Part shown: piece after piece, positions 1 through 59,866 of the stretch
How the letters are laid out: every line of letters begins with the position of its first letter
How positions within the stretch are numbered: position 1 is the first letter of the stretch
NCBI RefSeq assembly: GCF_003334385.1
Contig: NZ_QOWN01000029.1
Strand: one strand, 5' to 3'
DNA length: 59,866 bases
DNA from: Escherichia coli
GTDB taxonomy: Bacteria; Pseudomonadota; Gammaproteobacteria; Enterobacterales; Enterobacteriaceae
Program-made: the position numbers and the translations under genes
Notes under the pieces: model-generated
What the model was told of the DNA's origin: nothing
Seen by the model: only the letters and a program-made list of their open reading frames with translations
Databases searched by the model: none

Positions 1-97
1 TTATCGTGAGAGTAATTCATCGGCACGTTAAATCATATCAGGCGTAATACCACAACCCTTAAGTTAGCGCTTATGGGGTTTTTCCCCACCGTTCAGG

Positions 98-431
98 GTG
101 TTCCCCGCGCCAGCGGGGATAAACCGGTCATCACGATGAATCAAAATTTCGCCCGGCTGTGTTCCCCGCGCCAGCGGGGATAAACCGCTTCTCCACCGTT
201 TGGCGAATCGGTGTGAGGGGTGTTCCCCGCGCCAGCGGGGATAAACCGAATCTATTGTGAATTTGAAATGGTCCAGCACTGTGTTCCCCGCGCCAGCGGG
301 GATAAACCGGGTAAAAACACGGTCTGAACCGACATTCATGTGTGTTCCCCGCGTCAGCGGGGATAAACCGGGCGCACTGGATGCGATGATGGATATCACT
401 TGGAGTTCCCCCGCCCCTGCGGTAGAACTCC
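98..431 (+). CRISPR. Type I-E CRISPR array, 6 repeats and 5 spacers (iap-proximal trailer end)
   Basis: 29-nt repeat GTGTTCCCCGCGCCAGCGGGGATAAACCG at 98-126, 159-187, 220-248, 281-309, 342-370 (one C>T), with 32-nt unique spacers; degenerate terminal repeat GAGTTCCCCCGCCCCTGCGGTAGAACTCC at 403-431. Orientation matches crRNA sense on + strand. No cas genes in window. Confidence 0.95.
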
Positions 432-452
432 CAGCTCCCATTTTCAAACCCA

Positions 453-1490
453 TCAAGACGCCTTCGCCAGCTCCTTCACCAACGGTAGCATTATCCGCAT
501 AACGTCACGGCAGCGACGTTCTATTCTTCCAGGAAGTGCCTTATCAATATGCTGTTGATTATCCAGTCTTACGTCATGCCAGCTATTTCCCGCAGGGAAT
601 GCGGCTGTTTTTGCGCGTTGCTGATAACCATCCTTATTCCCAAGATTCCAGTTAGTCGCTTCCACCGAAAGTACAGCAATGCCCGCTTTGTCGAATATTT
701 CTGCGTCATTACAACACCCAGTGCCTTTCGGATAATTTTTATTCAAACCCGGATTGGTCGTTGCGGCTATTCCGTGACTGCGCGCAATTGCCAGCGCCCT
801 GTCGCGCGTTAATTTCCTTACTGCTTCAGGGGTTTTTACACCGCTGTTGAAATACAATTTATCGCCAACAATTAAGTTATCGAGATTAATCACCAGCAGC
901 GTATTTTTCTTTTCGGTGTCACTCATCCGCTTGAGTAAATTCTCAGCGCCTAATTTCCCTTCCTCTTCGCCGCTGGTCGCCACAAATCGAATACCATACT
1001 CGGTAGGCGTATTTTTCAGGCGTTCTGCCAATTCCAGCATGACACCTAAACCTGCGGCGTTATCATCCATTCCTTGTAACGTCAGCCCGCCGAGATTGGC
1101 ATCGGCGTCAGCATCGCTCAGCGGGGCGTAAGTATCCAGATGCGCCATAATGATGATCTGCTGCGGCGCTTTGCCTTCATGAGCGGCAATCACCGTACTT
1201 CCTGTCACGTTATGCCAGTTCTTGCGATTATCGCGGGCGGTATAAATATACCGACTATTAAATGTCCGAATATCACTGCGATAACCCATTTGCTGAAACT
1301 GTTGGCGAATATAATCGGCAGATAACATTTCTGCTGGAGTTCCGGTCATGCGTCCCGGAAAGAAAGTAGCAATATGTCGTGCCTGGGTATTAGCAAAATC
1401 GCCAGGTTTAGGTGACGAGGCGTGTACGGGGAGAATAAAGCATACGCCGAGCGCTAGGGCAGCGGTACGGTGGCGCAATGCGGAAAACAT
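453..1490 (-). CDS. iap: Alkaline phosphatase isozyme conversion aminopeptidase
   Basis: 345-aa ORF with signal-peptide-like N-terminus and M28-peptidase-like sequence; classic position convergent with the CRISPR array. Confidence 0.9.
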   Translation of the reverse strand: MFSALRHRTAALALGVCFILPVHASSPKPGDFANTQARHIATFFPGRMTGTPAEMLSADYIRQQFQQMGYRSDIRTFNSRYIYTARDNRKNWHNVTGSTVIAAHEGKAPQQIIIMAHLDTYAPLSDADADANLGGLTLQGMDDNAAGLGVMLELAERLKNTPTEYGIRFVATSGEEEGKLGAENLLKRMSDTEKKNTLLVINLDNLIVGDKLYFNSGVKTPEAVRKLTRDRALAIARSHGIAATTNPGLNKNYPKGTGCCNDAEIFDKAGIAVLSVEATNWNLGNKDGYQQRAKTAAFPAGNSWHDVRLDNQQHIDKALPGRIERRCRDVMRIMLPLVKELAKAS

Positions 1491-1741
1491 AGTGAGTCCT
1501 TAAATACCATGCAAATTTTTTTACCGCCATAGTATGAAACTGCCGCTGCGCTAAAACAATTTCAAATCTTCCTAAACGCCCGAAATCCGGTGCCTTAAGC
1601 ACTTTTTGATATTAGCTTTGCCAAATCGTTATTCCGTTAAGGAACTACTCATTCTAATTGGTAATTTCATTCGTTCTCTTACGCTCCCTATAGTCGAAAC
1701 ATCTGATGGCAAGAAAATAGCGGTATTGCAAAGGAACGGTT

Positions 1742-2650
1742 ATGGATCAAATACGACTTACTCACCTGCGGCAACTGGAGGCGGAAAGCATCCACATTAT
1801 TCGCGAGGTGGCGGCAGAATTCTCAAATCCGGTGATGCTCTACTCTATCGGTAAAGATTCCAGCGTCATGCTGCATCTGGCGCGCAAGGCGTTTTATCCA
1901 GGTACGCTGCCTTTCCCGTTGCTGCATGTCGATACCGGCTGGAAATTCCGCGAGATGTATGAGTTCCGCGATCGTACGGCGAAAGCCTACGGCTGCGAGC
2001 TGCTGGTGCATAAAAACCCGGAAGGCGTGGCGATGGGGATTAATCCATTCGTGCACGGCAGCGCGAAACATACCGATATTATGAAAACTGAAGGCCTGAA
2101 ACAGGCGCTGAACAAATACGGTTTTGATGCCGCCTTCGGTGGTGCGCGCCGTGACGAAGAGAAATCCCGCGCTAAAGAGCGAATCTACTCTTTCCGTGAC
2201 CGCTTCCATCGCTGGGATCCGAAAAATCAGCGCCCAGAGCTGTGGCACAACTACAACGGGCAAATTAACAAAGGCGAAAGCATCCGCGTCTTCCCGCTCT
2301 CTAACTGGACCGAGCAGGATATCTGGCAATACATCTGGCTGGAAAATATCGACATTGTGCCGCTGTATCTCGCTGCGGAACGTCCGGTTCTGGAACGCGA
2401 CGGTATGTTGATGATGATTGATGACAACCGTATCGACCTGCAACCGGGCGAAGTGATTAAAAAACGGATGGTGCGTTTCCGTACGCTGGGCTGCTGGCCG
2501 CTGACCGGTGCGGTGGAGTCAAATGCACAAACACTACCGGAGATCATCGAAGAGATGCTGGTTTCTACCACCAGTGAACGTCAGGGCCGCGTGATTGACC
2601 GCGACCAGGCGGGGTCTATGGAGCTGAAAAAACGTCAGGGGTATTTTTAA
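1742..2650 (+). CDS. cysD: Sulfate adenylyltransferase subunit 2
   Basis: 302-aa ORF, PAPS-reductase-like fold motif SIGKDSSV; immediately upstream of cysN. Confidence 0.95.
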
Positions 2651-2651
2651 G

Positions 2652-4079
2652 ATGAACACCGCACTTGCACAACAAATCGCCAATGAAGGCGGCGTCGAAG
2701 CCTGGATGATTGCGCAACAACATAAAAGCCTGCTGCGTTTTCTGACCTGTGGTAGCGTCGATGACGGCAAAAGTACCCTGATTGGTCGCCTGCTGCACGA
2801 TACCCGCCAAATCTACGAAGATCAGCTCTCATCGCTGCATAACGACAGTAAACGTCACGGCACCCAGGGCGAAAAGCTGGATCTGGCACTGCTGGTGGAC
2901 GGCCTGCAAGCTGAGCGCGAACAGGGCATCACCATTGACGTGGCTTACCGCTATTTCTCTACCGAGAAGCGTAAATTTATTATCGCCGACACCCCAGGGC
3001 ACGAGCAGTACACCCGCAATATGGCGACTGGCGCATCGACATGTGAACTGGCGATCTTACTGATCGATGCCCGTAAAGGCGTGCTCGATCAAACCCGTCG
3101 TCACAGTTTTATCTCCACACTGTTGGGGATCAAACATCTGGTCGTGGCGATCAACAAAATGGATCTGGTGGATTACAGTGAAAAGACGTTCACCCGTATT
3201 CGTGAAGATTATCTGACCTTTGCCGGGCAGCTGCCGGGTAATCTGGATATCCGCTTTGTGCCGCTCTCTGCACTGGAAGGCGACAACGTGGCTTCGCAAA
3301 GTGAAAGTATGGCGTGGTACAGCGGTCCAACACTGCTCGAAGTGCTGGAAACCGTGGAGATCCAGCGAGTGGTGGATGCTCAGCCAATGCGCTTCCCGGT
3401 GCAGTACGTTAATCGCCCGAATCTCGATTTTCGTGGTTACGCCGGAACGCTGGCATCCGGTCGCGTAGAAGTCGGGCAACGAGTCAAAGTGCTGCCCTCT
3501 GGTGTGGAATCAAACGTCGCCCGGATCGTGACTTTTGATGGCGATCGCGAAGAAGCCTTTGCCGGAGAAGCGATCACCCTGGTGCTGACGGATGAGATCG
3601 ACATCAGCCGTGGCGATCTGCTGCTGGCGGCAGACGAAGCGTTACCAGCTGTGCAGAGCGCGTCGGTGGATGTGGTATGGATGGCGGAACAGCCGCTTTC
3701 CCCGGGCCAGAGTTATGACATCAAAATTGCCGGTAAGAAGACGCGTGCTCGTGTTGATGGCATTCGTTATCAGGTTGATATTAATAACCTTACCCAACGC
3801 GAAGTTGAAAACCTGCCGCTGAACGGCATCGGCCTGGTGGATCTCACTTTTGACGAGCCACTGGTGTTAGATCGTTATCAGCAAAACCCGGTTACCGGTG
3901 GGCTGATTTTTATCGATCGCCTGAGCAATGTGACCGTAGGTGCCGGTATGGTGCATGAGCCAGTTAGCCAGGCAACTGCTGCGCCATCTGAATTTAGTGC
4001 ATTCGAACTGGAATTGAATGCCCTGGTTCGCCGCCACTTTCCACACTGGGGCGCGCGCGATTTGCTGGGGGATAAATAA
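2652..4079 (+). CDS. cysN: Sulfate adenylyltransferase subunit 1 (GTPase)
   Basis: 475-aa ORF with GTP-binding motifs ([18 protein letters not shown]); start 2 nt after cysD stop. Confidence 0.95.
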
Positions 4080-4684
4080 TGGCGCTGCATGACGAAAACG
4101 TCGTCTGGCATAGCCATCCGGTCACTGTGCAACAACGCGAGCTACACCACGGTCATCGTGGTGTAGTGCTGTGGTTTACCGGCCTCTCCGGGTCCGGTAA
4201 ATCAACGGTCGCCGGGGCGCTGGAGGAGGCGTTACATAAACTCGGCGTCAGTACGTATCTGCTGGATGGCGATAATGTTCGCCACGGATTATGCAGCGAT
4301 CTCGGTTTTAGCGATGCCGATCGTAAAGAGAATATCCGTCGCGTCGGTGAAGTGGCGAATTTGATGGTTGAAGCCGGACTGGTGGTGCTGACCGCATTTA
4401 TCTCGCCACACCGCGCCGAACGCCAGATGGTTCGTGAACGCGTAGGAGAAGGGCGCTTTATCGAAGTGTTTGTCGATACGCCGCTGGCGATTTGCGAAGC
4501 CCGCGATCCAAAAGGCTTATATAAGAAAGCGCGTGCCGGTGAACTGCGCTACTTTACGGGAATAGATTCCGTTTACGAAGCGCCTGAATCGGCAGAAATT
4601 CATCTCAATGGTGAACAATTAGTAACAAATTTGGTACAGCAATTATTAGATCTGTTGAGACAGAACGATATTATCAGATCCTGA
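4079..4684 (+). CDS. cysC: Adenylylsulfate (APS) kinase
   Basis: 201-aa ORF with P-loop GLSGSGKST; start overlaps cysN stop (TAATG). Confidence 0.95.
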
Positions 4685-4733
4685 GACACCACCGGGTTTC
4701 CATGCCCGGTTCGTCAAAGTAACAGGATCAAAT

Positions 4734-5057
4734 ATGCGTAATAGCCATAACATTACACTAACAAATAACGACAGCCTTACTGAGGATGAAGAAACCACAT
4801 GGTCACTGCCTGGTGCCGTGGTCGGTTTTATCTCCTGGTTATTTGCGCTGGCGATGCCGATGTTGATTTATGGCTCTAACACGCTGTTCTTCTTTATCTA
4901 CACCTGGCCTTTCTTTCTTGCGCTGATGCCCGTCGCGGTAGTGGTGGGGATTGCGCTGCATTCATTGATGGACGGAAAGCTACGCTACAGTATTGTTTTC
5001 ACCCTGGTGACAGTAGGCATTATGTTTGGCGCACTGTTTATGTGGCTACTGGGCTAA
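4734..5057 (+). CDS. ygbE: Inner membrane protein YgbE (DUF3561)
   Basis: 107-aa hydrophobic ORF with 3 predicted TM segments, conserved position between cysC and ftsB. Confidence 0.8.
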   Translation: MRNSHNITLTNNDSLTEDEETTWSLPGAVVGFISWLFALAMPMLIYGSNTLFFFIYTWPFFLALMPVAVVVGIALHSLMDGKLRYSIVFTLVTVGIMFGALFMWLLG

Positions 5058-5250
5058 TTTGTACTTTCCCGTCTCCTCTGTTCATAATTCAAACCGTAAC
5101 TAATAATGAGATTATGTTCTGCACGCCCTGGGTATACGTAACAATGGACAAATGTGGTACATTTGCCCGCGTTGTCGCGGTATCCCCAACAGAGGATGTA
5201 GAGTCGTCTTCGGATGCATGGGATGATGATGCCGTTTTTCAGGGGGCAGG

Positions 5251-5562
5251 ATGGGTAAACTAACGCTGCTGTTGCTGGCTATTCTGGTCTGGCTACAGTA
5301 TTCGCTGTGGTTCGGTAAGAACGGTATACATGACTATACCCGCGTCAATGATGATGTGGCGGCACAGCAAGCTACAAACGCGAAACTTAAAGCGCGAAAC
5401 GATCAACTTTTTGCCGAAATTGACGATCTCAATGGCGGCCAGGAGGCGCTCGAAGAGCGTGCGCGTAATGAACTCAGCATGACCAGGCCGGGCGAAACTT
5501 TTTATCGTCTGGTGCCTGACGCGTCGAAGCGCGCACAGTCTGCGGGGCAAAACAATCGATAA
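5251..5562 (+). CDS. ftsB: Cell division protein FtsB
   Basis: 103-aa ORF, N-terminal TM helix followed by coiled-coil; upstream of ispDF. Confidence 0.9.
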
Positions 5563-5580
5563 ATCAGCCCGGGAATTAAC

Positions 5581-6291
5581 ATGGCAACCACTCATTTGGA
5601 TGTTTGCGCCGTGGTTCCGGCGGCCGGATTTGGCCGTCGAATGCAAACGGAATGTCCTAAGCAATATCTCTCAATCGGTAATCAAACCATTCTTGAACAC
5701 TCGGTGCATGCGCTGCTGGCGCATCCCCGGGTGAAACGAGTCGTCATTGCCATAAGTCCTGGCGATAGCCGTTTTGCACAACTTCCTCTGGCGAATCATC
5801 CGCAAATCACCGTTGTAGATGGCGGTGATGAGCGTGCCGATTCCGTGCTGGCAGGTCTGAAAGCCGCTGGCGACGCGCAGTGGGTATTGGTGCATGACGC
5901 CGCTCGTCCTTGTTTGCATCAGGATGACCTCGCGCGATTGTTGGCGTTGAGCGAAACCAGCCGCACGGGGGGGATCCTCGCCGCACCAGTGCGCGATACT
6001 ATGAAACGTGCCGAACCGGGCAAAAATGCCATTGCTCATACCGTTGATCGCAACGGCTTATGGCACGCGCTGACGCCGCAATTTTTCCCTCGTGAGCTGT
6101 TACATGACTGTCTGACGCGCGCTCTAAATGAAGGCGCGACTATTACCGACGAAGCCTCGGCGCTGGAATATTGCGGATTCCATCCTCAGTTGGTCGAAGG
6201 CCGTGCGGATAACATTAAAGTCACGCGCCCGGAAGATTTGGCACTGGCCGAGTTTTACCTCACCCGAACCATCCATCAGGAGAATACATAA
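5581..6291 (+). CDS. ispD: 2-C-methyl-D-erythritol 4-phosphate cytidylyltransferase
   Basis: 236-aa ORF, N-terminal PAAGFGRRM nucleotidyltransferase motif. Confidence 0.95.
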
Positions 6292-6770
6292 TGCGAATTG
6301 GACACGGTTTTGACGTACATGCCTTTGGCGGTGAAGGCCCAATTATCATTGGTGGCGTACGCATTCCTTACGAAAAAGGATTGCTGGCGCATTCTGATGG
6401 CGACGTGGCGCTCCATGCGTTGACCGATGCATTGCTTGGCGCGGCGGCGCTGGGGGATATCGGCAAGCTGTTCCCGGATACCGATCCGGCATTTAAAGGT
6501 GCCGATAGCCGCGAGCTGCTACGCGAAGCCTGGCGTCGTATTCAGGCGAAGGGTTATACCCTTGGCAACGTCGATGTCACTATCATCGCTCAGGCACCGA
6601 AGATGTTGCCGCACATTCCACAAATGCGCGTGTTTATTGCCGAAGATCTCGGCTGCCATATGGATGATGTTAACGTGAAAGCCACTACTACGGAAAAACT
6701 GGGATTTACCGGACGTGGGGAAGGGATTGCCTGTGAAGCGGTGGCGCTACTCATTAAGGCAACAAAATGA
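6291..6770 (+). CDS. ispF: 2-C-methyl-D-erythritol 2,4-cyclodiphosphate synthase
   Basis: 159-aa ORF starting [12 protein letters not shown]; start overlaps ispD stop. Confidence 0.95.
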
Positions 6771-7796
6771 TTGAGTTTGATAATCTCACTTACCTCCACG
6801 GTAAACCGCAAGGCACCGGGCTGCTGAAAGCCAATCCGGAAGACTTTGTGGTGGTGGAAGATTTGGGCTTTGAGCCTGATGGTGAAGGTGAGCATATTCT
6901 GGTTAGAATCCTCAAAAACGGCTGCAATACCCGTTTTGTGGCGGATGCACTGGCGAAATTCCTGAAAATTCATGCCCGTGAAGTCAGCTTCGCTGGGCAA
7001 AAAGACAAACATGCTGTTACGGAACAGTGGTTATGCGCTCGCGTGCCGGGCAAGGAAATGCCCGATCTGAGCGCCTTTCAACTGGAAGGCTGCCAGGTGC
7101 TGGAGTATGCGCGGCACAAGCGCAAGCTGCGTTTAGGGGCGCTGAAAGGAAACGCCTTTACCCTGGTTCTGCGCGAAGTGAGCAATCGCGATGACGTTGA
7201 ACAACGTCTGAACGATATTTGCGTAAAAGGTGTACCGAACTACTTCGGTGCCCAACGTTTTGGGATTGGCGGTAGCAACTTGCAGGGGGCGCAGCGCTGG
7301 GCGCAAACCAATACTCCGGTGCGCGATCGCAATAAACGGAGTTTTTGGTTGTCGGCAGCCCGCAGTGCGTTGTTTAATCAGATTGTTGCTGAGCGCCTCA
7401 AAAAAGCAGACGTTAATCAAGTTGTTGACGGCGATGCGCTACAATTAGCCGGACGTGGTAGCTGGTTTGTCGCAACCACCGAAGAACTGGCGGAATTACA
7501 GCGTCGCGTTAACGATAAAGAGCTGATGATAACCGCCGCATTGCCGGGCAGTGGCGAATGGGGAACTCAGCGTGAAGCGCTGGCATTCGAACAAGCAGCT
7601 GTCGCCGCAGAAACTGAATTACAAGCTTTACTGGTGCGCGAAAAAGTTGAAGCCGCGCGCAGAGCGATGCTGCTGTATCCGCAACAATTAAGCTGGAATT
7701 GGTGGGATGACGTCACCGTAGAGATCCGTTTCTGGCTTCCGGCGGGTAGTTTTGCAACCAGCGTTGTCAGGGAACTTATCAACACAACAGGTGATT

Positions 7797-7816
<20 letters not shown>
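6767..7816 (+). CDS. truD: tRNA pseudouridine(13) synthase
   Basis: 349-aa ORF, overlaps ispF stop (ATGA). Confidence 0.9.
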
Positions 7817-9178
<1,362 letters not shown>

Positions 9179-9317
9179 AACGTGAGGAAATACCTGGATT
9201 TTTCCTGGTTATTTTGCCGCAGGTCAGCGTATCGTGAACATCTTTTCCAGTGTTCAGTAGGGTGCCTTGCACGGTAATTATGTCACTGGTTATTAACCAA
9301 TTTTTCCTGGGGGATAA

Positions 9318-10457
9318 ATGAGCGCGGGAAGCCCAAAATTCACCGTTCGCCGCATTGCGGCTTTGTCACTGGTTTCGCTATGGCTGGCAGGCTGTTCTGA
9401 CACTTCAAATCCACCGGCACCGGTCAGCTCCGTTAATGGCAATGCGCCTGCAAATACTAATTCTGGTATGTTGATTACGCCGCCGCCGAAAATGGGGACG
9501 ACGTCTACAGCGCAGCAACCGCAAATTCAGCCGGTACAGCAGCCACAAATTCAGGCTACTCAACAACCGCAAATCCAGCCAGTGCAGCCAGTAGCTCAGC
9601 AGCCGGTACAGATGGAAAACGGACGCATCGTCTATAACCGTCAGTATGGGAACATTCCGAAAGGCAGTTATAGCGGCAGTACCTATACCGTGAAAAAAGG
9701 CGACACACTTTTCTATATCGCCTGGATTACTGGCAACGATTTCCGTGACCTTGCTCAGCGCAACAATATTCAGGCACCATACGCGCTGAACGTTGGTCAG
9801 ACCTTGCAGGTGGGTAATGCTTCCGGTACGCCAATCACTGGCGGAAATGCCATTACCCAGGCCGACGCAGCAGAGCAAGGAGTTGTGATCAAGCCTGCAC
9901 AAAATTCCACCGTTGCTGTTGCGTCGCAACCGACAATTACGTATTCTGAATCTTCGGGTGAACAGAGTGCTAACAAAATGTTGCCGAACAACAAGCCAGC
10001 TGCGACCACGGTCACAGCGCCTGTAACGGTACCAACAGCAAGCACAACCGAGCCAACTGTCAGCAGTACATCAACCAGTACGCCTATCTCCACCTGGCGC
10101 TGGCCGACTGAGGGCAAAGTGATCGAAACCTTTGGCGCTTCTGAGGGGGGCAACAAGGGGATTGATATCGCAGGCAGCAAAGGACAGGCAATTATCGCGA
10201 CCGCAGATGGCCGCGTTGTTTATGCTGGTAACGCGCTGCGCGGCTACGGTAATCTGATTATCATCAAACATAATGATGATTACCTGAGTGCCTACGCCCA
10301 TAACGACACAATGCTGGTCCGGGAACAACAAGAAGTGAAGGCGGGGCAAAAAATAGCAACCATGGGTAGCACCGGAACCAGTTCAACACGCTTGCATTTT
10401 GAAATTCGTTACAAGGGGAAATCCGTAAACCCGCTGCGTTATTTGCCGCAGCGATAA
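9318..10457 (+). CDS. nlpD: Lipoprotein NlpD (LysM / M23 peptidase domain, amidase activator)
   Basis: 379-aa ORF, lipobox LAGCS, proline/glutamine-rich repeats (QQPQIQP x4), LysM and C-terminal M23 domain. Confidence 0.95.
9919..9954 (+). promoter_or_regulatory. Candidate major rpoS promoter inside nlpD (-35 TTGCGT, 17-bp spacer, -10 TATTCT)
   Basis: Motif inspection; the predicted start (~9954) lies ~567 nt upstream of the rpoS ATG, matching my recollection of the long rpoS 5' UTR. Not verified. Confidence 0.4.
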
Positions 10458-10519
10458 ATCGGCGGAACCAGGCTTTTGCTTGAATGTTCCGTCAAGGGAT
10501 CACGGGTAGGAGCCACCTT

Positions 10520-11513
10520 ATGAGTCAGAATACGCTGAAAGTTCATGATTTAAATGAAGATGCGGAATTTGATGAGAACGGAGTTGAGGTTTTTGACGAA
10601 AAGGCCTTAGTAGAAGAGGAACCCCAGTGATAACGATTTGGCCGAAGAGGAACTGTTATCGCAGGGAGCCACACAGCGTGTGTTGGACGCGACTCAGCTT
10701 TACCTTGGTGAGATTGGTTATTCACCACTGTTAACGGCCGAAGAAGAAGTTTATTTTGCGCGTCGCGCACTGCGTGGAGATGTCGCCTCTCGCCGCCGGA
10801 TGATCGAGAGTAACTTGCGTCTGGTGGTAAAAATTGCCCGCCGTTATGGCAATCGTGGTCTGGCGTTGCTGGACCTTATCGAAGAGGGCAACCTGGGGCT
10901 GATCCGCGCGGTAGAGAAGTTTGACCCGGAACGTGGTTTCCGCTTCTCAACATACGCAACCTGGTGGATTCGCCAGACGATTGAACGGGCGATTATGAAC
11001 CAAACCCGTACTATTCGTTTGCCGATTCACATCGTAAAGGAGCTGAACGTTTACCTGCGAACCGCACGTGAGTTGTCCCATAAGCTGGACCATGAACCAA
11101 GTGCGGAAGAGATCGCAGAGCAACTGGATAAGCCAGTTGATGACGTCAGCCGTATGCTTCGTCTTAACGAGCGCATTACCTCGGTAGACACCCCGCTGGG
11201 TGGTGATTCCGAAAAAGCGTTGCTGGACATCCTGGCCGATGAAAAAGAGAACGGTCCGGAAGATACCACGCAAGATGACGATATGAAGCAGAGCATCGTC
11301 AAATGGCTGTTCGAGCTGAACGCCAAACAGCGTGAAGTGCTGGCACGTCGATTCGGTTTGCTGGGGTACGAAGCGGCAACACTGGAAGATGTAGGTCGTG
11401 AAATTGGCCTCACCCGTGAACGTGTTCGCCAGATTCAGGTTGAAGGCCTGCGCCGTTTGCGTGAAATCCTGCAAACGCAGGGGCTGAATATCGAAGCGCT
11501 GTTCCGCGAGTAA
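10520..11513 (+). pseudogene. rpoS: RNA polymerase sigma factor RpoS (sigma-S), frameshifted allele
   Basis: ATG at 10520 encodes [10 protein letters not shown]...EEEP then reads CAG TGA (stop at 10628-10630). The rest of RpoS (from ...[14 protein letters not shown] to ...EALFRE) continues in the +1 frame to 11513. The span is 994 nt = 993 + 1, consistent with a single extra C in the run at 10622-10625. Confidence 0.85.
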
Positions 11514-11526
11514 GTAAGCATCTGTC

Positions 11527-11560
11527 AGAAAGGCCAGTCTCAAGCGAGGCTGGCCTTTTC
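11527..11560 (+). terminator. Rho-independent terminator downstream of rpoS
   Basis: GC-rich hairpin AAAGGCCAG...CTGGCCTTTTCTG followed by T-run. Confidence 0.7.
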
Positions 11561-11569
11561 TGTGCACAA

Positions 11570-11600
11570 TAAAAGGTCCGATGCCCATCGGACCTTTTTA
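11570..11600. terminator. Bidirectional hairpin terminator between convergent rpoS and ygbN
   Basis: AAAAGGTCCGATG-CCCATCGGACCTTTTTA: perfect stem flanked by A-run and T-run. Confidence 0.7.
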
Positions 11601-11606
11601 TTAAGG

Positions 11607-12971
11607 TCAAATTACCGCCCATACGCACCAGGTAATTAAGAATCCGGTAAAACCGAGAATGGTCGTTAACACTGTCCAGGTTTTCAGACCGTCTGCTACC
11701 GATAACCCCAGATATTTGGTCACAATCCAGAACCCTGAGTCATTAATATGTGACGCACCAAGCCCACCAAAGCAGGCTGCCAGCGTCACCAATACGCACT
11801 GAATCGGATTCAATCCCATCACCGCTTCTGAGAGTAACCCGCCGGTTGTCAGTATTGCTACGGTTGCTGACCACTGCGATGCACGCAGCGCCAGTGAAAT
11901 AATAAATGCGGCTGGTAACAGAGGCAGGTCAATCATTTGTAGCATGTTGGCAAGGGCTTTGCCGACGCCCGATTCCACCAGCACTTTGCCAAATACCCCT
12001 CCAGCACCAGTAACCAAAATCACTACCGCCGCAGTAGGAAGCGCTGAGCCCATAATGTCGCTGGTGTGTTGTAAGCTCCAGCCGCGACGTAAAGCCAATA
12101 ACCAGAATGCCAGCACCAGCGCAATCATTAGAGCTACCATTGGTGAGCCGATCAGCTGTAGCGTACCAAGCAGGGGATGCGAAGGCGGCATCAGTGTTGC
12201 GGAAACCGTACCCGCCATGATAATCGCGATAGGAATAACAATTAGCGAGGTGACCAGCGCGACGCCCGGTGGATTTATTTTATCGCTTAATTTTGTCGCG
12301 CCTTCCTCACTGGCCGGAGCCAGTTGCATCTGTTCCAGTACTTCTACTGACATCGCATATTGGCGCTTATTGATTATTTTCGCTGCAAAGTAGCCAACAA
12401 CCCCTACGGGAATAGAAATCGCAATACCGATGATGGTTAGCCAGCCGATGTCTGCGTGGAGTAACCCCGCTGCGGCGACAGGGCCTGGATGCGGCGGTAC
12501 CGCCACGTGAACAGTGAGCATGATCCCAGCGACAGGCAGGCCAAATTTGAGTGGCGATATTTTGGCAACCTTGGCAAAACCGTAAATGATTGGCGCAAGA
12601 ATAATAAAGCCGACATCAAAGAAGACGGGAATACCGAGGAAGAACGCTGCCAGAGTCAGCGCAGCGATAGTTCGTTTGTCACCTAACTTGCGACTGAAAT
12701 AATTAGCCAGTGACTCTGCACCACCAGAGTGTTCGATCATACGCCCCAGCATAGCGCCCAGACCAATAATAATAGTGACGGAACCAAGCACACCGCCCAT
12801 CCCGGCGATCATCACTTTACCCACTTCGCCCGCCGGTATACCCGCCGCAAGTGCGACTAACAGGCTGACGAGGAGCAGAGCAACGAATGGTTGTACCTTT
12901 GCCTTGATGACCAGCAGCAACAGCATGATTACGCCAGTTAACGCAATGCATAACAATGTAATTGTGGACAT
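11607..12971 (-). CDS. ygbN: GntP-family permease (putative tetronate / acid-sugar transporter)
   Basis: 454-aa polytopic membrane ORF resembling gluconate:H+ symporter family. Confidence 0.85.
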   Translation of the reverse strand: MSTITLLCIALTGVIMLLLLVIKAKVQPFVALLLVSLLVALAAGIPAGEVGKVMIAGMGGVLGSVTIIIGLGAMLGRMIEHSGGAESLANYFSRKLGDKRTIAALTLAAFFLGIPVFFDVGFIILAPIIYGFAKVAKISPLKFGLPVAGIMLTVHVAVPPHPGPVAAAGLLHADIGWLTIIGIAISIPVGVVGYFAAKIINKRQYAMSVEVLEQMQLAPASEEGATKLSDKINPPGVALVTSLIVIPIAIIMAGTVSATLMPPSHPLLGTLQLIGSPMVALMIALVLAFWLLALRRGWSLQHTSDIMGSALPTAAVVILVTGAGGVFGKVLVESGVGKALANMLQMIDLPLLPAAFIISLALRASQWSATVAILTTGGLLSEAVMGLNPIQCVLVTLAACFGGLGASHINDSGFWIVTKYLGLSVADGLKTWTVLTTILGFTGFLITWCVWAVI

Positions 12972-13059
12972 GGGAAACCCTGTCTGAAAGTTATAGTTAA
13001 CCTACCCCATCCGTAGATGGGGGGATGTATGGGTACGTTGTAATTAGGGATTTAACGAA

Positions 13060-13836
13060 TTAGCGCCAGGCGTCAAACCAGCCAAGCCCTTCTTCGGTGA
13101 GGCCACGAGGTTTATATTCACAACCGATCCAGCCCTGATATCCCACCTCATCGAACAGGCGGAACAGCCACGGATAGTTGATTTCTCCATCGTCCGGTTC
13201 ATGTCGATCAGGTAGTCCGGCAATTTGTACGTGCGCATATTTCCCGGCGTAGTCGCGGATTAAATGCGTCAGGTTGCCATCTACTTTTTGCGCATGAAAA
13301 GTATCTAGTTGAATAAACACGTTATCTCGCGCAACTTCTTCAACAATAGCCAGTGCCTGATACTGGCTGGAGAAGAGATAATGAGGCTTAACGCCGGGGC
13401 TGAGTGCTTCAACTAATATTCGCTTGCCGTGTGGCGCAAAGCGGTCGGCAGCGTAGCGGAGATTATCGATAAATACTGCCCGGTACCGTTCAGCATCTTC
13501 GCCAGCGGGCACGACGCCTGCCATCACATGGACTTGTTCACAATTGAGCGCCAATGCATATTCCAGTGCCAGGTCGATGTCTGCGTGTGCTTCGTGCTCA
13601 CGTCCGGGAAGGGCGGATAATCCCCATTCCCCCGCATTAATATCTCCGGGAGCGGTATTGAACAGCGCCAGTGTCAGATGGTTTTGCTCCAGTTGCTTTT
13701 GGATTTGCAGGGTGGAGTAGTCATAGGGAAACAGAAATTCCACAGCATCGAACCCGGCTTTTCGCGCTGCGGCGAAGCGTTCAATAAAAGGCACTTCGGT
13801 GAACATCATGGATAAATTAGCTGCAAAACGAGGCAT
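13060..13836 (-). CDS. ygbM: 2-oxo-tetronate isomerase (hydroxypyruvate isomerase family, TIM barrel)
   Basis: 258-aa ORF starting [21 protein letters not shown], Hyi-like. Confidence 0.85.
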
Positions 13837-13840
13837 TGCA

Positions 13841-14479
13841 TTAACTCCTTAATTCCGCAATTTCACCTGCGGTCAGATAACGGATCGGGCGGTCACCGAG
13901 AATAAAAATCAGCTTTGCCGTTTCCTCCAGCTCTTCCATATTGTTGGCGGCTTCTTGCAGGCTTTCACCGCAAACCACTGGGCCATGATTTGCCAGTAAA
14001 AAAGCCTGATTGTCTGCTGCCAGTTCCGCCAGATCCTGTGCGATGCGTTTATCGCCCGGTCGGTAATAAGGCACCAGCGGGACATTTCCCATCCGCATCA
14101 CCACGTATGGTGTGAACGGACGAATAACGTTGCTGCTGTCCAGCCCTTGCAGGCAGGAAAGCGCCGTCGACCATGTGCTGTGCAAATGCACCACCGCTTT
14201 ACAACGCGGATTGTTGCGATACAGCGCCAGATGAAAGAGCACCTCTTTCGAGGGTTTGTCACCACTTAACCATTCGCCATCCGCGGCGACTTTGGAAAGC
14301 CGCTGCGGATCGAGATTGCCCAGGCATGAACCTGTCGGTGTCGCCAGTAAATTCCCGTCAGGTAAAAGCAGCGACAGATTGCCAGCCGAACCGGTTGCAT
14401 AGCCGCGCTGAAAGAATGAACTGGCAATCCGCGTCATCTCCTCTCGCAAAGACTGCTCTACTTTTGCGAAATCGCTCAT
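13841..14479 (-). CDS. ygbL: 3-oxo-tetronate 4-phosphate decarboxylase (class II aldolase/adducin family)
   Basis: 212-aa ORF, class II aldolase fold; 4-nt overlap with ygbK. Confidence 0.85.
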
Positions 14480-15738
14480 GATAAAAACTCTCTTTGGGCT
14501 CGTGAAAAAAAGGCGTCATCACCGAAGTTGCCAGATTTAAGGGCGAGTGAGACAGGCTTATCCAGTGCGTTTACCCACGGCACGCCGGGGGAAATGGTTG
14601 GGCCAATATGAAACCCTTTTATTCCCAGGCTCTGTGTGACTACGCCGGAGGTCTCACCGCCTGCGACAATAAAGCGTGTCACGCCTTCCGCTGCTAACCG
14701 CGCCGCTAGTTGAGAAAACAGTGTTTCTACTGCCTGACTGGCTTTTTGTGCACCGTATTGCTGTTGAATTGCTGCCAATGCGTCAGTGCTGGCGGTGGCA
14801 AAAACCAGTGGAGCAAGTACACTTTCCTGGCCCAGAACCCACTCTGCCAGTTCGTGTGCATAAGCGGCCAGAGTTTCAATTGAGAGGCAGCGTGCCACAT
14901 CAACTTCACGGGCTGGTGCAATTTGACGGTAATGTGCTACCTGGCGGTTGGTCATTTGAGAGCATGAACCGGAGAGCACTACGCCGCGCCCAGCGAGCGG
15001 ACGCCCTGCTTTGCGAGCCTGGTTACCGTTTTCTTGCGCCCACTGCCGGGCCAGGCCAATCGCCAGACCAGAACCGCCCGTTACCAGTGGGGCATCGCGC
15101 AAGGCTTCTCCCTGAATTTCCAGATGGTGTTCGGTCAGCGCATCAAGCACCGCGTAGCGGTAGCCCTCTTGCTGTAAGCGAGCCAGCTCTTGACGAACGG
15201 CATCCACACCTTGTTCGAAAACATGTGCCGAAACGACGCCGCAGCGCCCTGTGGATTGCGCTTCAACCAGACGGGGAAGATAGCTGTCGGTCATGGGATT
15301 TACCGGGTGATGGCGCATCCCGGATTCGGCCAGCAGTTGATTCATTACGAACAAATACCCCTGATAAACCGTACGTCCGTTGACCGGCAGGGCCGGAGAG
15401 AAGACCGTAAACGGCGTGTCGAGAGCATCCATTAAGGCATCGGTAACCGGGCCAATATTACCTTTCGCCGTACTGTCGAAAGTAGAGCAGTATTTGAAAT
15501 AGATCTGTTTGCAACCTTGCTGTTGCAACCAGCTCAGAGCCGCCAGCGATTGCTGTGTGGCTTCAACCACTGGACAGGAGCGCGTTTTCAGGCTGATCAC
15601 CAGTGCGTCGATTGCTTCCGGCATTTTACCTGTTGGAACACCGTTAATTTGTACCGTTGGTAGACCGTTTTCCACCAGAAAACTGGCGATATCCGTCGCG
15701 CCGGTAAAATCATCGGCGATAACGCCAATCTTGATCAT
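14476..15738 (-). CDS. ygbK: 3-oxo-tetronate kinase (DUF1537 four-carbon acid sugar kinase)
   Basis: 420-aa ORF starting MIKIGVIADDFTGATD (DUF1537 signature). Confidence 0.85.
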   Translation of the reverse strand: MIKIGVIADDFTGATDIASFLVENGLPTVQINGVPTGKMPEAIDALVISLKTRSCPVVEATQQSLAALSWLQQQGCKQIYFKYCSTFDSTAKGNIGPVTDALMDALDTPFTVFSPALPVNGRTVYQGYLFVMNQLLAESGMRHHPVNPMTDSYLPRLVEAQSTGRCGVVSAHVFEQGVDAVRQELARLQQEGYRYAVLDALTEHHLEIQGEALRDAPLVTGGSGLAIGLARQWAQENGNQARKAGRPLAGRGVVLSGSCSQMTNRQVAHYRQIAPAREVDVARCLSIETLAAYAHELAEWVLGQESVLAPLVFATASTDALAAIQQQYGAQKASQAVETLFSQLAARLAAEGVTRFIVAGGETSGVVTQSLGIKGFHIGPTISPGVPWVNALDKPVSLALKSGNFGDDAFFSRAQREFLS

Positions 15739-16643
15739 GATTTCGCTCCCGGTAGAGTGATGCCAGAGAAAATCTTGATAACTGCGCTATCGTCTTCTTT
15801 CCCGTAACCCGCGTTACTGGCGCTGGTGAACATATTCAATGCTGTTGAGGCCAATGGCAGCGGGAAGTGCAGGGCTTTGGCTGTATCGGCAACCAGACCA
15901 AGATCCTTAACAAAAATATCGACGGCTGAATGCGGGGTGTAATCGCCATCCACCACATGACGCATCCGGTTTTCGAACATCCAGGAATTTCCGGCGGCAT
16001 TGGTCACGACGTCATACATCACATCCAGCGGGATCCCCGCACGGGCTGCAAGTGCCATCGCTTCGGCTCCGGCAGCAATATGTACGCCCGCTAACAACTG
16101 GTGAATAATTTTTACGGTCGAACCTAGTCCCGGTTCTGCACCTATGCGATAAACTTTTCCGGCAACGGCTTCCAGCACGGGTGCCAGTCGTTCAAAGGCA
16201 ATATCGCTACCGGAGGCCATGATAGTCATTTCACCGTTAGCGGCTTTTACTGCACCACCAGAAACTGGCGCATCCAGCATTTCCAGATCGAATCCAGCCA
16301 GAGCGGTAGCAATTTCTTGCGCATCAGCACTAGCGATAGTGGAAGAAACCATTACTGCCGTACCGGGTTTCAGATGTTGTGCAACGCCTGTTTCACCAAA
16401 CAGCACCTGTTTAACCTGGGCCGCATTGACCACCAGCACCAGCAGTGCGTCCAGTTTTTCGGCAAACGTCGCGGCGTTATCAGAAACCCCGCAAGCACCT
16501 GCCTCTTTCAACGTAGCGCAGGCATTGCTGTTCAGGTCTGCGCCCCAGGTAGAAAGACCTGCGCGGACACATGACAGTGCTGCTCCCATTCCCATTGACC
16601 CTAAGCCAACGATACCGACATGAAACTCAGATCCCGTTTTCAT
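15735..16643 (-). CDS. ygbJ: L-threonate dehydrogenase (3-hydroxyisobutyrate dehydrogenase family)
   Basis: 302-aa ORF with N-terminal Rossmann motif VGIVGLGSMG. Confidence 0.85.
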   Translation of the reverse strand: MKTGSEFHVGIVGLGSMGMGAALSCVRAGLSTWGADLNSNACATLKEAGACGVSDNAATFAEKLDALLVLVVNAAQVKQVLFGETGVAQHLKPGTAVMVSSTIASADAQEIATALAGFDLEMLDAPVSGGAVKAANGEMTIMASGSDIAFERLAPVLEAVAGKVYRIGAEPGLGSTVKIIHQLLAGVHIAAGAEAMALAARAGIPLDVMYDVVTNAAGNSWMFENRMRHVVDGDYTPHSAVDIFVKDLGLVADTAKALHFPLPLASTALNMFTSASNAGYGKEDDSAVIKIFSGITLPGAKS

Positions 16644-16838
16644 CTGCTCTCCTTGTTAATTTAAGTGATATTTTGTTTGATATTGTGAATATAAGCGCTG
16701 GAAGATAACGATATGGTGATCTGATTCACATAAATTAACATTGTGTGTTATTTTATGTGAACTAAGCGTTAGTTGCGCCGCGCACGTTTCGCAGGCAAAT
16801 AGCGTAGAATGTCAGCAGGACAAAGGAAGGAGCAAAAG

Positions 16839-17606
16839 TTGATACCCGTAGAGCGTCGCCAAATCATCCTTGAGATGGTAGCTGAAAAAGGCATTGTCAG
16901 TATTGCTGAACTAACGGACAGAATGAATGTGTCACATATGACCATTCGTCGGGATTTACAAAAACTGGAGCAGCAGGGAGCCGTTGTGCTGGTGTCCGGA
17001 GGCGTCCAGTCTCCGGGACGCGTGGCGCATGAACCTTCTCATCAGGTAAAAACTGCGCTGGCAATGACGCAAAAAGCGGCTATTGGCAAGCTGGCGGCAA
17101 GTCTTGTTCAGCCGGGAAGTTGTATCTATCTGGATGCGGGAACGACCACGTTAGCGATAGCACAGCATCTGATTCACATGGAGTCACTGACTGTGGTCAC
17201 AAACGATTTCGTTATTGCGGACTACTTGCTCGACAACAGTAATTGCACAATTATTCACACTGGCGGTGCAGTGTGTCGGGAAAACCGTTCCTGTGTCGGG
17301 GAAGCCGCTGCGACCATGCTGCGCAGCCTGATGATTGATCAGGCTTTTATTTCTGCATCGTCATGGAGTGTGCGGGGGATTTCTACGCCAGCGGAAGATA
17401 AAGTCACGGTGAAACGGGCGATTGCCAGTGCCAGCCGCCAGCGAGTTTTGGTCTGTGATGCGACGAAATATGGTCAGGTGGCGACATGGCTGGCGTTACC
17501 ATTAAGCGAGTTTGATCAGATTATTACAGACGACGGTTTGCCGGAGAGTGCCAGTCGCGCGCTGGTGAAGCAGGATCTCTCTTTGCTGGTAGCGAAAAAT
17601 GAATAA
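16839..17606 (+). CDS. ygbI: DeoR-family transcriptional regulator of the ygb tetronate cluster
   Basis: DeoR HTH (SIAELTDRMNVSHMTIRRDLQKLE). Start placed at TTG 16839, preceded by strong RBS AGGAAGGAG at 6-nt spacing; the in-frame ATG at 16809 has no RBS and would add 10 residues. Confidence 0.75.
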   Translation: MIPVERRQIILEMVAEKGIVSIAELTDRMNVSHMTIRRDLQKLEQQGAVVLVSGGVQSPGRVAHEPSHQVKTALAMTQKAAIGKLAASLVQPGSCIYLDAGTTTLAIAQHLIHMESLTVVTNDFVIADYLLDNSNCTIIHTGGAVCRENRSCVGEAAATMLRSLMIDQAFISASSWSVRGISTPAEDKVTVKRAIASASRQRVLVCDATKYGQVATWLALPLSEFDQIITDDGLPESASRALVKQDLSLLVAKNE

Positions 17607-17629
17607 TGGCCTGCAATAACACCGGGTTA

Positions 17630-17655
17630 CTCATGCTTCACAGAAGAAGCATGAG
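17630..17655. terminator. Hairpin terminator between convergent ygbI and pphB
   Basis: CTCATGCTTC-ACAGAA-GAAGCATGAG perfect 10-bp stem, followed by T-rich run on + strand. Confidence 0.6.
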
Positions 17656-17656
17656 A

Positions 17657-18313
17657 CTACTTTATTTTATAAAATGACAGCCGCCCGCTGTTCGGCGATC
17701 CGGTATCAATATAAATCTGGTTAGCGAACGTCTGAATGTTATCAAACATCATATGTCCAAATATAAAATAATCAGCGCCGTTTATTTGTTGTAACTCGCC
17801 ATTAAGCGATTTCTGCACACGATCAACAGGCCAGAGTAATTCGCTCTCCGCTATTTCTTTACCAAAGAGATATTCACTCCCCGGATAATCTGCATGTGCG
17901 ATGGCATATTTTATGTTGTCGTTAGTGATTTCAATAATATGTGGAAGGTGATGGAATTTCAGCAACAGATCTATTGCCTCTTGTTGCTCTGAATCATTTA
18001 AATCGAAAAACCAGTCACCACCGCTGGCAAGCCACATATTGCCATCGCCAGTTTCGAATGCCTCAAGCGCCATCGCTTCGTGGTTGCCTTTAACCGACGT
18101 AAACCAGGGTTGGTTTAGCAGGCGCAGGACGTCAAGACTCTCCGGTCCACGATCAATATTATCGCCGACAGAAATAAGTAAGTCGATTTCGGGGAAAAAA
18201 GAGAGTTGATGTAAGCGGGATTGTAATAACTGATATTCACCATGAATATCACCAACGACCCATATATGGCGATAGTGATGGGCATTGATTTTTTGATAGC
18301 GTGTAGATGGCAT
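17657..18313 (-). CDS. pphB: Serine/threonine protein phosphatase 2 (calcineurin-like metallophosphatase)
   Basis: 218-aa ORF with metallophosphatase motifs GDIHG, GDNIDRG, GNHE. Confidence 0.9.
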   Translation of the reverse strand: MPSTRYQKINAHHYRHIWVVGDIHGEYQLLQSRLHQLSFFPEIDLLISVGDNIDRGPESLDVLRLLNQPWFTSVKGNHEAMALEAFETGDGNMWLASGGDWFFDLNDSEQQEAIDLLLKFHHLPHIIEITNDNIKYAIAHADYPGSEYLFGKEIAESELLWPVDRVQKSLNGELQQINGADYFIFGHMMFDNIQTFANQIYIDTGSPNSGRLSFYKIK

Positions 18314-18418
18314 GGTTTTACCCTGTAAAATAAGCTTTCCTATTATACAGGGTGTTTTTATTTTATTCGTCAGTTGTCGTTAATATTCCCGATAGCAAAA
18401 GACTATCGGGAATTGTTA

Positions 18419-20980
18419 TTACACCAGGCTCTTCAAGCGATAAATCCACTCCAGCGCCTGACGCGGGGTGAGTGAATCCGGATCAAGATTTTCCAGAGCT
18501 TCGACCGCAGGCGAAGTTTCTTCTGGTACTGACAGCAAAGACATTTGCGTACCATCCACTTGCGTAGCGGCGGCGTTCGGCGAAATGCTTTCCAGCTCAC
18601 GCAGCTTTTGCCGTGCGCGCTTAATAACCTCTTTTGGCACGCCTGCCAGAGCTGCAACCGCCAGGCCGTAGCTTTTGCTCGCCGCGCCATCCTGCACGCT
18701 GTGCATAAAGGCAATGGTGTCGCCGTGCTCCAGTGCATCGAGATGCACGTTAGCGACGCCTTCCATTTTCTCCGGTAACTGGGTCAGCTCGAAATAGTGG
18801 GTAGCAAATAACGTCAATGCCTTAATCTTATTCGCCAGATTTTCCGCGCACGCCCACGCCAGCGACAGACCATCGTAGGTGGACGTTCCACGCCCGATCT
18901 CATCCATTAACACCAGACTGTATTCGGTGGCGTTATGTAAAATATTGGCGGTTTCAGTCATCTCCACCATAAAGGTTGAGCGCCCGGACGCCAGGTCATC
19001 TGCCGCGCCTACGCGGGTAAAGATGCGATCGATAGGTCCAATCTCGACTTTTTGTGCCGGTACATAGCTGCCGATGTAGGCCATCAGCGCAATCAGTGCG
19101 GTCTGGCGCATATAGGTACTTTTACCGCCCATGTTCGGACCGGTGATGATCAACATGCGGCGCTGCGGCGACAGATTCAGCGGGTTGGCGATAAATGGCT
19201 CATTCAGTACTTGTTCAACTACCGGATGGCGACCTTCGGTAATGCGAATGCCCGGTTTATCAATGAAGGTCGGGCAGGTGTAGTTCAGGGTATAGGCCCG
19301 TTCCGCCAGGTTAACCAGCACGTCGAGTTCCGCCAGCGCGCTCGCGCTCTGTTGCAACGCTTCCAGATGCGGCAACAGCAGGTCGAACAGCTCTTCATAA
19401 AGCTGTTTTTCCAGTGCCAGTGCTTTGCCTTTTGAGGTGAGAACTTTATCTTCGTACTCTTTTAGCTCTGGAATGATGTAGCGCTCGGCGTTTTTCAGCG
19501 TCTGGCGACGCATGTAGTTGATGGGTGCCAGATGGCTTTGCCCACGGCTGATTTGAATGTAGTAGCCGTGCACCGCATTAAAGCCAACTTTCAGCGTGTC
19601 CAGGCCGGTACGTTCACGCTCGCGGACTTCCAGACGCTCCAGATAATCGGTCGCGCCGTCAGCCAGCGCGCGCCACTCATCCAGCTCTTCGTTATAGCCC
19701 GATGCGATAACACCACCGTCGCGTACCAGCACCGGCGGTGTGTCGATGATTGCTCGCTCCAGCAGATCGCGCAGCTCGGCAAACTCGCCCATCTTCTCAC
19801 GTAGCGCCTGTACCGGTGCACTATCGACAGTTTCTAACTGCGCACGCAGCTCCGGCAGTTGCTGGAAAGCGTGGCGCATACGGGCCAGATCGCGTGGGCG
19901 AGCAGTTCGTAAAGCCAGACGTGCCAGAATGCGTTCCAGGTCGCCGACCTGACGCAGTACCGGCTGTAGCCCGGCGGTGAAATCCTGCAATGCGCCAATA
20001 GTTTGCTGGCGCTCAAGCAACACGCGGGTATCGCGCACTGGCATATGCAGCCAGCGTTTCAGCATACGGCTGCCCATCGGCGTGACGGTGCAGTCGAGCA
20101 CAGAAGCCAGCGTATTTTCCGCACCACCCGCCAGGTTCTGGGTGATTTCCAGATTACGACGCGTCGCGGCATCCATAATGATGCTGTCCTGCTCACGTTC
20201 CATGGTGATGGAACGAATATGCGGCAGAGTCGTACGTTGGGTATCTTTCGCATACTGCAACAGACAACCGGCAGCACAAAGTCCGCGCGGCGCGTTCTCG
20301 ACGCCAAAACCGACCAGATCGCGGGTCCCAAATTGCAGATTCAACTGCTGGCGCGCGGTGTCGATTTCAAACTCCCACAGCGGGCGACGGCGCAGGCCGC
20401 GACGGCCTTCAATTAACGACATTTCAGCAAAATCTTCTGCATACAGCAGTTCCGCAGGATTAGTGCGTTGCAGTTCTGCCGCCATCGTTTCGCGGTCAGC
20501 CGGTTCGCTCAGGCGAAAACGCCCGGAACTGATATCCAGCGTCGCGTAGCCGAAACCTTTGCTGTCCTGCCAGATAGCCGCCAGCAGGTTGTCCTGACGC
20601 TCCTGCAACAGGGCTTCATCGCTGATGGTGCCTGGCGTAACGATACGCACAACTTTGCGCTCAACCGGACCTTTGCTGGTCGCCGGATCGCCAATTTGTT
20701 CGCAGATGGCAACGGACTCTCCCTGATTCACCAGTTTGGCGAGATAGTTTTCCACCGCATGGTAGGGAATCCCCGCCATCGGGATCGGCTCTCCCGCCGA
20801 AGCACCGCGTTTGGTCAGTGAAATATCCAGCAGTTGCGACGCGCGTTTTGCGTCGTCATAAAACAGTTCATAAAAATCACCCATCCGGTAAAACAGCAGG
20901 ATCTCGGGATGCTGGGCTTTCAGCCTGAGATACTGCTGCATCATGGGCGTATGGGCGTCGAAATTTTCTATTGCACTCAT
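18419..20980 (-). CDS. mutS: DNA mismatch repair protein MutS
   Basis: 853-aa ORF with Walker [10 protein letters not shown] and mismatch-binding N-terminal domain. Confidence 0.97.
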
Positions 20981-21226
20981 GGGGTTATGTCCGGTTCCCT
21001 GATATTAAATGGGGTGTGATGGTTTTTATTTTCGTTGTAATCACATAAGGCGCACATGATACCGGAGTTAATCATTTCAGGGGAAGAAGCGAACGGCGAG
21101 TTCTTGATGCTGGTTCCGGGAAAGATGCTGTTTTGCAGCTTTTGCGTGATGCTTATGAAGCAAGTACGCAAAATTGTATCGGTTGGCTAACCCTTCTTCT
21201 TTGGAGTCATAGTGCCCTTTAAGATT

Positions 21227-21249
21227 AAGATGTAATATAAATACATCTT
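21227..21249. promoter_or_regulatory. NsrR-type operator (inverted repeat) upstream of ygbA
   Basis: AAGATGTAATATAAATACATCTT, a 23-bp near-perfect palindrome 18 bp upstream of the ygbA start, matching the NsrR box pattern AAGATGyATTTnAAATrCATCTT. Confidence 0.7.
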
Positions 21250-21266
21250 AATGAGGTGGAGGCAGC

Positions 21267-21620
21267 ATGTCCGGCAAGCGTATCTCTCGTGAAAAACTGA
21301 CGATTAAAAAAATGATCGATCTTTATCAAGCGAAATGCCCGCAGGCGTCAGCGGAGCCGGAGCATTACGAGGCGTTGTTTGTTTACGCGCAAAAGCGGCT
21401 GGATAAATGTGTGTTCGGCGAAGAGAAACCAGCCTGTAAGCAGTGTCCGGTGCACTGTTACCAGCCTGCAAAGCGTGAAGAGATGAAACAGATTATGCGT
21501 TGGGCCGGGCCGAGAATGCTGTGGCGTCATCCGATCTTAACCGTGCGTCATCTCATCGATGACAAGCGTCCGGTGCCAGAACTGCCGGAAAAATATCGTC
21601 CGAAAAAACCTCATGAATAG
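21267..21620 (+). CDS. ygbA: NsrR-regulated small protein YgbA (nitrosative stress)
   Basis: 117-aa Cys-rich ORF, conserved position between mutS and fhlA. Confidence 0.8.
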   Translation: MSGKRISREKLTIKKMIDLYQAKCPQASAEPEHYEALFVYAQKRLDKCVFGEEKPACKQCPVHCYQPAKREEMKQIMRWAGPRMLWRHPILTVRHLIDDKRPVPELPEKYRPKKPHE

Positions 21621-21656
21621 TATGCCGGACAGGCAGATCTGTCCGGCAATTTGCAG

Positions 21657-23735
21657 TTAAATCAATGCCGATTTATCAATTCCCAGCCGCTTCATCCGTG
21701 ACAGCAGGGTCGTGCGTTTCAGCCCCAGACGTTGCGCAGCGCCTTTAGGCCCGGCAACCACGCCGTTGGTTTCTTTCAGCACGCGCACAATCAACTGATA
21801 TTCATCTTCGCCCTCCAGGGCGACAACCGTTGCGGCAGGCGGCGTTTCAGGTTCCGGTAAAACAATATCTGGCAATGACAGCTGCAGCACGTTACCGCGT
21901 GTTAGCAATACCGCGCGCTCAATGACGTTTTCCAGTTCGCGTACGTTACCCGGCCACTCCATGTTGCTCAAGGTGCGCAGCGTCTCGGCAGGAATGCTGT
22001 CGATATTGCGCCCCAGACGACGGGCAATTTTGAAGGTAAAGGCTTTCGCCAGCAGCGGAATATCTTCCGGACGCTCGCGTAGTGGCGGCAGGTGAATCGG
22101 GAATACGTTCAGGCGGTAATAGAGATCGCTACGGAACTCACGGTCGGCGACCATTTTTTTCAGATCGCGGTTAGTCGCGGCGATTAGACGCACGTCCGTC
22201 TGAATGATTTTGTTGCTGCCGAGACGTTCAAACTCCTGTTCCTGCAATACACGCAGCAACTTCGGCTGTAACTCCAGTGGCATATCGCCCACTTCGTCGA
22301 GGAACAGGGAGCTTTTATCCGCCAGTTCAAAACGACCGATACGCTGGGCGCTGGCACCGGTAAAAGCCCCACGCTCATGACCAAACAGATCGCTTTCCAG
22401 CAATCCGGCAGGCATCGCCGCGCAGTTCATTTTGACCATGCGGCGATTATTACGCCCACTGAGATTATGGATCGCACGGGCAATCAGCTCTTTACCCGTG
22501 CCAGTTTCACCGAGGATCAGCACGGTACTGTCACTTTGCGCCACCATTTCAACTTGTTTAAGCACGCTGTACATGGCTTCGCTGCGGCCAATAATCTCGC
22601 CAAATTCACTATCAACATTGTTGAGCTGCTCGGTCAGGGCGAGGTTTTCATCAACCAGCCGTTCTTTCAGACGATGGATTTCCTGATAGGCGAGGGCGTT
22701 ATCGACAGCGATTGCCACACGTTCGGCAATCTGGCGCAGTAAATTCAGATTGGTAGTGGTAAACACTTTCTCTTCGCATTGCGCCAGTTTCAGCACGCCC
22801 AGCATGGTGTCGCCAGACATCAGCGGTAACAGGCACAAGGTTTGAATCTGGTTGCCCCAGGTGTCGAACAACATGCGTTCATAGGGGGCTAAATCGTCCC
22901 GCTCGTGGAGATTGATCAGCAGCATCTCTTTACTTTTGAACACGCGTTCGGTGAGGGTTCCGGCTTCATCGACTTCGCTCTGTTCGTGGGCGGGATGCTG
23001 TTTATCAAGATAGTGAGTGGAGTAGATGTTGAGTTTGTTTTTACGGTGGCTGCGTAAGACGATACTGATATCGTCAATGTCGAAATAGTAATGGATTTCT
23101 TTGGCGACTTCGCTGACCAGTTCGTCCATATCCAGGCGGGAAAGCACCGCGTTGGTGATGGCGACCAGGATGCGGAAGTTATCGCGTTCCCGGCATAACA
23201 ACTCATAGTCGACATTGTTAACGACGCGGCTCTGGATTTGTTCGGTGACGACAGAAACGATCTGCGTAAATGTTTGCAGACGATTGAACTCTTTTTCGCT
23301 CCAGGGGCGATCGTCATAACGAATAAATTCACAGCCACCAAAAATATGCCCTTCCGCCGCCAGTGGCATCAGGCAATAGTGACCAAATTTTGGGTATAGC
23401 CCACCTGCGTCCAGCTGCGGCCAGGTTTCACAAAATTCTTCGTAACTGCAATGCAGCGTATCAGGGCGCGACAAAATGCTGCGTACCGGACCGTGTGCCA
23501 GAACAGTTTCGTCTTCATATTTAATGGGGGTGTCTTTTTCACGCGACGCGTAATAAGACGCACGTTGAGTCTGCGCTTGCCACAACACAATAGCCGCGTT
23601 GTCGGCGAGCGCAGAACGCTTTACCAGTTGCGAAAGAGCCTCACACAGCGAGGCCAGATCGGGCTGCTGCAATAGTGTCCGAGTGATGTCGAACAACCCT
23701 TGTTGTCCGAGATCACTCATCGGTGTATATGACAT
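21657..23735 (-). CDS. fhlA: Formate hydrogenlyase transcriptional activator (sigma54 enhancer-binding protein)
   Basis: 692-aa product from MSYTPMSDLGQQ; GAF domains, AAA+ sigma54-interaction domain ([14 protein letters not shown]), C-terminal HTH. Confidence 0.95.
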   Translation of the reverse strand: MSYTPMSDLGQQGLFDITRTLLQQPDLASLCEALSQLVKRSALADNAAIVLWQAQTQRASYYASREKDTPIKYEDETVLAHGPVRSILSRPDTLHCSYEEFCETWPQLDAGGLYPKFGHYCLMPLAAEGHIFGGCEFIRYDDRPWSEKEFNRLQTFTQIVSVVTEQIQSRVVNNVDYELLCRERDNFRILVAITNAVLSRLDMDELVSEVAKEIHYYFDIDDISIVLRSHRKNKLNIYSTHYLDKQHPAHEQSEVDEAGTLTERVFKSKEMLLINLHERDDLAPYERMLFDTWGNQIQTLCLLPLMSGDTMLGVLKLAQCEEKVFTTTNLNLLRQIAERVAIAVDNALAYQEIHRLKERLVDENLALTEQLNNVDSEFGEIIGRSEAMYSVLKQVEMVAQSDSTVLILGETGTGKELIARAIHNLSGRNNRRMVKMNCAAMPAGLLESDLFGHERGAFTGASAQRIGRFELADKSSLFLDEVGDMPLELQPKLLRVLQEQEFERLGSNKIIQTDVRLIAATNRDLKKMVADREFRSDLYYRLNVFPIHLPPLRERPEDIPLLAKAFTFKIARRLGRNIDSIPAETLRTLSNMEWPGNVRELENVIERAVLLTRGNVLQLSLPDIVLPEPETPPAATVVALEGEDEYQLIVRVLKETNGVVAGPKGAAQRLGLKRTTLLSRMKRLGIDKSALI

Positions 23736-23808
23736 TTTGTTCTTCCAGGAAAGCACCGCAAAGCGGTGCAAAAGGTCATTGACTAACTATAGGAGATTTA
23801 GAATTTTA

Positions 23809-24819
23809 TTAGCATATACGCGGAAGCGGTTCGGCGTGTGGTAAATCGAGGGTTCGTTTCACGCCATACAGACCGGCAAGACGAACACCTTTACGTTCCA
23901 CCACTTCACCAATCAGCGCCGCGTCTTTCCCCAGTGGATGGGAATGTAACGCTGCCAGCACTTGCTCTGCCGCGTTGCGTTCAACAGCTATTACTAGTTT
24001 GCCTTCGTTGGCAAAGTTCAGGGCGTCCAGTCCCAGCAATTCGCAAACGCCACGCACGGCAGGTTTAACAGGCAGTGCCGCTTCTGAAAGTTCAATACCA
24101 CAACCGCAGGCTGCCGCGAACTCATGAACCACCGCGTTTACACCACCACGGGTGGCATCACGCAGCGCTTTCACGCCGGGAATGTCACGCAGCGTCTGAA
24201 TAAGCGGCGTCAGCACCGCGCAGTCGCTGACCAGTTCGCCATCCAGCCCCAGCTGCTCACGCAGGTTAAGGATAGTCGCCCCGTGGTCGCCGAGTGTACC
24301 GCTCACCAGCAATACATCGCCTGCGGTTAGCGTCTGTGCGCCCCAGTGAATATTCGCCGGAATTGCGCCCATGCCAGCGGTGTTGATAAACAGTTTATCT
24401 ACCGCGCCGCGCTGCACCACTTTAGTATCGCCAGTAACGATGGCAATGCCTGCCGCGCGGGCGGTTTCTGCCATGCTGGTCACTACGGCTTTCAGTGTCT
24501 CCATCGGCAATCCTTCTTCGAGGATAAAGCCACAGGAGAGATAGCGCGGAATAGCGCCACTGACCGCAACGTCATTGGCTGTGCCGCAAATCGCCAGCTT
24601 GCCGATATTACCGCCAGGGAAGAACAGCGGGTCAATAACGTAACTGTCGGTGGAGAACGCCAGACGGTCGCCTTCCGCTACCAGCTGCGCCAGATCAAGA
24701 CGTGCCTGATCTTCCTGCTCTGCCAGCCACGGGTTGGCAAAGGCTTCCATAAACAGGCTGTTGATTAATTGCTGCATCGCCTGGCCGCCGCTACCGTGGG
24801 CGAGTTGGATATTATTCAC
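23809..24819 (-). CDS. hypE: Hydrogenase maturation protein HypE (carbamoyl dehydratase)
   Basis: 336-aa ORF, AIR-synthase-like, C-terminal PRIC. Confidence 0.95.
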   Translation of the reverse strand: MNNIQLAHGSGGQAMQQLINSLFMEAFANPWLAEQEDQARLDLAQLVAEGDRLAFSTDSYVIDPLFFPGGNIGKLAICGTANDVAVSGAIPRYLSCGFILEEGLPMETLKAVVTSMAETARAAGIAIVTGDTKVVQRGAVDKLFINTAGMGAIPANIHWGAQTLTAGDVLLVSGTLGDHGATILNLREQLGLDGELVSDCAVLTPLIQTLRDIPGVKALRDATRGGVNAVVHEFAAACGCGIELSEAALPVKPAVRGVCELLGLDALNFANEGKLVIAVERNAAEQVLAALHSHPLGKDAALIGEVVERKGVRLAGLYGVKRTLDLPHAEPLPRIC

Positions 24820-25937
24820 GCTTCACTCTCCTGCTGACGATACTGATACCACGCGGCGCACGCTCCTTCGGAGGAAACCATCAGCGCACCAAACGCGGTT
24901 TGAGGATTACAGGTGTTACCAAACAGCGGGCATTGATGCGGCTTACATTTGCCCGTTAATACCTCACCACAACGCGCGCGCGGGTCATCGCAGACCTGCT
25001 GCGGTGCCGGGCGGAAATGTGCTTCGGCATCGAATCGTTGATAATCCGGCGTCAGGTGCACGCCAGAAGATTCAATCACGCCTAAGCCGCGCCATTCGCT
25101 GTCGCCGTTGACACAGAACACATCGGCAATCGCCTGTTGCGCCAGCAGGTTACCGGCATCCGGTACCACTCGACGATACTGATTCTCTACCTTGCTGTGG
25201 GCCGCTATTTTCTGCTGCACCAGCATGACCACGCCTTGTAGTAGATCAAGGGGTTCGAATCCAGCAACCACCAGCGGACGATGAAAATCGCTGGCGATAA
25301 AATTATAGGCGTCGGTGCCGATAACCATACTGACGTGACCCGGCGCGAGGAACGCATCGATACCGTTATCCGGCTGTTCCAGCAAACTGCGCAACGTCGG
25401 GATAAGCGTAATGTGCTGGCAGAAGAAGTAAAAATTCTGCACATCACGCGCTTTCGCCTGTTGCAGAGTGATAGCGGTGGTCGGCATAGTGGTTTCAAAA
25501 CCTAAGCCGAAGAACACCACTTTGCGGGTTGGATTCTCCTGCGCCAGTTTCAACGCATCCATCGGCGAGTAAACGATGCGCACATCGGCACCGCGTGCTT
25601 TTGCCTGCAACAGCGATCCCTGTTTCCCCGGCACGCGCATGGCGTCGCCAAAGGTACAGAAGATGACTTCCGGATGGCTGGCAATCTCCACGCAGGTGTC
25701 GATTCTACCCATCGGCAGTACGCACACCGGGCACCCCGGACCGTGGATAAACTCAACGTTTTCCGGCAGTAACTGGTCGAGGCCGAATTTAAAGATAGCG
25801 TGGGTATGACCGCCACACACTTCCATAATCCGCAGAGGGCGTTCGGCGGTGTAAGAGAGATGTGAAGCACGTTCGCGCAGATGCTCAATTAACTGCATCA
25901 CCTGTTCCGGCGCGCGATATTCATCAACAAAACGCAT
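24816..25937 (-). CDS. hypD: Hydrogenase maturation protein HypD (Fe-S)
   Basis: 373-aa ORF with CGxH and GPGCPVC motifs. Confidence 0.95.
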   Translation of the reverse strand: MRFVDEYRAPEQVMQLIEHLRERASHLSYTAERPLRIMEVCGGHTHAIFKFGLDQLLPENVEFIHGPGCPVCVLPMGRIDTCVEIASHPEVIFCTFGDAMRVPGKQGSLLQAKARGADVRIVYSPMDALKLAQENPTRKVVFFGLGFETTMPTTAITLQQAKARDVQNFYFFCQHITLIPTLRSLLEQPDNGIDAFLAPGHVSMVIGTDAYNFIASDFHRPLVVAGFEPLDLLQGVVMLVQQKIAAHSKVENQYRRVVPDAGNLLAQQAIADVFCVNGDSEWRGLGVIESSGVHLTPDYQRFDAEAHFRPAPQQVCDDPRARCGEVLTGKCKPHQCPLFGNTCNPQTAFGALMVSSEGACAAWYQYRQQESEA

Positions 25938-26209
25938 TATTTTTCCTCGCCATACAACAGCGCGCCGACATCCGGCTCAACGTCAAACATGTTTTGTAAG
26001 GCGTCGAGAGTGTCGCGTGCTTCGGCTTCATTAATTACGCTCATGGCAAAGCCAACGTGTACCAGTACCCACTGGCCCACGCGCGGCTGACCGTTTTCAT
26101 CGCAGTTGCCGACTAACGTTAAATCGACATCGCGCTGAATGCCGCAGACGTCGACTTTCGCCTGGTTGCCGTCAATGGTGCGGATCTGGCCGGGAACGCC
26201 TATGCACAT
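25937..26209 (-). CDS. hypC: Hydrogenase maturation chaperone HypC
   Basis: 90-aa product starting MCIGVPGQ (conserved N-terminal Cys2). Confidence 0.9.
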
Positions 26210-27072
26210 CGCTGTGTCTCCAGCCAGTTCAGCCACTGGTCCATCCCTTCGCCGCTGGTGGCGGAAATAAGGATGATTTCAATTTCTGGATTGACTTCGC
26301 GGGCGCAGGCGATGCACTTTTCAACGTCAAAGTTGAGATACGGCAACAGGTCAACTTTGTTGAGCAGCATCAGCGAGGCGGCGGCAAACATATGCGGATA
26401 TTTCAGCGGTTTGTCTTCACCTTCGGTAACGGAAAGCACCGCCACTTTGTGTTTTTCACCGAGATCGAAGCTGGCCGGGCATACGAGGTTGCCAACGTTT
26501 TCGATAAACAGAATACCGTTATCGTCCAGTGGCAGACGCGGTGCGGCGTCGGCAATCATCTGTGCGTCAAGATGGCAGCCTTTACCGGTGTTCACCTGAA
26601 TCGCTGGTGTGCCGGTAGCGCGAATGCGTGCGGCATCGTTCACGGTTTGCTGGTCGCCTTCAATAACTGCGCACGGAACGCTGTCTTTCAGGCGCATTAG
26701 GGTTTCCGTCAGCAGGGTGGTTTTACCGGAACCAGGGCTGGAAACCAGGTTGAGCACCAGTTGCTTGCGGGCAGCAAAGCGCGCGCGGTTGCGTTCAGCC
26801 AGACGGTTATTTTTGTCCAGCACGTCAATTTCGACTTCCAGCATCCGACGCTGGCTCATGCCCGGTGCGTGAGTGCCCGCTTCGCCATGACCGTAATGCA
26901 GGTCGCCTTCTTCAGTCTGGCTGGGGGTAAATTCAGGCGCTTTAATGCCGGTGATTTTCATCTTCGGGCGTGCCGCCGGGGCAAATGGCGCGCTACGAAA
27001 CGCGGAATGAGGGTTATGTTCATCACCCTCGATATACAGGTTGCCTTCACCGCAACCGCATGTTGTACACAT
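26200..27072 (-). CDS. hypB: Hydrogenase nickel incorporation GTPase HypB
   Basis: 290-aa ORF, N-terminal CxxCGC metal site, His-rich stretch, GTPase motif GSGKTT. Confidence 0.95.
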
Positions 27073-27075
27073 CGC

Positions 27076-27426
27076 TCACTCCTGGTCTATTTCTATCCGC
27101 CGAATCTGTAAACCGTCGTCTGCCACAATCTGCAGCATGTCACCATGACACTGTGGACAGCGGCGGACGCGCTGGGTCAGTAGCGTCACATACTGTTGGC
27201 ATGTTTCACACCAGCATTCGGCCTCTTGTTCTTCGAGGTGCAGTTTACAACCTTCCGCCACGCTGCCGCGGCAAACCAGATCAAAACAAAAGGCAAGAGA
27301 GCTGGTTTCGACACAAGAAAATGCGCCAATTTTGAGCCAGACCCCAGTTACGCGTTTTGCGCCGTGTTTTGCGGCCTGCTGTTCGATCAATTCCAGTGCC
27401 CGTTGGCAGAGGGTTATTTCGTGCAT
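27076..27426 (-). CDS. hypA: Hydrogenase nickel incorporation protein HypA
   Basis: 116-aa product starting MHEITLCQ with two CxxC zinc motifs. Confidence 0.9.
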   Translation of the reverse strand: MHEITLCQRALELIEQQAAKHGAKRVTGVWLKIGAFSCVETSSLAFCFDLVCRGSVAEGCKLHLEEQEAECWCETCQQYVTLLTQRVRRCPQCHGDMLQIVADDGLQIRRIEIDQE

Positions 27427-27457
27427 ATCGCCTCCCATTAACTATTGCCAGCTACAA

Positions 27458-27472
27458 GCAATAATTGTGCCA
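27458..27472 (-). promoter_or_regulatory. sigma54 (-24/-12) promoter for the hyp operon
   Basis: Minus-strand TGGCACAATTATTGC (GG-N10-GC), about 30 nt upstream of hypA start. Confidence 0.65.
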
Positions 27473-27585
27473 GTGTTGATTATCCCTGCGGTGAATAATG
27501 TCGATGATGTCGAAATGACACGTCGACACGGCGACGAAATTCATCTTTAGCTTAAAAATCTCTTTAATAACAATAAATTAAAAGT

Positions 27586-27601
27586 TGGCACAAAAAATGC
27601 T
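27586..27601 (+). promoter_or_regulatory. sigma54 (-24/-12) promoter for the hyc operon
   Basis: TGGCACAAAAAATGCT (GG-N10-GC), about 37 nt upstream of hycA start. Confidence 0.65.
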
Positions 27602-27637
27602 TAAAGCTGGCATCTCTGTTAAACGGGTAACCTGACA

Positions 27638-28099
27638 ATGACTATTTGGGAAATAAGCGAGAAAGCCGATTACATCGCACAGCGGCATCGTCGCCTACAG
27701 GACCAGTGGCACATCTACTGCAATTCGCTGGTTCAGGGGATCACGTTATCGAAAGCGCGCCTGCATCACGCCATGAGCTGCGCGCCGGACAAAGAACTCT
27801 GTTTCGTCCTTTTTGAACATTTTCGCATTTACGTCACCCTGGCGGATGGCTTTAACAGCCACACCATCGAGTATTACGTCGAAACAAAAGATGGCGAAGA
27901 CAAACAGCGGATTGCGCAGGCGCAACTGAGCATTGACGGCATGATTGATGGCAAGGTCAACATCCGCGATCGCGAACAGGTTCTGGAACACTATCTCGAA
28001 AAAATCGCTGGCGTTTACGACAGCTTATACACCGCTATTGAAAACAATGTGCCGGTGAATTTAAGCCAACTGGTAAAGGGACAAAGCCCGGCAGCATGA
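27638..28099 (+). CDS. hycA: Formate hydrogenlyase regulatory protein HycA
   Basis: 153-aa ORF starting MTIWEISEKADYIAQRH. Confidence 0.9.
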   Translation: MTIWEISEKADYIAQRHRRLQDQWHIYCNSLVQGITLSKARLHHAMSCAPDKELCFVLFEHFRIYVTLADGFNSHTIEYYVETKDGEDKQRIAQAQLSIDGMIDGKVNIRDREQVLEHYLEKIAGVYDSLYTAIENNVPVNLSQLVKGQSPAA

Positions 28100-28223
28100 G
28101 CTGAGGCTTTGCCCGTTTTGCAGGCGTTACGCCTGTTTGGGGATGGGCGTGTCGATGAGTGTCGAAAATGACATTTCATCGGCATGTTTTCGTCAAAAAT
28201 GACAATCACCTGAGGAATGCCTG

Positions 28224-28835
28224 GTGAATCGTTTTGTAATTGCTGACTCCACGCTCTGTATCGGCTGCCACACTTGTGAGGCCGCCTGTTCAGAGACGCA
28301 TCGCCAGCACGGCCTGCAATCAATGCCGCGCCTGAGAGTGATGCTGAATGAAAAAGAATCTGCGCCGCAGCTCTGTCACCACTGTGAAGATGCACCCTGC
28401 GCGGTGGTCTGCCCGGTTAACGCCATCACCCGCGTCGATGGGGCCGTGCAGTTGAATGAAAGCCTGTGCGTAAGCTGCAAGCTGTGCGGCATCGCCTGCC
28501 CGTTTGGCGCAATTGAATTTTCCGGCAGCCGTCCGCTGGATATTCCGGCAAACGCCAATACCCCGAAAGCGCCACCGGCACCGCCTGCTCCGGCGCGTGT
28601 CAGCACATTGCTTGACTGGGTGCCAGGTATTCGCGCGATCGCCGTCAAATGTGACCTTTGTAGCTTTGATGAACAAGGTCCGGCCTGCGTGCGGATGTGC
28701 CCGACTAAAGCCCTGCATCTGGTGGATAACACCGATATCGCCCGCGTCAGCAAACGTAAGCGTGAGCTGACCTTTAACACGGACTTTGGCGATCTCACCT
28801 TGTTTCAGCAGGCTCAAAGTGGAGAGGCTAAATGA
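28224..28835 (+). CDS. hycB: FHL complex iron-sulfur subunit HycB (4x [4Fe-4S] ferredoxin)
   Basis: 203-aa ORF with four CxxCxxCxxxCP clusters. Confidence 0.95.
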   Translation: MNRFVIADSTLCIGCHTCEAACSETHRQHGLQSMPRLRVMLNEKESAPQLCHHCEDAPCAVVCPVNAITRVDGAVQLNESLCVSCKLCGIACPFGAIEFSGSRPLDIPANANTPKAPPAPPAPARVSTLLDWVPGIRAIAVKCDLCSFDEQGPACVRMCPTKALHLVDNTDIARVSKRKRELTFNTDFGDLTLFQQAQSGEAK

Positions 28836-30658
28836 GCGCAATTTCCCTGATCAATAGCGGCGTGGCGTGGTTTGTCGCCGCCGCTGTTCTGGCATTTCTC
28901 TTTTCTTTTCAAAAAGCGTTAAGTGGCTGGATAGCTGGAATTGGCGGCGCGGTTGGTAGTCTGTATACGGCAGCCGCGGGCTTCACTGTACTGACTGGCG
29001 CGGTTGGCGTGAGCGGTGCGCTGTCGCTGGTAAGCTACGATGTGCAAATCTCTCCGCTTAACGCGATTTGGCTGATTACGCTCGGTCTGTGCGGTCTGTT
29101 TGTCAGCCTCTACAACATTGACTGGCATCGCCACGCGCAGGTGAAGTGCAACGGCTTGCAGATCAATATGTTGATGGCTGCCGCCGTCTGCGCCGTCATT
29201 GCCAGCAACCTCGGCATGTTCGTGGTAATGGCCGAAATCATGGCCCTGTGCGCGGTGTTCCTCACCAGCAACAGCAAAGAGGGCAAACTGTGGTTTGCGC
29301 TGGGGCGTCTTGGCACTCTGCTGCTGGCGATTGCTTGCTGGCTGCTGTGGCAGCGTTACGGCACGCTGGATCTGCGCCTGCTGGATATGCGTATGCAACA
29401 GCTGCCGCTCGGTTCCGATATCTGGCTGCTCGGAGTGATTGGCTTTGGCCTGCTGGCCGGGATTATTCCGCTGCACGGCTGGGTGCCACAGGCACATGCG
29501 AACGCCTCTGCGCCAGCTGCCGCGTTGTTTTCTACGGTAGTCATGAAAATTGGCCTGCTGGGCATTTTAACCCTGTCACTGCTGGGCGGTAATGCACCGC
29601 TGTGGTGGGGGATCGCGCTGCTGGTGCTCGGCATGATCACCGCGTTTGTCGGTGGTCTGTATGCGCTGGTGGAGCACAACATCCAGCGCCTGCTGGCTTA
29701 CCACACCCTGGAAAATATCGGCATCATCCTGCTGGGGCTGGGCGCTGGCGTAACGGGTATCGCGCTCGAACAACCGGCGCTGATTGCTCTTGGCCTGGTC
29801 GGTGGTCTGTACCATCTGCTTAACCATAGCCTGTTCAAAAGCGTACTGTTCCTCGGGGCGGGGAGCGTCTGGTTCCGTACCGGTCATCGCGATATCGAAA
29901 AACTCGGTGGTATTGGCAAGAAAATGCCGGTTATCTCCATCGCCATGTTAGTCGGGCTGATGGCAATGGCTGCGCTGCCGCCGCTGAATGGTTTTGCCGG
30001 GGAATGGGTTATCTATCAATCATTTTTCAAACTGAGCAATAGTGGCGCGTTTGTTGCCCGTCTGCTGGGGCCGCTGCTCGCTGTGGGGCTGGCAATTACC
30101 GGTGCGCTGGCGGTGATGTGTATGGCGAAAGTCTATGGCGTCACGCTCCTCGGCGCGCCGCGCACCAAAGAAGCCGAAAACGCCACCTGTGCGCCGCTCC
30201 TGATGAGCGTAAGCGTAGTGGCACTGGCGATTTGCTGCGTAATTGGCGGTGTTGCTGCGCCGTGGCTACTGCCGATGCTCTCTGCTGCTGTACCTCTGCC
30301 GCTGGAGCCTGCTAACACCACCGTTTCTCAACCGATGATCACGTTGCTGCTGATTGCCTGCCCGCTGCTGCCATTCATCATTATGGCGATTTGCAAAGGC
30401 GATCGTTTGCCATCGCGTTCCCGCGGTGCGGCCTGGGTGTGCGGTTACGACCACGAAAAATCAATGGTGATTACCGCTCACGGTTTTGCCATGCCGGTGA
30501 AACAGGCGTTTGCGCCGGTGCTGAAACTACGCAAATGGCTGAATCCGGTGTCTCTGGTGCCGGGCTGGCAGTGCGAGGGGAGTGCGTTGCTGTTCCGCCG
30601 GATGGCGCTGGTTGAACTGGCGGTACTGGTGGTGATTATTGTTTCACGAGGAGCCTGA
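28832..30658 (+). CDS. hycC: FHL complex membrane subunit HycC (NuoL/Mrp antiporter-like)
   Basis: 608-aa polytopic membrane ORF. Confidence 0.95.
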   Translation: MSAISLINSGVAWFVAAAVLAFLFSFQKALSGWIAGIGGAVGSLYTAAAGFTVLTGAVGVSGALSLVSYDVQISPLNAIWLITLGLCGLFVSLYNIDWHRHAQVKCNGLQINMLMAAAVCAVIASNLGMFVVMAEIMALCAVFLTSNSKEGKLWFALGRLGTLLLAIACWLLWQRYGTLDLRLLDMRMQQLPLGSDIWLLGVIGFGLLAGIIPLHGWVPQAHANASAPAAALFSTVVMKIGLLGILTLSLLGGNAPLWWGIALLVLGMITAFVGGLYALVEHNIQRLLAYHTLENIGIILLGLGAGVTGIALEQPALIALGLVGGLYHLLNHSLFKSVLFLGAGSVWFRTGHRDIEKLGGIGKKMPVISIAMLVGLMAMAALPPLNGFAGEWVIYQSFFKLSNSGAFVARLLGPLLAVGLAITGALAVMCMAKVYGVTLLGAPRTKEAENATCAPLLMSVSVVALAICCVIGGVAAPWLLPMLSAAVPLPLEPANTTVSQPMITLLLIACPLLPFIIMAICKGDRLPSRSRGAAWVCGYDHEKSMVITAHGFAMPVKQAFAPVLKLRKWLNPVSLVPGWQCEGSALLFRRMALVELAVLVVIIVSRGA

Positions 30659-30660
30659 GA

Positions 30661-31584
30661 ATGAGTGTTTTATATCCGTTAATTCAGGCGCTGGTGTTAT
30701 TTGCCGTTGCGCCGCTGCTCTCCGGTATAACCCGCGTGGCGCGCGCCCGCTTGCATAACCGTCGCGGGCCGGGCGTGTTGCAGGAGTATCGCGACATTAT
30801 CAAACTGCTGGGGCGTCAGAGCGTCGGCCCGGATGCCTCCGGCTGGGTGTTCCGCCTGACGCCGTATGTGATGGTGGGCGTCATGCTGACTATCGCTACT
30901 GCGCTGCCGGTGGTGACCGTCGGTTCTCCGCTGCCGCAACTGGGTGATTTGATCACCTTACTGTATCTCTTTGCCATCGCGCGTTTCTTCTTTGCCATTT
31001 CTGGTCTGGATACCGGTAGCCCGTTTACCGCTATCGGCGCGAGCCGTGAAGCGATGCTTGGCGTGCTGGTCGAACCGATGCTGCTGCTTGGTCTGTGGGT
31101 TGCCGCACAGGTTGCCGGTTCCACCAACATCAGCAACATCACCGACACCGTTTATCACTGGCCGCTGAGCCAGAGCATCCCGCTGGTACTGGCGCTTTGT
31201 GCCTGTGCGTTCGCCACCTTTATCGAAATGGGCAAACTGCCGTTCGACCTGGCGGAAGCCGAGCAGGAGCTGCAGGAAGGCCCGCTCTCTGAATACAGCG
31301 GCAGCGGCTTTGGCGTCATGAAATGGGGTATCAGCCTGAAACAGCTGGTGGTGTTGCAGATGTTCGTCGGGGTGTTTATTCCGTGGGGACAAATGGAAAC
31401 CTTCACCGCCGGTGGACTGCTGCTGGCGCTGGTGATTGCCATCGTAAAACTGGTGGTCGGCGTCCTGGTTATCGCGCTGTTCGAAAACAGCATGGCCCGT
31501 CTGCGTCTTGATATTACTCCGCGCATTACCTGGGCTGGGTTTGGCTTTGCATTTTTAGCGTTCGTCTCCTTGCTGGCGGCGTGA
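30661..31584 (+). CDS. hycD: FHL complex membrane subunit HycD (NuoH-like)
   Basis: 307-aa membrane ORF. Confidence 0.95.
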   Translation: MSVLYPLIQALVLFAVAPLLSGITRVARARLHNRRGPGVLQEYRDIIKLLGRQSVGPDASGWVFRLTPYVMVGVMLTIATALPVVTVGSPLPQLGDLITLLYLFAIARFFFAISGLDTGSPFTAIGASREAMLGVLVEPMLLLGLWVAAQVAGSTNISNITDTVYHWPLSQSIPLVLALCACAFATFIEMGKLPFDLAEAEQELQEGPLSEYSGSGFGVMKWGISLKQLVVLQMFVGVFIPWGQMETFTAGGLLLALVIAIVKLVVGVLVIALFENSMARLRLDITPRITWAGFGFAFLAFVSLLAA

Positions 31585-31601
31585 TTAAAGAGAGTTTGAG
31601 C

Positions 31602-33311
31602 ATGTCTGAAGAAAAATTAGGTCAACATTATCTCGCCGCGCTGAATGAGGCATTTCCGGGCGTCGTGCTGGACCACGCCTGGCAGACCAAAGATCAGCTG
31701 ACTGTCACCGTAAAGGTGAACTACCTGCCGGAAGTGGTGGAGTTTCTTTACTACAAACAGGGTGGCTGGCTGTCGGTGCTGTTTGGTAACGACGAACGCA
31801 AACTGAATGGTCATTACGCCGTTTACTACGTGCTGTCGATGGAGAAGGGCACTAAGTGTTGGATTACGGTTCGCGTCGAAGTTGACGCCAACAAACCGGA
31901 ATATCCGTCCGTGACGCCGCGCGTTCCGGCGGCGGTGTGGGGCGAGCGTGAAGTGCGCGATATGTACGGTTTGATTCCGGTTGGTCTGCCGGATGAACGT
32001 CGTCTGGTGCTGCCGGATGACTGGCCGGATGAACTTTATCCGCTGCGTAAAGACAGCATGGATTATCGTCAGCGTCCGGCACCGACCACCGATGCTGAAA
32101 CCTACGAGTTCATCAACGAACTGGGCGACAAGAAAAACAACGTCGTGCCGATTGGTCCGCTGCACGTCACTTCTGATGAACCGGGCCACTTCCGTCTGTT
32201 CGTCGATGGCGAAAACATTATCGACGCCGACTACCGTCTGTTCTACGTCCATCGCGGCATGGAAAAACTGGCGGAAACCCGTATGGGTTATAACGAAGTG
32301 ACCTTCCTCTCTGACCGTGTGTGCGGGATCTGCGGCTTTGCCCACAGCACCGCCTACACCACGTCGGTGGAAAACGCGATGGGTATTCAGGTGCCAGAAC
32401 GTGCGCAGATGATCCGCGCCATTCTGCTGGAGGTAGAACGCTTGCACTCGCATCTGCTCAACCTTGGCCTGGCCTGTCACTTTACCGGCTTCGACTCCGG
32501 CTTTATGCAGTTCTTCCGCGTGCGTGAAACCTCCATGAAAATGGCAGAGATCCTTACCGGTGCGCGTAAAACCTACGGCCTGAACTTGATCGGCGGGATT
32601 CGTCGCGATCTGCTGAAAGACGACATGATCCAGACCCGCCAGCTGGCACAACAGATGCGTCGTGAAGTGCAGGAGCTGGTGGATGTGCTGCTGAGCACTC
32701 CGAACATGGAACAGCGCACTGTCGGCATTGGTCGTCTGGACCCGGAAATCGCTCGCGACTTCAGTAACGTCGGCCCGATGGTCCGTGCCAGCGGTCACGC
32801 CCGTGATACCCGCGCCGATCACCCGTTTGTCGGCTATGGCCTGCTGCCAATGGAAGTCCACAGCGAGCAGGGCTGCGACGTTATTTCCCGTCTGAAAGTG
32901 CGTATCAACGAAGTCTATACCGCGCTGAACATGATCGACTACGGTCTGGATAACCTGCCGGGTGGCCCACTGATGGTGGAAGGCTTTACCTACATTCCGC
33001 ACCGCTTTGCGCTGGGCTTTGCCGAAGCGCCGCGCGGCGATGATATCCACTGGAGCATGACCGGCGACAACCAGAAGCTGTACCGCTGGCGCTGCCGTGC
33101 CGCGACCTACGCGAACTGGCCGACCCTGCGCTACATGCTGCGCGGCAACACCGTTTCCGATGCGCCGCTGATTATCGGTAGCCTCGACCCTTGCTACTCC
33201 TGTACCGACCGCATGACCGTGGTCGATGTGCGTAAGAAGAAGAGCAAAGTGGTGCCGTACAAAGAACTCGAGCGTTACAGCATTGAGCGTAAAAACTCGC
33301 CGCTGAAATAA
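31602..33311 (+). CDS. hycE: Hydrogenase 3 large subunit HycE ([NiFe], NuoCD-like)
   Basis: 569-aa product from MSEEKLGQHY; N-terminal RxCGxC and C-terminal DPCxSC nickel ligands. Confidence 0.95.
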   Translation: MSEEKLGQHYLAALNEAFPGVVLDHAWQTKDQLTVTVKVNYLPEVVEFLYYKQGGWLSVLFGNDERKLNGHYAVYYVLSMEKGTKCWITVRVEVDANKPEYPSVTPRVPAAVWGEREVRDMYGLIPVGLPDERRLVLPDDWPDELYPLRKDSMDYRQRPAPTTDAETYEFINELGDKKNNVVPIGPLHVTSDEPGHFRLFVDGENIIDADYRLFYVHRGMEKLAETRMGYNEVTFLSDRVCGICGFAHSTAYTTSVENAMGIQVPERAQMIRAILLEVERLHSHLLNLGLACHFTGFDSGFMQFFRVRETSMKMAEILTGARKTYGLNLIGGIRRDLLKDDMIQTRQLAQQMRREVQELVDVLLSTPNMEQRTVGIGRLDPEIARDFSNVGPMVRASGHARDTRADHPFVGYGLLPMEVHSEQGCDVISRLKVRINEVYTALNMIDYGLDNLPGGPLMVEGFTYIPHRFALGFAEAPRGDDIHWSMTGDNQKLYRWRCRAATYANWPTLRYMLRGNTVSDAPLIIGSLDPCYSCTDRMTVVDVRKKKSKVVPYKELERYSIERKNSPLK

Positions 33312-33320
33312 GGAATCGCC

Positions 33321-33863
33321 ATGTTTACCTTTATCAAAAAAGTCATCAAAACCGGCACGGCGACCTCGTCTTATCCGCTGGAGCCGATTGCGGTTGATAA
33401 AAACTTCCGTGGTAAGCCAGAGCAGAACCCGCAGCAGTGCATCGGCTGCGCGGCCTGCGTCAATGCCTGCCCGTCAAACGCCTTAACGGTTGAAACTGAC
33501 CTCGCCACAGGAGAGCTTGCCTGGGAGTTTAATCTTGGGCACTGCATCTTCTGTGGACGCTGCGAAGAAGTCTGCCCGACGGCGGCGATCAAACTGTCGC
33601 AAGAGTACGAACTGGCGGTGTGGAAGAAAGAAGACTTCCTGCAACAGTCCCGCTTCGCGCTGTGCAACTGCCGCGTCTGCAATCGTCCTTTCGCCGTCCA
33701 GAAAGAGATCGACTACGCCATTGCGCTGCTTAAGCACAACGGCGACAGCCGCGCGGAAAACCACCGCGAAAGCTTTGAGACTTGCCCGGAATGTAAGCGC
33801 CAGAAATGCCTGGTGCCGTCCGACCGTATTGAACTGACTCGCCATATGAAAGAGGCCATCTGA
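33321..33863 (+). CDS. hycF: FHL complex iron-sulfur subunit HycF (NuoI-like)
   Basis: 180-aa ORF with two CxxCxxCxxxCP motifs. Confidence 0.95.
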
Positions 33864-34630
33864 TGAGCAATTTATTAGGCCCCCGTGACGCCAACGGCAT
33901 TCCGGTCCCCATGACGGTGGATGAATCCATCGCCAGCATGAAGGCGTCGTTACTGAAAAAAATCAAACGTTCTGCCTATGTTTACCGCGTGGACTGCGGC
34001 GGCTGCAACGGTTGCGAAATCGAAATTTTCGCCACGCTTTCGCCGCTGTTTGATGCAGAACGCTTCGGCATTAAAGTCGTTCCTTCACCGCGTCATGCGG
34101 ATATTTTACTGTTTACCGGCGCGGTCACCCGTGCAATGCGATCCCCTGCGCTGCGTGCGTGGCAGTCCGCGCCGGACCCGAAAATTTGTATCTCCTACGG
34201 TGCCTGCGGTAACAGTGGCGGGATCTTCCACGATCTCTACTGCGTGTGGGGCGGTACGGATAAAATTGTCCCTGTGGATGTTTATATCCCTGGCTGCCCG
34301 CCAACGCCTGCCGCCACGCTGTACGGCTTTGCAATGGCGCTCGGCCTGCTGGAGCAGAAAATTCACGCCCGTGGGCCGGGTGAACTGGATGAACAACCGG
34401 CGGAGATCCTGCATGGTGATATGGTGCAGCCGCTGCGCGTGAAAGTGGATCGCGAAGCACGTCGCCTGGCGGGTTATCGTTACGGTCGTCAGATTGCCGA
34501 TGATTACCTTACACAGTTAGGGCAGGGCGAAGAACAGGTTGCACGCTGGCTGGAAGCGGAAAACGATCCGCGTCTGAACGAGATTGTCAGCCATCTGAAT
34601 CATGTTGTTGAAGAGGCGCGTATCCGATGA
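33863..34630 (+). CDS. hycG: Hydrogenase 3 small subunit HycG (NuoB-like)
   Basis: 255-aa ORF with CGGCNGC and GCPP motifs. Confidence 0.95.
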
Positions 34631-35037
34631 GTGAAAAGGTGGTGTTCAGTCAACTGAGCCGTAAATTTATTGATGAGAACGATGCCACGCCCGCCGAGGC
34701 GCAGCAGGTGGTCTATTACAGCCTGGCGATTGGTCACCACCTTGGGGTTATCGATTGCCTGGAAGCGGCGCTCACCTGCCCGTGGGATGAATATCTGGCA
34801 TGGATTGCCACTCTGGAGGCAGGCAGTGAAGCCCGCCGCAAAATGGAAGGCGTGCCGAAATATGGTGAGATCGTCATCGACATTAACCATGTGCCGATGC
34901 TGGCCAACGCATTCGATAAAGCCCGGGCAGCGCAAACTTCGCAGCAGCAGGAATGGAGTACAATGCTGTTAAGTATGCTGCATGATATTCATCAGGAAAA
35001 CGCCATCTATTTGATGGTGAGGAGACTGCGTGACTGA
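34627..35037 (+). CDS. hycH: FHL maturation protein HycH
   Basis: 136-aa ORF, overlaps hycG stop. Confidence 0.9.
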
Positions 35038-35500
35038 CGTTTTACTCTGTGTTGGCAATAGCATGATGGGCGATGATGGCGCAGGTCCGCTGCTGGCGGA
35101 AAAGTGCGCCGCCGCGCCGAAAGGTAACTGGGTGGTGATTGACGGCGGTAGCGCACCGGAAAACGACATCGTCGCTATCCGTGAACTGCGCCCGACACGA
35201 CTGCTGATTGTCGACGCCACGGATATGGGGCTAAACCCCGGCGAGATCCGCATCATCGACCCGGATGATATCGCCGAGATGTTTATGATGACTACCCATA
35301 ACATGCCGTTGAATTACCTTATCGACCAGTTGAAAGAAGATATTGGCGAAGTGATTTTCCTCGGCATTCAGCCGGATATCGTCGGCTTTTACTACCCGAT
35401 GACCCAGCCGATTAAAGATGCGGTAGAAACCGTTTATCAACGACTGGAAGGCTGGGAAGGAAATGGCGGCTTCGCGCAGTTAGCGGTGGAAGAAGAGTAG
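35030..35500 (+). CDS. hycI: Hydrogenase 3 maturation endopeptidase HycI
   Basis: 156-aa ORF starting [20 protein letters not shown]. Confidence 0.95.
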   Translation: MTDVLLCVGNSMMGDDGAGPLLAEKCAAAPKGNWVVIDGGSAPENDIVAIRELRPTRLLIVDATDMGLNPGEIRIIDPDDIAEMFMMTTHNMPLNYLIDQLKEDIGEVIFLGIQPDIVGFYYPMTQPIKDAVETVYQRLEGWEGNGGFAQLAVEEE

Positions 35501-35570
35501 TTTTTCATTAAGGAATCAGGACAGGGATGTTCTTGATGGGGTGAACCAGCTCTGATGCCAAATGCTAAAT

Positions 35571-35651
35571 TGCCCGATGCGCTGCGCTTATCGGGCCTTC
35601 ATGGTTCGTGCGACATGTAGGCCGGATAAGGCGTTCACGCCGCATCCGGCA
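35571..35651. repeat. REP / BIME-like palindromic units
   Basis: TGCCCGATGCGCTGCGCTTATCGGGCC and GTAGGCCGGATAAGGCGTTCACGCCGCATCCGGCAC between convergent hycI and ascB. Confidence 0.8.
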
Positions 35652-35658
35652 CTGTTAC

Positions 35659-38549
<2,891 letters not shown>

Positions 38550-38805
38550 CGGATTTTATCCTGTTATCAGTAGGGTAGATGTAGTTGTTATCAGTCGACG
38601 TGACGGAAAAATGCCGATGCTGAAACGGAATTAAGAAACCGGTTTCACAAAATCATGAATGGTTGTCACTAAATAAGCAAGAGAGTGAATTGTTCATTTT
38701 TTATATTTGTGAAACCGGTCACCTGAATATTTTTCCCGCCGATTGTGCAAGGACAATCGGCAAACGGTGCAGTACACTGCGTTGATTGCGTGTAAAGGGA
38801 TGAAA

Positions 38806-39819
38806 ATGATGACGACGATGCTGGAAGTGGCGAAGCGCGCCGGGGTTTCAAAAGCGACCGTTTCCCGCGTGCTTTCAGGTAATGGCTACGTCAGCCAGGA
38901 GACTAAAGATCGCGTGTTTCAGGCGGTAGAAGAGAGCGGTTACCGTCCAAACTTGCTGGCGCGCAATCTGTCGGCGAAGAGTACTCAGACGCTGGGGCTG
39001 GTAGTGACCAACACGCTTTACCACGGCATTTATTTTAGTGAATTACTCTTTCATGCCGCGCGAATGGCGGAAGAGAAAGGGCGGCAGTTGCTATTGGCAG
39101 ATGGTAAACACAGCGCAGAAGAAGAGCGCCAGGCGATTCAGTATCTGCTGGATCTGCGCTGCGACGCGATCATGATTTACCCGCGTTTTTTAAGCGTGGA
39201 TGAGATCGATGACATCATTGACGCGCACAGTCAGCCGATAATGGTGCTTAATCGCCGCCTGCGCAAAAACAGCAGCCATAGCGTCTGGTGCGATCATAAA
39301 CAGACCAGTTTTAACGCCGTGGCAGAGTTGATAAACGCCGGGCATCAGGAGATTGCTTTCCTTACCGGCTCGATGGATTCCCCCACCAGCATTGAACGTC
39401 TTGCCGGGTATAAAGACGCGCTGGCGCAGCATGGTATTGCGCTCAATGAAAAACTTATCGCTAACGGTAAATGGACGCCTGCCAGCGGGGCCGAAGGGGT
39501 AGAAATGTTGCTCGAACGTGGGGCTAAATTTAGCGCGTTAGTTGCCAGTAACGACGATATGGCGATAGGTGCGATGAAAGCGTTACACGAGCGCGGCGTA
39601 GCGGTGCCAGAGCAGGTGTCAGTTATCGGATTCGATGATATCGCTATTGCCCCCTACACCGTTCCGGCGCTCTCCAGCGTAAAAATTCCGGTGACTGAGA
39701 TGATTCAGGAAATTATTGGACGGCTGATTTTTATGCTCGATGGCGGGGATTTCTCACCGCCGAAAACCTTCAGCGGAAAACTGATCCGCCGCGACTCACT
39801 CATTGCTCCTTCGCGATAA
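38806..39819 (+). CDS. ascG: LacI/GalR-family repressor of the asc operon
   Basis: 337-aa product from MMTTMLEVAKRAGVSKATVSRVL (HTH); start chosen among clustered ATGs at 38800-38811, so the exact start is uncertain by a few codons. Confidence 0.85.
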   Translation: MMTTMLEVAKRAGVSKATVSRVLSGNGYVSQETKDRVFQAVEESGYRPNLLARNLSAKSTQTLGLVVTNTLYHGIYFSELLFHAARMAEEKGRQLLLADGKHSAEEERQAIQYLLDLRCDAIMIYPRFLSVDEIDDIIDAHSQPIMVLNRRLRKNSSHSVWCDHKQTSFNAVAELINAGHQEIAFLTGSMDSPTSIERLAGYKDALAQHGIALNEKLIANGKWTPASGAEGVEMLLERGAKFSALVASNDDMAIGAMKALHERGVAVPEQVSVIGFDDIAIAPYTVPALSSVKIPVTEMIQEIIGRLIFMLDGGDFSPPKTFSGKLIRRDSLIAPSR

Positions 39820-39967
39820 ACATTGTCATCACATGTCATCGTCACTAGTGTCGATGACATCGTTTTTCCTGCATTACAGAAATTAATTTCCTTAAATAAC
39901 AGTAAATTAAAAACTGGCATGATTTGTGAATGTATCGGCGCATTAACTGTCATTGCTGGAGAATTTG

Positions 39968-40495
39968 ATGAACCGTTTCATCATTGCTGACGCGAGTAAA
40001 TGTATTGGTTGCCGTACCTGTGAAGTAGCGTGCGTGGTTTCTCATCAGGAAAATCAGGACTGTGCATCGCTGACCCCGGAAACTTTTTTACCGCGTATCC
40101 ATGTCATTAAAGGTGTGAACATTTCCACGGCGACAGTTTGCCGTCAGTGTGAAGATGCACCGTGCGCTAACGTCTGCCCGAATGGTGCTATCAGCCGTGA
40201 TAAAGGGTTTGTTCATGTGATGCAGGAACGTTGCATTGGTTGCAAAACCTGCGTTGTGGCTTGCCCGTATGGTGCGATGGAAGTGGTGGTACGTCCGGTG
40301 ATCCGCAACAGCGGCGCGGGTCTGAATGTACGGGCTGACAAAGCCGAAGCCAATAAATGCGACCTGTGCAACCATCGTGAAGACGGCCCGGCGTGTATGG
40401 CGGCTTGCCCGACTCATGCGCTGATTTGTGTCGATCGTAATAAACTTGAACAACTGAGCGCAGAAAAACGCCGCCGTACGGCGCTGATGTTCTAA
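39968..40495 (+). CDS. hydN: Electron transport ferredoxin-like protein HydN
   Basis: 175-aa product from [22 protein letters not shown]; multiple 4Fe-4S motifs. Confidence 0.9.
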
Positions 40496-40647
40496 AAATC
40501 TTACAGAACTGTTCTGGCATCAAAGGAATTCCCGGAAATATTCGTAGAATACGGAGCGGGCGGTATCGCCGACCTGTGACTGCCGGATGCGACGCTGTCG
40601 TGTCCGGCAGGGCGGGTTACGCAATTCATGATGGCGGGAATAACTCA

Positions 40648-42900
40648 ATGGCAAAAAACACATCTTGCGGTGTCCAACTGCGTATTCGTGGCAAAGTGCA
40701 GGGCGTCGGTTTTCGTCCGTTTGTCTGGCAGCTGGCACAGCAATTAAATCTTCACGGCGATGTCTGTAATGACGGCGATGGCGTAGAAGTCCGGCTGCGG
40801 GAAGACCCGGAAACGTTTCTTGTTCAATTGTATCAGCACTGCCCGCCGCTGGCGCGTATTGATAGCGTCGAGCGTGAGCCGTTTATCTGGTCACAACTGC
40901 CCACCGAGTTCACTATACGCCAGAGCACAGGCGGCACCATGAATACGCAAATTGTTCCCGATGCCGCTACTTGCCCTGCTTGCCTTGCCGAAATGAATAC
41001 CCCAGGCGAACGGCGTTATCGTTATCCGTTTATCAACTGTACCCACTGCGGCCCGCGTTTCACCATTATTCGCGCCATGCCTTACGACCGCCCGTTTACC
41101 GTGATGGCGGCGTTTCCGCTATGTCCGGCCTGTGACAAAGAGTACCGTGACCCGCTCGATCGTCGCTTCCACGCCCAGCCGGTGGCCTGCCCGGAGTGTG
41201 GCCCGCATCTTGAATGGGTAAGTCATGGTGAACATGCGGAACAAGAGGCGGCATTACAGGCAGCTATCGCACAGTTAAAAATGGGCAAAATTGTCGCCAT
41301 CAAAGGGATTGGCGGATTTCATCTTGCCTGCGATGCACGTAACAGTAACGCGGTGGCGACACTTCGGGCGCGCAAACATCGCCCGGCGAAACCGCTGGCG
41401 GTCATGTTGCCAGTGGCTGACGGTTTACCAGACGCTGCGCGCCAGTTGCTTACCACGCCCGCCGCGCCGATTGTGCTGGTGGATAAAAAATACGTTCCTG
41501 AGCTTTGTGATGATATCGCCCCTGACCTTAACGAAGTCGGGGTAATGTTGCCTGCGAACCCGCTCCAGCATTTGCTGTTACAGGAACTGCAATGCCCGCT
41601 GGTGATGACCTCCGGCAACCTGAGCGGTAAACCACCAGCTATCAGCAACGAACAGGCGCTGGCGGATTTGCAGGGCATTGCCGACGGATTCTTGATACAT
41701 AACCGCGACATCGTGCAGCGGATGGATGATTCGGTGGTGCGCGAAAGCGGCGAAATGCTGCGCCGTTCGCGGGGGTATGTGCCGGATGCGCTGGCTTTGC
41801 CTCCGGGCTTTAAAAATGTTCCGCCTGTGCTGTGTCTCGGCGCGGATCTGAAAAATACCTTCTGCCTGGTGCGCGGTGAACAAGCGGTGTTGAGTCAGCA
41901 TCTGGGCGATTTAAGTGACGATGGCATCCAGATGCAGTGGCGCGAAGCGTTACGCCTGATGCAAAACATCTACGATTTTACCCCGCAATACGTTGTGCAT
42001 GACGCGCATCCGGGCTATGTCTCCAGCCAGTGGGCGCGTGAAATGAATCTGCCGACGCAAACGGTACTGCATCATCATGCCCATGCAGCGGCGTGTCTGG
42101 CAGAGCATCAGTGGCCGCTGGATGGCGGTGATGTCATTGCTTTGACGCTCGACGGTATCGGTATGGGGGAGAACGGCGCTTTGTGGGGCGGCGAGTGCCT
42201 GCGGGTGAACTATCGCGAATGTGAGCACCTGGGCGGCTTGCCTGCAGTGGCGCTTCCGGGTGGCGATTTGGCAGCGAAGCAGCCGTGGCGAAACCTGCTG
42301 GCGCAGTGCCTGCGCTTTGTGCCGGAGTGGCAGAATTACTCTGAAACAGCAAGTGTGCAACAGCAAAACTGGAGCGTGCTGGCGCGGGCCATTGAGCGTG
42401 GAATTAACGCGCCGCTGGCGTCATCGTGTGGGCGTTTTTTCGATGCAGTGGCGGCGGCACTGGGCTGTGCGCCAGCCACGTTAAGTTATGAAGGTGAAGC
42501 GGCTTGTGCTCTGGAGGCGCTCGCAGCCTCATGCCACGGAGTGACGCATCCGGTGACAATGCCGCGGGTGGACAATCAACTGGATCTCGCCACTTTCTGG
42601 CAGCAGTGGCTGAACTGGCAGGCACCGGTTAATCAACGCGCGTGGGCGTTTCATGATGCGCTGGCGCAGGGTTTTGCCGCGTTGATGCGTGAGCAGGCCA
42701 CGATGCGTGGTATCACTACGCTGGTATTTAGCGGCGGGGTTATTCATAACCGTTTGCTGCGTGCACGTCTGGCGCATTATCTCGCTGATTTCACATTGCT
42801 CTTTCCACAGAGTTTACCGGCGGGTGATGGCGGTTTGTCTCTGGGGCAGGGGGTTATTGCTGCGGCGCGTTGGTTAGCGGGTGAAGTCCAGAACGGATAA
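40648..42900 (+). CDS. hypF: Carbamoyltransferase HypF (hydrogenase maturation)
   Basis: 750-aa product from [28 protein letters not shown] (acylphosphatase domain), two Zn-finger CxxC pairs, YrdC and Kae1-like domains. Confidence 0.95.
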
Positions 42901-42923
42901 AACGTGTTGCATTTGGACACCAT

Positions 42924-43006
<83 letters not shown>

Positions 43007-43027
43007 ATTTTAGGCACAGTAGCCCAC

Positions 43028-44161
43028 CTACATCGGCAATGTTTTCAACAATCCAAATGCCTCTTTCATCCGATCCTCACTGACCACAAAGGCGCGAAGC
43101 TGGTCAGCATCGTCAACGCCGCGCGCCACCATTCCCTGGCGTTCGGTATTAATTTGCCAGCGTAAATCCTGACGCTGGGTTTCGCCTGCCAGATGCAGCG
43201 GTAATTCCGGCGTTTTGATTTTCACCAGCATCGCCGGGAGTTTCAGCGGCGTGTTATTGCCGAGAAGATTTTTTGCCAGCACCATCGCGCTAAGTTGAAT
43301 CGGCTGGAGGAACGGCAATACCTGACCGTTAATTTCCGCGCAATCGCCCAGCGCGTAAATATCGGTATTACTGGTTTGCAGATAACTATCGACGCAAACG
43401 CCGCGATTAATCGTCAGCCCGGCGCGTCGTGCCAGGGCGGTTTCCGGGCGCAGTCCGGTGGCGGCAATTACCGCATCCACTTCGATGCTACGCTGGCGGT
43501 CCAGCGTTGCCAGAATGCCAGAATCCGTTTTTTCCAGCCCCTGCAACTGAGATTTCAACAGCAGATGAACACCCATCTCCGTCAACCGATGCTGCAAGCG
43601 GCTGCTTACTTCCGGTGGCATTAACGACGCCAGAATACTGGCAGCGTTGTCGATTAGCGTGACCGCTTTGCCTGCACGACAAAAATCCATCGCCAGTTCG
43701 CTACCAATCAAACCACCGCCAACAATCAACACGCGTCGGGCATCCCGCAGTTGCGTTTCACAGGCGCGATACTCTTGCTGACTATTTAACGTCAGCATTA
43801 ACTCACGCCCAGGCACAGGCGGGACAAAGGCGCTGGCACCGGTTGCCAGCACTAACTTGTCGTATTGCCACTGATTATTCTGGCTTTTCACCACATGGGC
43901 TTCGGCATCGATATCCGTCACCCAGGTGTGCGGAAACAGGCGCAGATTAAACTGCTCGGCAAATTCACCCGCCGTCTGGCGGGTAAGGTCGTCGGCACGT
44001 TGCCCCTGACTGATAACATGGCTGAGGTCAGGTTTGTTGTACTCATCTATGCTGTCGGCGGCAATCAAGGTTAATGGAATAGTGGCGTCCTGTTTGCGAA
44101 TATTTTTCACCAGTTGTCGGGCGGCGAAGCCCGAACCAATGATCACAATGCCGTTGCTCAT
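43028..44161 (-). CDS. norW: NADH:flavorubredoxin oxidoreductase
   Basis: 377-aa ORF with FAD motif GSGFAA, overlaps norV stop. Confidence 0.95.
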
Positions 44162-45597
44162 TTTGCCTCCGATGCCAGTTCGTCAAAGACGTCTTTGCCG
44201 AGGGAGCATTCCGGGCACAGGAAGTTATCCGGGACTTCACTCCACGGCGTTCCTGGTGCAACGTCCTGCATTGGCTCGCCTTTTGCCGGATCGTAAATCC
44301 ACCGGCAGACGCTGCACTGCATCCGTGGGCCGAGGTCAGCCGTCGTGGCGGCAGAGGTTTCTTCTTTAACTACCGTATTCACCGTGCTCTGCGGCAGCGG
44401 CGCGAGCGCCCACTGACGGGCGATTTCGCGACCGTGTTCACGGCATAACTCCAGAGCGTCCTGGTCTGGTCGCCATTTGGCTTTCAGGCTGAGCGACATT
44501 TCGAAACCCGCATCCTGCAGGCGCGTGGAAAGACGATCCACCGCACCGCCGCTCCAGCCGTGAGAGCCGAAAGCACTGGCGCGTTTGTTACGGAAGCGTA
44601 AACCAGTCATCTCCTCCACCAGCCCGGCGATTTTCGGCATCATCACGTTATTCATCGTCGAAGTGCCGACCAGCACGCCTTTTGAGCGGAAGACATTGGT
44701 CAGGATTTCGTTTTTATCGCTTCGGGCGACGTTGAAAATTTTCACCGCCACGCGTGGGTCGGTTTCCGCAATCCCCTGGGCGATAGCGTCAGCCATCATG
44801 CGGGTGTTATTCGACATGGTGTCGTAGAAAATGGTGATTCTGTCTTCCTGATAATCAGCCGCCCATTTCAGGTACAGCTCGACAATTTGCGTCGGGTTAT
44901 CGCGCCAGACCACGCCGTGGGAGGTCGCTATCATATCGACTGGTAAGTTAAAGCCCAGGATCTCGGTAATTTTCGGCGTTACCAGGCGGCTGAACGGCGT
45001 CAGGATATTGGCGTAGTAACGCTGGCACTGCTCGAAAAGCTCCGTCTGATCCACTTCATCGTTGAACAGATGCTCGTCACAGTAGTGCTGACCGAAAGCA
45101 TCGTTACTGAACAGCACCGCGTCGCCTGTCAGGTAAGTCATCATGCTGTCCGGCCAGTGCAGCATTGGTGTTTCGACAAAAATGAGCTGTTTGCCGTTGC
45201 CGATATCCAGCGTGTCGCCAGTTTTCACCACATTAAAATTCCACTCCGGATGATGGTGATGACCATTTATCGAGTCGATAGCGTTGGCAGTACAGTAGAT
45301 CGGCGTATCGGGAATTTGTGCCATCAGTTCGGTCAGCGCCCCAGCGTGGTCCTCTTCTGCATGGTTAATCACGATGTAATCGATATCCGCCAGATCGATT
45401 TCATTACGCAGGTTCTGCACAAATTCGCGGCTGAATTTATGGTCGACGGTGTCGATCAGCACGTTTTTTTCTTCGCGGATGAGGTAGCTATTGTAGCTGC
45501 TGCCGCGCAGCGTTTTATATTCCGTGCCGTGAAAATCACGCACTTCCCAGTCACGTTGACCAACCCAATGAATGTTATTTTTCACCACAATAGACAT
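44158..45597 (-). CDS. norV: Anaerobic nitric oxide reductase flavorubredoxin
   Basis: 479-aa ORF: metallo-beta-lactamase-like + flavodoxin + C-terminal rubredoxin (CxxC...CPxC). Confidence 0.95.
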
Positions 45598-45644
45598 AGC
45601 AACCTCAATTTATTCAGCGTGTTCTAAAAAGATGTCTTGCTAAT

Positions 45645-45660
45645 TGCAGATTGCGTGCCA
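45645..45660 (-). promoter_or_regulatory. sigma54 (-24/-12) promoter of norVW
   Basis: Minus-strand TGGCACGCAATCTGCA (GG-N10-GC), about 50 nt upstream of norV start. Confidence 0.7.
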
Positions 45661-45714
45661 GTTTTTTATCTGATTGTTTTTACTCTATAAATAAAATTAT
45701 GCCCATTAATGAGT

Positions 45715-45771
45715 AGTCAAAATGACTATCAATCAAATGGTCGATATGACAATATCTATAGTCAAATTGAC
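45715..45771. promoter_or_regulatory. Three NorR enhancer sites (GT-N7-AC inverted repeats)
   Basis: GTCAAAATGAC (45715-45725), GTCGATATGAC (45740-45750), GTCAAATTGAC (45761-45771), spaced about 21-25 bp apart between divergent norV and norR. Confidence 0.75.
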
Positions 45772-45783
45772 AGTGAGGCAAAG

Positions 45784-47298
45784 ATGAGTTTTTCCGTTGA
45801 TGTGCTGGCGAATATCGCCATCGAATTGCAGCGTGGGATTGGTCACCAGGATCGTTTTCAGCGCCTGATCACCACGCTACGTCAGGTGCTGGAGTGCGAT
45901 GCGTCTGCGTTGCTACGTTACGATTCGCGGCAGTTTATTCCGCTTGCCATCGACGGTCTGGCAAAGGATGTACTCGGTAGACGCTTTGCGCTGGAAGGGC
46001 ATCCACGGCTGGAAGCGATTGCCCGCGCCGGGGATGTGGTGCGCTTTCCCGCAGACAGCGAATTGCCCGATCCCTATGACGGTTTGATTCCTGGGCAGGA
46101 GAGTCTGAAGGTTCACGCCTGCGTTGGTCTGCCATTGTTTGCCGGGCAAAACCTGATCGGCGCACTGACGCTCGACGGGATGCAGCCCGATCAGTTCGAT
46201 GTTTTCAGCGACGAAGAGCTACGGCTGATTGCTGCGCTGGCGGCGGGAGCGTTAAGCAATGCGTTGCTGATTGAACAACTGGAAAGCCAGAATATGCTGC
46301 CAGGCGATGCCACGCCGTTTGAAGCGGTGAAACAGACGCAGATGATTGGCTTGTCCCCTGGCATGACGCAACTGAAAAAAGAGATTGAGATTGTGGCGGC
46401 GTCCGATCTCAACGTCCTGATCAGCGGTGAGACTGGAACCGGTAAGGAGCTGGTGGCGAAAGCGATTCATGAAGCCTCGCCACGGGCGGTGAATCCGCTG
46501 GTCTATCTCAACTGTGCTGCACTGCCGGAAAGTGTGGCGGAAAGTGAGTTGTTCGGGCATGTGAAAGGAGCGTTTACTGGCGCTATCAGTAATCGCAGCG
46601 GGAAGTTTGAAATGGCGGATAACGGCACGCTGTTTCTGGATGAGATCGGCGAGTTGTCGTTGGCATTGCAGGCCAAGCTGCTGAGGGTGTTGCAGTATGG
46701 CGATATTCAGCGCGTTGGCGATGACCGTTGTTTGCGGGTCGATGTGCGCGTGCTGGCGGCGACTAACCGCGATTTACGCGAAGAGGTGCTGGCAGGGCGA
46801 TTCCGCGCCGATTTGTTTCATCGCCTGAGCGTGTTTCCACTTTCGGTGCCGCCGCTGCGTGAGCGGGGCGATGATGTCATTCTGCTGGCGGGGTATTTCT
46901 GCGAGCAGTGTCGTTTGCGGCAGGGGCTCTCCCGCGTGGTATTAAGTGCCGGAGCGCGAAATTTACTGCAACACTACAGTTTTCCGGGAAACGTGCGCGA
47001 ACTGGAACATGCTATTCATCGGGCGGTAGTTCTGGCGAGAGCCACCCGCAGCGGCGATGAAGTGATTCTTGAGGCGCAACATTTTGCTTTTCCTGAGGTG
47101 ACGTTGCCGACGCCAGAAGTGGCGGCGGTGCCCGTTGTTAAGCAAAACCTGCGTGAAGCGACAGAAGCGTTCCAGCGTGAAACTATTCGTCAGGCACTGG
47201 CACAAAATCATCACAACTGGGCTGCCTGCGCGCGGATGCTGGAAACCGACGTCGCCAACCTGCATCGGCTGGCGAAACGTCTGGGATTGAAGGATTAA
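45784..47298 (+). CDS. norR: Anaerobic nitric oxide reductase transcription regulator (sigma54 enhancer-binding protein)
   Basis: 504-aa product from [18 protein letters not shown]; GAF domain, AAA+ ([14 protein letters not shown]), HTH. The longer six-frame ORF from 45709 would run through the NorR binding sites. Confidence 0.93.
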
Positions 47299-48260
47299 AT
47301 AATCCCGGCCTGATAGAAATCCTGCAGGTTTATTGCGCCGGTGAGTTTGCCGTTTTCATCCACCACCGGTGCGGCAGTGATTTTGCGCTTCATCAGGATC
47401 TCTTTGGCGTCGATGGCGCGACTTTGCGATTGCAACGTGGTGCCGCCGACCGTCATCGCTTCATTGACTGGCGTGGTGAGTGCGCCGCCGCCAACCAGCC
47501 AGCGACGTAAATCGCCGTCGGTAAAGACGCCTTGTACCTGTTGTTGAGCGTCACATACCGCCACCAGCCCCAGACCGGTGCGGCTGAGTTCCAGCATCGC
47601 ATCCATCACGCTGGCGGTTAACGCCACCTGTGGGATGGCATCGTCACGGCGCATCAGATGATGCACTTTATTCAGCAAGCGAGCGCCCAGTGCCCCGGCT
47701 GGGTGGGAGCGGGCAAAATCTTCTTCATTAAATCCGCGCGCCTGCATGACCGCCATCGCCAGCGCGTCACCCATCATCAGGGTATTGACGGTGCTGGAGG
47801 TCGGCGCAAGGTGCATCGGGCAGGCTTCGCGTTCTACGGAGATATCCAGCACCGCTTTTGCCGCCAGGCCCAGCGGTGACGTCGGTTTGCCGGTCATCGC
47901 CAGCAGCGCGATAGATTTATCTTCCAGACGCGGAATAATCAGATCCAGTTCCTTCGCGCCACCGGAGTAAGAGATAAACAGCATCACATCGCGGCTTTCG
48001 ATCATCCCCAGATCGCCGTGCAGCGCTTCTGCCGGATGGACAAAAAAAGCCGGAGTGCCGGTACTGGCAAGCGTTGCGGCGATTTTCTTACCAATGTGGC
48101 CCGATTTGCCAATTCCCGAAACCACCACTTTGCCTTCACAGTGCAGGATGATATTGGCGGCGCGAACAAAATCATCGCCCAGACGTTCCGGTAAACGGCT
48201 TGCTTCCTGCAACTCCAGCATTAACGTCTGACGTCCCGCGTTCAGTAGTGCTTCACTCAT
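47295..48260 (-). CDS. gutQ: D-arabinose 5-phosphate isomerase (SIS + CBS domains)
   Basis: 321-aa ORF; stop overlaps the convergent norR stop by 4 bp. Confidence 0.93.
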
Positions 48261-49026
48261 TGCTCTCTCCGGTTATGATCACATCGATCCCTTTCTCTTC
48301 CAGCGCCTGACGAAACGCCGGATCGATACCTGCGTCGGTAATCAGCTTATCGACGCTTTCAAGACTGCAAACTACGTTGGGGCTTTTACGGCCAAACTTT
48401 GATGAGTCCGCCATCAAAATCACTTCGCGCGCGGCATTGCACATTGCCTTACTGACGGTATAAACCTCGTTAAAGGTGGTTACGCCCGCATTGAGATCGA
48501 TGCCGTCGGTGCCCATAAACAATTTATCGAAGGTGAAATGCTCGAAGGCATTCTCTGCCAGTTGCCCGTGAAATGAGGCCGATTTTTTGCGAAACGTTCC
48601 GCCTGGCATCAGGATAGTTTGTTCGTTATCCAGTTCGGATAGCGCATTGACGATATGCAGGCTGTTGGTCATCACCGTGATGTTATTAAAGCGCGAGAGC
48701 AGGGGAACCATCTGCAAAACGGTACTGCCAGCATCAAGAATGATCGAATCGCCATCATGGATAAAACTAACGGCAGCTTCTGCAATCAGCTCTTTCTTGT
48801 GGGTGTTGATGAGTGTTTTATGATCGATAGGCGGATCGGATTCCTCTTTATTCAACACCACTCCGCCATAAGTACGAATGACGGTTCCGGCATGTTCCAG
48901 AATGACCAGATCTTTGCGAATGGTTGTGCCTGTGGTGTCAAAGTATTGCGCCAATTCTTCAACCGAGCATTTACCCTGCTTTTGCAGATACTCCAGAATG
49001 GCGGCCTGACGCTGACGAGGTTTCAT
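48253..49026 (-). CDS. srlR: DeoR-family glucitol operon repressor
   Basis: 257-aa ORF starting [29 protein letters not shown]. Confidence 0.93.
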
Positions 49027-49092
49027 GGGCGTGATTACCTGATTTAGGTTTCAAAATGATAACTTCGCAAGCAAGTAACATTCACAACGAAA

Positions 49093-49452
49093 TTATCCAC
49101 GTTTCAGTTTAAGCGCCAATGATAGAGCATTCTGTGATAGTGGATCATGGGGAAAGATCACATCGGGCTGTAAATCACCCGCATGCATACCGGTAATTGC
49201 GGGAATTTTTTGCGGTCGGGCGAAGACGGTCAGTCCTTTCATAAACAAGGTGTCGACGATGCGCTGCTGATCGTCCAGCGCGATGGCGACCACGACCCGC
49301 GGTTTAAAGCGCCCGCTGGAACGGCCCACGCCAACCCGCCCTTGCTGGCATAGTGTGTCGAAGGCACGGTTAAAACGAGAAATTTGCCAGCCGCCTAAGG
49401 CCAGTTGCGCACACCAGGCGATAACGGCGACGGTGATGAGTGCGGATACCAT
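49093..49452 (-). CDS. gutM: Glucitol operon activator GutM
   Basis: 119-aa ORF with N-terminal hydrophobic segment. Confidence 0.9.
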   Translation of the reverse strand: MVSALITVAVIAWCAQLALGGWQISRFNRAFDTLCQQGRVGVGRSSGRFKPRVVVAIALDDQQRIVDTLFMKGLTVFARPQKIPAITGMHAGDLQPDVIFPHDPLSQNALSLALKLKRG

Positions 49453-49486
49453 AACTTTTCCTTAATGTAGTGGCGGAAGTCCTGTA

Positions 49487-49513
49487 TGCCTGATGAGCGT
49501 AGCGCATCAGGCA
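49487..49513. repeat. REP-like palindrome (srlD-gutM intergenic)
   Basis: TGCCTGATGAGCGTAGCGCATCAGGCA, followed by a second hairpin CGGAGATCCTTAATGGATCTCCG at 49527-49549. Confidence 0.7.
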
Positions 49514-49556
49514 TTCTATAGTCTCACGGAGATCCTTAATGGATCTCCGCTGTTGA

Positions 49557-50711
<1,155 letters not shown>

Positions 50712-50721
50712 GTTTCAGCCT

Positions 50722-52259
<1,538 letters not shown>

Positions 52260-52496
52260 TTATTGTTTTATTACCAAACGGCAACCTAATCTAATCAGAT
52301 TGAAAGATTTAAAAGTGTTATTTTGATCGCAAAATGAAAGATAAATATTTTAATTTGAAAGTTTGAATAAAAGGATAGCGAGGGGAATGAGTTGAGTTAT
52401 GTAAAGTCCGTATCGGGCAGTGACTACCGCTTCCTTGTGCGGGGCGTGATGCTTTACCATACTTGCCCCTGGTTGAATCTGTTAAATGGACCCCTC

Positions 52497-53582
52497 ATGT
52501 TCAAGCGTCGTTATGTAACATTGCTTCCCCTTTTTGTGTTGCTTGCCGCCTGTAGCAGCAAGCCAAAACCTACTGAGACTGATACGACCACCGGAACGCC
52601 GTCTGGCGGCTTCCTGCTTGAGCCGCAGCACAATGTGATGCAGATGGGCGGCGATTTCGCTAATAACCCGAATGCCCAGCAGTTCATCGACAAAATGGTG
52701 AACAAACACGGTTTCGATCGTCAGCAGTTGCAGGAAATTCTCTCCCAGGCGAAGCGTCTGGATTCGGTACTGCGGCTGATGGATAACCAGGCACCAACCA
52801 CATCGGTGAAACCGCCATCAGGTCCGAACGGCGCATGGCTCCGTTATCGCAAAAAATTTATTACGCCGGACAACGTGCAGAACGGTGTGGTTTTCTGGAA
52901 TCAGTATGAAGATGCGTTGAATCGCGCGTGGCAGGTGTATGGAGTACCGCCGGAAATTATCGTCGGGATTATCGGCGTTGAAACCCGCTGGGGGCGCGTG
53001 ATGGGGAAAACTCGCATCCTCGATGCGCTGGCAACGCTGTCATTTAACTACCCACGCCGCGCGGAGTATTTCTCTGGCGAGCTGGAAACCTTCCTGTTGA
53101 TGGCGCGCGACGAGCAGGACGATCCGCTCAATCTGAAAGGTTCCTTTGCCGGGGCGATGGGCTACGGACAGTTTATGCCGTCGTCTTACAAACAATATGC
53201 GGTAGATTTCAGCGGCGACGGGCATATCAACCTGTGGGATCCGGTTGATGCGATCGGTAGCGTGGCGAACTATTTCAAAGCGCACGGCTGGGTGAAAGGC
53301 GATCAGGTCGCGGTAATGGCAAACGGTCAGGCTCCAGGCTTGCCAAATGGCTTCAAAACTAAGTACAGCATTTCGCAGCTTGCCGCCGCAGGTTTAACGC
53401 CACAGCAGCCGCTGGGCAACCATCAACAAGCCAGCCTGCTGCGTCTGGATGTTGGCACCGGCTACCAGTACTGGTACGGTCTGCCGAACTTCTACACCAT
53501 CACCCGTTACAACCACAGCACCCATTACGCAATGGCGGTCTGGCAGTTAGGACAAGCCGTGGCGCTGGCGCGAGTACAGTAG
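52497..53582 (+). CDS. mltB: Membrane-bound lytic murein transglycosylase B
   Basis: 361-aa product from MFKRRYVTLLPLFVLLAACSS (lipobox LAACS). ATG at 52497 chosen over the longer six-frame ORF from 52392, which lacks a signal peptide. Confidence 0.93.
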   Translation: MFKRRYVTLLPLFVLLAACSSKPKPTETDTTTGTPSGGFLLEPQHNVMQMGGDFANNPNAQQFIDKMVNKHGFDRQQLQEILSQAKRLDSVLRLMDNQAPTTSVKPPSGPNGAWLRYRKKFITPDNVQNGVVFWNQYEDALNRAWQVYGVPPEIIVGIIGVETRWGRVMGKTRILDALATLSFNYPRRAEYFSGELETFLLMARDEQDDPLNLKGSFAGAMGYGQFMPSSYKQYAVDFSGDGHINLWDPVDAIGSVANYFKAHGWVKGDQVAVMANGQAPGLPNGFKTKYSISQLAAAGLTPQQPLGNHQQASLLRLDVGTGYQYWYGLPNFYTITRYNHSTHYAMAVWQLGQAVALARVQ

Positions 53583-53726
53583 CTATTTACAAGAGGGGGG
53601 CGTGAGCTTCCCTCTGGCTAATCAGCTTTTTTCTGAATCCTCCTCGTAAAATTGCAACGCCAACACCATCTTCCTGACGAAAGTGCTATCTTGTCCGGCA
53701 TAAATTTTTGACTGACAGAGGTTGTG

Positions 53727-54224
53727 ATGACTGACAGTGAACTGATGCAGTTAAGTGAACAGGTTGGGCAGGCGCTGAAAGCCCGTGGCGCAACCGTAAC
53801 AACTGCCGAGTCTTGTACCGGTGGTTGGGTAGCGAAAGTGATTACCGATATTGCCGGTAGCTCCGCCTGGTTTGAACGCGGATTTGTCACCTACAGTAAC
53901 GAAGCCAAAGCGCAGATGATCGGCGTACGCGAAGAGACGCTGGCGCAGCATGGCGCGGTGAGTGAACCCGTCGTGGTGGAAATGGCGATAGGCGCACTGA
54001 AAGCGGCTCGTGCTGATTATGCCGTGTCTATTAGTGGTATCGCCGGGCCGGATGGCGGCAGTGAAGAGAAGCCTGTCGGCACCGTCTGGTTTGCTTTTGC
54101 CACTGCCCGCGGTGAAGGCATTACCCGGCGGGAATGCTTCAGCGGCGACCGTGATGCGGTGCGTCGTCAGGCTACTGCGTATGCATTGCAGACCTTGTGG
54201 CAACAATTTCTACAAAACACTTGA
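53727..54224 (+). CDS. pncC: NMN amidohydrolase (CinA-like C-terminal domain)
   Basis: 165-aa product MTDSELMQLSEQVGQAL with TAESCTGG motif. Confidence 0.9.
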   Translation: MTDSELMQLSEQVGQALKARGATVTTAESCTGGWVAKVITDIAGSSAWFERGFVTYSNEAKAQMIGVREETLAQHGAVSEPVVVEMAIGALKAARADYAVSISGIAGPDGGSEEKPVGTVWFAFATARGEGITRRECFSGDRDAVRRQATAYALQTLWQQFLQNT

Positions 54225-55365
<1,141 letters not shown>

Positions 55366-55384
55366 TCGTCTTGTTTGATACACA

Positions 55385-55415
55385 AGGGTCGCATCTGCGG
55401 CCCTTTTGCTTTTTT
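55385..55415 (+). terminator. Intrinsic terminator between recA and recX
   Basis: AGGGTCGCATCTGCGGCCCT hairpin followed by TTTGCTTTTTT. Confidence 0.7.
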
Positions 55416-55433
55416 AAGTTGTAAGGATATGCC

Positions 55434-55934
55434 ATGACAGAATCAACATCCCGTCGCCCGGCATATGCTCGCCTGTTGGATCGTGCGGTACGCATTCTGG
55501 CGGTGCGCGATCACAGTGAGCAAGAACTGCGACGTAAACTCGCGGCACCGATTATGGGCAAAAATGGCCCAGAAGAGATTGATGCTACGGCAGAAGATTA
55601 CGAGCGCGTTATTGCCTGGTGCCATGAACATGGCTATCTCGATGACAGCCGATTTGTTGCGCGCTTTATCGCCAGCCGTAGCCGCAAAGGTTATGGACCT
55701 GCGCGTATTCGCCAGGAACTGAATCAGAAAGGTATTTCCCGCGAAGCGACAGAAAAAGCGATGCGTGAATGTGACATCGACTGGTGCGCACTGGCGCGCG
55801 ATCAGGCGACGCGAAAATATGGCGAACCTTTGCCAACTGTCTTTTCAGAAAAAGTTAAGATCCAGCGTTTTCTGCTCTATCGTGGCTATCTGATGGAAGA
55901 TATCCAGGAGATTTGGCGAAATTTTGCCGACTGA
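55434..55934 (+). CDS. recX: RecA regulator RecX
   Basis: 166-aa ORF. Confidence 0.93.
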
Positions 55935-56061
55935 ACGCATACGGTATTTTACTTCCCAGTCAAGAAAACTTATCTTATTCCCACTTTTCAGTTACCAGCC
56001 CGGCGGTTAAGACACGCTGGAGCTGGTGGCGATATTTCGTTAGCTTGATTTCAGGATAATT

Positions 56062-58692
56062 ATGAGCAAGAGCACCGCTGAGATCCGTCAGGCGTTTCTC
56101 GACTTTTTCCATAGTAAGGGACATCAGGTAGTTGCCAGCAGCTCCCTGGTACCCCATAACGACCCAACTTTGTTGTTTACCAACGCCGGGATGAACCAGT
56201 TCAAGGATGTGTTCCTTGGGCTCGACAAGCGTAATTATTCCCGCGCTACCACTTCCCAACGCTGCGTGCGTGCGGGTGGTAAACACAACGACCTGGAAAA
56301 CGTCGGTTACACCGCGCGTCACCATACCTTCTTCGAAATGCTGGGCAACTTCAGCTTCGGCGACTATTTCAAACACGATGCCATTCAGTTTGCATGGGAA
56401 CTGCTGACCAGCGAAAAATGGTTTGCCCTGCCGAAAGAGCGTCTGTGGGTTACCGTCTATGAAAGCGACGACGAAGCCTACGAAATCTGGGAAAAAGAAG
56501 TAGGGATCCCGCGCGAACGTATTATTCGCATCGGCGATAACAAAGGTGCGCCATACGCATCTGACAACTTCTGGCAGATGGGTGACACTGGTCCGTGCGG
56601 CCCGTGCACCGAAATCTTCTACGATCACGGCGACCACATTTGGGGGGGCCCTCCGGGAAGCCCGGAAGAAGACGGCGACCGCTACATTGAGATCTGGAAC
56701 ATCGTCTTCATGCAGTTCAACCGCCAGGCCGATGGCACGATGGAACCGCTGCCGAAGCCGTCTGTAGATACCGGTATGGGTCTGGAGCGTATTGCTGCGG
56801 TGCTGCAACACGTTAACTCTAACTATGACATCGACCTGTTCCGCACGCTGATCCAGGCGGTAGCGAAAGTCACTGGCGCAACCGATCTGAGCAATAAATC
56901 GCTGCGCGTAATCGCTGACCACATTCGTTCTTGTGCGTTCCTGATCGCGGATGGCGTAATGCCGTCCAATGAAAACCGTGGTTATGTACTGCGTCGTATC
57001 ATTCGTCGCGCAGTGCGTCACGGTAATATGCTCGGCGCGAAAGAAACCTTCTTCTACAAACTGGTTGGTCCGCTGATCGACGTTATGGGCTCTGCGGGTG
57101 AAGACCTGAAACGCCAGCAGGCGCAGGTTGAGCAGGTGCTGAAGACTGAAGAAGAGCAGTTTGCTCGTACTCTGGAGCGCGGTCTGGCGTTGCTGGATGA
57201 AGAGCTGGCAAAACTTTCTGGTGATACGCTGGATGGTGAAACTGCTTTCCGTCTGTACGACACCTATGGCTTCCCGGTTGACCTGACGGCTGATGTTTGT
57301 CGTGAGCGCAACATCAAAGTTGACGAAGCTGGTTTTGAAGCTGCAATGGAAGAGCAGCGTCGTCGCGCGCGCGAAGCCAGCGGCTTTGGTGCCGATTACA
57401 ACGCAATGATCCGTGTTGACAGTGCATCTGAATTTAAAGGCTATGACCATCTGGAACTGAACGGCAAAGTGACTGCGCTGTTTGTTGATGGTAAAGCGGT
57501 TGATGCCATCAATGCAGGCCAGGAAGCTGTGGTCGTGCTGGATCAAACGCCATTCTATGCGGAATCCGGCGGTCAGGTTGGCGATAAAGGCGAACTGAAA
57601 GGCGCTAACTTCTCCTTTGCGGTGGAAGATACGCAGAAATACGGCCAGGCGATTGGTCACATCGGTAAACTTGCTGCAGGTTCTCTGAAAGTGGGCGACG
57701 CGGTGCAGGCTGATGTTGATGAGGCTCGTCGCGCCCGTATTCGTCTGAATCACTCCGCAACGCACCTGATGCACGCTGCGCTGCGCCAGGTTCTGGGTAC
57801 TCATGTATCGCAGAAAGGTTCACTGGTTAACGACAAGGTGCTGCGCTTCGACTTCTCACACAACGAAGCGATGAAACCAGAAGAGATTCGTGCGGTCGAA
57901 GACCTGGTGAACACACAGATTCGTCGCAATTTGCCGATCGAAACCAACATCATGGATCTTGAAGCGGCGAAAGCGAAAGGTGCGATGGCGCTGTTCGGCG
58001 AGAAGTATGATGAGCGCGTACGCGTGCTGAGCATGGGCGATTTCTCTACCGAGTTGTGTGGCGGTACTCACGCCAGCCGCACTGGTGATATTGGTCTGTT
58101 CCGCATCATCTCTGAATCGGGTACTGCTGCAGGCGTTCGTCGTATCGAAGCGGTAACCGGAGAAGGTGCTATCGCCACCGTTCATGCAGACAGCGATCGC
58201 TTAAGCGAAGTCGCGCATCTGCTGAAAGGCGATAGCAATAATCTGGCTGATAAAGTGCGCTCAGTACTGGAACGTACGCGTCAGCTGGAAAAAGAGTTAC
58301 AACAGCTTAAAGAACAAGCTGCCGCACAGGAGAGCGCAAATCTTTCCAGTAAGGCAATTGATGTTAATGGTGTTAAGCTGTTGGTTAGCGAGCTTAGCGG
58401 TGTTGAGCCGAAAATGTTGCGTACCATGGTTGACGATTTAAAAAATCAGCTGGGGTCGACAATTATCGTGCTGGCAACGGTAGTCGAAGGTAAGGTTTCT
58501 CTGATTGCAGGCGTATCTAAGGACGTCACAGATCGTGTGAAAGCAGGGGAACTGATTGGTATGGTCGCTCAGCAGGTGGGCGGCAAGGGTGGTGGACGTC
58601 CTGACATGGCGCAAGCCGGTGGTACGGATGCTGCGGCCTTACCTGCAGCGTTAGCCAGTGTGAAAGGCTGGGTCAGCGCGAAATTGCAATAA
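56062..58692 (+). CDS. alaS: Alanine--tRNA ligase
   Basis: 876-aa ORF starting [24 protein letters not shown]; class II aaRS motifs and editing domain. Confidence 0.98.
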
Positions 58693-58926
58693 TATAAGCG
58701 TCAGGCAATGCCGTGGACTCGCTTCACGGCATTCGCATTAACGCTATCGACAACGATAAAGTCAGGTTGAAGTTGTGTATATCGGCTAAACTTAGGTTTA
58801 ACAGAATGTAATGCCATGACTGCTTAGATGTAATGTGTTTGTCATTGCTTACTTTTTGGCGTTATATGATGGATAATGCCGGGATACAGAGAGACCCGAC
58901 TCTTTTAATCTTTCAAGGAGCAAAGA

Positions 58927-59112
58927 ATGCTGATTCTGACTCGTCGAGTTGGTGAGACCCTCATGATTGGGGATGAGGTCACCGTGACAGTTTTAGGGGT
59001 AAAGGGCAACCAGGTACGTATTGGCGTAAATGCCCCGAAGGAAGTTTCTGTTCACCGTGAAGAGATCTACCAGCGTATCCAGGCTGAAAAATCCCAGCAG
59101 TCCAGTTACTAA
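58927..59112 (+). CDS. csrA: Carbon storage regulator (RNA-binding global regulator)
   Basis: 61-aa [64 protein letters not shown]. Confidence 0.98.
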
Positions 59113-59427
59113 TCTTTCCGCGTCTCATCTTTATCGGTGAGACGCACCCTCAAAATTTCTCCTTCACTCTATAGTCTTTTCGCTTTACTCCCGTTCATTC
59201 AACTTAAGTCTCCATTTTTTTGCATTACTACTATCTGTCAGACCTCCATTCTTCTGTTGATAAAACACTCTTTTTGACGTTTTTACAGACTAATTGAACG
59301 TGAAGTGTGCAAACGATAAAAGTGTAGGAAAAATTGTTTGACTTATAAGTCTCAGAAAGTAATATGTGCGCCACGCAGCGACGATGAGCGATAAACAAGT
59401 TCTTCGAAGCACTCGTAAGAGGCGTGT

Positions 59428-59520
59428 GGTGAGGTGGCCGAGAGGCTGAAGGCGCTCCCCTGCTAAGGGAGTATGCGGTCAAAAGCTGCATCCGGGGTTC
59501 GAATCCCCGCCTCACCGCCA
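59428..59520 (+). tRNA. serV: tRNA-Ser (anticodon GCU), 93 nt with long variable arm
   Basis: GGTGAGGTGGCCGAGAGG...CCCCTGCTAAGGGAG...GGTTCGAATCCCCGCCTCACCGCCA; cloverleaf with anticodon GCT and encoded CCA. Confidence 0.95.
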
Positions 59521-59523
59521 TTT

Positions 59524-59600
59524 GCATCCGTAGCTCAGCTGGATAGAGTACTCGGCTACGAACCGAGCGGTCGGAGGTTCGAATCCTCCCGGATGCACCA
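59524..59600 (+). tRNA. argV: tRNA-Arg (anticodon ACG), 77 nt
   Basis: GCATCCGTAGCTCAGCTGGATAGAGTACTCGGCTACGAACCGAGCGGTCGGAGGTTCGAATCCTCCCGGATGCACCA; anticodon ACG, encoded CCA; only 3 nt after serV. Confidence 0.95.
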
Positions 59601-59798
59601 TATTCTACGTACTTTCAGCGATGAAGGTATGGAAGAGGTGGCGGTAATAACCGCAGGCACCAGGGAGGATAACGTTGCTTTAGCAACGGCCCGAAGGGCG
59701 AGCCGCAAGGCGAGTAATCCTCCCTGATGCACCATCTCTTACTTGATACGGCTTTAGTAGCGGTATCAAAAAATCTGCAGTAAAGTAAGTTTCCCGAT

Positions 59799-59866
59799 GC
59801 ATCCGTAGCTCAGCTGGATAGAGTACTCGGCTACGAACCGAGCGGTCGGAGGTTCGAATCCTCCCG
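59799..59866 (+). tRNA. tRNA-Arg (anticodon ACG), second copy, truncated by the window edge
   Basis: Identical to argV over the 68 nt present; the window ends before the last 9 nt. Confidence 0.9.

Follow-up and report, generated by a model that had tools for sequence, protein, structure and literature searches.

An iap-proximal CRISPR-I remnant in Escherichia coli, very probably stripped of its leader and cas genes through IS186

Here, we analyze a short type I-E CRISPR array at the 5' end of a 59,866-nucleotide stretch of Escherichia coli DNA (assembly GCF_003334385.1, contig NZ_QOWN01000029.1), which we call the window. The array is very probably an iap-proximal remnant of the CRISPR-I locus, of the kind known as "arrangement G", from which the leader, the cas genes and the newer spacers were removed by way of IS186, and which would now be inert. 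The original prediction had proposed a contracted or relic array, or one whose cas and leader region has been deleted or rearranged. This proposal stands: the flank ahead of the first repeat consists of the end of an IS186 element followed by a 22-nt stump of a spacer. We show where the array-side breakpoint lies and that genomes representing both precursor stages of the arrangement exist.

Anatomy of the array and of its upstream flank

The feature is a genuine type I-E array of the E. coli CRISPR-I (CRISPR2.1) locus, the locus being identified by iap, which adjoins the array. At positions 98-431 of the window, five type I-E repeats of 29 nt alternate with five spacers of 32 nt, and a degenerate terminal repeat closes the array. 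The start-to-start period is exactly 61 nt across all array repeats, and the crRNA sense of the array is the plus strand. The first four repeats (98-126, 159-187, 220-248 and 281-309) are all identical (GTGTTCCCCGCGCCAGCGGGGATAAACCG), and the fifth (GTGTTCCCCGCGTCAGCGGGGATAAACCG, 342-370) carries a single C>T variant that is found at the same position in all related arrays. Repeat 1 is now the foremost repeat, the leader missing ahead of it, and repeat 3 marks the site of a lost repeat-spacer unit, Sx, to which we return below. The spacers are S1 (GTCATCACGATGAATCAAAATTTCGCCCGGCT, 127-158), S2 (188-219), S3 (249-280), S4 (310-341) and S5 (371-402), all on the plus strand; S5 is the oldest and is common to K-12 and E1-type strains. 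The degenerate terminal repeat (GAGTTCCCCCGCCCCTGCGGTAGAACTCC, 403-431) has one difference from its K-12 counterpart. It ends 21 nt from the stop codon of iap (453-1490, minus strand), the gene for the alkaline phosphatase isozyme conversion aminopeptidase, which is convergent with the array; cysD comes next, at 1742. The earlier count of six repeats and five spacers, with a degenerate last repeat near the iap 3' end, is borne out by these coordinates.

The repeats of the window are those found beside the cas-E1 operons of strains J6 and A14 and are 1 nt off the K-12 repeats, which start with GAGTT where those of the window start with GTGTT. Their predicted fold is a Cas6e-type hairpin with a 7-bp stem and a 4-nt loop (-15 kcal/mol, z = -3.2). 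A scan of positions 1-600 against Rfam, in a release that possibly holds no suitable model, returned no CRISPR repeat family at the gathering threshold or at E<=1; an HgcF match in the same scan was dismissed as chance. The CRISPR-I array of K-12 MG1655 resembles that of the window in its site beside iap, in spacer S5, in a near-identical terminal repeat, in the 29-nt repeat family and in the 61-nt period. It differs in its AT-rich leader (27% G+C), in the presence of cas3 to cas2 upstream, and in its length. K-12 had been expected to carry roughly twice as many spacers as the window array; the direction of this expectation was right, but the size was an underestimate, as K-12 has 13 at the locus.

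Upstream of the array, positions 1-75 are the right-hand end of IS186/IS421 (IS4 family) on the minus strand, whose remaining part precedes position 1. These 75 nt are identical to the final 75 nt of complete 1,339-bp IS186 copies, and the 23-bp terminal inverted repeat of IS186 (CAACCCTTAAGTTAGCGCTTATG) is found at 53-75. The transposase start codon is located at 20-18 on the minus strand, with the gene directed away from the array, and in every match listed the PGAP label under the 5' end is an IS421/IS186B-family transposase. The junction between IS186 and the array falls at 75/76. The sequence at 76-97 was suspected to be a spacer stump because it lies directly before a repeat and is shorter than 32 nt. 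It corresponds to the 3' 22 nt of a spacer, S0, whose intact form is AGTTAAGAGGGGGTTTTTCCCCACCGTTCAGG, and its opening 10 bases are GGGTTTTTCC (plus strand). The array-side breakpoint lies inside spacer S0, at a G5T5C4 site.

Positions 1-97 as a whole contain no CRISPR repeat, and their alignment to a leader is no better than that of shuffled sequence: identity to both E. coli leaders is 43-52%, compared with a mean of 53% for shuffled sequence. Their G+C content is 44%, while the last 97 nt of the leaders have 27% (K-12) and 26% (the other E. coli variant). These values agree with the earlier description of the upstream 97 bp as being without a repeat and unlike the AT-rich leader. An alignment of 1-97 to the known leader had been named beforehand as the result that would refute the relic reading; the alignment was run, and none was obtained to either leader.

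Distribution of the IS186-array junction and its two precursor stages

We searched 5,426 complete E. coli genomes by megablast with positions 1-480 of the window and counted matches with a coverage of at least 80% that include the junction; 680 genomes reached this coverage. The same IS186-array junction is thus present in about 680 genomes (about 12%), and E. coli C, ML35 and UMNF18 carry it. In LAU-OXA, CH459 and FORC 064 the gene order is cysJIH-hok-IS186-22 nt-array-iap-cysDNC, with neither a leader nor a cas gene at the locus. The exact five-spacer allele of the window was confirmed in LAU-OXA and CH459, both of which are cas-less at the locus. The window is colinear with CH459 at 99.974% identity across its first 50 kb, a segment that includes the core genes iap, cysDNC, ftsB, ispDF, rpoS, mutS, hyp/hyc, asc, nor and srl; read through the colinear CH459 annotation, these first 50 kb contain no annotated cas gene. 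A cas2 gene or leader upstream had likewise been named in advance as speaking against a relic; where a genome shares the exact allele of the window, what lies there is IS186, hok and cysH alone. The window itself starts 75 nt inside IS186, and for this reason it is from relatives that we deduce that the source strain is cas-less and has no further IS186 copy; judged by these near-identical genomes, the strain would have no cas genes at the locus. In LAU-OXA (L001, 11401-14075) an ISVsa5 element (IS10-like) interrupts the array-side IS186, whose transposase therefore bears the annotation of a partial pseudogene. The last ~9.9 kb of the window (50,002-59,866) was scanned for RNA families, and the scan found a cluster of three tRNA genes at 59428-59866, the last one cut by the window edge; its position would fit the serV-arg tRNA cluster that follows csrA.

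The two flanks of IS186 in genomes of the arrangement G type are unlike each other, the left one ending in ...GGGGGTAAAACC (also given as ...GCGGGGGTAAAACC) and the right one beginning with GGGTTTTTCCCC... Since the flanks differ, there is no target duplication, and the element looks like the product of a rearrangement.

The first precursor stage is represented by genomes in which S0 is intact. They were recovered with a query made of a repeat abutting the 22-mer, to which genomes with intact S0 align by way of a 10-nt gap and so outrank the genomes bearing the IS. Intact S0 (AGTTAAGAGGGGGTTTTTCCCCACCGTTCAGG) stands directly before S1 in three genomes, A14, J6 and NCTC9041, and in all three the spacers that follow it are ordered S1-S2-Sx-S3-S4-S5. 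Upstream, all three have an AT-rich leader and a cas3-casABCDE-cas1-cas2 operon. Compared with K-12, Cas1 and Cas2 of this type are 84% identical, whereas Cas3 and the Cascade proteins reach only 22-31%; the Cas proteins of the intact-S0 genomes are those of the major cas-E1 variant, which served the ancestor of the window array. The cas-E1 operon and the leader are complete in J6. In A14 and NCTC9041 (L010/L011, 3509-6852) cas3 and casA are annotated as partial pseudogenes directly next to each other, suggestive of an internal deletion. J6 in addition has S3 duplicated in tandem (L012, 12274-12395).

An IS186 copy lies before cas3 in all three intact-S0 genomes, and in A14 and J6 it is located just after hok. 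There, the element has the 10-bp duplication GGGTAAAACC on both sides, within the target GGGGGTAAAACCCC. NCTC9041 has the GGGTAAAACC duplication on the cas3 side only. The left flank of its IS186 (L010, 1986-3325) is a CRISPR repeat fragment (...CGGTTTATCC) next to ygcE, not hok, which implies a further IS186-mediated rearrangement in this strain, a deletion or inversion between IS186 copies at CRISPR-II and at the hok site.

The second precursor stage has IS186 inserted in S0. As a probe we used the predicted left junction, composed of a repeat, AGTTAAGAGGGGGTTTTTCC and the left end of IS186; HSP425, AF58 and ES4 each contain all 114 nt of it with 100% identity. In these genomes S0 is split by a 1,339-bp IS186 that has the 10-bp duplication GGGTTTTTCC on both sides, and on the right the junction matches positions 53-126 of the window base for base. 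HSP425 (L013, 8087-15388) and AF58 (L015, 8148-15388) carry two IS186 copies in direct orientation, and the pair brackets cas3, a decayed cas operon, the leader and the proximal part of the array. The operon was already defective in both, since what remains of casA adjoins a shortened cas2. ES4 (L014, 3387-13392) has an ISVsa5 in its leader region, after cas2 and ahead of the first repeat, a cas3 truncated by IS1, and IS26 and IS903B further upstream, a large number of IS elements for one CRISPR-I locus.

HSP425, AF58 and ES4, only three of the roughly 680 junction-bearing genomes, retain cas remnants upstream. They raise the question whether the source strain might itself have the two-copy layout, with leader, proximal array and cas genes just upstream of the clipped IS186, as the window reaches only 75 nt into the element and these three complete genomes combine the exact right-hand junction with cas remnants. 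Apart from their rarity, the three have other alleles of the array (HSP425 keeps Sx, AF58 is without S2, and ES4 is without Sx and S3), while the exact-allele genomes LAU-OXA and CH459, the latter with its near-identity over 50 kb, are cas-less at the locus. We therefore regard a two-copy source strain as extremely improbable, and even then 1.3 kb of IS186 would separate the distal array segment from the leader.

The comparison of these alleles also bears on the content of the window array. The spacer Sx (ATTGTTATAATTATTTATTGAAATATCATTCC) is absent from the window, and S2-Sx-S3 is the ancestral order in the precursor genomes; the window allele has already lost one spacer. The allele with Sx, present for instance in FORC 064, is commoner than that of the window. 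Among the megablast matches listed, the first ten align in one piece, as expected for the five-spacer allele, and every two-piece match after them has Sx. Together with the losses in AF58 and ES4, the missing Sx fits decay by recombination between repeats.

A proposed origin of the deletion

From the precursor genomes we infer the following order of events. The ancestor would have had the order cysH-hok-IS186-cas3...cas2 (cas-E1)-leader L1-array-iap, with IS186 inserted at GGGGGTAAAACCCC just after hok. A second IS186 would then have entered the analogous site GGGGGTTTTTCCCC within S0 in the same orientation, duplicating GGGTTTTTCC. Homologous recombination between the two direct IS186 repeats would finally have removed one copy of the element together with everything from cas3 to cas2, the leader, every spacer acquired after S0, and the opening 10 nt of S0 itself. 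What would be left over is a single IS186, the 22-nt spacer stump, the five repeat-spacer units and the degenerate terminal repeat. In the coordinates of J6 the predicted deletion amounts to 9,487 nt (about 9.5 kb). Recombining the IS186 copies of HSP425 or AF58 type in this way yields the structure of the window exactly.

The geometry of the insertions is alike at the two sites, GG-GGGTAAAACC-CC at hok and GG-GGGTTTTTCC-CC in S0. This points to a very specific target for IS186, probably of the form G5-N5-C4, with the 10-bp duplication beginning at the third G. The duplication at a G-run/C-run target is seen in the relatives, outside the window. A consensus target of IS186 was reportedly described by saiSree and coworkers in 2001. 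Ten IS186 copies that we compared differ by at most 1 nt and should therefore be good substrates for recombination. We considered a single-nucleotide polymorphism at position 722 of IS186 as a marker for the crossover; among the ten copies it occurs in those of HSP425 and AF58 alone and is hence uninformative.

A shorter route to the same structure can be envisaged, in which the hok-side IS186 attacked GGGGGTTTTTCCCC in S0 intramolecularly and deleted the segment of cas genes, leader and array without any two-copy stage. The product would be identical, with a left flank derived from hok and a right flank starting with GGGTTTTTCC, and the site in S0 is of the same G-run/C-run type as the confirmed insertion at hok. 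However, genomes with IS186 in S0 do exist. Base and orientation of the insertion are identical, the 10-bp duplication is complete, and two of these genomes keep the hok-side copy. A one-step origin thus needs an independent second strike at the identical position. In addition, IS4-family elements move by cut-and-paste and less typically produce simple deletions of adjacent DNA. On balance the one-step route seems unlikely, and we favor recombination between two IS186 copies.

Functional state and relation to known CRISPR-I arrangements

Two of the spacers have recognizable targets. S2 matches conjugative IncF-type plasmids at 100%, in a TIR-domain gene, and its protospacer is preceded by an AAG PAM. 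S4 has 100% matches in the upf94.2/lxr region of phage P7, SJ46 and P1-like phage-plasmids, where the upstream 3 nt are CTG, not AAG. Neither S0, S1, Sx nor S3 has a protospacer in the phage and plasmid collections, and S5 matches only copies of the array itself. The search of the five spacers against such collections, as originally proposed, was therefore fruitful for S2 and S4 and not for the other three. On the strength of these two matches the spacers appear to be real immune memories.

Whether such memories can still be used depends on what lies ahead of the first repeat. In K-12, transcription of the pre-crRNA begins some 50 nt ahead of the first repeat; within the leader, Cas1-Cas2 contacts positions -1 to -4, the IHF site spans -9 to -35, and positions -50 to -55 form an upstream element (PMC10011333). 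In the window, positions -1 to -22 belong to the spacer stump, and IS186 takes up those from -23 onward. A crude consensus scan found no sigma-70-like site in 1-520 on either strand, and we found no usable documented outward promoter of IS186 in the literature. The promoter, the IHF site, the Cas1-Cas2 site and the cas genes of the locus having been lost, the array would be inert: it would make no mature crRNA, take up no spacers and change only by losing units.

A leaderless array could in principle still function if it were transcribed by read-through, or from a promoter at or close to the end of IS186, and if Cas proteins came from elsewhere in the genome or from a newly gained module. The repeats are intact with their predicted Cas6e hairpin, S2 and S4 perfectly match circulating IncF plasmids and P1/P7-like phage-plasmids, and the allele persists in about 12% of the complete genomes. 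Its persistence is, however, explained by clonal inheritance. The sigma-70 scan was negative, the transposase gene of IS186, and hence its promoter, faces away from the array, the matching genomes have no cas genes at the locus, and the arrays only lose units, which is consistent with neutral decay. Retained function is thus highly improbable. Highly improbable, too, is the broader notion that the remnant is not inert, being transcribed and holding a dormant P1/P7 and IncF memory that would be revived by re-acquisition of cas-E1, or serving a Cas-independent role. We therefore retain the reading of an inert remnant.

The arrangement of the window has a published counterpart. Almendros et al. 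(2014, mBio 5:e00767-13; PMC3903273) describe nine arrangements of CRISPR-I between iap and cysH, and they attribute the origin of arrangement G to recombination between two IS186 copies. Their major variant is cas-E1, and the minor variant is cas-E2, that of K-12 (PMC3903273). In arrangement G as they describe it, IS186 abuts a partly depleted CRISPR2.1 array beside iap and the L1 leader and cas-E1 are absent, as in the window; hok/sok and cysH lie beyond IS186, as in LAU-OXA, CH459 and FORC 064. Against this description nothing essential differs. The two-copy stage is called "predicted hypothetical" AH1 by the same authors (PMC3903273). Going by their textual description, HSP425 and AF58 appear to be this AH1 intermediate in complete genomes. 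The paper points mainly to repeats as the hot spots of IS186 (PMC3903273), whereas the breakpoint found here lies within spacer S0, not within a repeat.

Like orphan arrays in general, such as those of E. coli laboratory strains devoid of cas-E genes, the array of the window is a bona fide array without adjacent cas genes. Many orphan arrays keep a leader, as reported for CRISPR2.3 (PMC3903273), but the window array has lost its leader too. A search for strains that combine K-12 cas genes with the spacers of the window was also made. A chimeric query of K-12 cas1-cas2-leader and the window array was discarded, as megablast aligned the repeats whatever the spacers and the top two matches shared only S4 and S5 with the window. 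A second chimeric query, of K-12 cas genes and the spacers freed of repeats, returned no strain with both, because K-12 carries the minor cas-E2 variant and the array of the window descends from cas-E1 strains.

The allele of the window is thus already published, common and ordinary. Its value lies in being a clean example of an IS element erasing an immune locus, along a common and published route by which E. coli loses its type I-E system, and three stages of this route survive in sequenced genomes: one IS186, two IS186 and the recombined deletion. With the exact target sites known and isolates with two IS186 copies at hand, the rate at which the cas operon is lost through IS186 recombination is directly measurable. 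For annotation, arrays of the window allele should be labeled as orphan, leaderless remnants, and in their carriers, E. coli C and ML35 included, type I-E immunity from the CRISPR-I locus should not be assumed.

Follow-up and report, generated by a model that had tools for sequence, protein, structure and literature searches.

A probable leader-distal remnant of the Escherichia coli type I-E CRISPR array beside iap, ending in a degenerate, hairpin-forming repeat

A short type I-E CRISPR array lies beside iap near the start of the 59,866-nt stretch of Escherichia coli DNA analysed here (the window; contig NZ_QOWN01000029.1). We read window positions 76–431 as what remains of the leader-distal (trailer) part of the type I-E array known as CRISPR-I or CRISPR2.1 in E. 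coli, and give this reading, together with the whole history proposed for it below, a probability of about 0.88. The E. coli CRISPR-I array beside iap is the locus at which CRISPR repeats were first sighted, in 1987. The repeat sequences, their register and folds, the synteny, the population frequency and the IS junction were all established in the present analysis. Both the conserved anchor spacer with its degenerate repeat and the IS186-mediated loss of the leader and cas genes are already known from the literature, and nothing essential is new. The importance of the result is limited, going little beyond the correct annotation of an array remnant beside iap.

Composition of the array and fold of its terminal repeat

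The features that the text refers to are, in window coordinates:
1–75, minus strand: right end of an IS186/IS421 (IS4-family) element, with the transposase start codon at 20–18 and the terminal inverted repeat at 53–75
76–97, plus strand: 22-nt spacer stump cut by the IS, GGGTTTTTCCCCACCGTTCAGG
98–309, plus strand: four consensus type I-E repeats (98–126, 159–187, 220–248 and 281–309) with three 32-nt spacers
342–370, plus strand: fifth (next-to-last) repeat GTGTTCCCCGCGTCAGCGGGGATAAACCG, a 28/29 match to the consensus with C13T in the loop (GCCA to GTCA)
371–402, plus strand: last ('anchor') spacer GGCGCACTGGATGCGATGATGGATATCACTTG, identical in K-12 and common across E. coli
403–431, plus strand: terminal degenerate repeat GAGTTCCCCCGCCCCTGCGGTAGAACTCC, with the Cas6e stem cut to CCGC/GCGG and an outer stem GAGTTC/GAACTC
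453–1490, minus strand: iap, alkaline phosphatase isozyme conversion aminopeptidase, a 345-aa ORF annotated as iap in H1 and K-12

Five 29-nt direct repeats start at positions 98, 159, 220, 281 and 342 of the plus strand, at a constant start-to-start spacing of 61 nt and with spacers of 32 nt. Repeats 1–4 are identical (GTGTTCCCCGCGCCAGCGGGGATAAACCG), and these four exact copies and the one 28/29 copy conform to the type I-E pattern G(A/T)GTTCCCCGCGCCAGCGGGGATAAACCG with unique 32-nt spacers. RNAfold pairs repeat positions 5–11 with 16–22 and leaves 12–15 unpaired, which gives repeats 1–4 a 7-bp stem and a GCCA loop at −15.2 kcal/mol. This Cas6e-type stem-loop (7-bp stem, 4-nt loop) is formed by all of repeats 1–5, the C13T copy included, and not by the terminal copy. 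The array lies between cysH and iap and is convergent with iap, the upstream position of cysH being taken from NZ_CM146015.1, a genome with a 100% match over window 1–1500; 21 nt separate the terminal repeat from the stop codon of iap, and cysD starts at window position 1742. An Rfam search of window 1–1800, with E-values up to 10, returned chance-level matches only and no family on the I-E repeat or on the terminal hairpin.

The sixth copy, at 403–431, stands in exact register, 61 nt after the fifth repeat. It matches the consensus at 16/29 positions without gaps and in 21 columns when two gaps are introduced. Only 111 of the ~119,700 29-mers in the window (both strands) have at least 16 matches, and the chance of such a match at a fixed register is ~1e-3. 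The segment is a real, strongly diverged repeat copy, and the original prediction was right to call it heavily degenerate. The accompanying statement, that it has lost stem complementarity, is correct in part: the 7-bp Cas6e stem is indeed reduced, but a 4-bp core is kept and a new outer stem makes the structure stable. Folded one by one, repeats 1–5 share one fold and the terminal repeat forms a different hairpin, of the type ((((((..((((....))))..)))))., with an outer stem of 6 bp and a 4-bp core (−14.1 kcal/mol, RNAfold; z = −6.15 against shuffled sequences, with 0/200 shuffles as good). The outer stem becomes 7 bp when the G402–C431 pair is counted, and the larger segment 395–445 folds at −18.6 kcal/mol. 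The minus strand of the hairpin reaches −15.8 kcal/mol, again with 0/200 shuffles as good.

These differences bear on processing by Cas6e. The canonical stem has the junction GGGG/AUAAACCG, and 403–431 reads GCGG/UAGAACUCC at this place; at the RNA level, GCGG/UAGAAC stands in place of GGGG/AUAAAC. Because the terminal repeat has neither the 7-bp stem nor the G21/A22 junction used by Cas6e, a normal crRNA is probably not made from the last spacer. Two properties of the hairpin count against our explanation of the terminal repeat as a decayed fossil, which is set out below. The outer 6-bp stem needs about three changes from the consensus 3′ end and is not predicted by pure drift, and the terminal repeat folds far better than its shuffles, which is a point against an explanation as debris only.

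Polarity of the locus and loss of the leader beside IS186/IS421

The polarity of the array can be read from intact relatives. In K-12, viewed in the orientation of the window, the order is cas2, an AT-rich leader ending in ACTTTTAGA, 13 good repeats, the last spacer, the degenerate repeat and the 3′ end of iap; in O157:H7, cas2e and the leader are followed by four good repeats and then by the trailer as in K-12. Wherever we looked, no leader was found on the iap side. With the leader side taken from K-12 and O157, the repeat at 403–431 is thus a trailer repeat that is in register, diverged and opposite the leader. Work on K-12 has established that transcription starts from a promoter in the leader and runs toward iap, and that the leader end is where new spacers come in; acquisition studies in the same strain established that Cas1–Cas2 adds each new spacer at the leader, beside cas2, and copies the first repeat in doing so. 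Given this leader-side transcription and spacer entry in K-12, the degenerate end is the old one, and crRNA sense corresponds to the window's plus strand. Repeats near the leader are therefore young and uniform, and the units on the iap side are never renewed.

The prediction that the diverged end is the leader-distal one is therefore borne out, since leader and cas2 lie opposite iap in both K-12 and O157. The companion claim, that the array is read on the plus strand toward iap, describes its ancestral polarity correctly, but the window's own array is without a leader and bears no sign of being read. A degenerate last repeat indicates ancestral orientation and says nothing about present activity; for annotation, the consequence is a leaderless, cas-less remnant and not an active array read toward iap.

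Among the closest likenesses is the trailer of CRISPR2.1 in K-12 MG1655, which shares with the window the 29-nt repeat, the 61-nt period, the place beside the 3′ end of iap and an identical last spacer. Its terminal repeat, GAGTTCCCCCGCCTCTGCGGTAGAACTCC, is one loop base apart from that of the window (CCCT vs. CTCT), and its next-to-last repeat has T13, as in the window, plus G12A. The two arrays differ in what precedes the trailer: K-12 has 13 good repeats after a leader and cas2 to cas3, whereas the window has five good repeats after a spacer stump and IS186/IS421.

What happened at the leader side is best seen in NZ_CM146015.1 (locus L001), which matches window 1–1500 at 100% and has the order cysH, hok/gef, IS (1338 bp), array and iap; window 1–97 falls within the region 12738–14097 of this locus. 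In RefSeq annotation of this genome the CDS of the IS421-family transposase ends at window position 20. The 23-bp terminal inverted repeat at 53–75 (CAACCCTTAAGTTAGCGCTTATG) has a perfect inverted copy, CATAAGCGCTAACTTAAGGGTTG, 1338 bp away in the same locus. When the last G of the IS is added, the spacer stump becomes GGGGTTTTTCCCC, which is the type of G-run/C-run site preferred by IS186, for which an affinity for GC-rich sequence has been stated (PMC3903273). The two flanks of the IS differ (GGGTAAAACC on the far side vs. GGGTTTTTCC), and there is no target-site duplication. As the flanks do not form a duplication, the element, with its 23-bp inverted repeats but no direct duplication, borders a deletion and is not a simple insertion. 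In this genome there is no leader between cysH and the array, repeat 1 being preceded by IS sequence and the spacer stump, and the cas3-cse1-cse2-cas7-cas5-cas6e-cas1-cas2 operon is absent from the cysH–iap interval. The same IS–array junction is present in 280/5426 complete E. coli genomes, among them BL21, C41, C43 and E. coli B. Among the fetched loci, a search for an intact version of the truncated spacer at 76–97 returned only the window and its twin genome.

A deletion bounded by IS186/IS421 accounts for this arrangement; it took away the leader with its promoter, the genes from cas3 to cas2 and the array's younger units. On this reading the array in the window's genome is dead for a second reason, the loss of leader, promoter and cas genes beside the IS, and we infer that the remnant is not transcribed. 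Almendros et al. 2014 (mBio, PMC3903273) reported the removal of leader and cas-E1 from CRISPR-I through IS186 recombination. In their 'arrangement G', the cas-less locus of the E. coli B/BL21 type, cysH is followed by hok, IS186, a partial array and iap, leader L1 along with the cas-E1 genes having been lost by recombination between IS186 copies (PMC3903273). The window shows no essential difference from arrangement G; its closest genomes are those of other strains (YZ_2_2 and ML35). Some relatives carry one extra repeat–spacer unit.

Loci that have no array at all, in strains and Escherichia species (L010 and L013–L015), consist of hok/gef, a hairpin GCGGGGGTAAAACCCCGC, ~120 nt of unrelated sequence and iap. 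In the window's genome IS186 lies inside this same hairpin, GCGGGGGTAAAACCCCGC.

Conservation of the trailer unit and variation of the repeats

The anchor spacer, terminal repeat and iap end (window 371–470) are found at ≥80% coverage in 4238/5426 complete E. coli genomes (78%). Comparison of nine diverse strains shows that the anchor spacer varies at 2/32 positions, and that three sites vary in the 21 nt before the iap stop. Variation among these adjoining segments is greatest in the terminal repeat, which has ~5 variable sites and a C-run indel in 29 nt. The variants of the terminal repeat in E. coli are G3A, T27A, a change in C-run length (28–30 nt) and two loop changes; since these changes are not compensatory, the variation fits drift. 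Set against other E. coli arrays, as the original prediction had proposed, the terminal repeat is near-identical in K-12 and O157 and is fixed species-wide. A degenerated repeat together with a particular spacer, conserved at the iap end, has been described before (Almendros et al. 2014, PMC3903273). The last unit, consisting of this particular spacer and the degenerate repeat, was probably fixed before E. coli diversified and has been inherited since as a fossil. As no spacer lies downstream of the terminal repeat, its 3′ half would make no 5′ handle and would be free to drift. The copy is probably also too diverged to recombine with other repeats and so escapes repeat–repeat deletion, as in the 'anchor' idea put forward by Almendros et al. 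2014 (PMC3903273).

Two relatives of E. coli show other states of the trailer. Escherichia sp. MOD1-EC7003 (L017) has the anchor spacer and T13 but lacks the terminal repeat, ATCACT being followed directly by GGGGGAGCTTCC and the iap-proximal sequence; it follows that the anchor unit is older than E. coli proper and that loss of the terminal repeat is possible. The terminal repeat of E. albertii (L058), GTGTTCCCCGCGCCCAACGGGGAATATCTGG, has decayed differently from the E. coli copy and forms an extended 10-bp stem that includes the 5′ GUGUU (−14.6 kcal/mol). As outgroups for the ancestry of the outer stem, E. albertii with its different decay, MOD1-EC7003 with no copy and the other genera with unrelated trailers do not polarise the stem.

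Decay toward the trailer is also seen in a wider set of 16 iap-side arrays from several genera, although the counts are not independent because eight of the arrays, all from E. coli, share one anchor. In this set, variant repeats occupy the last detectable position in 15/16 cases, positions 2–7 from the trailer in 27/89 and positions 10 or more from the trailer in 10/136. Degenerate terminal repeats in general, which serve to orient arrays, are likewise leader-distal and most changed in their 3′ part (Touchon and Rocha 2010, PMC2886076); the copy in the window differs in that its decay reaches the stem, that a new outer stem has formed and that it is fixed species-wide. Heavy decay is not a general rule, however. 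The CRISPR-II array (ygcE–queE) of the same genome ends in GAGTTCCCCGCGCCAGCGGGGATAAACCA, a repeat in which the last base alone is changed. The expectation that the oldest end is the most diverged thus holds for the array in the window but does not extend to heavy decay elsewhere, and the nearly intact last repeat of CRISPR-II means that age alone does not force such decay, which again counts against our explanation. This CRISPR-II array (L012, 3247–3641) equals that of K-12 (L011) in all six spacers and has kept its leader.

The next-to-last repeat had been predicted to carry a single C>T change that falls in the loop and preserves the stem. Both points are correct: C13T, which turns GCGCCAGC into GCGTCAGC, is the sole difference from repeats 1–4, and RNAfold gives the copy, with its GUCA loop, a structure and energy (−15.2 kcal/mol) equal to those of the consensus repeat. 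Taking the change as decay is less apt; it is a real loop change, but not one specific to the window's array, since T13 is inherited with the anchor and recurs elsewhere. T13 occupies the repeat preceding the anchor spacer in 7/9 diverse E. coli. The same T13 repeat with the same last spacer is present in both K-12 and O157, which also share the additional G12A, and BE2-5 has the stem-breaking G19A in addition. A T13 repeat adjoins the same anchor spacer in Escherichia sp. MOD1-EC7003, of a cryptic clade, and the next-to-last repeat of E. albertii has T13 as well. The variant recurs in Salmonella diarizonae, Citrobacter amalonaticus, Raoultella terrigena and an Enterobacter sp. (L092). In the 16 iap-side arrays about half of the changes in non-terminal repeats fall in the four loop positions 12–15, the loop variants being C13T, C14T, C13G, A15T and G12A (loci L016, L017, L029, L030, L042, L058, L062 and L092, K-12 and seven E. 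coli loci). The 4-nt loop may be only weakly constrained, so that C-to-T changes would build up and recur across many lineages, with the T13 of the next-to-last repeat probably inherited together with the anchor unit in E. coli. A weakly constrained loop that collects transitions is the simplest reading of T13, and the change is presumably neutral.

Alternative readings of the terminal hairpin, the anchor spacer and T13

The stability of the terminal hairpin raises the question as to whether it is a structured RNA under selection, either a 3′-end or stability hairpin of the convergent iap mRNA or a barrier that separates the transcription of iap from that of the array. The hairpin begins 21 nt after the iap stop codon and is strong on both strands, with no shuffle of either strand folding as well. 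Its minus-strand (iap-sense) fold, over window 402–431, is kept in all seven E. coli variants at −19.1 to −10.7 kcal/mol. The reason is that G3A and G402A give G.U pairs there, whereas the plus-strand fold of the G3A forms collapses (−6.6 and −5.3 kcal/mol). E. albertii, whose terminal repeat took another course of decay, likewise has an extended stem of 10 bp. However, only three substitution events underlie the strand bias, and two transitions that favour one strand correspond to p ~0.25; T27A breaks the stem on both strands; and the terminal repeat varies more than the segments next to it. The copy is absent from MOD1-EC7003, and array-less strains have other sequence after iap. No 3′ end of iap appears in the K-12 Term-seq tables that Adams et al. 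2021 (PMC7815308) supply as supplements, which have no entry for iap or for coordinates 28776xx. A GC-containing hairpin between two convergent transcription units does resemble a rho-independent terminator, but it differs from one in that neither strand has a U-tract after the stem (plus-strand tail CAGCUCCCAUUUUC, minus-strand tail CAAGUGAUAUCC) and in not being called by a consensus scan, which found no intrinsic terminator at 395–445 on either strand; for these reasons we rejected an intrinsic terminator. A functional hairpin is thus very improbable, and we regard it as a low-probability lead and not as a finding. If true, such a role would explain why the terminal repeat and its spacer persist in 78% of genomes, even after cas loss.

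The conservation of the anchor spacer could also be explained by a regulatory cr-like RNA, made up of the last spacer and the degenerate repeat (of the mini-array or CreA type), that guides Cascade by partial pairing to repress a gene. With 2/32 variable sites and its presence in 78% of genomes regardless of cas variant, the spacer is unusually conserved, and repeat-like regulatory units with degenerate repeats are known in I-E loci (PMC10120712). The described I-E mini-arrays, however, lie near cas3/cas8 and not at the end of an array (PMC10120712), and the anchor unit persists in genomes without cas-E genes. A search of the window, the K-12 cas locus and the flanking 30 kb gave no match to the anchor spacer with an intact seed and AAG, a strong interference PAM. 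The few seed matches were at chance level, including one at window position 37658 (minus strand) with an ATG PAM; in the K-12 cas locus nothing matched except the anchor spacer itself. As the self-target search for seed and PAM gave only chance-level seed matches, we set this idea aside; it is the most improbable of the alternatives, a good deal more so than a functional hairpin. For T13, a competing history is that the older repeat had T13 and that C13 arose later in a leader-proximal repeat and spread by copying. New repeats are copies of the first repeat, as is well established, and an old repeat can for this reason retain an older version; T13 is indeed the majority state next to the anchor spacer (7/9) and has the same relative position in the cryptic Escherichia clade and in E. 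albertii. Against this, T13 appears at scattered internal positions in unrelated arrays (Citrobacter, Raoultella and L092) and is accompanied by C14T, C13G, A15T and G12A, a pattern that resembles repeated hits on an unconstrained loop. Since the C13 consensus is common to all genera, a C13 ancestor is more parsimonious than a T13 one, and we consider the relic history unlikely, though clearly less so than either of the two preceding ideas.

A stem variant occurs in the array of E. coli HS4 (L004, 3–400), where C9T, which converts a C-G pair to U.G, is found in four repeats of one array, namely the next-to-last and three internal ones. The pattern suggests propagation by copying or recombination within the array.

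Follow-up and report, generated by a model that had tools for sequence, protein, structure and literature searches.

The stretch of Escherichia coli DNA analysed here, which we call the window (59,866 nt of contig NZ_QOWN01000029.1), keeps the nlpD-rpoS gene order: the nlpD open reading frame (ORF) occupies 9318-10457, and the start codon of rpoS, ATG, follows at 10520 on the plus strand. The nearest complete genome has the same arrangement. The native Shine-Dalgarno (SD) element of rpoS, AGGAG, an element named in earlier work (PMC2831331), lies on the plus strand at 10508-10512, from -12 to -8 relative to the start codon. Its calculated duplex with the 16S tail has an energy of -6.5 kcal/mol. 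Just 3' of the rpoS stop codon, at 11532-11559 of the same strand, a GC-rich inverted repeat (GGCCAG...CTGGCC) followed by TTTT looks terminator-like by eye.

The reading frame of rpoS is broken close to its 5' end. Where the native gene has CCC for Pro35, the window has CCCC at 10622-10625, and the gene spans 994 nt instead of 993. A first-pass annotation, made from the letters of this DNA, had claimed exactly such a +1 frameshift through an extra C in a C-run, with the same count of 994 nt, and direct alignment with two complete genomes, both of which read CCC, bears it out. Read from the ATG, the codon CCC (10622-10624, Pro35) is followed by CAG (10625-10627, Gln36), TGA (10628-10630, codon 37) and TAA (10631-10633), the last two forming tandem stops of the shifted frame at 10628-10633. 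The resulting 5' ORF (10520-10630) has 36 codons, M1-P35 being native and the last one Q36, and then TGA. The frame that starts from 10521 runs without interruption from S36 (AGT, 10626-10628) to E330 and ends with the stop codon at 11511-11513; this rest of rpoS (10626-11513) is intact and out of frame with the ATG. Translation hence agrees with the annotated arrest of the canonical frame at codon 37 and with the intact remainder in the +1 frame. The codons CAG TGA had also been named correctly, and only their position has to be amended, from 10626-10630 to 10625-10630. The uninterrupted frame of 330 codons that characterizes a functional rpoS is thus broken at codons 36-37.

Taking one C out of the run at 10622-10625 in silico gives back a 330-amino-acid RpoS. 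As a test of gene identity, we required the whole protein to score above the curated cut-offs of the NCBIfam RpoS equivalogs: the repaired product reaches 604.6 bits with NF004207 (cut-off 394) and 480.7 bits with TIGR02394 (cut-off 378.7). Codon 33 is GAG (Glu), the common state outside K-12 (PMC2700278 Table 2), so the window does not carry the amber-33 allele of K-12. As the next gene, ygbN, lies on the strand opposite to rpoS, no downstream gene is affected.

Beyond the tandem stops, the signals for an internal start are all present. A second SD element, AGGGAG, lies at 10663-10668 of the plus strand (native nt +143 to +148), in the secondary translation initiation region of the gene, and is the named internal SD of rpoS (PMC2831331). 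With the 16S tail it forms a duplex of -7.4 kcal/mol, stronger than that of the native element, and it stands 11 nt before the GTG of codon 54. This GTG is found at 10680-10682, where the first-pass annotation had supposed it, with the premature TGA 50 nt upstream. It opens an ORF of 277 amino acids that reaches the native stop codon (10680-11513) and would encode delta 1-53 sigma-S with regions 1.2, 2, 3 and 4; Pfam matches Sigma70_r1_2, r2, r3 and r4, and the product scores 552.9 bits with NF004207 (cut-off 394). The first possible restart in the rpoS frame is the TTG of codon 40 (10638-10640, plus strand), 8 nt after the TGA, with an ORF of 291 amino acids. Its SD match is weak, the anti-SD duplex having only -3.3 kcal/mol, and we ranked it below GTG54.

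We compared the locus with complete RefSeq E. coli genomes. The 1201-nt region from 10400 to 11600 matched 5421 of 5426 of them, the best matches aligning 1201 bases of the window with 1200 bases of the genome at 99.9% identity. An 81-nt probe centred on the C-run matched 5255 complete genomes, none of them at 100% identity, and from this absence we conclude that the extra C is not a chance feature. The first-pass annotation had proposed an alignment to a reference with a count of the Cs; performed three ways, it gave CCCC in the window, CCC in the nearest complete genome, YZ_2_2 (NZ_CM146015.1, with its RpoS annotated as WP_000081550.1), and CCC in FDAARGOS_1058. The latter, the top-ranked match, was considered as a carrier of the same allele and rejected, having CCC and a 16-bp duplication. 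This tandem duplication, AAAAGGCCTTAGTAGA, lies in rpoS (NZ_CP065970.1, 2111352-2111747), also shifts the gene to the +1 register and should lead to the same TGA; RefSeq labels the gene as a pseudogene ('frameshifted').

Over the whole window, YZ_2_2 differs by 12 substitutions and by 2 indels, of which one, the rpoS C, is the sole homopolymer indel in 59.8 kb; the other, at 59707, falls within the repeated spacers of a tRNA-Arg cluster. Apart from the extra C, the rpoS DNA of the two is identical, and 3 kb upstream plus the gene itself contain 0 further differences from this CCC-bearing relative. The lesion is confined to rpoS and the flanking locus is wild type, as in recurrent alleles of rpoS loss or attenuation.

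An exact look-up of the 36-amino-acid stub returned 15-16 contigs; all records of it come from Logan assemblies of public runs. Ten of the stub-encoding loci were fetched, and every one of them carries CCCC. A public gene caller chose the 277-amino-acid ORF in 8 of these 10. Together they represent at least 9 haplotypes: across about 4 kb, 10-77 substitutions separate nine CCCC loci from the window and from one another, and the haplotype of the window is identical to that of YZ_2_2, which has CCC. The downstream flanks of rpoS are of three kinds, with either ygbN, a MarR/UbiX/UbiD set or a flavodoxin/metallo-beta-lactamase set. With at least 9 haplotypes and three kinds of flank, the insertion arose independently, at least 9 times, and such recurrence in unrelated lineages is again what is seen with loss or attenuation alleles of rpoS.

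The explanation that we find best overall, and regard as probable, is a real c.105dupC insertion that essentially abolishes full-length sigma-S and leaves the allele leaky. A genuine gain of one base at codon 35 would have changed CCC to CCCC, which is equivalent to c.105dupC. Ribosomes that start at the normal ATG would then make a peptide of 36 residues and halt at the TGA at 10628-10630. From what is established about sigma-S, we infer that the full-length protein of 38 kDa would be essentially lost, and most of the general stress response with it. Rather than being an absolute null, the allele probably leaks, by two putative routes: a restart at GTG54 and a ribosomal slip on CCC-C.

In the first route, initiation through the internal AGGGAG and GTG54 would give delta 1-53 sigma-S with partial activity. 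The sequence is compatible with it: the stop at codon 37 lies upstream of codon 54, and the internal SD, the GTG and the open frame downstream are all intact. Precedents for the internal start are reportedly found in Subbarayan and Sarkar 2004, Rajkumari and Gowrishankar 2002 and Gowrishankar et al. 2003, which we know through papers that cite them. According to PMC2763269, amber-33 strains free of suppressors make delta 1-53 sigma-S from the secondary region, and the protein is partly active; that text cites Subbarayan and Sarkar 2004 and the Gowrishankar laboratory. Like the window, the K-12 amber-33 allele (rpoSAm) has a premature stop a few codons upstream of AGGGAG and GTG54, with delta 1-53 sigma-S as the expected product. 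The two differ in that amber-33 is a nonsense substitution, suppressible by supE, whereas the window has a frameshift with a stop 4 codons further downstream.

A still closer parallel is offered by ECOR54, whose rpoS has gained an A after nt 83 and is frameshifted after K28. The register is shifted in the same way and the insertion is likewise upstream of codon 54; by our derivation, its ribosomes should halt at the same TGA (native nt 108-110), giving a stub that also has 36 amino acids. ECOR54 is listed as a producer of truncated RpoS, reportedly by way of the secondary initiation region, in contrast to ECOR strains with other early stops, which had none (PMC3074542 Table 1). Contrary to the allele of the window, it has its insertion in an A-run, 22 nt closer to the start codon, with no CCC-C and no route back to the wild-type protein, and T163C in its background eliminates TTG55 while sparing GTG54. 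With their stops upstream of the internal start, ECOR54 and K-12 amber-33 are the two alleles that the present one most resembles. For the re-initiation at GTG54 that the first-pass annotation had thought conceivable by analogy with amber alleles, the start signals are there and ECOR54 provides a nearer precedent than the amber; the product itself is a predicted one.

It could also be that the mutation is real and the allele a complete null, with both the GTG54 restart and the CCC-C slippage negligible and no functional sigma-S made; we hold this to be unlikely, while giving it some weight. It would fit the majority of ECOR strains with early stops or frameshifts (for example L11 amber, D26 amber and E42 amber), in which RpoS is not detectable (PMC3074542 Table 1), as well as the clearly lower catalase and glycogen of amber-33 strains (PMC2763269). 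The truncated RpoS reported for ECOR54, derived to stop at the very same TGA, argues against it, as does an internal SD that matches the 16S tail as well as the native one does. The folding of the mRNA may act either way. A predicted hairpin pairs 10623-10635 with 10655-10668, the internal SD included, and could block de novo initiation; a ribosome terminating at 10628-10630, however, would sit on the 5' arm of this hairpin and open it. That the hairpin explains why the restart depends on an upstream stop is a weak idea, as the predicted fold does not exceed shuffled sequence in stability (z = -0.92) and the extra C shifts it by only 0.4 kcal/mol. In addition, restart could be lowered if the early stop makes the mRNA less stable or provokes Rho-dependent termination. 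We consider some residual activity plausible.

The preferred reading, a real and leaky insertion, requires that the extra C be present in the cells. The first-pass annotation had left two options, a genuine mutation or a homopolymer error. Comparison of the sequences favours the former: the C is very probably a real mutation, and an error of sequencing or assembly in a strain with a truly wild-type rpoS is improbable. An error would be of an ordinary kind, since the gain of one base in a homopolymer is the commonest type of assembly error, and it would agree with the exact allele being carried by 0 of the 5255 matched complete genomes. Yet the window contains 713 homopolymer runs of at least 4 bases, including 47 of at least 6, far more error-prone than C3 or C4, and no other run is altered relative to YZ_2_2. 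About 1.5% of these runs belong to rpoS, and this is about the chance that a single random error would hit the gene, in which genuine disruptive mutations are also to be expected more than in any other. A generally error-prone assembly was rejected, given one homopolymer indel in 59.8 kb.

An independently built contig repeats the insertion. The first base of the window lies 20 nt within an IS421 end and the last within the repeated tRNA-Arg cluster, and ends placed at repeats are the look of a short-read contig. The Logan contig SRR7819145_72 equals the window at all 6111 nt, with both the CCCC and a SNP in ygbN (G367W). As this SNP is private, the identity indicates that a different assembler, working on the same strain, again arrived at CCCC. 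If SRR7819145 is the window's own read set, this agreement excludes an artefact of the assembler or of polishing, not a systematic read error. Different sequencing runs moreover show the allele in 9 or more unrelated backgrounds, which also speaks against an error. As to the origin of the indel, a mutator background was rejected as far as the window shows: mutS (853 amino acids) is intact, with a synonymous difference only from the nearest genome.

The second putative route of leakage was overlooked in the first-pass annotation: CCC-C is a classic site of +1 ribosomal slippage, and a slip on it would restore wild-type RpoS. A peptidyl-tRNA-Pro that rarely moves one base forward would read Pro35 and then AGU (Ser36), giving a protein identical to the wild type in an amount well below 1% of normal. 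CC[C/U]-[C/U] motifs are particularly slippery and cause up to 1% of +1 frameshifting in E. coli at codon 2, where the published slippage on CCC-C peaks, being lower elsewhere (PMC4519876). The route may consequently be negligible at codon 35, and its yield there is likely far below 1%. The classical CCC-C sites, known from studies of tRNA-Pro, m1G37, sufA and sufB, involve the same re-pairing one base forward without energetic penalty; they are however engineered or his-operon reporters, whereas slippage in rpoS is a prediction of the present analysis. Two nucleotides upstream of the C-run there is an SD-like GAGG (-6.0 kcal/mol).

One may go further and see in the +C allele a leaky, reversible attenuator of sigma-S instead of a dead gene, a view that we find rather improbable. 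Termination at the TGA at 10628-10630 would open the predicted hairpin that hides the internal SD, so that delta 1-53 sigma-S is made; slippage on CCC-C would add a trickle of the wild-type protein, and the short C-run would permit true reversion. If this were true, the many N-terminal stubs that end at the same TGA would represent a class of 'tuning' alleles that is favoured and lies 5' of the internal start.

Finally, a programmed +1 recoding site of the prfB type, with full-length RpoS made by regulated frameshifting, is scarcely credible: CCC-C is a bona fide +1 slippery motif, offering a slippery P-site codon, and the GAGG 2 nt upstream recalls the SD-like stimulator of the prfB +1 frameshift, but the codon in the A-site of the 0 frame, CAG, is an ordinary sense codon and neither a stop nor a hungry one (the stop comes one codon later), the insertion is a rare derived state that occurs here and there on unrelated haplotypes, and the site is not conserved, with 0 of the 5255 matched complete genomes carrying the exact allele and in-frame CCC in the two aligned, which effectively refutes it.

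Nutrient limitation, prolonged stationary phase and storage in the laboratory all select for alleles of rpoS loss or attenuation. The +C allele is known in kind as one of this polymorphism, and public read sets of many lineages already contain it. In the described cases, from ECOR, K-12 stocks, stab cultures, chemostats and succinate selections, the same sort of small lesion is found in a wild-type nlpD-rpoS locus in unrelated lineages; nonsense, frameshift and deletion alleles all occur, and the gain or loss of one base in a short run, such as +A269, +A518 or the deletion of A668, are typical. Unlike the catalogued alleles, the exact +C at codon 35 was not found named in the searchable literature, and is met with in the 15-16 public read-set assemblies.

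Collections commonly contain rpoS null alleles, and laboratory conditions select for them (PMC3074542, PMC3484664, PMC3240573, PMC2700278). In the ECOR collection, 9 of 31 strains have nonsense or frameshift alleles (PMC3074542); frameshift mutants segregate fast in stab cultures (PMC3240573), and selection on succinate yields rpoS mutants at about 1e-8 (PMC2700278). Natural isolates that were handled with care are seldom without RpoS, and those that lack it gained the mutation in the laboratory (PMC3484664).

On the preferred reading, the strain is best treated as deficient in sigma-S or strongly attenuated for it, a state that alters stress resistance, stationary-phase physiology, catalase and glycogen phenotypes and nutrient scavenging. 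The allele also hints at laboratory storage or nutrient-limited selection in the history of the lineage. In annotation, rpoS should be marked here as a frameshifted pseudogene, neither the stub of 36 amino acids nor the remainder of 277 being a new protein. Nothing new in kind is added to what is known of rpoS polymorphism.

Distinct N-terminal stubs of rpoS form a series in the protein database (...ALVRRGTQ, ...ALSRRGTQ, ...KGLSRRGTQ and others). All run to the same out-of-frame TGA, and each is recorded on 5-31 contigs. One N-terminal stub, AEQ26385.1, comes from a laboratory mutant selected on succinate. A stub of 70 amino acids, also on record, is the product that we derive for the loss of one C from the same run.

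Some features of the window outside rpoS deserve mention. The SNP in the adjoining ygbN, on the minus strand at 11873, changes codon 367 from GGG to TGG in a transporter of the GntP family. This non-conservative G367W occurs in none of the 3356 complete genomes that have ygbN, and SRR7819145 has it. Two private changes, the rpoS C and G367W, hence lie within 1.25 kb. Three other non-synonymous differences from the nearest complete genome are hypC S35N (26106), hycC F439L (30146) and ascB V465M (35691), with the ORFs intact.

Read from its first ATG, the ORF of nlpD has 379 amino acids; the RefSeq version, of 1095 nt (364 codons), begins at a later start. In one CCCC-bearing lineage (L008) nlpD has 363 amino acids, so its length varies between lineages.

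Near the beginning of the window, after the end of IS421 (IS4-like), a short CRISPR array of type I-E style extends from 98 to 375, with 5 repeats of GTGTTCCCCGCGCCAGCGGGGATAAACCG at a spacing of 61 nt. In the nearest genome IS421 adjoins the CRISPR array, and some relatives have cas genes in that place. At the opposite end, 59428-59866 is occupied by a tRNA-Ser/tRNA-Arg cluster with repeated spacers (91-94% identity). ARAGORN adds an overlapping tRNA-Arg(tcg) on the minus strand at 59544-59615, a call that looks spurious.

Follow-up and report, generated by a model that had tools for sequence, protein, structure and literature searches.

An Escherichia coli ygbI/ygbJKLMN cluster predicted to convert L-threonate to dihydroxyacetone phosphate, with a G367W substitution in the permease YgbN

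The chemistry of tetronate degradation was reportedly worked out in 2016, when Zhang et al. are said to have described a four-step pathway handling L-threonate as well as D-erythronate in R. eutropha H16 and other bacteria. As set out in PMC12540250 and PMC12994016, both of which cite Zhang et al. 2016 PNAS, the pathway proceeds through LtnD or DenD, OtnI, OtnK and OtnC to dihydroxyacetone phosphate (DHAP). Its enzyme activities and growth phenotypes have been shown in bacteria other than E. coli, and in R. eutropha and Brucella growth on either L-threonate or D-erythronate requires otnK (PMC10580937). The Brucella cluster is under the control of a repressor that is responsive to the acid sugars and binds at the ltnD promoter (PMC10580937). 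Two other routes share the substrate, the end product and a DUF1537-type kinase: a three-step bypass (2-OtnK/2-OtnC; Arthrobacter and the Arabidopsis LTD) and the Ltn3D bypass. In E. coli K-12, ChIP-exo places a single YgbI site between ygbI and ygbJ, and deletion of ygbI derepresses ygbJKLMN (PMC8464067); a YgbI iModulon has also been described (PMC6892915). The known E. coli phenotypes are limited to strains that have lost ygbI, which can grow on L-tartrate or meso-tartrate (PMC8464067, PMC6452873). A review reports that repressor loss (printed 'ygbJ', apparently ygbI) is needed for E. coli to grow on 2,4-dihydroxybutyrate, a C4 hydroxy-acid of which ygbN is the putative transporter (PMC12709889). 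The literature searched yielded no report of E. coli growth on L-threonate via the ygb genes.

The DNA analysed here, a 59,866-nucleotide stretch that we call the window, is genuine E. coli chromosome, and its positions 11607-17606 carry the already described ygbI/ygbJKLMN L-threonate cluster, flanked by rpoS on one side and by pphB/mutS on the other. An earlier sequence-only reading had called this known biology, and rightly so: RefSeq and the K-12 reference annotation already give the genes these names, and the locus for that reason matters little in itself. The six-gene cluster that it delimited also agrees with the open reading frames, all of them full length. On the minus strand lie ygbN (11607-12971, 454 aa), a GntP-family permease of the ion-transporter superfamily and presumed C4 acid-sugar importer; ygbM, or otnI (13060-13836, 258 aa); ygbL, or otnC (13841-14479, 212 aa); ygbK, or otnK (14476-15738, 420 aa); and ygbJ, or ltnD (15735-16643, 302 aa). 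The divergent ygbI (16839-17606, plus strand) encodes a DeoR-family repressor of 255 aa when read from the TTG at 16839, the start used by RefSeq and NCBIfam, which has the Shine-Dalgarno sequence AGGAAGGAG 6 nt on its 5' side; an alternative ATG upstream, at 16809, would give 265 aa. The pairs ygbJ/ygbK and ygbK/ygbL overlap by 4 nt (ATGA), a gap of 4 nt separates ygbL from ygbM, and 88 nt of spacer lie between ygbM and ygbN. Of 5426 complete E. coli genomes, 4577 (84%) contain at least 80% of the 6.4-kb stretch, and the cluster is missing from about 850 (roughly 16%).

Family assignments were made by scoring each protein against curated NCBIfam equivalog cut-offs, with models of sister families as a contrast; all six proteins pass their cut-offs, which bears out the families that the earlier reading had proposed from the letters. 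YgbJ, of the 3-hydroxyisobutyrate dehydrogenase family, scores as L-threonate 2-dehydrogenase (LtnD, NF043037: 474, cut-off 350) and falls below the cut-offs for tartronate-semialdehyde reductase (GarR, NF008592: 197, below 397) and HIBADH (TIGR01692: 156, below 292); its nearest PDB entry is 3G0O. YgbM, a Hyi-like TIM barrel whose structure is PDB 1K77, matches 2-oxo-tetronate isomerase (NF043033: 396 bits, cut-off 325) and Pfam AP_endonuc_2 (1.7e-49), and is rejected as a hydroxypyruvate isomerase (TIGR03234: 298, below 353; NF007444: 241, below 465). YgbL matches the OtnC decarboxylase (NF043034: 335, cut-off 250) and Pfam Aldolase_II, the best model for aldolases of the FucA/AraD/MtnB type reaching only 103 (below 250); its nearest PDB entries are 6VOP and 6VOQ. 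YgbK is predicted to be an ATP-dependent 3-oxo-tetronate kinase (OtnK, NF043035: 598, cut-off 350) and scores low as D-threonate kinase (132, below 450) or OiaK (109, below 700). Both halves of the former DUF1537 are present, SBD_N (PF07005, 7.5e-76) at residues 4-228 and NBD_C (PF17042, 7e-42) at residues 253-411, and PDB 3DQQ, 1YZY (HI1011) and 5DMH can be aligned with YgbK over the full length, all of them sharing its C-terminal LALKSGNFG motif. The search for DUF1537 and Hyi-family signatures that the earlier reading had proposed thus finds the former in YgbK and, in YgbM, a xylose-isomerase-like TIM barrel. YgbN passes NF007332 (823 bits, cut-off 524) and TIGR00791 (340, cut-off 293) over its full length and matches Pfam GntP_permease, and YgbI passes NF040890 (482, cut-off 400), aligning to residues 11-263 of the long reading frame.

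A dehydrogenase, an isomerase, a kinase and a decarboxylase next to a transporter and a regulator are the make-up of a four-step tetronate cluster, and the four enzyme families are shared with the described pathway at the equivalog level, as is the product DHAP. The three-step bypass, in contrast, has no OtnI and uses a decarboxylase of the F_bP_aldolase type, and in the Ltn3D bypass an SDR enzyme stands in place of LtnD and OtnI; since the window encodes OtnI and an OtnC of the Aldolase_II type, the four-step route is the one encoded. Under this scheme, L-threonate, a breakdown product of ascorbate, would be imported by YgbN acting as a GntP-type symporter with an elevator fold, oxidized at C2 by YgbJ with NAD+ to 2-oxo-tetronate, isomerized by YgbM to 3-oxo-tetronate, phosphorylated on the C4 hydroxyl by YgbK with ATP and decarboxylated by YgbL to DHAP, which would enter glycolysis. 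The 4-nt overlaps and the 4-nt gap would couple ygbJKLM translationally, with ygbN following after 88 nt. Apart from the binding of YgbI and the derepression demonstrated in K-12, and the enzyme activities demonstrated elsewhere, this account of the window is predicted from sequence. The Brucella cluster has homologous kinase, isomerase, decarboxylase and LtnD genes but differs in possessing denD, in using an MFS rather than a GntP transporter and in placing its regulator inside the operon, whereas that of the window is divergent (PMC10580937). The six-gene order with the divergent regulator recurs in Anaerobiospirillum, Succinivibrio and another Succinivibrionaceae genome, at 52-71% protein identity, and Desulfovibrio sp. 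An276 keeps the five-gene order up to the end of its contig.

The spacer between ygbJ and ygbI suggests where YgbI may act. The motif TCACWTAAWWTAACA occurs three times in the window, each time in this spacer, against 0.42 copies expected, and none of 100 shuffles had three or more; the three copies are likely YgbI operators. Half-site A (ATCACTTAAATTAACA, 16654-16669, minus strand) falls in the stretch that separates the promoter region of ygbJ from its ribosome-binding site. Half-sites B and C form an inverted repeat at 16725-16761, TTCACATAAATTAACA and TGTTATTTTATGTGAA separated by 5 nt, with 16-nt arms that are 94% complementary; this candidate palindrome overlaps a promoter-like sequence that would serve ygbI, TTCACA-18-TATTTT (16725-16754, plus strand). 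The motif is kept in E. albertii, and the orthologous Succinivibrionaceae spacers contain related sites. In the proposed mechanism, YgbI would occupy the three half-sites in the 195-bp divergent spacer, blocking the ygbJ promoter and its own until an effector releases it. A generic promoter scan returned 7 sites where 5.5 were expected, no excess over chance, and did not locate the ygbJ promoter. A specific motif is proposed as the YgbI operator, and it lends itself to direct testing.

Comparison with E. coli K-12 MG1655 (b2735-b2740) finds the same gene set, gene order, flanks (rpoS and pphB-mutS) and three operator half-sites, with 14 differences in 6.4 kb. One difference is in ygbK, where the window has a run of five C residues (14587-14591, minus strand) and K-12 has four; the resulting frameshift leaves K-12 with a YgbK of 388 aa from which the conserved LALKSGNFG segment at the C-terminus is missing, compared with 420 aa in the window. 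The four-C allele is found in 371 genomes, and all 40 of the matches listed belong to laboratory strains derived from K-12 or to BLR(DE3), whereas the ygbK segment of the window is found exactly in 3382 genomes. The frameshift also opens a gap of 91 nt between ygbK and ygbL in K-12 in place of the ATGA overlap, and we infer that this lesion may be why ygbJK and ygbLM are described as separate operons in K-12 (PMC8464067). The K-12 strains behind all published ygb experiments thus carry a lineage-specific kinase frameshift that most wild E. coli, including the strain of the window, do not, which makes K-12 ill suited as a model of the pathway.

A further difference from K-12 lies in ygbN, where codon 367 (11871-11873, minus strand) is TGG (Trp) in the window and GGG (Gly) in K-12. 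It is the sole base change in 6.4 kb relative to the closest complete genomes; strain FORC 064, for example, matches the window throughout this comparison except at position 11873, which is A in the window and C in FORC 064. An exact 61-mer with the W367 allele is present in none of the 3356 complete genomes that have a match, but the allele appears on 11 public contigs, draft or read-assembled, and is therefore a real allele of a lineage. That lineage includes sublineages with and without an rpoS frameshift, so the allele has persisted long enough for both to exist. The residue is Gly in 105 of 105 diverse GntP representatives (28-56% identity) and in all 73 other rows of an alignment; it is the invariant glycine of the GntP motif R-x3-G-S-x-T-V-A, replaced in the window by W367. 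A sequence search returned no solved structure for the GntP family, but the AlphaFold model of YgbN (pLDDT 91) has a fold that matches the DASS, TRAP and AbgT elevator transporters and places residue 367 at a helix break (367-368), the predicted tip of a hairpin. The substitution, at the tip of a predicted re-entrant hairpin, probably impairs uptake; most likely it weakens or abolishes transport by YgbN and leaves the four enzymes untouched. That W367 instead re-tunes the substrate range or coupling of YgbN, as a natural specificity switch at a binding-site hairpin, is a most improbable alternative to a simple loss of function. The G367 and W367 forms of the importer, which differ at an invariant residue, provide a natural allele pair for probing what YgbN carries. 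The earlier statement that all six genes are intact accordingly holds for the reading frames, which are open and in the case of ygbK better preserved than in K-12, but not for the family-invariant glycine of YgbN.

Taken as a whole, the interpretation of ygbI/ygbJKLMN as a YgbI-repressed, four-step cluster from L-threonate to DHAP, with a YgbN most likely weakened or disabled by G367W, is highly probable. The sequence-only reading had named D-erythronate alongside L-threonate, and some Brucella strains with a homologous cluster do use D-erythronate and not L-threonate (PMC10580937); the downstream enzymes are common to both branches (PMC12994016), OtnI, OtnK and OtnC accepting the intermediates of both acids, so that entry would need no more than a secondary activity of YgbJ or a dehydrogenase encoded at an unlinked locus. 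The described pathway, however, uses a separate D-erythronate 2-dehydrogenase (PMC12994016), supplied in Brucella by denD besides ltnD (PMC10580937), whereas the cluster of the window, bounded by rpoS and pphB, has a single dehydrogenase, of the LtnD type. Because this sole entry enzyme is an LtnD and a search of the locus and its flanks found no DenD gene (the rest of the genome may hold one), L-threonate is the encoded substrate; that part of the earlier assignment stands, and a second role in D-erythronate degradation is unlikely. Less likely still is L- or meso-tartrate, or another C4 hydroxy-acid, as the physiological substrate, imported by YgbN and oxidized by YgbJ, with the tetronate annotation a matter of homology only. 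In its favour, MG1655 without ygbI grows on L-tartrate and the wild type does not (PMC8464067), both independent lines evolved on meso-tartrate acquired ygbI mutations and overexpressed ygbJKLMN (PMC6452873, PMC6892915), and no data for E. coli growth on L-threonate were found in the literature searched. These tartrate experiments were made in K-12, where ygbK is frameshifted, so growth on tartrate is probably independent of the kinase. Against this reading, tartrate carries a carboxylate at C4 and, on chemical grounds, would offer OtnK no hydroxyl, so that it gives no reason for a kinase and a decarboxylase that are conserved and translationally coupled. Growth required loss of the repressor, indicating that tartrate is not an inducer of the operon, and the authors of the evolution study treat tartrate use as a promiscuous activity (PMC6452873). 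The four enzymes, moreover, all score as equivalogs of tetronate enzymes and remain clustered across distant bacteria.

Alternatively, the cluster, which lies in the mosaic mutS-rpoS region, might be a remnant in decay and largely cryptic in E. coli, with G367W one more neutral step among its lesions, a reading that we consider doubtful, though less so than tartrate as the true substrate. The region from o454 (ygbN) to nlpD is known to be mosaic, some strains being o454-negative (PMC4209514), and lesions have arisen independently: the ygbK frameshift of K-12, an IS1-flanked insertion in ygbL of ML35 and G367W in the window. The coding changes between the window and K-12 (6 non-synonymous and 5 synonymous, tiny numbers) give no hint of strong purifying selection, and since the cluster is absent from about 16% of the complete genomes and has the insertion in ML35, it may be under weak selection in E. 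coli. Against decay, the great majority of complete genomes keep the whole cluster and thousands share the identical full-length ygbK segment; every reading frame is open in the window; conservation of the regulator, the operators and the gene order extends to Succinivibrionaceae; and in one RNA-seq comparison the Salmonella orthologues of ygbJKLM ranked among the most upregulated genes, at 18- to 49-fold (PMC8341724).

The convergent spacer between rpoS and ygbN contains two strong hairpins: the one at about 11532-11556 is the rpoS terminator, and the other, at 11571-11599, is bidirectional and would end ygbN. Folding of 11532-11599 gives -40.2 kcal/mol on the minus strand (z = -6.4) and -44.4 kcal/mol on the plus strand (z = -8.1). 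The neighbouring rpoS gene of the window carries a +1 frameshift.

ORF calls bear out exactly the five co-directional minus-strand reading frames and one divergent plus-strand reading frame proposed for the ygb cluster (11607-17606) in the sequence-only reading: ygbN (11607-12971, 454 aa), ygbM (13060-13836, 258 aa), ygbL (13841-14479, 212 aa), ygbK (14476-15738, 420 aa) and ygbJ (15735-16643, 302 aa) on the minus strand, and ygbI (16809/16839-17606, 265/255 aa) on the plus strand. The likely start of ygbI is predicted to be the TTG at 16839, given a good Shine-Dalgarno sequence and an NCBIfam model whose alignment begins at residue 11 of the longer ORF. ATGA overlaps join ygbJ to ygbK and ygbK to ygbL; the gap between ygbL and ygbM is 4 nt, and a spacer of 88 nt lies ahead of ygbN. 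One flank of the cluster is nlpD-rpoS and the opposite flank pphB-mutS, with ygbN directly adjoining rpoS as in K-12. Two terminator hairpins of very high stability (z = -6.4 and -8.1 relative to shuffled sequence) lie in the convergent rpoS/ygbN spacer; a hairpin in the ygbM-ygbN spacer was dropped as an attenuator, its stability being at the level of shuffled sequence (z = -0.74). Long antisense ORFs inside ygbK, ygbJ and ygbN are without support as genes, and an Rfam scan of 11300-18500 (E <= 0.1) found no RNA families. Generic sigma-70 and terminator scans gave counts at chance level, so no ygbJ promoter is assigned.

With curated NCBIfam equivalog cut-offs as the family test, all six proteins score above the cut-off of their own family and related families fall below theirs: YgbM matches the 2-oxo-tetronate isomerase model (score 396, cut-off 325), YgbL the OtnC decarboxylase model (335, 250), YgbK the 3-oxo-tetronate kinase model (598, 350), YgbJ the L-threonate dehydrogenase model (474, 350), YgbI the YgbI repressor model (482, 400) and YgbN a GntP transporter model (823, 524). 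The DUF1537 and Hyi-family signatures expected of YgbK and YgbM were both found, as SBD_N and NBD_C (the two former DUF1537 halves) in the kinase and as a xylose-isomerase-like TIM barrel in the isomerase. E. coli YgbM is itself PDB 1K77, and the alignments of YgbK with 3DQQ, 1YZY (Haemophilus influenzae HI1011) and 5DMH run end to end. RefSeq names ygbM an "HPr family phosphocarrier protein", as does the description of the matching NCBIfam model NF007441; because the protein has a TIM barrel fold and passes the 2-oxo-tetronate isomerase equivalog, this name is apparently a misannotation, by now carried over into thousands of genomes.

The cluster would most likely work by the four-step route outlined in later papers citing Zhang et al. 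2016: oxidation of L-threonate to 2-oxo-tetronate by LtnD (L-threonate dehydrogenase), conversion to 3-oxo-tetronate by OtnI, phosphorylation by OtnK, and decarboxylation to DHAP by OtnC (PMC12540250, PMC12994016). Ralstonia eutropha and Brucella no longer grow on L-threonate or D-erythronate once otnK is deleted (PMC10580937). Reports of E. coli growth on L-threonate via the ygb genes were not found in the literature searched; the putative L-threonate assignment in E. coli is thus one of strong homology and pathway logic, not demonstration. The cluster had been proposed to serve L-threonate as well as D-erythronate; entry of L-threonate stands, whereas entry of D-erythronate does not, as the sole dehydrogenase is of the LtnD type and there is no room for a second. 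By gene content, DenD (D-erythronate dehydrogenase) was not found in the cluster or its flanking genes. At related otnK loci in Symbiopectobacterium, a betaproteobacterium and Aureimonas, the neighbouring genes encode components of TRAP or ABC transporters and dehydrogenases that are unrelated, none named D-erythronate dehydrogenase. Use of D-erythronate would require enzyme promiscuity or an unlinked gene. With these qualifications, the view that the cluster is described rather than novel biology is supported, and the locus is already known.

In K-12, YgbI binds one site in the spacer of ygbI and ygbJ, overlapping the promoter of ygbJ, and deletion of ygbI raises expression of ygbJKLMN and confers growth on L-tartrate (PMC8464067). 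Both K-12 lines evolved on meso-tartrate acquired ygbI mutations (PMC6452873, PMC6892915), and a review regards ygbN, when derepressed, as putatively importing 2,4-dihydroxybutyrate (PMC12709889). The 195-bp ygbJ-ygbI spacer of the window (16644-16838) contains a candidate operator palindrome, TTCACATAAATTAACA-5 nt-TGTTATTTTATGTGAA (16725-16761, half-sites 16725-16740 and 16746-16761), and a third copy of the motif just upstream of the ribosome-binding site of ygbJ (16654-16669). All three occurrences of the motif TCACWTAAWWTAACA in the 59.9-kb window fall in this spacer; 0.42 would be expected, and a count of three is reached in 0 of 100 shuffles. The sites are also present in the spacer of E. 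albertii, and in Succinivibrionaceae the orthologous spacers hold related sites (TTCACA-W-rich-TAACA). We propose the three copies as candidate YgbI operators, consistent with ChIP-exo. The palindrome overlaps a promoter-like site directed toward ygbI, which would fit autoregulation.

The ygbK gene of the window is full length, and its exact allele is found in 3382 genomes. In K-12 MG1655, by contrast, a run of five C (14587-14591) is reduced to four (MG1655 record 8483-8486), which truncates YgbK to 388 aa with loss of the conserved LALKSGNFG segment. This C4 allele is present in 371 genomes; among the matches listed, 40/40 come from laboratory derivatives of K-12 or from BLR(DE3). The published experiments on ygb regulation and tartrate used the C4 background. 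The K-12 picture of separate ygbJK and ygbLM operons may result from this frameshift, and the tartrate phenotypes of K-12 are probably independent of the kinase.

All six genes had been described as intact; this holds for the reading frames but not at the residue level of YgbN, in which an invariant glycine is replaced (G367W). Base 11873, which changes codon 367 from GGG to TGG, is the sole difference from the closest genomes over the 6.4 kb compared, and the window's 61-mer at this codon is carried by 0 of the 3356 complete genomes that have a match there. Glycine occupies the position in 105 of 105 GntP-family representatives (28-56% identity), as part of an R-x3-G-S-x-T-V-A motif. Since a PDB sequence search (E <= 1) found no GntP-family structure, we relied on an AlphaFold model (pLDDT 91), in which a break at residues 367-368 separates helices 351-366 and 369-379, and on a fold search, in which the model resembles DASS, TRAP and AbgT elevator transporters. 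In these families, hairpin tips form the substrate and ion site. The substitution would most likely impair uptake by YgbN; that W367 re-tunes the importer instead of breaking it seems improbable. Several accessions hold the exact W367 protein, which 11 contigs encode, with W367 contigs from SRR3823653 among them; the contigs of SRR7819145 and GCA_012738655.1 match the window without a difference over the 6.4 kb, and this recurrence, with W367 also in ERR1948963, led us to reject sequencing error.

Of 5426 complete E. coli genomes, 4577 carry 80% or more of the 6.4 kb, and 4072 match it at >=99% identity. The mutS-rpoS region is a known mosaic that includes strains negative for o454 (ygbN) (PMC4209514), with which the genomes lacking the cluster are consistent. 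E. albertii shares the six-gene order and its divergent regulator, as do Anaerobiospirillum, Succinivibrio and another Succinivibrionaceae genome, these with 52-71% protein identity; in Desulfovibrio sp. An276 the five-gene order is retained to the end of the contig, which stops before any regulator. Because gene order is shared with distant bacteria, the cluster behaves as a conserved functional unit. That gut Succinivibrionaceae and the Desulfovibrio isolate An276 have the ygbJKLMN order in common, at 52-71% protein identity, hints that the whole cassette spread horizontally among gut anaerobes.

That the cluster is a decaying remnant in E. coli would account for independent lesions (the K-12 ygbK frameshift, an IS1-flanked ygbL insertion in strain ML35, and G367W), for its absence from ~16% of genomes and for differences between the window and K-12 in the ratio 6 (non-synonymous) to 5 (synonymous), but its retention in 84% of genomes and a regulon architecture conserved across families make this unlikely. 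Tartrate as the physiological substrate is very doubtful: it accounts for the K-12 phenotypes, but leaves unexplained both the need for repressor loss and the conserved, translationally coupled kinase and decarboxylase, which require a C4 hydroxyl.

Over window positions 5001-30000, besides the rpoS indel and G367W, the window differs from FORC 064, a complete E. coli genome, by three single bases (19931, 26106 and 29488), one synonymous in mutS codon 350 and the others within the hyp and hyc regions. Among complete genomes, the closest over 25 kb is ML35; its ygbL is interrupted by a 2.8-kb insertion (ML35 record 4527-7328) with an IS1 copy at each end, carrying a CDP-glycerol glycerophosphotransferase-family gene and a hypothetical gene. 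This insertion, G367 and an intact rpoS rule out ML35 as the source strain.

The rpoS gene (10520-11513) carries an extra C in the run at 10622-10625 (CCC to CCCC at codon 35), so that the frame reads P35-Q36-stop and yields a 36-aa product; the longest in-frame ORF downstream restarts at TTG 10638 and encodes 291 aa. The corresponding 65-mer is carried by 0 of the 5254 complete E. coli genomes that have a match there. The extra C is also present in the SRR7819145 and GCA_012738655.1 contigs, independent runs or assemblies that argue against sequencing error, and its absence is the sole difference between the window and the sister ERR1948963 contig. Given this distribution, it is a real, recent allele, putatively null or attenuated, within the YgbN-W367 lineage.

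Follow-up and report, generated by a model that had tools for sequence, protein, structure and literature searches.

The ygbI locus

The window, by which is meant the whole 59,866-nt stretch of Escherichia coli DNA analysed here, carries ygbI on the plus strand, with the divergent ltnD-otnK (ygbJK) genes on one side and pphB-mutS on the other. The coding sequence as read here extends from 16839 to 17606 (+), that is, 255 codons and a stop, and it specifies a repressor of the DeoR/GlpR family that acts on the divergent ltnD-otnK operon of L-threonate/3-oxo-tetronate genes. The region is found in 4,588 of 5,426 complete E. coli genomes, with 96.7-100% identity among the matches listed. The window stems from a non-K-12 strain; over positions 16600-17650 (1,051 nt) it shares 99.9% identity with K-12-like strains and 100% with, for example, strain A14.

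YgbI has a single ChIP-exo site, which is located between ygbI and ygbJ, and deletion of ygbI leads to derepression of ygbJKLMN, identifying the protein as the repressor of these genes (PMC8464067). Its reported abundance, in a table that PMC7567609 reprints, is only 2-6 copies per cell.

Several other features of the window and of its relatives deserve mention. The otnK (ygbK) gene is an intact ORF of 420 amino acids in the window (14476-15738, -). In the K-12-like genome NZ_CP053603.1, one C is missing from this gene at gene position 1148 (window about 14591), and the resulting frameshift leads to an annotated product of 388 amino acids with a different C-terminus; to judge from this comparison, the 3-oxo-tetronate kinase of K-12 may be C-terminally defective. 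In E. coli strain 81 (NZ_CP088131.1), the match to 16600-17650 is split into two parts and an IS1 transposase is annotated there, corresponding to an IS1A-family element between ygbI and ltnD, and this insertion could derepress or disrupt the ygbI/ltnD locus. An Rfam scan located three tRNA genes at the end of the window (59428-59866, +), the last of which is truncated where the window stops. The same scan, covering the whole window, gave no RNA family near ygbI, so there is no riboswitch or leader element to complicate the 5' region of the gene.

Two candidate start codons

Two codons come into consideration as the start of ygbI. The first is an in-frame ATG at 16809-16811 (+), the formerly annotated start, from which the ORF yields a protein of 265 amino acids; it is most likely unused. 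The second is a TTG at 16839-16841 (+), with which the RefSeq CDS start, the N-termini of orthologues and position 1 of the NCBIfam profile all coincide. Direct reading of the DNA places them in the same frame, 30 nt apart, in surroundings that read gcgTAGAATGtcagcaggacaAAGGAAGGAGcaaaagTTGatacccgtagagcgtcgc. The ten codons from one to the other are open in E. coli, and with the ORF ending at 17606 the TTG gives a protein of 255 amino acids.

The original prediction held that the gene begins at the TTG and not at the ATG, since a near-perfect Shine-Dalgarno sequence stands 6 nt before the former and none can be recognised before the latter. Both of these arguments are borne out. A Shine-Dalgarno sequence, AGGAAGGAG, can be read at 16824-16832 (+), and the spacer between it and TTG 16839 is the hexanucleotide CAAAAG (16833-16838). 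Duplex energies were calculated between the 3' tail of the 16S rRNA, ACCUCCUUA, and positions -20 to -4 of each triplet, with all 5,707 ATG, GTG and TTG triplets of the window, both strands included, as background. TTG 16839 scores -8.0 kcal/mol, which is among the strongest 1.3% of these start-like triplets, while ATG 16809 scores -2.6 kcal/mol, a value no better than background (41st percentile). The Shine-Dalgarno sequence upstream of the TTG is therefore far above background, and together with AGGAAGGAG this codon has the canonical make-up of a Shine-Dalgarno-led start that need not be AUG, in which AUG, GUG or UUG follows a 16S-complementary sequence at a distance of 5-9 nt.

Transcription start and promoter

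The 5' end of the ygbI transcript has been mapped experimentally at +9 with respect to the old ATG, a position also given as 21 nt before the TTG (Mendoza-Vargas et al. 2009, PLoS One 4:e7526, PMC2760140). Converted here to window coordinates, this corresponds to 16817-16818 (+), with an ambiguity of 1 nt: counting from the ATG leads to 16817 and counting back from the TTG to 16818. In Table 2 of the same study, the sigma-70 -10 element is predicted as atagCGTAGAATgtca, which is identical to window positions 16799-16814, and no second 5' end is listed for ygbI. The -10 hexamer of this promoter (ygbIp), TAGAAT at 16805-16810 (+), has as its last two bases the A and the T of the old ATG, so that the -10 element CGTAGAAT includes these two bases of ATG 16809. 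As this ATG overlaps the -10 box and precedes the mapped start, it is absent from that mRNA. The TTG and its Shine-Dalgarno sequence both lie on the transcript defined by the published start, and the competing upstream codon lies off it. Mendoza-Vargas et al., reasoning from the transcription start and from the N-termini of orthologues retrieved with BLASTP, declared the old ORF annotation incorrect and the protein 10 amino acids shorter (PMC2760140).

By inspection, ygbIp has a good -10 box and no recognisable -35 element. A consensus promoter scan missed the mapped promoter and gave two other sites, of which one lies within the ygbI reading frame. Upstream of ATG 16809, the scan gave a promoter-like TTCACA-18-TATTTT with an upstream TG at 16725-16754 (+). 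As to the choice of start codon, the scan is uninformative, except that this last site is the basis of a reading in which both codons are used.

A candidate operator and an improbable dual start

The ltnD-ygbI intergenic region contains three copies, with 0-1 mismatches, of a 15-nt half-site, TCACATAAATTAACA, at 16654-16668 (-), 16726-16740 (+) and 16746-16760 (-). Two of them form an inverted repeat with arms of 16 nt (16725-16740 and 16746-16761) that are 94% complementary and 5 nt apart, and the third is located a short distance before the start codon of ltnD. In Salmonella, Serratia, Yersinia, Dickeya, Pantoea and Entomohabitans, the corresponding intergenic regions contain this half-site as well, with 0-3 mismatches. 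As the operator of YgbI, which has been reported solely as a ChIP-exo peak, these repeats are a strong candidate.

A related arrangement is seen in some of the relatives. In Serratia (locus L005, 555-579), Dickeya (L007, 564-590) and Yersinia (L006, 546-560), an operator-like TCACAAT..TTATCA follows immediately upon a -10-like box, TAAAAT or TATAAT, just upstream of ygbI, and this suggests that the gene may be directly autoregulated at its promoter in these three genera. No site of the TCACAAT..TTATCA type is present beside the -10 box of E. coli ygbI.

The promoter-like site at 16725-16754 has to be considered together with these repeats. If it were active, the ATG would be carried on a longer transcript, and with the ten intervening codons open, initiation could be dual: mostly at the TTG, with a minor proteoform of 265 amino acids, specific to E. 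coli and Shigella, made from the ATG. However, the site falls on the conserved inverted repeat, which is probably the operator, Table 2 of PMC2760140 has no second 5' end to which it could give rise, the complementarity of the ATG leader to the 16S rRNA is at background, and the extension is not conserved beyond Escherichia and Shigella. Dual initiation is therefore considered very improbable. The same low probability applies to an evolutionary variant of this idea, according to which E. coli and Shigella would have recently gained the ATG within the -10 box, and derepression would give a longer transcript from 16725-16754 and with it a minor, extended YgbI that other Enterobacterales lack.

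Annotation and conservation of the start

The TTG start is the one found in current annotation. In all three E. coli genomes that were inspected, which are 100%, 99.9% and 96.7% identical to the window, RefSeq/PGAP places the start of the ygbI CDS at locus position 1740, equivalent to window position 16839, with a length of 768 bp and 255 amino acids; the products are WP_001300386.1 or WP_001298167.1. A length of 255 amino acids is also given for b2735 in a paper from 2021 (PMC8464067).

When the 265-aa ORF is used as the query, homologues cover at most about 96-98% of it. Among the best 120 YgbI cluster representatives, 102 start exactly at the residue aligned with the TTG (MIPVER or MIPxER), and these starts are found in Salmonella, Citrobacter, Serratia, Yersinia, Pectobacterium, Dickeya, Brenneria, Pantoea and Erwinia. 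In the same set, the N-terminus MSAGQRKEQK is kept by one cluster only, P0018, which consists of partial Shigella flexneri entries.

Starts elsewhere are seen in some further clusters. P0003 (258 amino acids, from ENA, representing a cluster of 1,184 sequences) begins with MQKLIPVER, three codons upstream of the TTG, at a position that is occupied by GAG 16830 in this window; this implies that the assembly concerned either has a variant codon there or shows an artefact of gene calling. Ten further clusters (P0092, P0094, P0099, P0102, P0104-P0106, P0109, P0111 and P0119) contain a YgbI of 190-191 amino acids that starts from MAQEPSHQIK, aligned with residue 72 of the 265-aa ORF, and lacks the whole HTH. 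The sole one with a named source is from Salmonella enterica subsp. arizonae, and in that lineage the regulator has probably been truncated or become a pseudogene.

Within the species, a 71-nt segment that includes the two candidate starts is the same in 4,343 of 4,588 E. coli genomes, and this near-invariance means that such data cannot separate coding from non-coding sequence. A comparison at the DNA level covered six loci from other genera, obtained by exact-protein look-up: Salmonella, Entomohabitans, Serratia, Yersinia, Dickeya and Pantoea. In five of the six, Yersinia being the exception, a gene for an NAD-binding dehydrogenase lies divergently upstream of ygbI, as it does in E. coli. 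The start codon of ygbI is TTG in Salmonella and Entomohabitans and GTG in the four others, and in all six it is preceded at similar spacing by a Shine-Dalgarno sequence of the AAGGAG, AGGAG or GAGG type. Between this codon and the next upstream in-frame stop, not one of the six loci has an in-frame ATG, GTG or TTG, and the stop itself is only 5 codons away in Salmonella, 3 in Yersinia and 4 in Dickeya. Salmonella and Entomohabitans have TAAAAT or TAGAAT at the equivalent of the E. coli -10 box; in Entomohabitans this box is followed by a T (TAGAATT), and as a result no ATG is formed. Conservation of the protein sets in abruptly at codon 2 (IPVER), and the DNA upstream diverges. On the basis of this comparison, UUG or GUG is the ancestral start of ygbI across the Enterobacterales.

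These observations also bear on the reading of the original genome annotation, in which translation starts solely at ATG 16809 and the protein begins with MSAGQRKEQKL. In its favour, it can be said that ATG is the commonest start codon, that the frame is open from 16809 and that the partial Shigella cluster has this N-terminus. Against this, the ATG has no Shine-Dalgarno sequence and is situated inside the -10 box, upstream of the mapped transcription start (PMC2760140), the equivalent codon is missing in six other genera, in three of which the frame meets a stop 3-5 codons before the start, and apart from P0018 the extension is covered neither by the YgbI profile nor by any homologue. Exclusive use of the ATG is contradicted by these data and is considered very improbable.

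Protein family and register

The ORF scores 481.9 bits with the NCBIfam model NF040890, the YgbI equivalog, for which the cut-off is 400, and positions 1-253 of the 253 in the model align to residues 11-263 of the 265-aa form. It has the architecture of the DeoR/GlpR family, with an N-terminal PF08220 (HTH_DeoR) followed by PF00455 (DeoRC). The former matches residues 16-69 of the 265-aa ORF with model positions 1-54 (E=7.2e-16), and the latter residues 86-241 (E=4.4e-51). The DNA-binding domain region extends from 16854 to 17015 (+) and covers residues 6-59 of the 255-aa protein. It had been foreseen that the TTG would give a DeoR-family protein of 255 amino acids with its HTH at a typical distance from the N-terminus; the ORF length and the family domains agree with the first part, and the beginning of HTH_DeoR at residue 6 with the second. 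With the models of the paralogues AgaR, SrlR, GlpR and UlaR, the alignment begins at model positions 2-5, opposite residues 12-16 of the long ORF, which puts the 255-aa form in register with the DeoR/GlpR family.

Initiation still further downstream, for example at the in-frame ATG present at 16875 (Met23 of the long ORF), which would make the TTG wrong as well, was rejected and is given practically no weight, since the residues between the TTG and this codon, IPVERRQIIL, are conserved across genera at the protein level whereas the DNA preceding the TTG diverges completely, this segment supplies the opening positions of both the HTH_DeoR and the YgbI profile, and no Shine-Dalgarno sequence precedes 16875.

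Probable initiation at the UUG

All the evidence gathered supports the start codon that had been proposed. Translation of ygbI very probably starts at UUG 16839, behind a leader of about 21 nt without an ATG, and yields a 255-aa repressor of ltnD-otnK belonging to the DeoR family. In this conclusion, the transcription start and the repression by YgbI are experimental results of others, while the strength of the Shine-Dalgarno sequence, the conservation of the start and the lack of upstream starts in relatives come from the sequence analysis presented here; that the ribosome initiates at the UUG itself is inferred.

The events can be pictured as follows. A weak sigma-70 promoter with TAGAAT (16805-16810) as its -10 box starts a transcript at about 16817-16818, with a leader of about 21 nt, GGACAAAGGAAGGAGCAAAAG, which has no ATG and carries the strong Shine-Dalgarno sequence AGGAAGGAG. 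Pairing of this sequence with the anti-Shine-Dalgarno would position the 30S subunit on UUG 16839, and initiation with fMet at this codon would give a protein of 255 amino acids with the N-terminus MIPVERRQ. The in-frame ATG would then be an accident, created by the G that happens to follow the -10 box (TAGAAT+G). The combination of a weak promoter and a poor start codon may help to keep the repressor at 2-6 copies per cell; the reported abundance seems to fit with a weak promoter and a non-AUG start. No entry for ygbI/b2735 was found in the supplements of INRI-seq and TRAINSPOTTER, which deal with translation starts and N-terminomics, and this is to be expected because YgbI is so scarce.

The TTG start is already known: it was published in 2009 (PMC2760140) and is already in the RefSeq annotation. 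The original prediction re-derived, by sound reasoning from sequence only, a correction that had been made before, and the result is not new. A correct N-terminus matters when YgbI is to be tagged, overexpressed or modelled, but the 255-aa form is already used in RefSeq and in the recent literature, and the significance beyond annotation housekeeping is small. The case nevertheless shows how a -10 box followed by a G can create a spurious in-frame ATG, and how transcription start, Shine-Dalgarno sequence and orthologue DNA together settle the question of a start codon.

Comparison with known systems

The ygbI gene of E. coli K-12 (b2735, WP_001300386.1) is the same gene with the same start, and there is no relevant difference from the one in the window. 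The description of ygbIp by Mendoza-Vargas et al. in 2009 has the same -10 element, the same shortening by 10 amino acids and the same argument from orthologue N-termini (PMC2760140). The lines of reasoning differ: the original prediction argued from the Shine-Dalgarno sequence and the published study from the transcription start and BLASTP, and the DNA comparison across six genera is added here.

Among the regulators of its family, YgbI has the HTH_DeoR and DeoRC architecture in common with AgaR, SrlR, GlpR, UlaR and DeoR. These paralogous repressors are nonetheless distinct from it, as all their models remain below their own cut-offs on the YgbI ORF.

About 3% of E. coli genes start with UUG. 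In bacterial genes initiated in this way, the weakness of the start codon is compensated by a strong Shine-Dalgarno sequence at a spacing of 5-9 nt. In this respect, ygbI is like other UUG-initiated bacterial genes, and there is nothing unusual about it.

Follow-up and report, generated by a model that had tools for sequence, protein, structure and literature searches.

The closest described systems for the sequence considered here are the operators of NsrR (YjeB), which a communication from S. Spiro carried in PMC1274295 presents as a NO-sensitive repressor of hmp, ytfE and ygbA in E. coli, acting on these genes via the same inverted repeat. Comparative genomics in that paper (Rodionov 2005, PMC1274295) gave the consensus gATGyAT-(N5)-ATrCATc. 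Regulation of E. coli ygbA by NsrR is attributed to Bodenmiller & Spiro 2006 where that work is cited in PMC5320621 and PMC2884951, and the ygbA promoter was NsrR-bound in the K-12 ChIP-chip experiments of Partridge 2009, as these are reported in PMC5320621. As the later papers describe it, then, the ygbA operator is already known and is a published NsrR site (Bodenmiller & Spiro 2006; Partridge 2009). Its gene is among those most upregulated by nitrate-derived NO (PMC5320621), and in Salmonella an nsrR mutation raises ygbA mRNA 31.8-fold (PMC2884951).

The protein partner in these systems is also well described. Holo-NsrR is a homodimer with one [4Fe-4S] cluster per subunit, and reaction of the cluster protein with NO abolishes DNA binding (PMC11500311, PMC5411485, PMC4432287); the operator that the holo-protein binds is 23 bp long (PMC9338935, PMC11500311, PMC5411485). 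In the crystal structure of the S. coelicolor NsrR-DNA complex the central 7 bp receive no base contacts, and mutating them leaves the affinity unchanged (PMC9338935). The structure of the E. coli NsrR protein is described as unsolved in PMC10783083. In E. coli CFT073 the ygbA allele AAGGTGCATTTATATTACAACTT is one of 27 predicted 11-1-11 sites (Mehta 2015, PMC5320621, Table 4), and NsrR ChIP-seq in that strain gave no peak at ygbA, a result which its authors judge to be a false negative (PMC5320621).

We analysed a window of 59,866 bp (the whole stretch of E. coli DNA presented here), which is collinear with E. coli K-12 MG1655 over its full length, with gene coordinates that match throughout, and which is 100% identical to it across 20900-21700. 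The gene order is iap-cys-rpoS-ygbI-N-mutS-ygbA-fhlA-hyp-hyc-asc-nor-srl-recA-alaS-csrA, and mutS and ygbA diverge from a spacer of 286 bp (20981-21266; Table 1). The ygbA ORF scores 274 bits, above the cut-off of 234, with the NCBIfam family NF007713, ‘nitrous oxide-stimulated promoter family protein’. Within the spacer, at 21227-21249, lies the 23-mer AAGATGTAATATAAATACATCTT (minus-strand reading AAGATGTATTTATATTACATCTT), and we consider it about 95% probable that this is the NsrR operator at the E. coli K-12 ygbA promoter. The original prediction had set it 18 bp upstream of the ygbA ATG, and this agrees with the sequence: 17 nt intervene between the operator and the ATG at 21267, with the last operator base at -18.

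Table 1. Coordinates of the ygbA operator, of the promoter elements predicted around it and of the flanking genes (positions in the 59,866-bp window)
Feature	Position	Strand	Basis or remark
NsrR operator, 11-1-11 register (AAGATGTAATA-T-AAATACATCTT)	21227..21249	.	sequence confirmed; matrix, consensus, conservation
Perfect inverted repeat, full extent, 11-nt arms ATTAAGATGTA / TACATCTTAAT	21224..21252	.	7-nt centre
Left half-site AAGATGTAATA, weaker, predicted to be promoter-embedded	21227..21237	+	7.3 bits in K-12
Right half-site, AAGATGTATTT on the minus strand, stronger, consensus-like	21239..21249	-	15.0 bits in K-12
Predicted -10 hexamer TAATAT, site positions 7-12	21233..21238	+	predicted from TAnnAT conservation
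Putative weak -35 hexamer TAGTGC	21210..21215	+	weak prediction; 17 bp upstream of -10
Predicted transcription start, +/- 2 nt	21245	+	predicted from -10 position, 7 nt after the hexamer
Shine-Dalgarno GGAGG of ygbA	21258..21262	+	read from sequence; invariant in Escherichia alleles
ygbA CDS, regulated gene, 117 aa	21267..21620	+	ORF; NCBIfam NF007713; RefSeq name ygbA
mutS, 853-aa ORF	18419..20980	-	ATG at 20980

The identification of this site as an NsrR-type operator, made in the original prediction together with the suggestion of a scan with an NsrR weight matrix, is borne out by its place at the top of an independently built matrix, by its match to the consensus, by its conservation in 79 of 80 species and by the reported NsrR regulation of the gene. 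We built the matrix from 15 ChIP-seq-positive CFT073 sites (Mehta 2015, PMC5320621, Table 4), leaving out those of ygbA and hycB. The operator scores 23.6 bits and ranks first over both strands of the 59,866 bp, the next best match standing at 13.7 bits; of 200 random (Markov-1) windows none reaches 23.6 bits, and their maximum is 20.1. Known sites score 23.0 (hmp), 26.8 (hcp) and 32.5 bits (ytfE) with the same matrix, and the value for ygbA thus lies within the range of ChIP-positive sites. Against the Rodionov consensus, 13 of 14 positions are matched, with the correct N5 spacing (GATGTAA-TATAA-ATACATC).

For comparison across species we scanned one genome per species, giving 80 YgbA-encoding loci of about 6.3 kb each from genera that include Escherichia, Citrobacter, Salmonella, Enterobacter, Klebsiella, Raoultella, Kluyvera, Lelliottia and Leclercia and extend out to Rahnella and Hafnia. 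In 79 of these 80 loci the NsrR matrix finds its best match of the whole locus 12-22 bp before the ygbA start (41 bp in Hafnia), and the median operator score across the species loci is 19.6 bits. When the sequences are anchored on the site, the information content is about 2 bits at site positions 1, 2, 6, 7, 8, 11, 12, 16, 18, 19, 22 and 23, whereas in the upstream flank, from -14 to -3, it is only about 0.0-0.3 bits. The flanks are thus randomised, which indicates that these species have diverged enough for such a comparison, and that the constraint does not extend beyond the 23 bp.

Conservation is also evident within E. coli, where the 81-bp promoter region (21195-21275) is found in 5409 of 5426 complete genomes. 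In E. coli alleles and in other Escherichia variation of the operator is limited to positions 4, 17 and 20, where the matrix tolerates it, and this holds even in Escherichia alleles that differ by 15% over the 81 bp. By identity over the 81-bp region the E. coli records fall into classes of at least 99% (1055), 95-99% (1796), 90-95% (83) and 80-90% (2476); such deep allele classes of the ygbA promoter fit the known mosaic character of the mutS-rpoS region. Two of the species loci are unusual. The single degenerate ygbA operator of the 80, AAGAGGTAACATTCAAGCCTCTT at 3.2 bits, is that of a locus (L059) in the Enterobacteriaceae metagenome-assembled genome UBA5654 (DIJC01000023.1), and even here the outer AAG...CTT and the TAnnAT core can be made out. 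A record titled ‘Chryseobacterium sp. 18061’ (L078, CACSKA010000005.1) has a ygbA of Enterobacter type (82% amino-acid identity), and 18 bp in front of it lies an NsrR operator such as is usual in enterobacteria; this assembly is probably mislabelled or contaminated.

The original prediction also described the 23 bp as a near-perfect palindrome. The position given for it, 21227-21249, is exact, but in the 11-1-11 register only 9 of the 11 arm pairs are complementary, and 23-mers paired to this degree are not rarer than chance, there being 13 in the window and 10.0 +/- 2.8 in Markov-1 random windows. On this count alone the site could be taken for a chance AT-rich palindrome without function. 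Against this stand the matrix score above all 200 random windows and the full extent of the repeat, whose perfect 11-nt arms (21224-21234 and 21242-21252) are separated by a gap of 7 nt: perfect arms of at least 11 nt occur at three places in the window where 0.23 are expected, an excess of about 13-fold. Position and sequence are moreover kept in 79 of the 80 species while the flanks are randomised, and this conservation refutes a chance origin, for which the probability is in our view negligible. A functional palindrome might instead act as a nucleic-acid hairpin, either as a 5′-UTR structure that hides or exposes the ribosome-binding site or as a terminator of transcription that arrives from the upstream spacer or small ORF. 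Folding energies are in keeping with such a role, since the 29-nt repeat, if transcribed, folds at -9.2 kcal/mol and with its flanks can reach -15.4 kcal/mol by pairing into the Shine-Dalgarno region, and PGAP calls a 44-aa ORF upstream of the operator. However, the arms do not covary: among 73 distinct sequences each pair is complementary just as often as it would be if its columns varied independently, and 61 of the 73 have a T.G mismatch at pair 7-17, so that the near-perfect palindrome is a peculiarity of the K-12 lineage. The stem consists almost wholly of A-T pairs, and what comes after it is AATGAGG rather than a T-run; the operator repeat went uncalled in a terminator scan, and a start at the predicted position inside the right arm would leave the ygbA mRNA with only part of one arm, while the 44-aa ORF belongs to no family and is of unstable length between strains. 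We rejected the hairpin because no compensatory change is seen at any arm pair, and regard it as highly improbable. The lack of covariation points to two protein half-sites rather than to a nucleic-acid structure; the conserved unit is not the palindrome but two independently evolving half-sites.

If the site is a protein operator, it might be one for NarL/NarP, NorR, Fur, FNR or IscR rather than for NsrR, and several partial resemblances speak for this: TACATCT (21242-21248) shares 6 of 7 positions with the NarL heptamer TACYYMT, the best NarL/P match of 7-2-7 form (11 of 14) also begins at 21242, the GATGT...ACATC of the operator resembles the Vibrio NorR2 motif GATGT-N7-ACATC, and the operator is AT-rich in the manner of Fur boxes. 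Motif scans of the spacer for these regulators nevertheless gave no convincing match at the operator. The NarL-like heptamers are parts of the NsrR half-sites and face inward (GTA...TAC), unlike those of a 7-2-7 site. GATGT and ACATC stand 9 apart, as in NsrR sites, and not 7 as in the NorR2 motif, and the N7 form matches at only 7 of 10 positions; an operator for NorR or NorR2 (GT-N7-AC upstream of a sigma-54 promoter) is not what the sequence contains, the spacing being N9. With scan patterns for IscR, Fur and NarL that were written by hand and are approximate, the best match in the spacer is 12 of 19 for Fur, at 21015, and 16 of 24 for the IscR type-2 motif, at 21003, both elsewhere than the operator, and the best FNR match (8 of 10) lies far from it at 21146. 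The NsrR matrix alone accounts for the conserved columns, and published genetics assign the regulation of ygbA to NsrR (PMC5320621, PMC2884951); we thus hold it highly improbable that another of these regulators is the one served by the site. Slightly less improbable, though still very unlikely, is that NsrR acts here on both genes, with the operator a shared control element that also regulates mutS. The original prediction had remarked that the site lies in a 286-bp divergent region common to mutS, and this is factually right, the operator being in the single spacer of the divergent pair; it carries no functional weight, however, as the operator lies 246 bp from the mutS ATG and abuts ygbA, and PMC5320621 does not list mutS among the NsrR targets. 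Across species, only 22 of the 80 loci gave a divergent mutS start within 3 kb (tblastn with the first 300 MutS residues and a 3-kb flank, a search that misses any mutS further away), whereas the operator keeps its fixed distance to ygbA in 79 of the 80; in the 58 loci that gave no such start it remains beside ygbA. The operator belongs to ygbA and travels with ygbA, not with mutS, and a role in mutS control is unlikely.

Returning to the reading of the site as an NsrR operator, we considered its relation to the ygbA promoter, which the original prediction had it overlap. A scan with a generic sigma-70 consensus over 20900-21700 found no promoter at its thresholds; the overlap is predicted from the near-invariant TAnnAT within the operator and from a conserved G placed 17 bp upstream of it. 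At site positions 7-12, 78 of 80 species have TAnnAT (TATTAT in 51, TAAAAT in 8, TAATAT in 7 and TAGAAT in 7), a pattern that was seen there in 0 of 30 orientations when other NsrR sites were examined. Of the ygbA operators, 98% have A at position 11 and 100% have T at position 12; in the NsrR training sites, by contrast, position 11 is T in 87% and position 12 shows no preference. As A11 and T12 are the bases that a sigma-70 -10 hexamer requires, a -10 element is probably embedded in the left half-site. Outside the operator the sole conserved patch is a G (91%) in the T/C-x-G at -17 to -15, where a -35 hexamer would begin at a fixed spacing of 17 bp, the optimum for such a promoter. At the -35 position many sequences of Enterobacter/Klebsiella type have CTGAAA where E. 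coli has TAGTGC; as TAGTGC has only 2 of its 6 bases in common with TTGACA, the promoter assignment derives from conservation and not from consensus strength.

The two half-sites are unequal across species (73 distinct sequences), with a mean of 7.0 bits for the left, which departs from the NsrR consensus at site position 11, and of 11.4 bits for the right. An embedded -10 hexamer could account for the weaker left half. The uncontacted central 7 bp of the S. coelicolor complex suggest how both signals might be accommodated, because a stretch whose bases are not read leaves room for the 3′ portion of a -10 hexamer; the gap of exactly 7 bp between the perfect arms in K-12 may have the same explanation. 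Alternatively, the invariance of A11 and T12 could be a DNA-shape requirement of NsrR at the ygbA site.

The model that we favour is one in which the left half-site would double as the -10 hexamer and repression would be by promoter occlusion. NsrR is a homodimer of the Rrf2 family whose subunits hold one iron-sulfur cluster each, and it would read one 11-bp half-site with each subunit (AAGATGTAATA and, on the other strand, AAGATGTATTT), and the central 7 bp of the operator would not be read base-specifically. With respect to the predicted start the operator would span about -19 to +5, so that bound holo-NsrR might cover this stretch, including the -10 TAATAT, and keep RNA polymerase off the promoter; nitrosylation of the cluster by NO would then cause NsrR to leave the DNA and allow ygbA to be transcribed. 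In this model the binding of NsrR in vivo in K-12, the repression, the induction by NO and the cluster chemistry are as reported in the papers cited, and those reports (PMC1274295, PMC5320621, PMC2884951) agree with the repression relieved by NO that had been predicted; the exact positions of the -10, the -35 and the start, and hence the geometry of occlusion, are our predictions from the DNA. What the analysis itself establishes is the sequence, the significance of its match to the NsrR matrix, and the retention of site and position before ygbA throughout the Enterobacteriaceae.

Several other features of the window touch on NsrR, on NO or on the surroundings of the operator. The second-best match to the NsrR matrix, AAATGACATTTCATCGGCATGTT at 28166-28188, lies between hycA (end 28099) and hycB (start 28224); its 13.7 bits are, by score alone, within chance. 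The sequence is identical to the CFT073 ‘hycB’ site, which lies under the second-strongest NsrR ChIP-seq peak (Mehta 2015, PMC5320621), and hycB is strongly down-regulated under nitrate (Mehta 2015, PMC5320621). The gene for the repressor, nsrR, is absent from the 59,866-bp window; in the E. coli K-12 genome it is present as nsrR (yjeB) (PMC1274295, PMC5320621). At 43028-47298, about 22 kb from the ygbA operator, are norW-norV and the divergent norR, with an NsrR-matrix match in the norV-norR spacer (45641-45663) that at 11.4 bits is within chance. These genes form the other dedicated NO-responsive system of E. coli.

Nearer to the operator, the 44-aa ‘hypothetical protein’ called by PGAP between mutS and ygbA (21056-21190, plus strand) has no NCBIfam match, is 60 aa long in ATCC 43886 and goes uncalled in GN4738, and a terminator-like hairpin (21127-21139) lies within it; it is probably a spurious gene call. 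The two other perfect repeats with arms of at least 11 nt, at 18385-18413 just 3′ of the mutS stop and at 11571-11598 between the convergent 3′ ends of rpoS and ygbN, are likely to be transcription terminators. An Rfam scan of the whole window returned three tRNAs only, at 59428-59866 downstream of csrA (Ser, Arg and an Arg cut by the window end), and no RNA family near the ygbA operator; the end of a CRISPR array adjoins iap at 1-372, as annotated in the matching K-12 record. The YgbA protein itself has five cysteines (C24, C48, C57, C60 and C64), including a CxxCxxxC cluster, and attempts to delete ygbA in Salmonella are reported to have been unsuccessful (PMC2884951).

Considering what these results mean, ygbA has been a textbook member of the NsrR regulon in E. 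coli and Salmonella since 2005-2009, and the operator defines that membership; the importance of the present work beyond annotation is little. It does illustrate that a real operator is recognisable from sequence alone, without tools, and its modest additions are the asymmetry of the half-sites, the likely embedded -10 element, the absence of covariation between the arms, and the tying of the operator to ygbA rather than to the divergent pair. A more speculative proposal, which we think unlikely although less so than any of the rival explanations above, is that in such a dual-coded operator the split between the K-12 type AAGATGTAATATAAATACATCTT and the B2/CFT073 type AAGTTGTAATATAAATGCACCTT might change NsrR occupancy, in which case the missing CFT073 ChIP-seq peak would mean that the strains truly differ in the NO threshold of ygbA. 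If that were true, the missing peak would not be a false negative.

The architecture of the ygbA site can be set beside those of known systems. The NsrR matrix of Partridge 2009 reportedly describes an 11-1-11 inverted repeat, and so does that of Mehta 2015. The type-1 and type-2 operators of IscR, a paralogous Rrf2 regulator in E. coli, are similar in being pseudo-palindromic, in binding a winged-helix dimer of this family and in overlapping promoters, as is predicted for ygbA, but their motif is different, and IscR senses Fe-S status and not NO. The S. coelicolor NsrR-hmpA1 operator (PMC9338935) is likewise a 23-bp pseudo-palindrome bound by a [4Fe-4S] Rrf2 dimer, whose uncontacted central 7 bp match the 8+7+8 anatomy of the ygbA site, although the hmpA1 half-site sequence differs (AACACGAATAT...) and the S. 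coelicolor regulon comprises only three promoters. The CFT073 ygbA allele is the same motif at the same position of the same gene, and differs from the K-12 site at positions 4, 17 and 20 (plus strand), K-12 having the more perfect palindrome of the two.

The NsrR operators of ytfE, hmpA and hcp in E. coli share with the ygbA site the 23-bp 11-1-11 architecture and the bases AA at 1-2, G6, A8, T16, C18 and TT at 22-23; they lie at the core promoters of NO-induced genes, the location that is also predicted for the ygbA site. The ygbA site differs from them in having no ChIP-seq peak in CFT073, in carrying A-T at positions 11-12 instead of T-n, and in always having T at position 7. Its left half is therefore weaker than its right (about 7 against 11-15 bits) and can be read as a -10 hexamer.

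Follow-up and report, generated by a model that had tools for sequence, protein, structure and literature searches.

The window, that is, the whole analysed stretch of 59,866 nucleotides of Escherichia coli DNA, carries the hyp and hyc operons back to back. The gene order is mutS, ygbA, fhlA, hypEDCBA, spacer, hycABCDEFGHI, ascBFG, hydN-hypF and norWV/norR. The features of this part of the window are the following:

21657-23735, minus strand: fhlA, 692 amino acids, 100% identical to K-12; enhancer-binding activator that senses formate; final gene of the hyp transcription unit
23809-27426, minus strand: hypEDCBA
27076-27426, minus strand: hypA, 116 amino acids, 100% identical to K-12; first gene of hypABCDE-fhlA
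27427-27637: hypA-hycA intergenic spacer, 211 bp
27638-28099, plus strand: hycA, 153 amino acids, 100% identical to K-12; first gene of hycABCDEFGHI
27638-35500, plus strand: hycABCDEFGHI
39968-42900: hydN-hypF

The locus itself (27000-28200, 1.2 kb) matches several E. coli K-12 records at 100% identity. These 1.2 kb around the spacer are present in all 5,426 of the 5,426 complete E. coli genomes, with hypB, hypA and hycA as annotated features. Over a longer range, positions 6998-48200 align to a 41-kb stretch of a K-12 record with 99.82% identity (73 mismatches, 2 gaps). The window is thus the E. coli chromosome of a strain other than K-12. The proteins of the nine hyc and five hyp genes, fhlA, hydN and hypF align at full length to those of K-12, without stops and with 98.9-100% identity. 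The initial annotation had placed its subject in the hypA-hycA intergenic region, with fhlA just beyond the hyp operon and with all hyc, hyp, hydN and hypF genes intact. Annotation and K-12 identity bear out the first point, the position of fhlA directly after hypE the second, and the protein alignments the third.

The true start of hypA is the ATG at 27426. The mechanical open reading frame begins at an ATG at 27438 (120 amino acids), but the conserved GGAGG at 27431-27436 and the annotation both point to 27426. An Rfam scan found no RNA family in the spacer; its only hits were three tRNA genes at the far end of the window (59428-59866, plus strand), the last of them cut by the window edge. 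As a separate remark on annotation, the RefSeq entry for one of the compared genomes (NZ_CM170063.1, our L001, 14658-16736) calls fhlA 'flhA' ('formate hydrogenlyase transcriptional activator FlhA'), a symbol mix-up with the flagellar export gene.

The spacer contains two outward-facing -24/-12 elements. Both read at exactly the coordinates given by the initial annotation, one facing hypA and the other hycA. On the plus strand, 27458-27472 reads gcaataattgtgcca. Its reverse complement, TGGCACAATTATTGC, is the minus-strand element toward hypA. The element toward hycA is TGGCACAAAAAATGCT, at 27586-27601 on the plus strand. Their separation, first estimated at about 115 bp, is 113 bp between motif edges (27473-27585) and 128 bp between motif centres. 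As 17-mers, and with the starts predicted from them, they are:

27457-27473, minus strand: hyp operon sigma-54 promoter, CTGGCACAATTATTGCT; GG at 27471-27470, GC at 27459-27458
27585-27601, plus strand: hyc operon sigma-54 promoter, TTGGCACAAAAAATGCT; GG at 27587-27588, GC at 27599-27600
27446, minus strand: predicted start of the hyp transcript; the hypA ATG at 27426 follows 20 nt downstream
27612, plus strand: predicted start of the hyc transcript; the hycA ATG at 27638 follows 26 nt downstream

Compared with the consensus TGGCACNNNNNTTGC, the hyp element has no mismatch and the hyc element has one. In both, the GG and GC dinucleotides lie exactly 10 bp apart within TGGCAC-N5-TTGCW. The hyp element matches this pattern in full, and the hyc element has A for T before GC. 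Both are correctly oriented, and the distance from the end of the element to the start codon is 30 nt for hypA and 36 nt for hycA. The predicted starts follow the published rule of 19 bp downstream of the motif centre (PMC4591121), which reproduces the tabulated distances of 20 (hypA) and 26 (hycA). Entries for hycA and hypA were not found in two genome-wide start-site supplements (Kim 2012, Cho 2014).

These elements have long been known as the back-to-back sigma-54 promoters of E. coli hyc and hyp, and there is nothing new in their identification. The initial annotation had called the arrangement a known architecture of the formate regulon, and so it is: the elements coincide with the published sigma-54 sites upstream of hycA and hypA. 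PMC3844500 credits Lutz et al. 1990 with their first description, as 'divergent NtrA-dependent promoters'. The K-12 promoters (Lutz, Bohm, Beier and Bock 1990, Mol Microbiol 4:13; EcoCyc hycAp and hypAp; ChIP-seq sites OS27 and OS28) are the same object, with 17-mers identical letter for letter. In the sigma-54 ChIP-seq of MG1655, OS28 (hypA), with a FAT of 201 and a PSSM score of 14.09, leads both tables (135 sites) in FAT and in matrix score. OS27 (hycA) has a FAT of 91, the third highest, and a PSSM score of 12.36 (PMC4591121). Both are flagged 'C', experimentally confirmed promoters in EcoCyc, per Bonocora et al. 2015, and the activator of hypA is named as FhlA (PMC4591121). These cultures were aerobic, in M9, and the data report occupancy, not activity (PMC4591121). 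Genomic SELEX with the sigma-54 holoenzyme alone, in vitro, likewise recovered the hycA/hypA spacer (PMC8743547). The same divergent arrangement is found in Salmonella Typhimurium (Samuels et al. 2013), where sigma-54 binding to the homologous sites and sigma-54-dependent expression were demonstrated (PMC3844500). The Salmonella elements differ in having TGGCAT instead of TGGCAC and other spacer bases (TGGCATGGAAAATGCT and TGGCATAAATATTGCT). Occupancy by sigma-54 is thus a published result; the strength, conservation and spacing of the elements come from the present analysis.

A short consensus can also be matched by chance in an AT-rich spacer. In favour of such an origin, the window shows no enrichment for the loose consensus TGGCACNNNNNTTGC with one mismatch (10 matches against 7.0 +/- 2.7 expected). 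The consensus is therefore uninformative at this scale, and we used weight-matrix scans instead. The first matrix was built from 130 ChIP-seq sites (Bonocora et al. 2015) lying outside the window and applied to both strands, about 120,000 positions. The hyp element ranked first (20.38) and the hyc element second (18.16). The known norV promoter came third (17.29) and the known hydN promoter fifth. A second, independent matrix, printed in PMC7658346 and based on the 186 promoters compiled by Barrios, placed the hyp and hyc elements first and third in the window. Both are therefore top-ranked with two independent matrices. Among 100 first-order Markov windows simulated at the same size, only 8 hold any site scoring 18.16 or more. 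From the top two scores and these simulations, two outward sites in one 211-bp spacer are far beyond chance.

We then turn to conservation. A pattern scan with the N-terminal codons of hypA over species-representative genomes gave 120 loci, 88 of them with a divergent hycA within 190-800 bp. They cover Escherichia, Citrobacter, Enterobacter, Kluyvera, Kosakonia, Buttiauxella, Cedecea, Shimwellia, Serratia, Rahnella, Hafnia, Pantoea and Yersinia ruckeri. A strong outward -24/-12 element is present on each side in 88/88 of these other divergent loci, with TGGC and TGC invariant, and both elements are conserved in at least 25 genera. In the Enterobacteriaceae, the offsets to the start codon are nearly fixed (hyp, 27-34 nt; hyc, 34-37 nt). 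With the matrix scores, this conservation and the occupancy in vivo refute a chance origin, whose probability we regard as negligible.

More precisely, a phylogenetic footprint of 63 distinct orthologous spacers of up to 240 nt shows sharply bounded conserved blocks. They are the hypA ribosome-binding site, the hyp -12 and -24 boxes, positions 27498-27525, scattered positions in 27566-27584, the hyc -24 and -12 boxes, and the hycA leader. On the hyp side, TGGCA (-24) and TTATTGC (-12) are at least 90-95% conserved in the 63 spacers, and the ribosome-binding CCTCC of hypA (as read on the spacer strand) at least 90%. On the hyc side, TGGCA and TGCT are invariant. Conversely, 27526-27565 is essentially unconstrained.

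Binding does not by itself make a promoter. The two motifs could hold polymerase without promoter activity, with hyc and hyp transcribed from other promoters. The hyp operon is known to have an additional FNR-dependent promoter inside hypA, which would agree with this possibility. Within hypA (27076-27426), we found no match to the FNR consensus with up to two mismatches. Most of the 135 ChIP-seq sites also appear transcriptionally inactive under the conditions tested (PMC4591121). Against this, the two sites are intergenic and correctly oriented, their predicted starts lie 20 and 26 nt before the first genes, and they are flagged as confirmed. In Salmonella, a promiscuous sigma-54 activator raises hyc 26-fold and hyp 5.6-fold (PMC3844500). 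Moreover, the spacer has no good sigma-70-type promoter toward either gene, and both elements are kept in 88/88 loci together with a conserved adjacent enhancer. We hold this alternative to be very improbable. A separate observation concerns the window as a whole, where the FNR-like pattern TTGATNNNNATCAA with up to two mismatches occurs 48 times, against 25.8 in shuffles (0/100 shuffles reach 48). The excess may be compositional.

The two promoters also form the arms of a 27-nt inverted repeat (27446-27472 and 27586-27612; 81% complementary). It runs beyond the -12 boxes to the predicted starts, with TGCTTnnAGCTGGCA on both sides, and this extension is seen in Escherichia only. We rejected the repeat as a separate functional unit, since conservation of the stretch beyond -12 (AGCTGGCA) is confined to Escherichia. 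It is mostly two copies of one consensus.

The conserved block between the promoters resembles an enhancer. The features considered from here on, in the spacer and downstream of hycA, are these:

27498-27525: intergenic FhlA-type upstream activating sequence, ATGTCGATGA-TGTCGAAATGACA-CGTCG
27526-27567: stretch of low conservation that separates the enhancer from the IHF-like site, holding a weakly conserved ACGAAAT half-site at 27534-27540
27568-27580, plus strand: IHF-like site, TAACAATAAATTA, one mismatch to WATCARNNNNTTR; ends 5 bp before the hyc TGGCA
28150-28204: further cluster of FhlA-type sites, between hycA and hycB, TGTCGATGAGTGTCGAAAATGACA ... TTTTCGTCAAAAATGACA

The block 27498-27525 has a nearly invariant core, TGWCGAAATGACA(Y)GTC, which matches published FhlA motifs. 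It contains two direct repeats of ATRATGTCG. The core TGWCGAAATGACA is found with up to two mismatches in about 66 loci. Its centre (27514) lies at about -98 from the predicted hyc start and about -68 from the predicted hyp start. Published descriptions of the FhlA site are TGWC-RAWRAT-GWCA, with a 13-site matrix (PMC7658346), and CATTTCGTACGAAATG, from Leonhartsberger et al. 2000 in the form quoted in PMC4987338. Such recognition sequences (TGWC-RAWRAT-GWCA; CATTTCGT/ACGAAATG half-sites) are present in both spacers of the hyc region. With the FhlA matrix, the best match in the 59.9-kb window is TGTCGAAAATGACA at 28160-28173 (score 17.5), in the hycA-hycB spacer. The second best, at 27499-27512, falls inside the conserved intergenic block, and a further match lies at 28191-28204, again between hycA and hycB. 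The top two matches of the window thus fall in the hyp-hyc and hycA-hycB spacers, a result that is partly circular because the matrix was built in part from characterised sites of this region. The footprint, which is independent of the matrix, marks the same bases in 27498-27525.

The initial annotation expected FhlA sites between the promoters and flanking them. Between them there is indeed one compact block, 27498-27525. The flanking cluster is also real, but it lies at 28150-28204, about 550 bp outside the coordinates then given. Nearly all of 75 enterobacterial loci keep TTTCGTCAAAAATGAC (28188-28204) of this cluster. Serratia is among them, with a perfect palindrome, TTTCGTCAAAAGTGACGAAA. 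TTTCGTCAAAAATGAC resembles an FhlA site and is situated within the hyc transcript, where hycB has its ribosome-binding region; the hycB GTG (28224) follows 20 nt further on. TGTCG/GACA and TTTCGT repeats occur likewise upstream of hydN in the window, and of fdhF and hyfA in MG1655. A multiple alignment of five FhlA-regulon upstream regions was too divergent to define the motif alone.

Spacing is given as the distance between the centre of the core TGWCGAAATGACA and the T of each TGGCA. Toward hyc, the distance in Enterobacteriaceae takes the values 50 bp (3 loci), 61-64 bp (27 loci) and 72-74 bp (35 loci) only, classes drawn from related genomes that represent few independent indel events. The changes are steps of about 11 bp, and the indels between genera fall in the unconserved spacer 27526-27567. 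Leonhartsberger et al. in 2000 are said to have placed FhlA on one face of the helix. Toward hyp, 45 loci have a distance of 40-42 bp and 11 loci one of 52-54 bp. GC-rich palindromic REP-like elements were inserted repeatedly into the hypA-hycA spacer of Buttiauxella, Cedecea, Shimwellia and one Enterobacter-labelled genome and have enlarged it to 239-801 bp. An example is CCCTCACCC...GGGTGAGGG; the elements occur in spacers L026, L051, L067, L075, L087, L094, L104 and L036 (Cedecea, Buttiauxella, Shimwellia). These inserts (30-590 bp) always separate the hyp -24 element from the enhancer and never the enhancer from the hyc promoter. The enhancer-to-hyc distance stays at 73-74 bp in the enlarged spacers, and no extra copy of the enhancer was seen beside hyp in them.

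The side facing hyc also carries the IHF-like site. The exact IHF consensus WATCARNNNNTTR is absent from the hypA-hycA spacer in E. coli, where the site has one mismatch; its conserved positions in the footprint (CAA, TTA) are the consensus positions. An IHF consensus 5-6 bp upstream of the hyc TGGCA is found in 52/89 loci (27 exact, 25 with one mismatch). As a control, the hyp side has one with up to one mismatch in 1/89 loci. Hopper et al. in 1994 reportedly found IHF binding between the enhancer and the hyc promoter.

Given the spacing classes, the REP-like inserts on the hyp side and the IHF-like site on the hyc side only, the simplest reading of these sequences is that enhancer, IHF bend and hyc promoter may form one rigid, phase-locked module. 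The hyp promoter would be activated without a dedicated bend and would tolerate changes in distance. This reading accords with what Hopper et al. 1994 and Leonhartsberger et al. 2000 reportedly found. We see about an even chance that a single compact FhlA enhancer serves both promoters by these two geometries: an IHF-bent, helical-phase-locked loop to hyc, and a distance-tolerant contact to hyp.

The same observations admit another arrangement. The intergenic enhancer could serve hyc alone, with hyp activated from the cluster between hycA and hycB, which lies some 720 bp upstream of its start, rather than from the enhancer 68 bp away. The phase-locked fixed distance to hyc but not to hyp, the tolerance of 30-590 bp REP-like inserts on the hyp side, and the IHF-like site confined to the hyc side would all fit. 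So would the conserved second FhlA-type cluster between hycA and hycB, which Schlensog et al. in 1994 reportedly assigned as the hyp enhancer. On the other hand, the enhancer-to-hyp distance is narrow in most genera (the 45 loci at 40-42 bp and the 11 at 52-54 bp), which is unexpected if the enhancer is irrelevant to hyp. Enhancers of this class also work in either orientation. We consider this arrangement a serious possibility, slightly short of an even chance.

Other systems help to place the hyc/hyp pair. The zraP/zraSR promoters of E. coli are also back-to-back sigma-54 promoters, with the binding sites of the activator between them. They are about 150 bp apart (OS38 and OS39, centres 4199755 and 4199909) and differ in the activator, ZraR, and in the signal, zinc. 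In the same FhlA regulon, the hydN-hypF and fdhF promoters have a sigma-54 element and TGTCG/GACA-type repeats 50-110 bp upstream. Unlike the divergent hyc/hyp pair, they are single promoters. In the window, norR-norVW also has a sigma-54 promoter beside the gene of an enhancer-binding protein. Here only norV has a sigma-54 promoter, and the enhancer sites are NorR sites (GT-N7-AC). These elements are located as follows:

39824-39930, plus strand: hydN-hypF control region, with TGTCA/TGTCG repeats at 39824-39862, 50-90 bp upstream; ChIP-seq site OS26
39897-39909, plus strand: hydN IHF-like site, TAACAGTAAATTA, 5 bp before the -24 element, the same offset as at hyc
39914-39930, plus strand: hydN sigma-54 element, CTGGCATGATTTGTGAA
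45645-45661, minus strand: norV sigma-54 promoter in the norR-norV spacer, CTGGCACGCAATCTGCA, third-best site in the window

The hydN and hyc promoters have in common the IHF-like TAACARTAAATTA before the -24 element. At hydN the -12 box is atypical, GTGAA in place of TGCA/T, and occupancy is low, with a FAT of 11 (PMC4591121). Within 25 kb, the window carries four sigma-54 promoters and two genes for enhancer-binding proteins (fhlA and norR). norV and norW carry 10 of the amino acid differences from K-12.

Two further sigma-54-like sequences lie inside hyc genes. One, GTGGCACATCTACTGCA (27706-27722, plus strand), covers hycA codons 23-28, 69 nt into the gene, and points downstream. It ranks fourth in the window (13.8; 15.0 with the Barrios matrix) and is absent from the high- and low-stringency ChIP-seq lists that we searched, where the very strong peaks next to it may hide its signal. 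The other, GTGGCGCGTTTGTTGCC (30042-30058, plus strand), is inside hycC and is the published weak intragenic sigma-54 site IS31 (FAT 1), in sense orientation.

Considering the spacer as a whole, it is almost certainly the control region of the formate regulon core, with FhlA-activated divergent sigma-54 promoters for hyc and hyp-fhlA. The outward promoters would drive hycABCDEFGHI (hydrogenase 3 / formate hydrogenlyase) and hypABCDE-fhlA (hydrogenase maturation and the activator). Sigma-54 RNA polymerase would be parked on both as a closed complex, unable to start alone. On accumulation of formate, formate-bound FhlA at the TGWCG/GACA repeat block 27498-27525 would hydrolyse ATP and open the complexes. 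The IHF-type bend just upstream of the hyc -24 would fold the enhancer, which lies about 98 bp upstream, back onto the polymerase, with the helical phase locked. On the hyp side, which has no bend site, the enhancer-promoter distance would be free to vary. In this scheme the dependence on formate and FhlA, the IHF binding, the start points and the choice of enhancer by hyp are drawn from the literature or deduced; formate binding by FhlA is summarised in PMC11291172 and PMC11841067. As fhlA is the last gene of the hyp unit, positive feedback would be expected. Likewise, hycA (annotated formate hydrogenlyase regulator, an anti-activator) is the first gene of hyc, which suggests negative feedback.

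Characterisation of the promoters dates from 1990, and genome-wide studies of 2013, 2015 and 2021 confirmed them again. The pattern of spacing across genera is perhaps undescribed so far, and it fits textbook enhancer looping and the 1990s biochemistry of the locus. The spacing data are mainly useful for engineering hyc/hyp expression for biohydrogen: the part of the spacer that can be altered is 27526-27567, in whole helical turns, and the other part is fixed. For E. coli, this region is the master switch of fermentative hydrogen production and a classic example of enhancer-dependent transcription.

Follow-up and report, generated by a model that had tools for sequence, protein, structure and literature searches.

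Whether the palindromes that occupy the spacers between hycI and ascB, between hypF and norW and between srlD and gutM in Escherichia coli belong to the dispersed REP (palindromic unit) family, or whether they are terminators, unannotated small genes or a regulatory operator peculiar to these loci, is a question raised by the intergenic sequence itself. The window considered here (the whole stretch of 59,866 nucleotides that was analysed) is E. coli DNA and corresponds to the reverse complement of K-12 at ~2.82-2.88 Mb. A 601-nt query over the hycI-ascB junction is 99.8-100% identical to E. coli chromosomes in which hycI and ascB are annotated underneath, and the curated MG1655 record has the identical gene order, reversed (srlD-gutM...norW / hypF...ascB / hycI). 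The gene names proposed earlier from the sequence agree with the ORF map and with this record, as does the convergence of the pairs hycI/ascB and hypF/norW. The initial annotation had described all of the palindromes as lying at convergent gene ends, which is correct for these two pairs but not for srlD/gutM, whose genes are co-directional and belong to one operon (srl). The window starts inside a CRISPR array, whose E. coli type I-E repeat (CGGTTTATCCCCGCTGGCGCGGGGAACAC) is present five times at 98-370 on the minus strand with 61-nt spacing, and the other end of the window (59428-59866) carries three tRNA genes, the last one cut by the edge, which correspond to the serV-argV cluster of K-12. 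Variation at the three junctions was followed in a population survey of 5,426 genomes; L-numbers designate the individual alleles or loci that were aligned. The features discussed are collected in Table 1.

Table 1. Genes, palindromic units, linkers and other features at the three junctions, in window coordinates.
Feature	Position	Strand	Basis or description
hycI	end 35500	+	ORF list
Non-REP spacer, hycI-proximal, with accessory-island deletion scar	35501-35570	.	Alignment to L003, L008, L007
U1, z1-class REP, degenerate tail (CCTTC for CCTAC, that is, GAAG for GTAG on the other strand)	35571-35601	+	24/27 to z1 reference
U1 hairpin	35571-35601	+	RNA fold -14.7 kcal/mol, z -3.0; head and tail motifs co-occur
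Linker of hycI-ascB BIME, 14 nt, tail-to-tail	35602-35615	.	Gap between U1 and U2
U2, y-class REP, GTAG and AA-GC bulge	35616-35651	-	34/35 to y reference; hairpin -21.3 kcal/mol, z -4.8
ascB	end 35659	-	ORF list
hypF	end 42900	+	ORF list
U3, y-class REP, 23 nt past hypF stop	42924-42959	+	35/35 to published y reference; hairpin -21.3 kcal/mol, z -5.7
Linker of hypF-norW BIME-2, short S-type, tail-to-tail, ~10-12 nt	42960-42970	.	Gap between U3 and U4 tails
U4, z2-class REP, 20 nt past norW stop	42971-43007	-	33/37 to z2 reference; hairpin -20.8 kcal/mol, z -5.0
norW	end 43028	-	ORF list
gutM	start 49452	-	ORF list
U5, lone z1-class REP, srlD-gutM, inside srl operon	49484-49514	-	27/29 to z1 reference; hairpin -17.9 kcal/mol, z -5.7
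Second hairpin of srlD-gutM spacer, non-REP, perfect 9-bp stem, 5-nt loop	49527-49549	-	MFE and centroid folds of spacer
srlD	end 49557	-	ORF list

REP sequences, or palindromic units, of E. coli are known from the work of Higgins, Gilson and Bachellier, and REPs and BIMEs have been catalogued in K-12 for decades. Their published number in K-12 is 584 (PMC3333891). They are defined by a GTAG at the foot of the palindrome and an AA-GC bulge in its stem (PMC3333891, PMC8266576), and the nomenclature of the y, z1 and z2 classes used below follows Ton-Hoang et al., 2012 (PMC3333891) and Corneloup et al., 2021 (PMC8266576). The REP queries that Durrant et al., 2024 (PMC11208160) give in their methods served as references for the three classes; with these we scanned the window, allowing up to 3 mismatches, and used 100 dinucleotide-preserving shuffles of the window as control. 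The y reference was found at 42924-42958 (0 mismatches) and at 35617-35651 (1 mismatch), the z1 reference at 49484-49512 (2 mismatches), and the z2 pattern at 42971-43006, while the shuffled windows gave a mean of 0.00 matches per scan. Pairwise alignment of the remaining unit, U1 (35572-35600), with the z1 reference leaves 3-4 differing positions, among them a compensatory C:G stem pair. Similarly, all 4 differences between U4 and the z2 reference amount to two compensatory stem pairs (GTCGGAT/ATCCGAC for GCCTGAT/ATCAGGC). A combined consensus with a fixed 4-nt loop matched the z2 unit only. The initial annotation had called the palindromes REP-like and had made this identity depend on a match to REP families; since the y, z1 and z2 references all found their counterparts (35/35 and 34/35, 27/29 and 24/27, and 33/37, respectively, against none in the shuffles), the attempt at refutation failed and the identification stands.

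Scanning the 59,866 bases of the window for the head-plus-tail motif detects five units only, none of them within a gene, and the same scan on 49 kb of K-12 (L001) returns the same units at the same junctions; the first reading of the sequence therefore missed no REP. The five units are arranged as had been described, paired at hycI-ascB and at hypF-norW and single at srlD-gutM, and their positions had been given correctly to within 1-3 nt at the ends, the second pair extending to 43007 and the third locus consisting of 49484-49514. All five are extragenic, lying between the stop or start codons of the flanking ORFs. Inverted repeats were located at 35571-35651 (arms 35621-35634/35637-35650, 35587-35603/35614-35630 and 35571-35581/35641-35651), at 42924-43007 (four arm pairs, nested or adjacent) and at 49486-49514 (13-nt arms, 92% complementary, with a 3-nt loop). 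Each unit folds as a single hairpin with one internal mismatch, the energies ranging from -14.7 to -21.3 kcal/mol and the z-scores from -3.0 to -5.7. When whole spacers are folded, the z-scores are -5.9 and -4.7 for the two strands of hypF-norW and -5.9 for srlD-gutM; folding of the hycI-ascB spacer is unexceptional in comparison with shuffles (z -1.3 on the hycI strand and -2.4 on the other). The units are also dispersed: three queries containing them match a median of at least 37, at least 29 and at least 40 places per E. coli genome, and U5 in sensitive mode matches 19-47 places per genome.

Taken with the established E. coli REP classes as yardstick, the units share their length (29-37 nt), their sequence, the imperfect palindrome with AA-GC bulge, the extragenic location and the high copy number. 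U2, U3 and U4 carry GTAG at the palindrome foot and show no difference from these classes, whereas U1 has GAAG and U5 has GTAT. The GATAAG...CGCATC geometry, with its two-base AA-GC mismatch, is present in U1-U4; U5 has only one of these mismatches left, half of its bulge having been repaired. The same two loci carry canonical forms in other strains, and U1 and U5 are thus, judged from sequence comparison, true REPs that are slightly decayed in the K-12-like lineage. The U5 locus matches the z1 reference at 29/29 positions, GTAG tail included, in L018 and L019, and the U1 locus has the GTAG/CCTAC tail in L017. Compared with L018, L019 and L020, two substitutions in the window and the K-12 lineage have removed from U5 both the GTAG and the CT core used by IS621 (see below), closed half of the bulge and made the hairpin more stable. 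No result speaks against the REP identity, and we estimate the probability at roughly 93% that U1-U5 all belong to the E. coli REP family, organised as a y+z2 BIME-2, an atypical BIME and a lone z1 unit. Finding REPs and BIMEs at these junctions is correct, already known and ordinary, in a well-annotated region of E. coli; note that the MG1655 RefSeq feature table has no repeat_region rows for this stretch.

The pair at hypF-norW is one BIME-2 repeat, consisting of a y and a z2 unit that are inversely oriented, their tails facing each other across a linker of ~11 nt. It resembles BIME-2 in its short linker and in the existence of tandem-extended alleles at this locus in other E. coli, but the window holds a single y-z2 repeat, and gyrase binding, a property associated with such elements, is here a prediction only. 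The pair at hycI-ascB, a z1-like and a y unit placed tail-to-tail around 14 nt, is an atypical BIME. With BIME-1 (and RIP/RIB) it shares the single-copy combination of a z1-class and a y-class unit, but BIME-1 is defined by z1 and y units around a long conserved L linker, usually with an IHF site (PMC3333891), and a linker of 14 nt (0 nt in some strains) has no room for an L motif or an IHF site. BIME-1 was ruled out for this pair because the linker is far too short.

Rho-independent terminators likewise take the form of GC-rich stem-loops at operon 3′ ends, and the palindromes could in principle be locus-specific, bidirectional intrinsic terminators that look REP-like by chance: they form strong GC-rich hairpins, lie between convergent gene ends, and are accompanied by no other terminator-like site in the spacers. 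A terminator scan of the three spacers returned no terminator-like site at all; it does not call the stems because no U-tract follows any of them on either strand. Moreover, the units match the dispersed y, z1 and z2 references at 83-100%, where zero matches are expected by chance, and recur dozens of times per genome, as members of a dispersed repeat family. We consider chance likeness to REPs highly improbable; terminator-like activity is possible as a function of REPs, not as a separate identity.

It is similarly improbable that the spacers, palindromes included, conceal small protein genes or small RNAs. Short ORFs do run over the repeats (35555-35620, 21 aa; 35562-35801, 79 aa; 42904-43083, 59 aa), and many REPs are reported as transcribed (PMC4550694), but the curated MG1655 record annotates no gene in the spacers and no Rfam match reaches the gathering threshold there. 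A search of the whole window with Rfam 15 at this threshold yielded only three tRNAs (59428-59866) and nothing at the junctions; REPs evidently match no Rfam family at the gathering threshold, so this result speaks neither for nor against the REP identity. The ORFs furthermore cross units whose linker is inverted or deleted, or which are interrupted by an IS, in other strains, which rules them out as conserved coding sequences. Genuine coding material is limited to a 32-nt relic of a deleted gene for a 251-aa protein.

Two earlier statements about the spacers have to be qualified, namely that the repeats explain most of the intergenic sequence and that they argue against hidden small genes. 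REPs cover 84 of the 127 nt between hypF and norW (66%), for which the first statement clearly holds, but only 81 of the 158 nt between hycI and ascB (51%) and 31 of the 104 nt between srlD and gutM (30%). For the sequence as it is now, the second statement is supported by the MG1655 record, by Rfam and by the behaviour of the short ORFs; the 70 nt preceding the hycI-ascB BIME are, on the other hand, the remnant of a real 251-aa gene and of an island with higB and HTH genes. Many E. coli carry here an accessory island composed of a hypothetical gene of 251 aa followed by a higB toxin and an HTH antitoxin gene (L003, L004, L007, L008), and positions 35524-35555 are the last ~32 nt, TGA included, of the 251-aa gene present in other strains. 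The deletion endpoints are two copies of GGGATGT, one at the start codon and one near the end of the 251-aa gene, and there are also intermediate alleles, from which just higB/HTH or just a part of the 251-aa gene is missing. The island separates hycI from the BIME in approximately half of the genomes, whereas 2767 of the 5426 genomes have the window-type spacer.

Least probable among the alternatives is that the srlD-gutM palindrome is instead an operator site for GutM or SrlR, regulators of the sorbitol operon. The palindrome is nearly perfect (13-nt arms, 92% complementary), lies just upstream of gutM and is fixed in 5406/5426 genomes, but nothing links it to a regulator. U5 is 27/29 to the z1 reference and 29/29, GTAG tail included, in other alleles; its sequence finds 19-47 matches in each genome, and in L021 it has served IS621 as a REP target. 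The operator role was dropped, other alleles being the exact z1 consensus.

The junctions were compared across genomes for the number of their units, as the initial annotation had suggested. Over the 5,426 genomes they show the usual REP variation, with zero, one or more BIME copies, inversion or loss of linkers and insertion of IS621 or IS3-family elements. At hypF-norW the copy number is 0, 1 or a tandem: the one-BIME window type covers at least 80% of the query in ~3058 genomes, and tandem-extended alleles of 221-225 nt (L009, L010, L013) have in addition a second, partly decayed y unit and another z2 unit. The two variants of the segment diagnostic of these alleles were detected in 812 and 1057 genomes, and a single genome can hold as many as 3 copies. 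L012, a divergent E. coli, has zero BIME and a 77-nt spacer (L012:525-601). A different GC hairpin, CCCCTCGCCC TTTG GGCGAGGG, is present in this spacer; it may be a terminator or belong to another small repeat family. The srlD-gutM junction is essentially fixed.

At hycI-ascB the variation concerns the linker. The window-type linker allele is found in 2845 genomes. In L005 and L014-L017 the 12-nt centre of the linker is inverted (GGTTCGTGCGAC, window 35602-35615, as against GTCGCACGAACT, L017:360-475), which changes the z1 tail from CCTTC to the canonical CCTAC, and this flipped allele is intact in 447 genomes; L003 and L008 have a linker-less allele. In L008 (1576-1660), an IS3-family element is located in the y-unit loop of this BIME, between GGCGTTCAC and TGAACTGCACCCC. 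It is reminiscent of IS1397, described as inserting specifically into palindromic units (PMC1525189).

The srlD-gutM spacer holds a second, non-REP hairpin (Table 1), which had been missed when its repeats were first listed. In the RNA it starts 6-7 nt past the srlD stop codon and is not followed by a U-tract; it is single-copy per genome and its stem is kept in divergent alleles. Together with U5, 42 nt downstream of the srlD stop, this hairpin could set the ratio of srlAEBD to gutM-srlR-gutQ expression.

The REP tails at all three junctions have served as landing sites for IS621, an IS110-family element with a bridge-RNA recombinase. IS621 (1279 bp) is inserted in the U1 tail between ATCGGGCCT and AC, equivalent to window position 35598/35599, in L005 (206-1484), L014, L015 and L016, these insertions having three different flank backgrounds. 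It is found in the y tail of hypF-norW between ATCCGGCCT and AC in L011 (296-420), and in the z1 tail of srlD-gutM immediately after ATCAGGCCT in L021 (200-400), where, being within the srl operon, it would probably be polar on gutM-srlR-gutQ. The published donor core (ACAGTATCT/TGTAT) is recognisable at the insertion junctions, and the target reconstructed for hycI-ascB, ATCGGGCCTAC, is exactly the target-loop sequence of the wild-type IS621 bridge RNA (specificity and donor core from PMC11208160 and the bridge-RNA supplement). The window shares with IS621 targets the three junctions at which the element is inserted in other genomes, but its U1 tail (ATCGGGCCTTC) and its U5 tail (ATCAGGCATAC) both deviate, U5 lacking the CT core, and the window itself contains no IS621.

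Inversion of the linker centre at hycI-ascB converts the window-type ATCGGGCCTTC to ATCGGGCCTAC. Among genomes with the flipped allele, ~196 of 643 have a match that starts at the CT core, as expected from an insertion there, and IS621 was confirmed in 4/4 such alleles examined, namely L005, which was the source of the flipped-linker query, and H139, H141 and H142 (L014-L016, respectively); among the 2845 genomes carrying the window-type linker, no split match of this kind was seen. Every IS621-occupied hycI-ascB allele that was examined had the flipped linker. At srlD-gutM, the CT core that IS621 uses in strain SCU-301 is abolished in K-12-type sequences by a C-to-A change. We tentatively propose, at somewhat less than even odds, that the state of the REP tail decides whether IS621 can land at these junctions in nature, so that small rearrangements of REPs would act as on/off switches of, or immunisation against, a bridge-RNA recombinase. 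The apparent dependence of IS621 occupancy on linker orientation and tail sequence, seen in raw genome counts, is the only mildly novel thread of this analysis.

By analogy with REPs studied elsewhere, the units may owe their origin and their rearrangement to TnpA-REP (RAYT), a single-strand Y1 transposase that requires GTAG and the stem bulge (PMC3333891, PMC8266576). From these two features U2-U4 are predicted still to be substrates of TnpA-REP in this strain, and U1 and U5 no longer to be so; without GTAG, the latter two may be inert relics here. Because the three spacers contain no intrinsic terminator, the hyc, asc, hyp and nor transcripts would carry the repeats at their 3′ ends, and the srl mRNA would presumably contain U5 as an internal structure. 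Protection of the upstream mRNA is the classical role of REPs, and the stable stem-loops described here may likewise block 3′-to-5′ exonucleases and stabilise the upstream message. On the ascB transcript, the 5′ end of U2 is only 7 nt past the stop codon; REPs within 15 nt of a stop codon are reported to stall ribosomes and lower translation (Liang et al., 2015, as cited in PMC12306157), and this y unit might similarly stall terminating ribosomes and dampen ascB translation. Gyrase prefers the y units of BIME-2 (PMC6379681), which makes the y unit of the hypF-norW BIME-2 a likely DNA gyrase site between convergent operons; the text of the published gyrase Topo-seq supplement mentions neither hypF nor norW, and the RepRanger and bridge-RNA supplements do not list the genes of the three junctions. 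Any local function of these repeats is dispensable, as L012 lacks the hypF-norW BIME and the island parts hycI from its BIME in about half of the genomes.

The three intergenic stretches are thus settled as REP/BIME sequences and not as unannotated genes, and the remainder of the hycI-ascB spacer is identified as a scar left by an island deletion. Nothing here is new in kind. The by-product is a natural data set at three loci, comprising expansion of a BIME-2, inversion of a linker and site-exact insertion of IS621 and of an IS3-family element, which could illustrate the target specificity of bridge RNAs at the population level.
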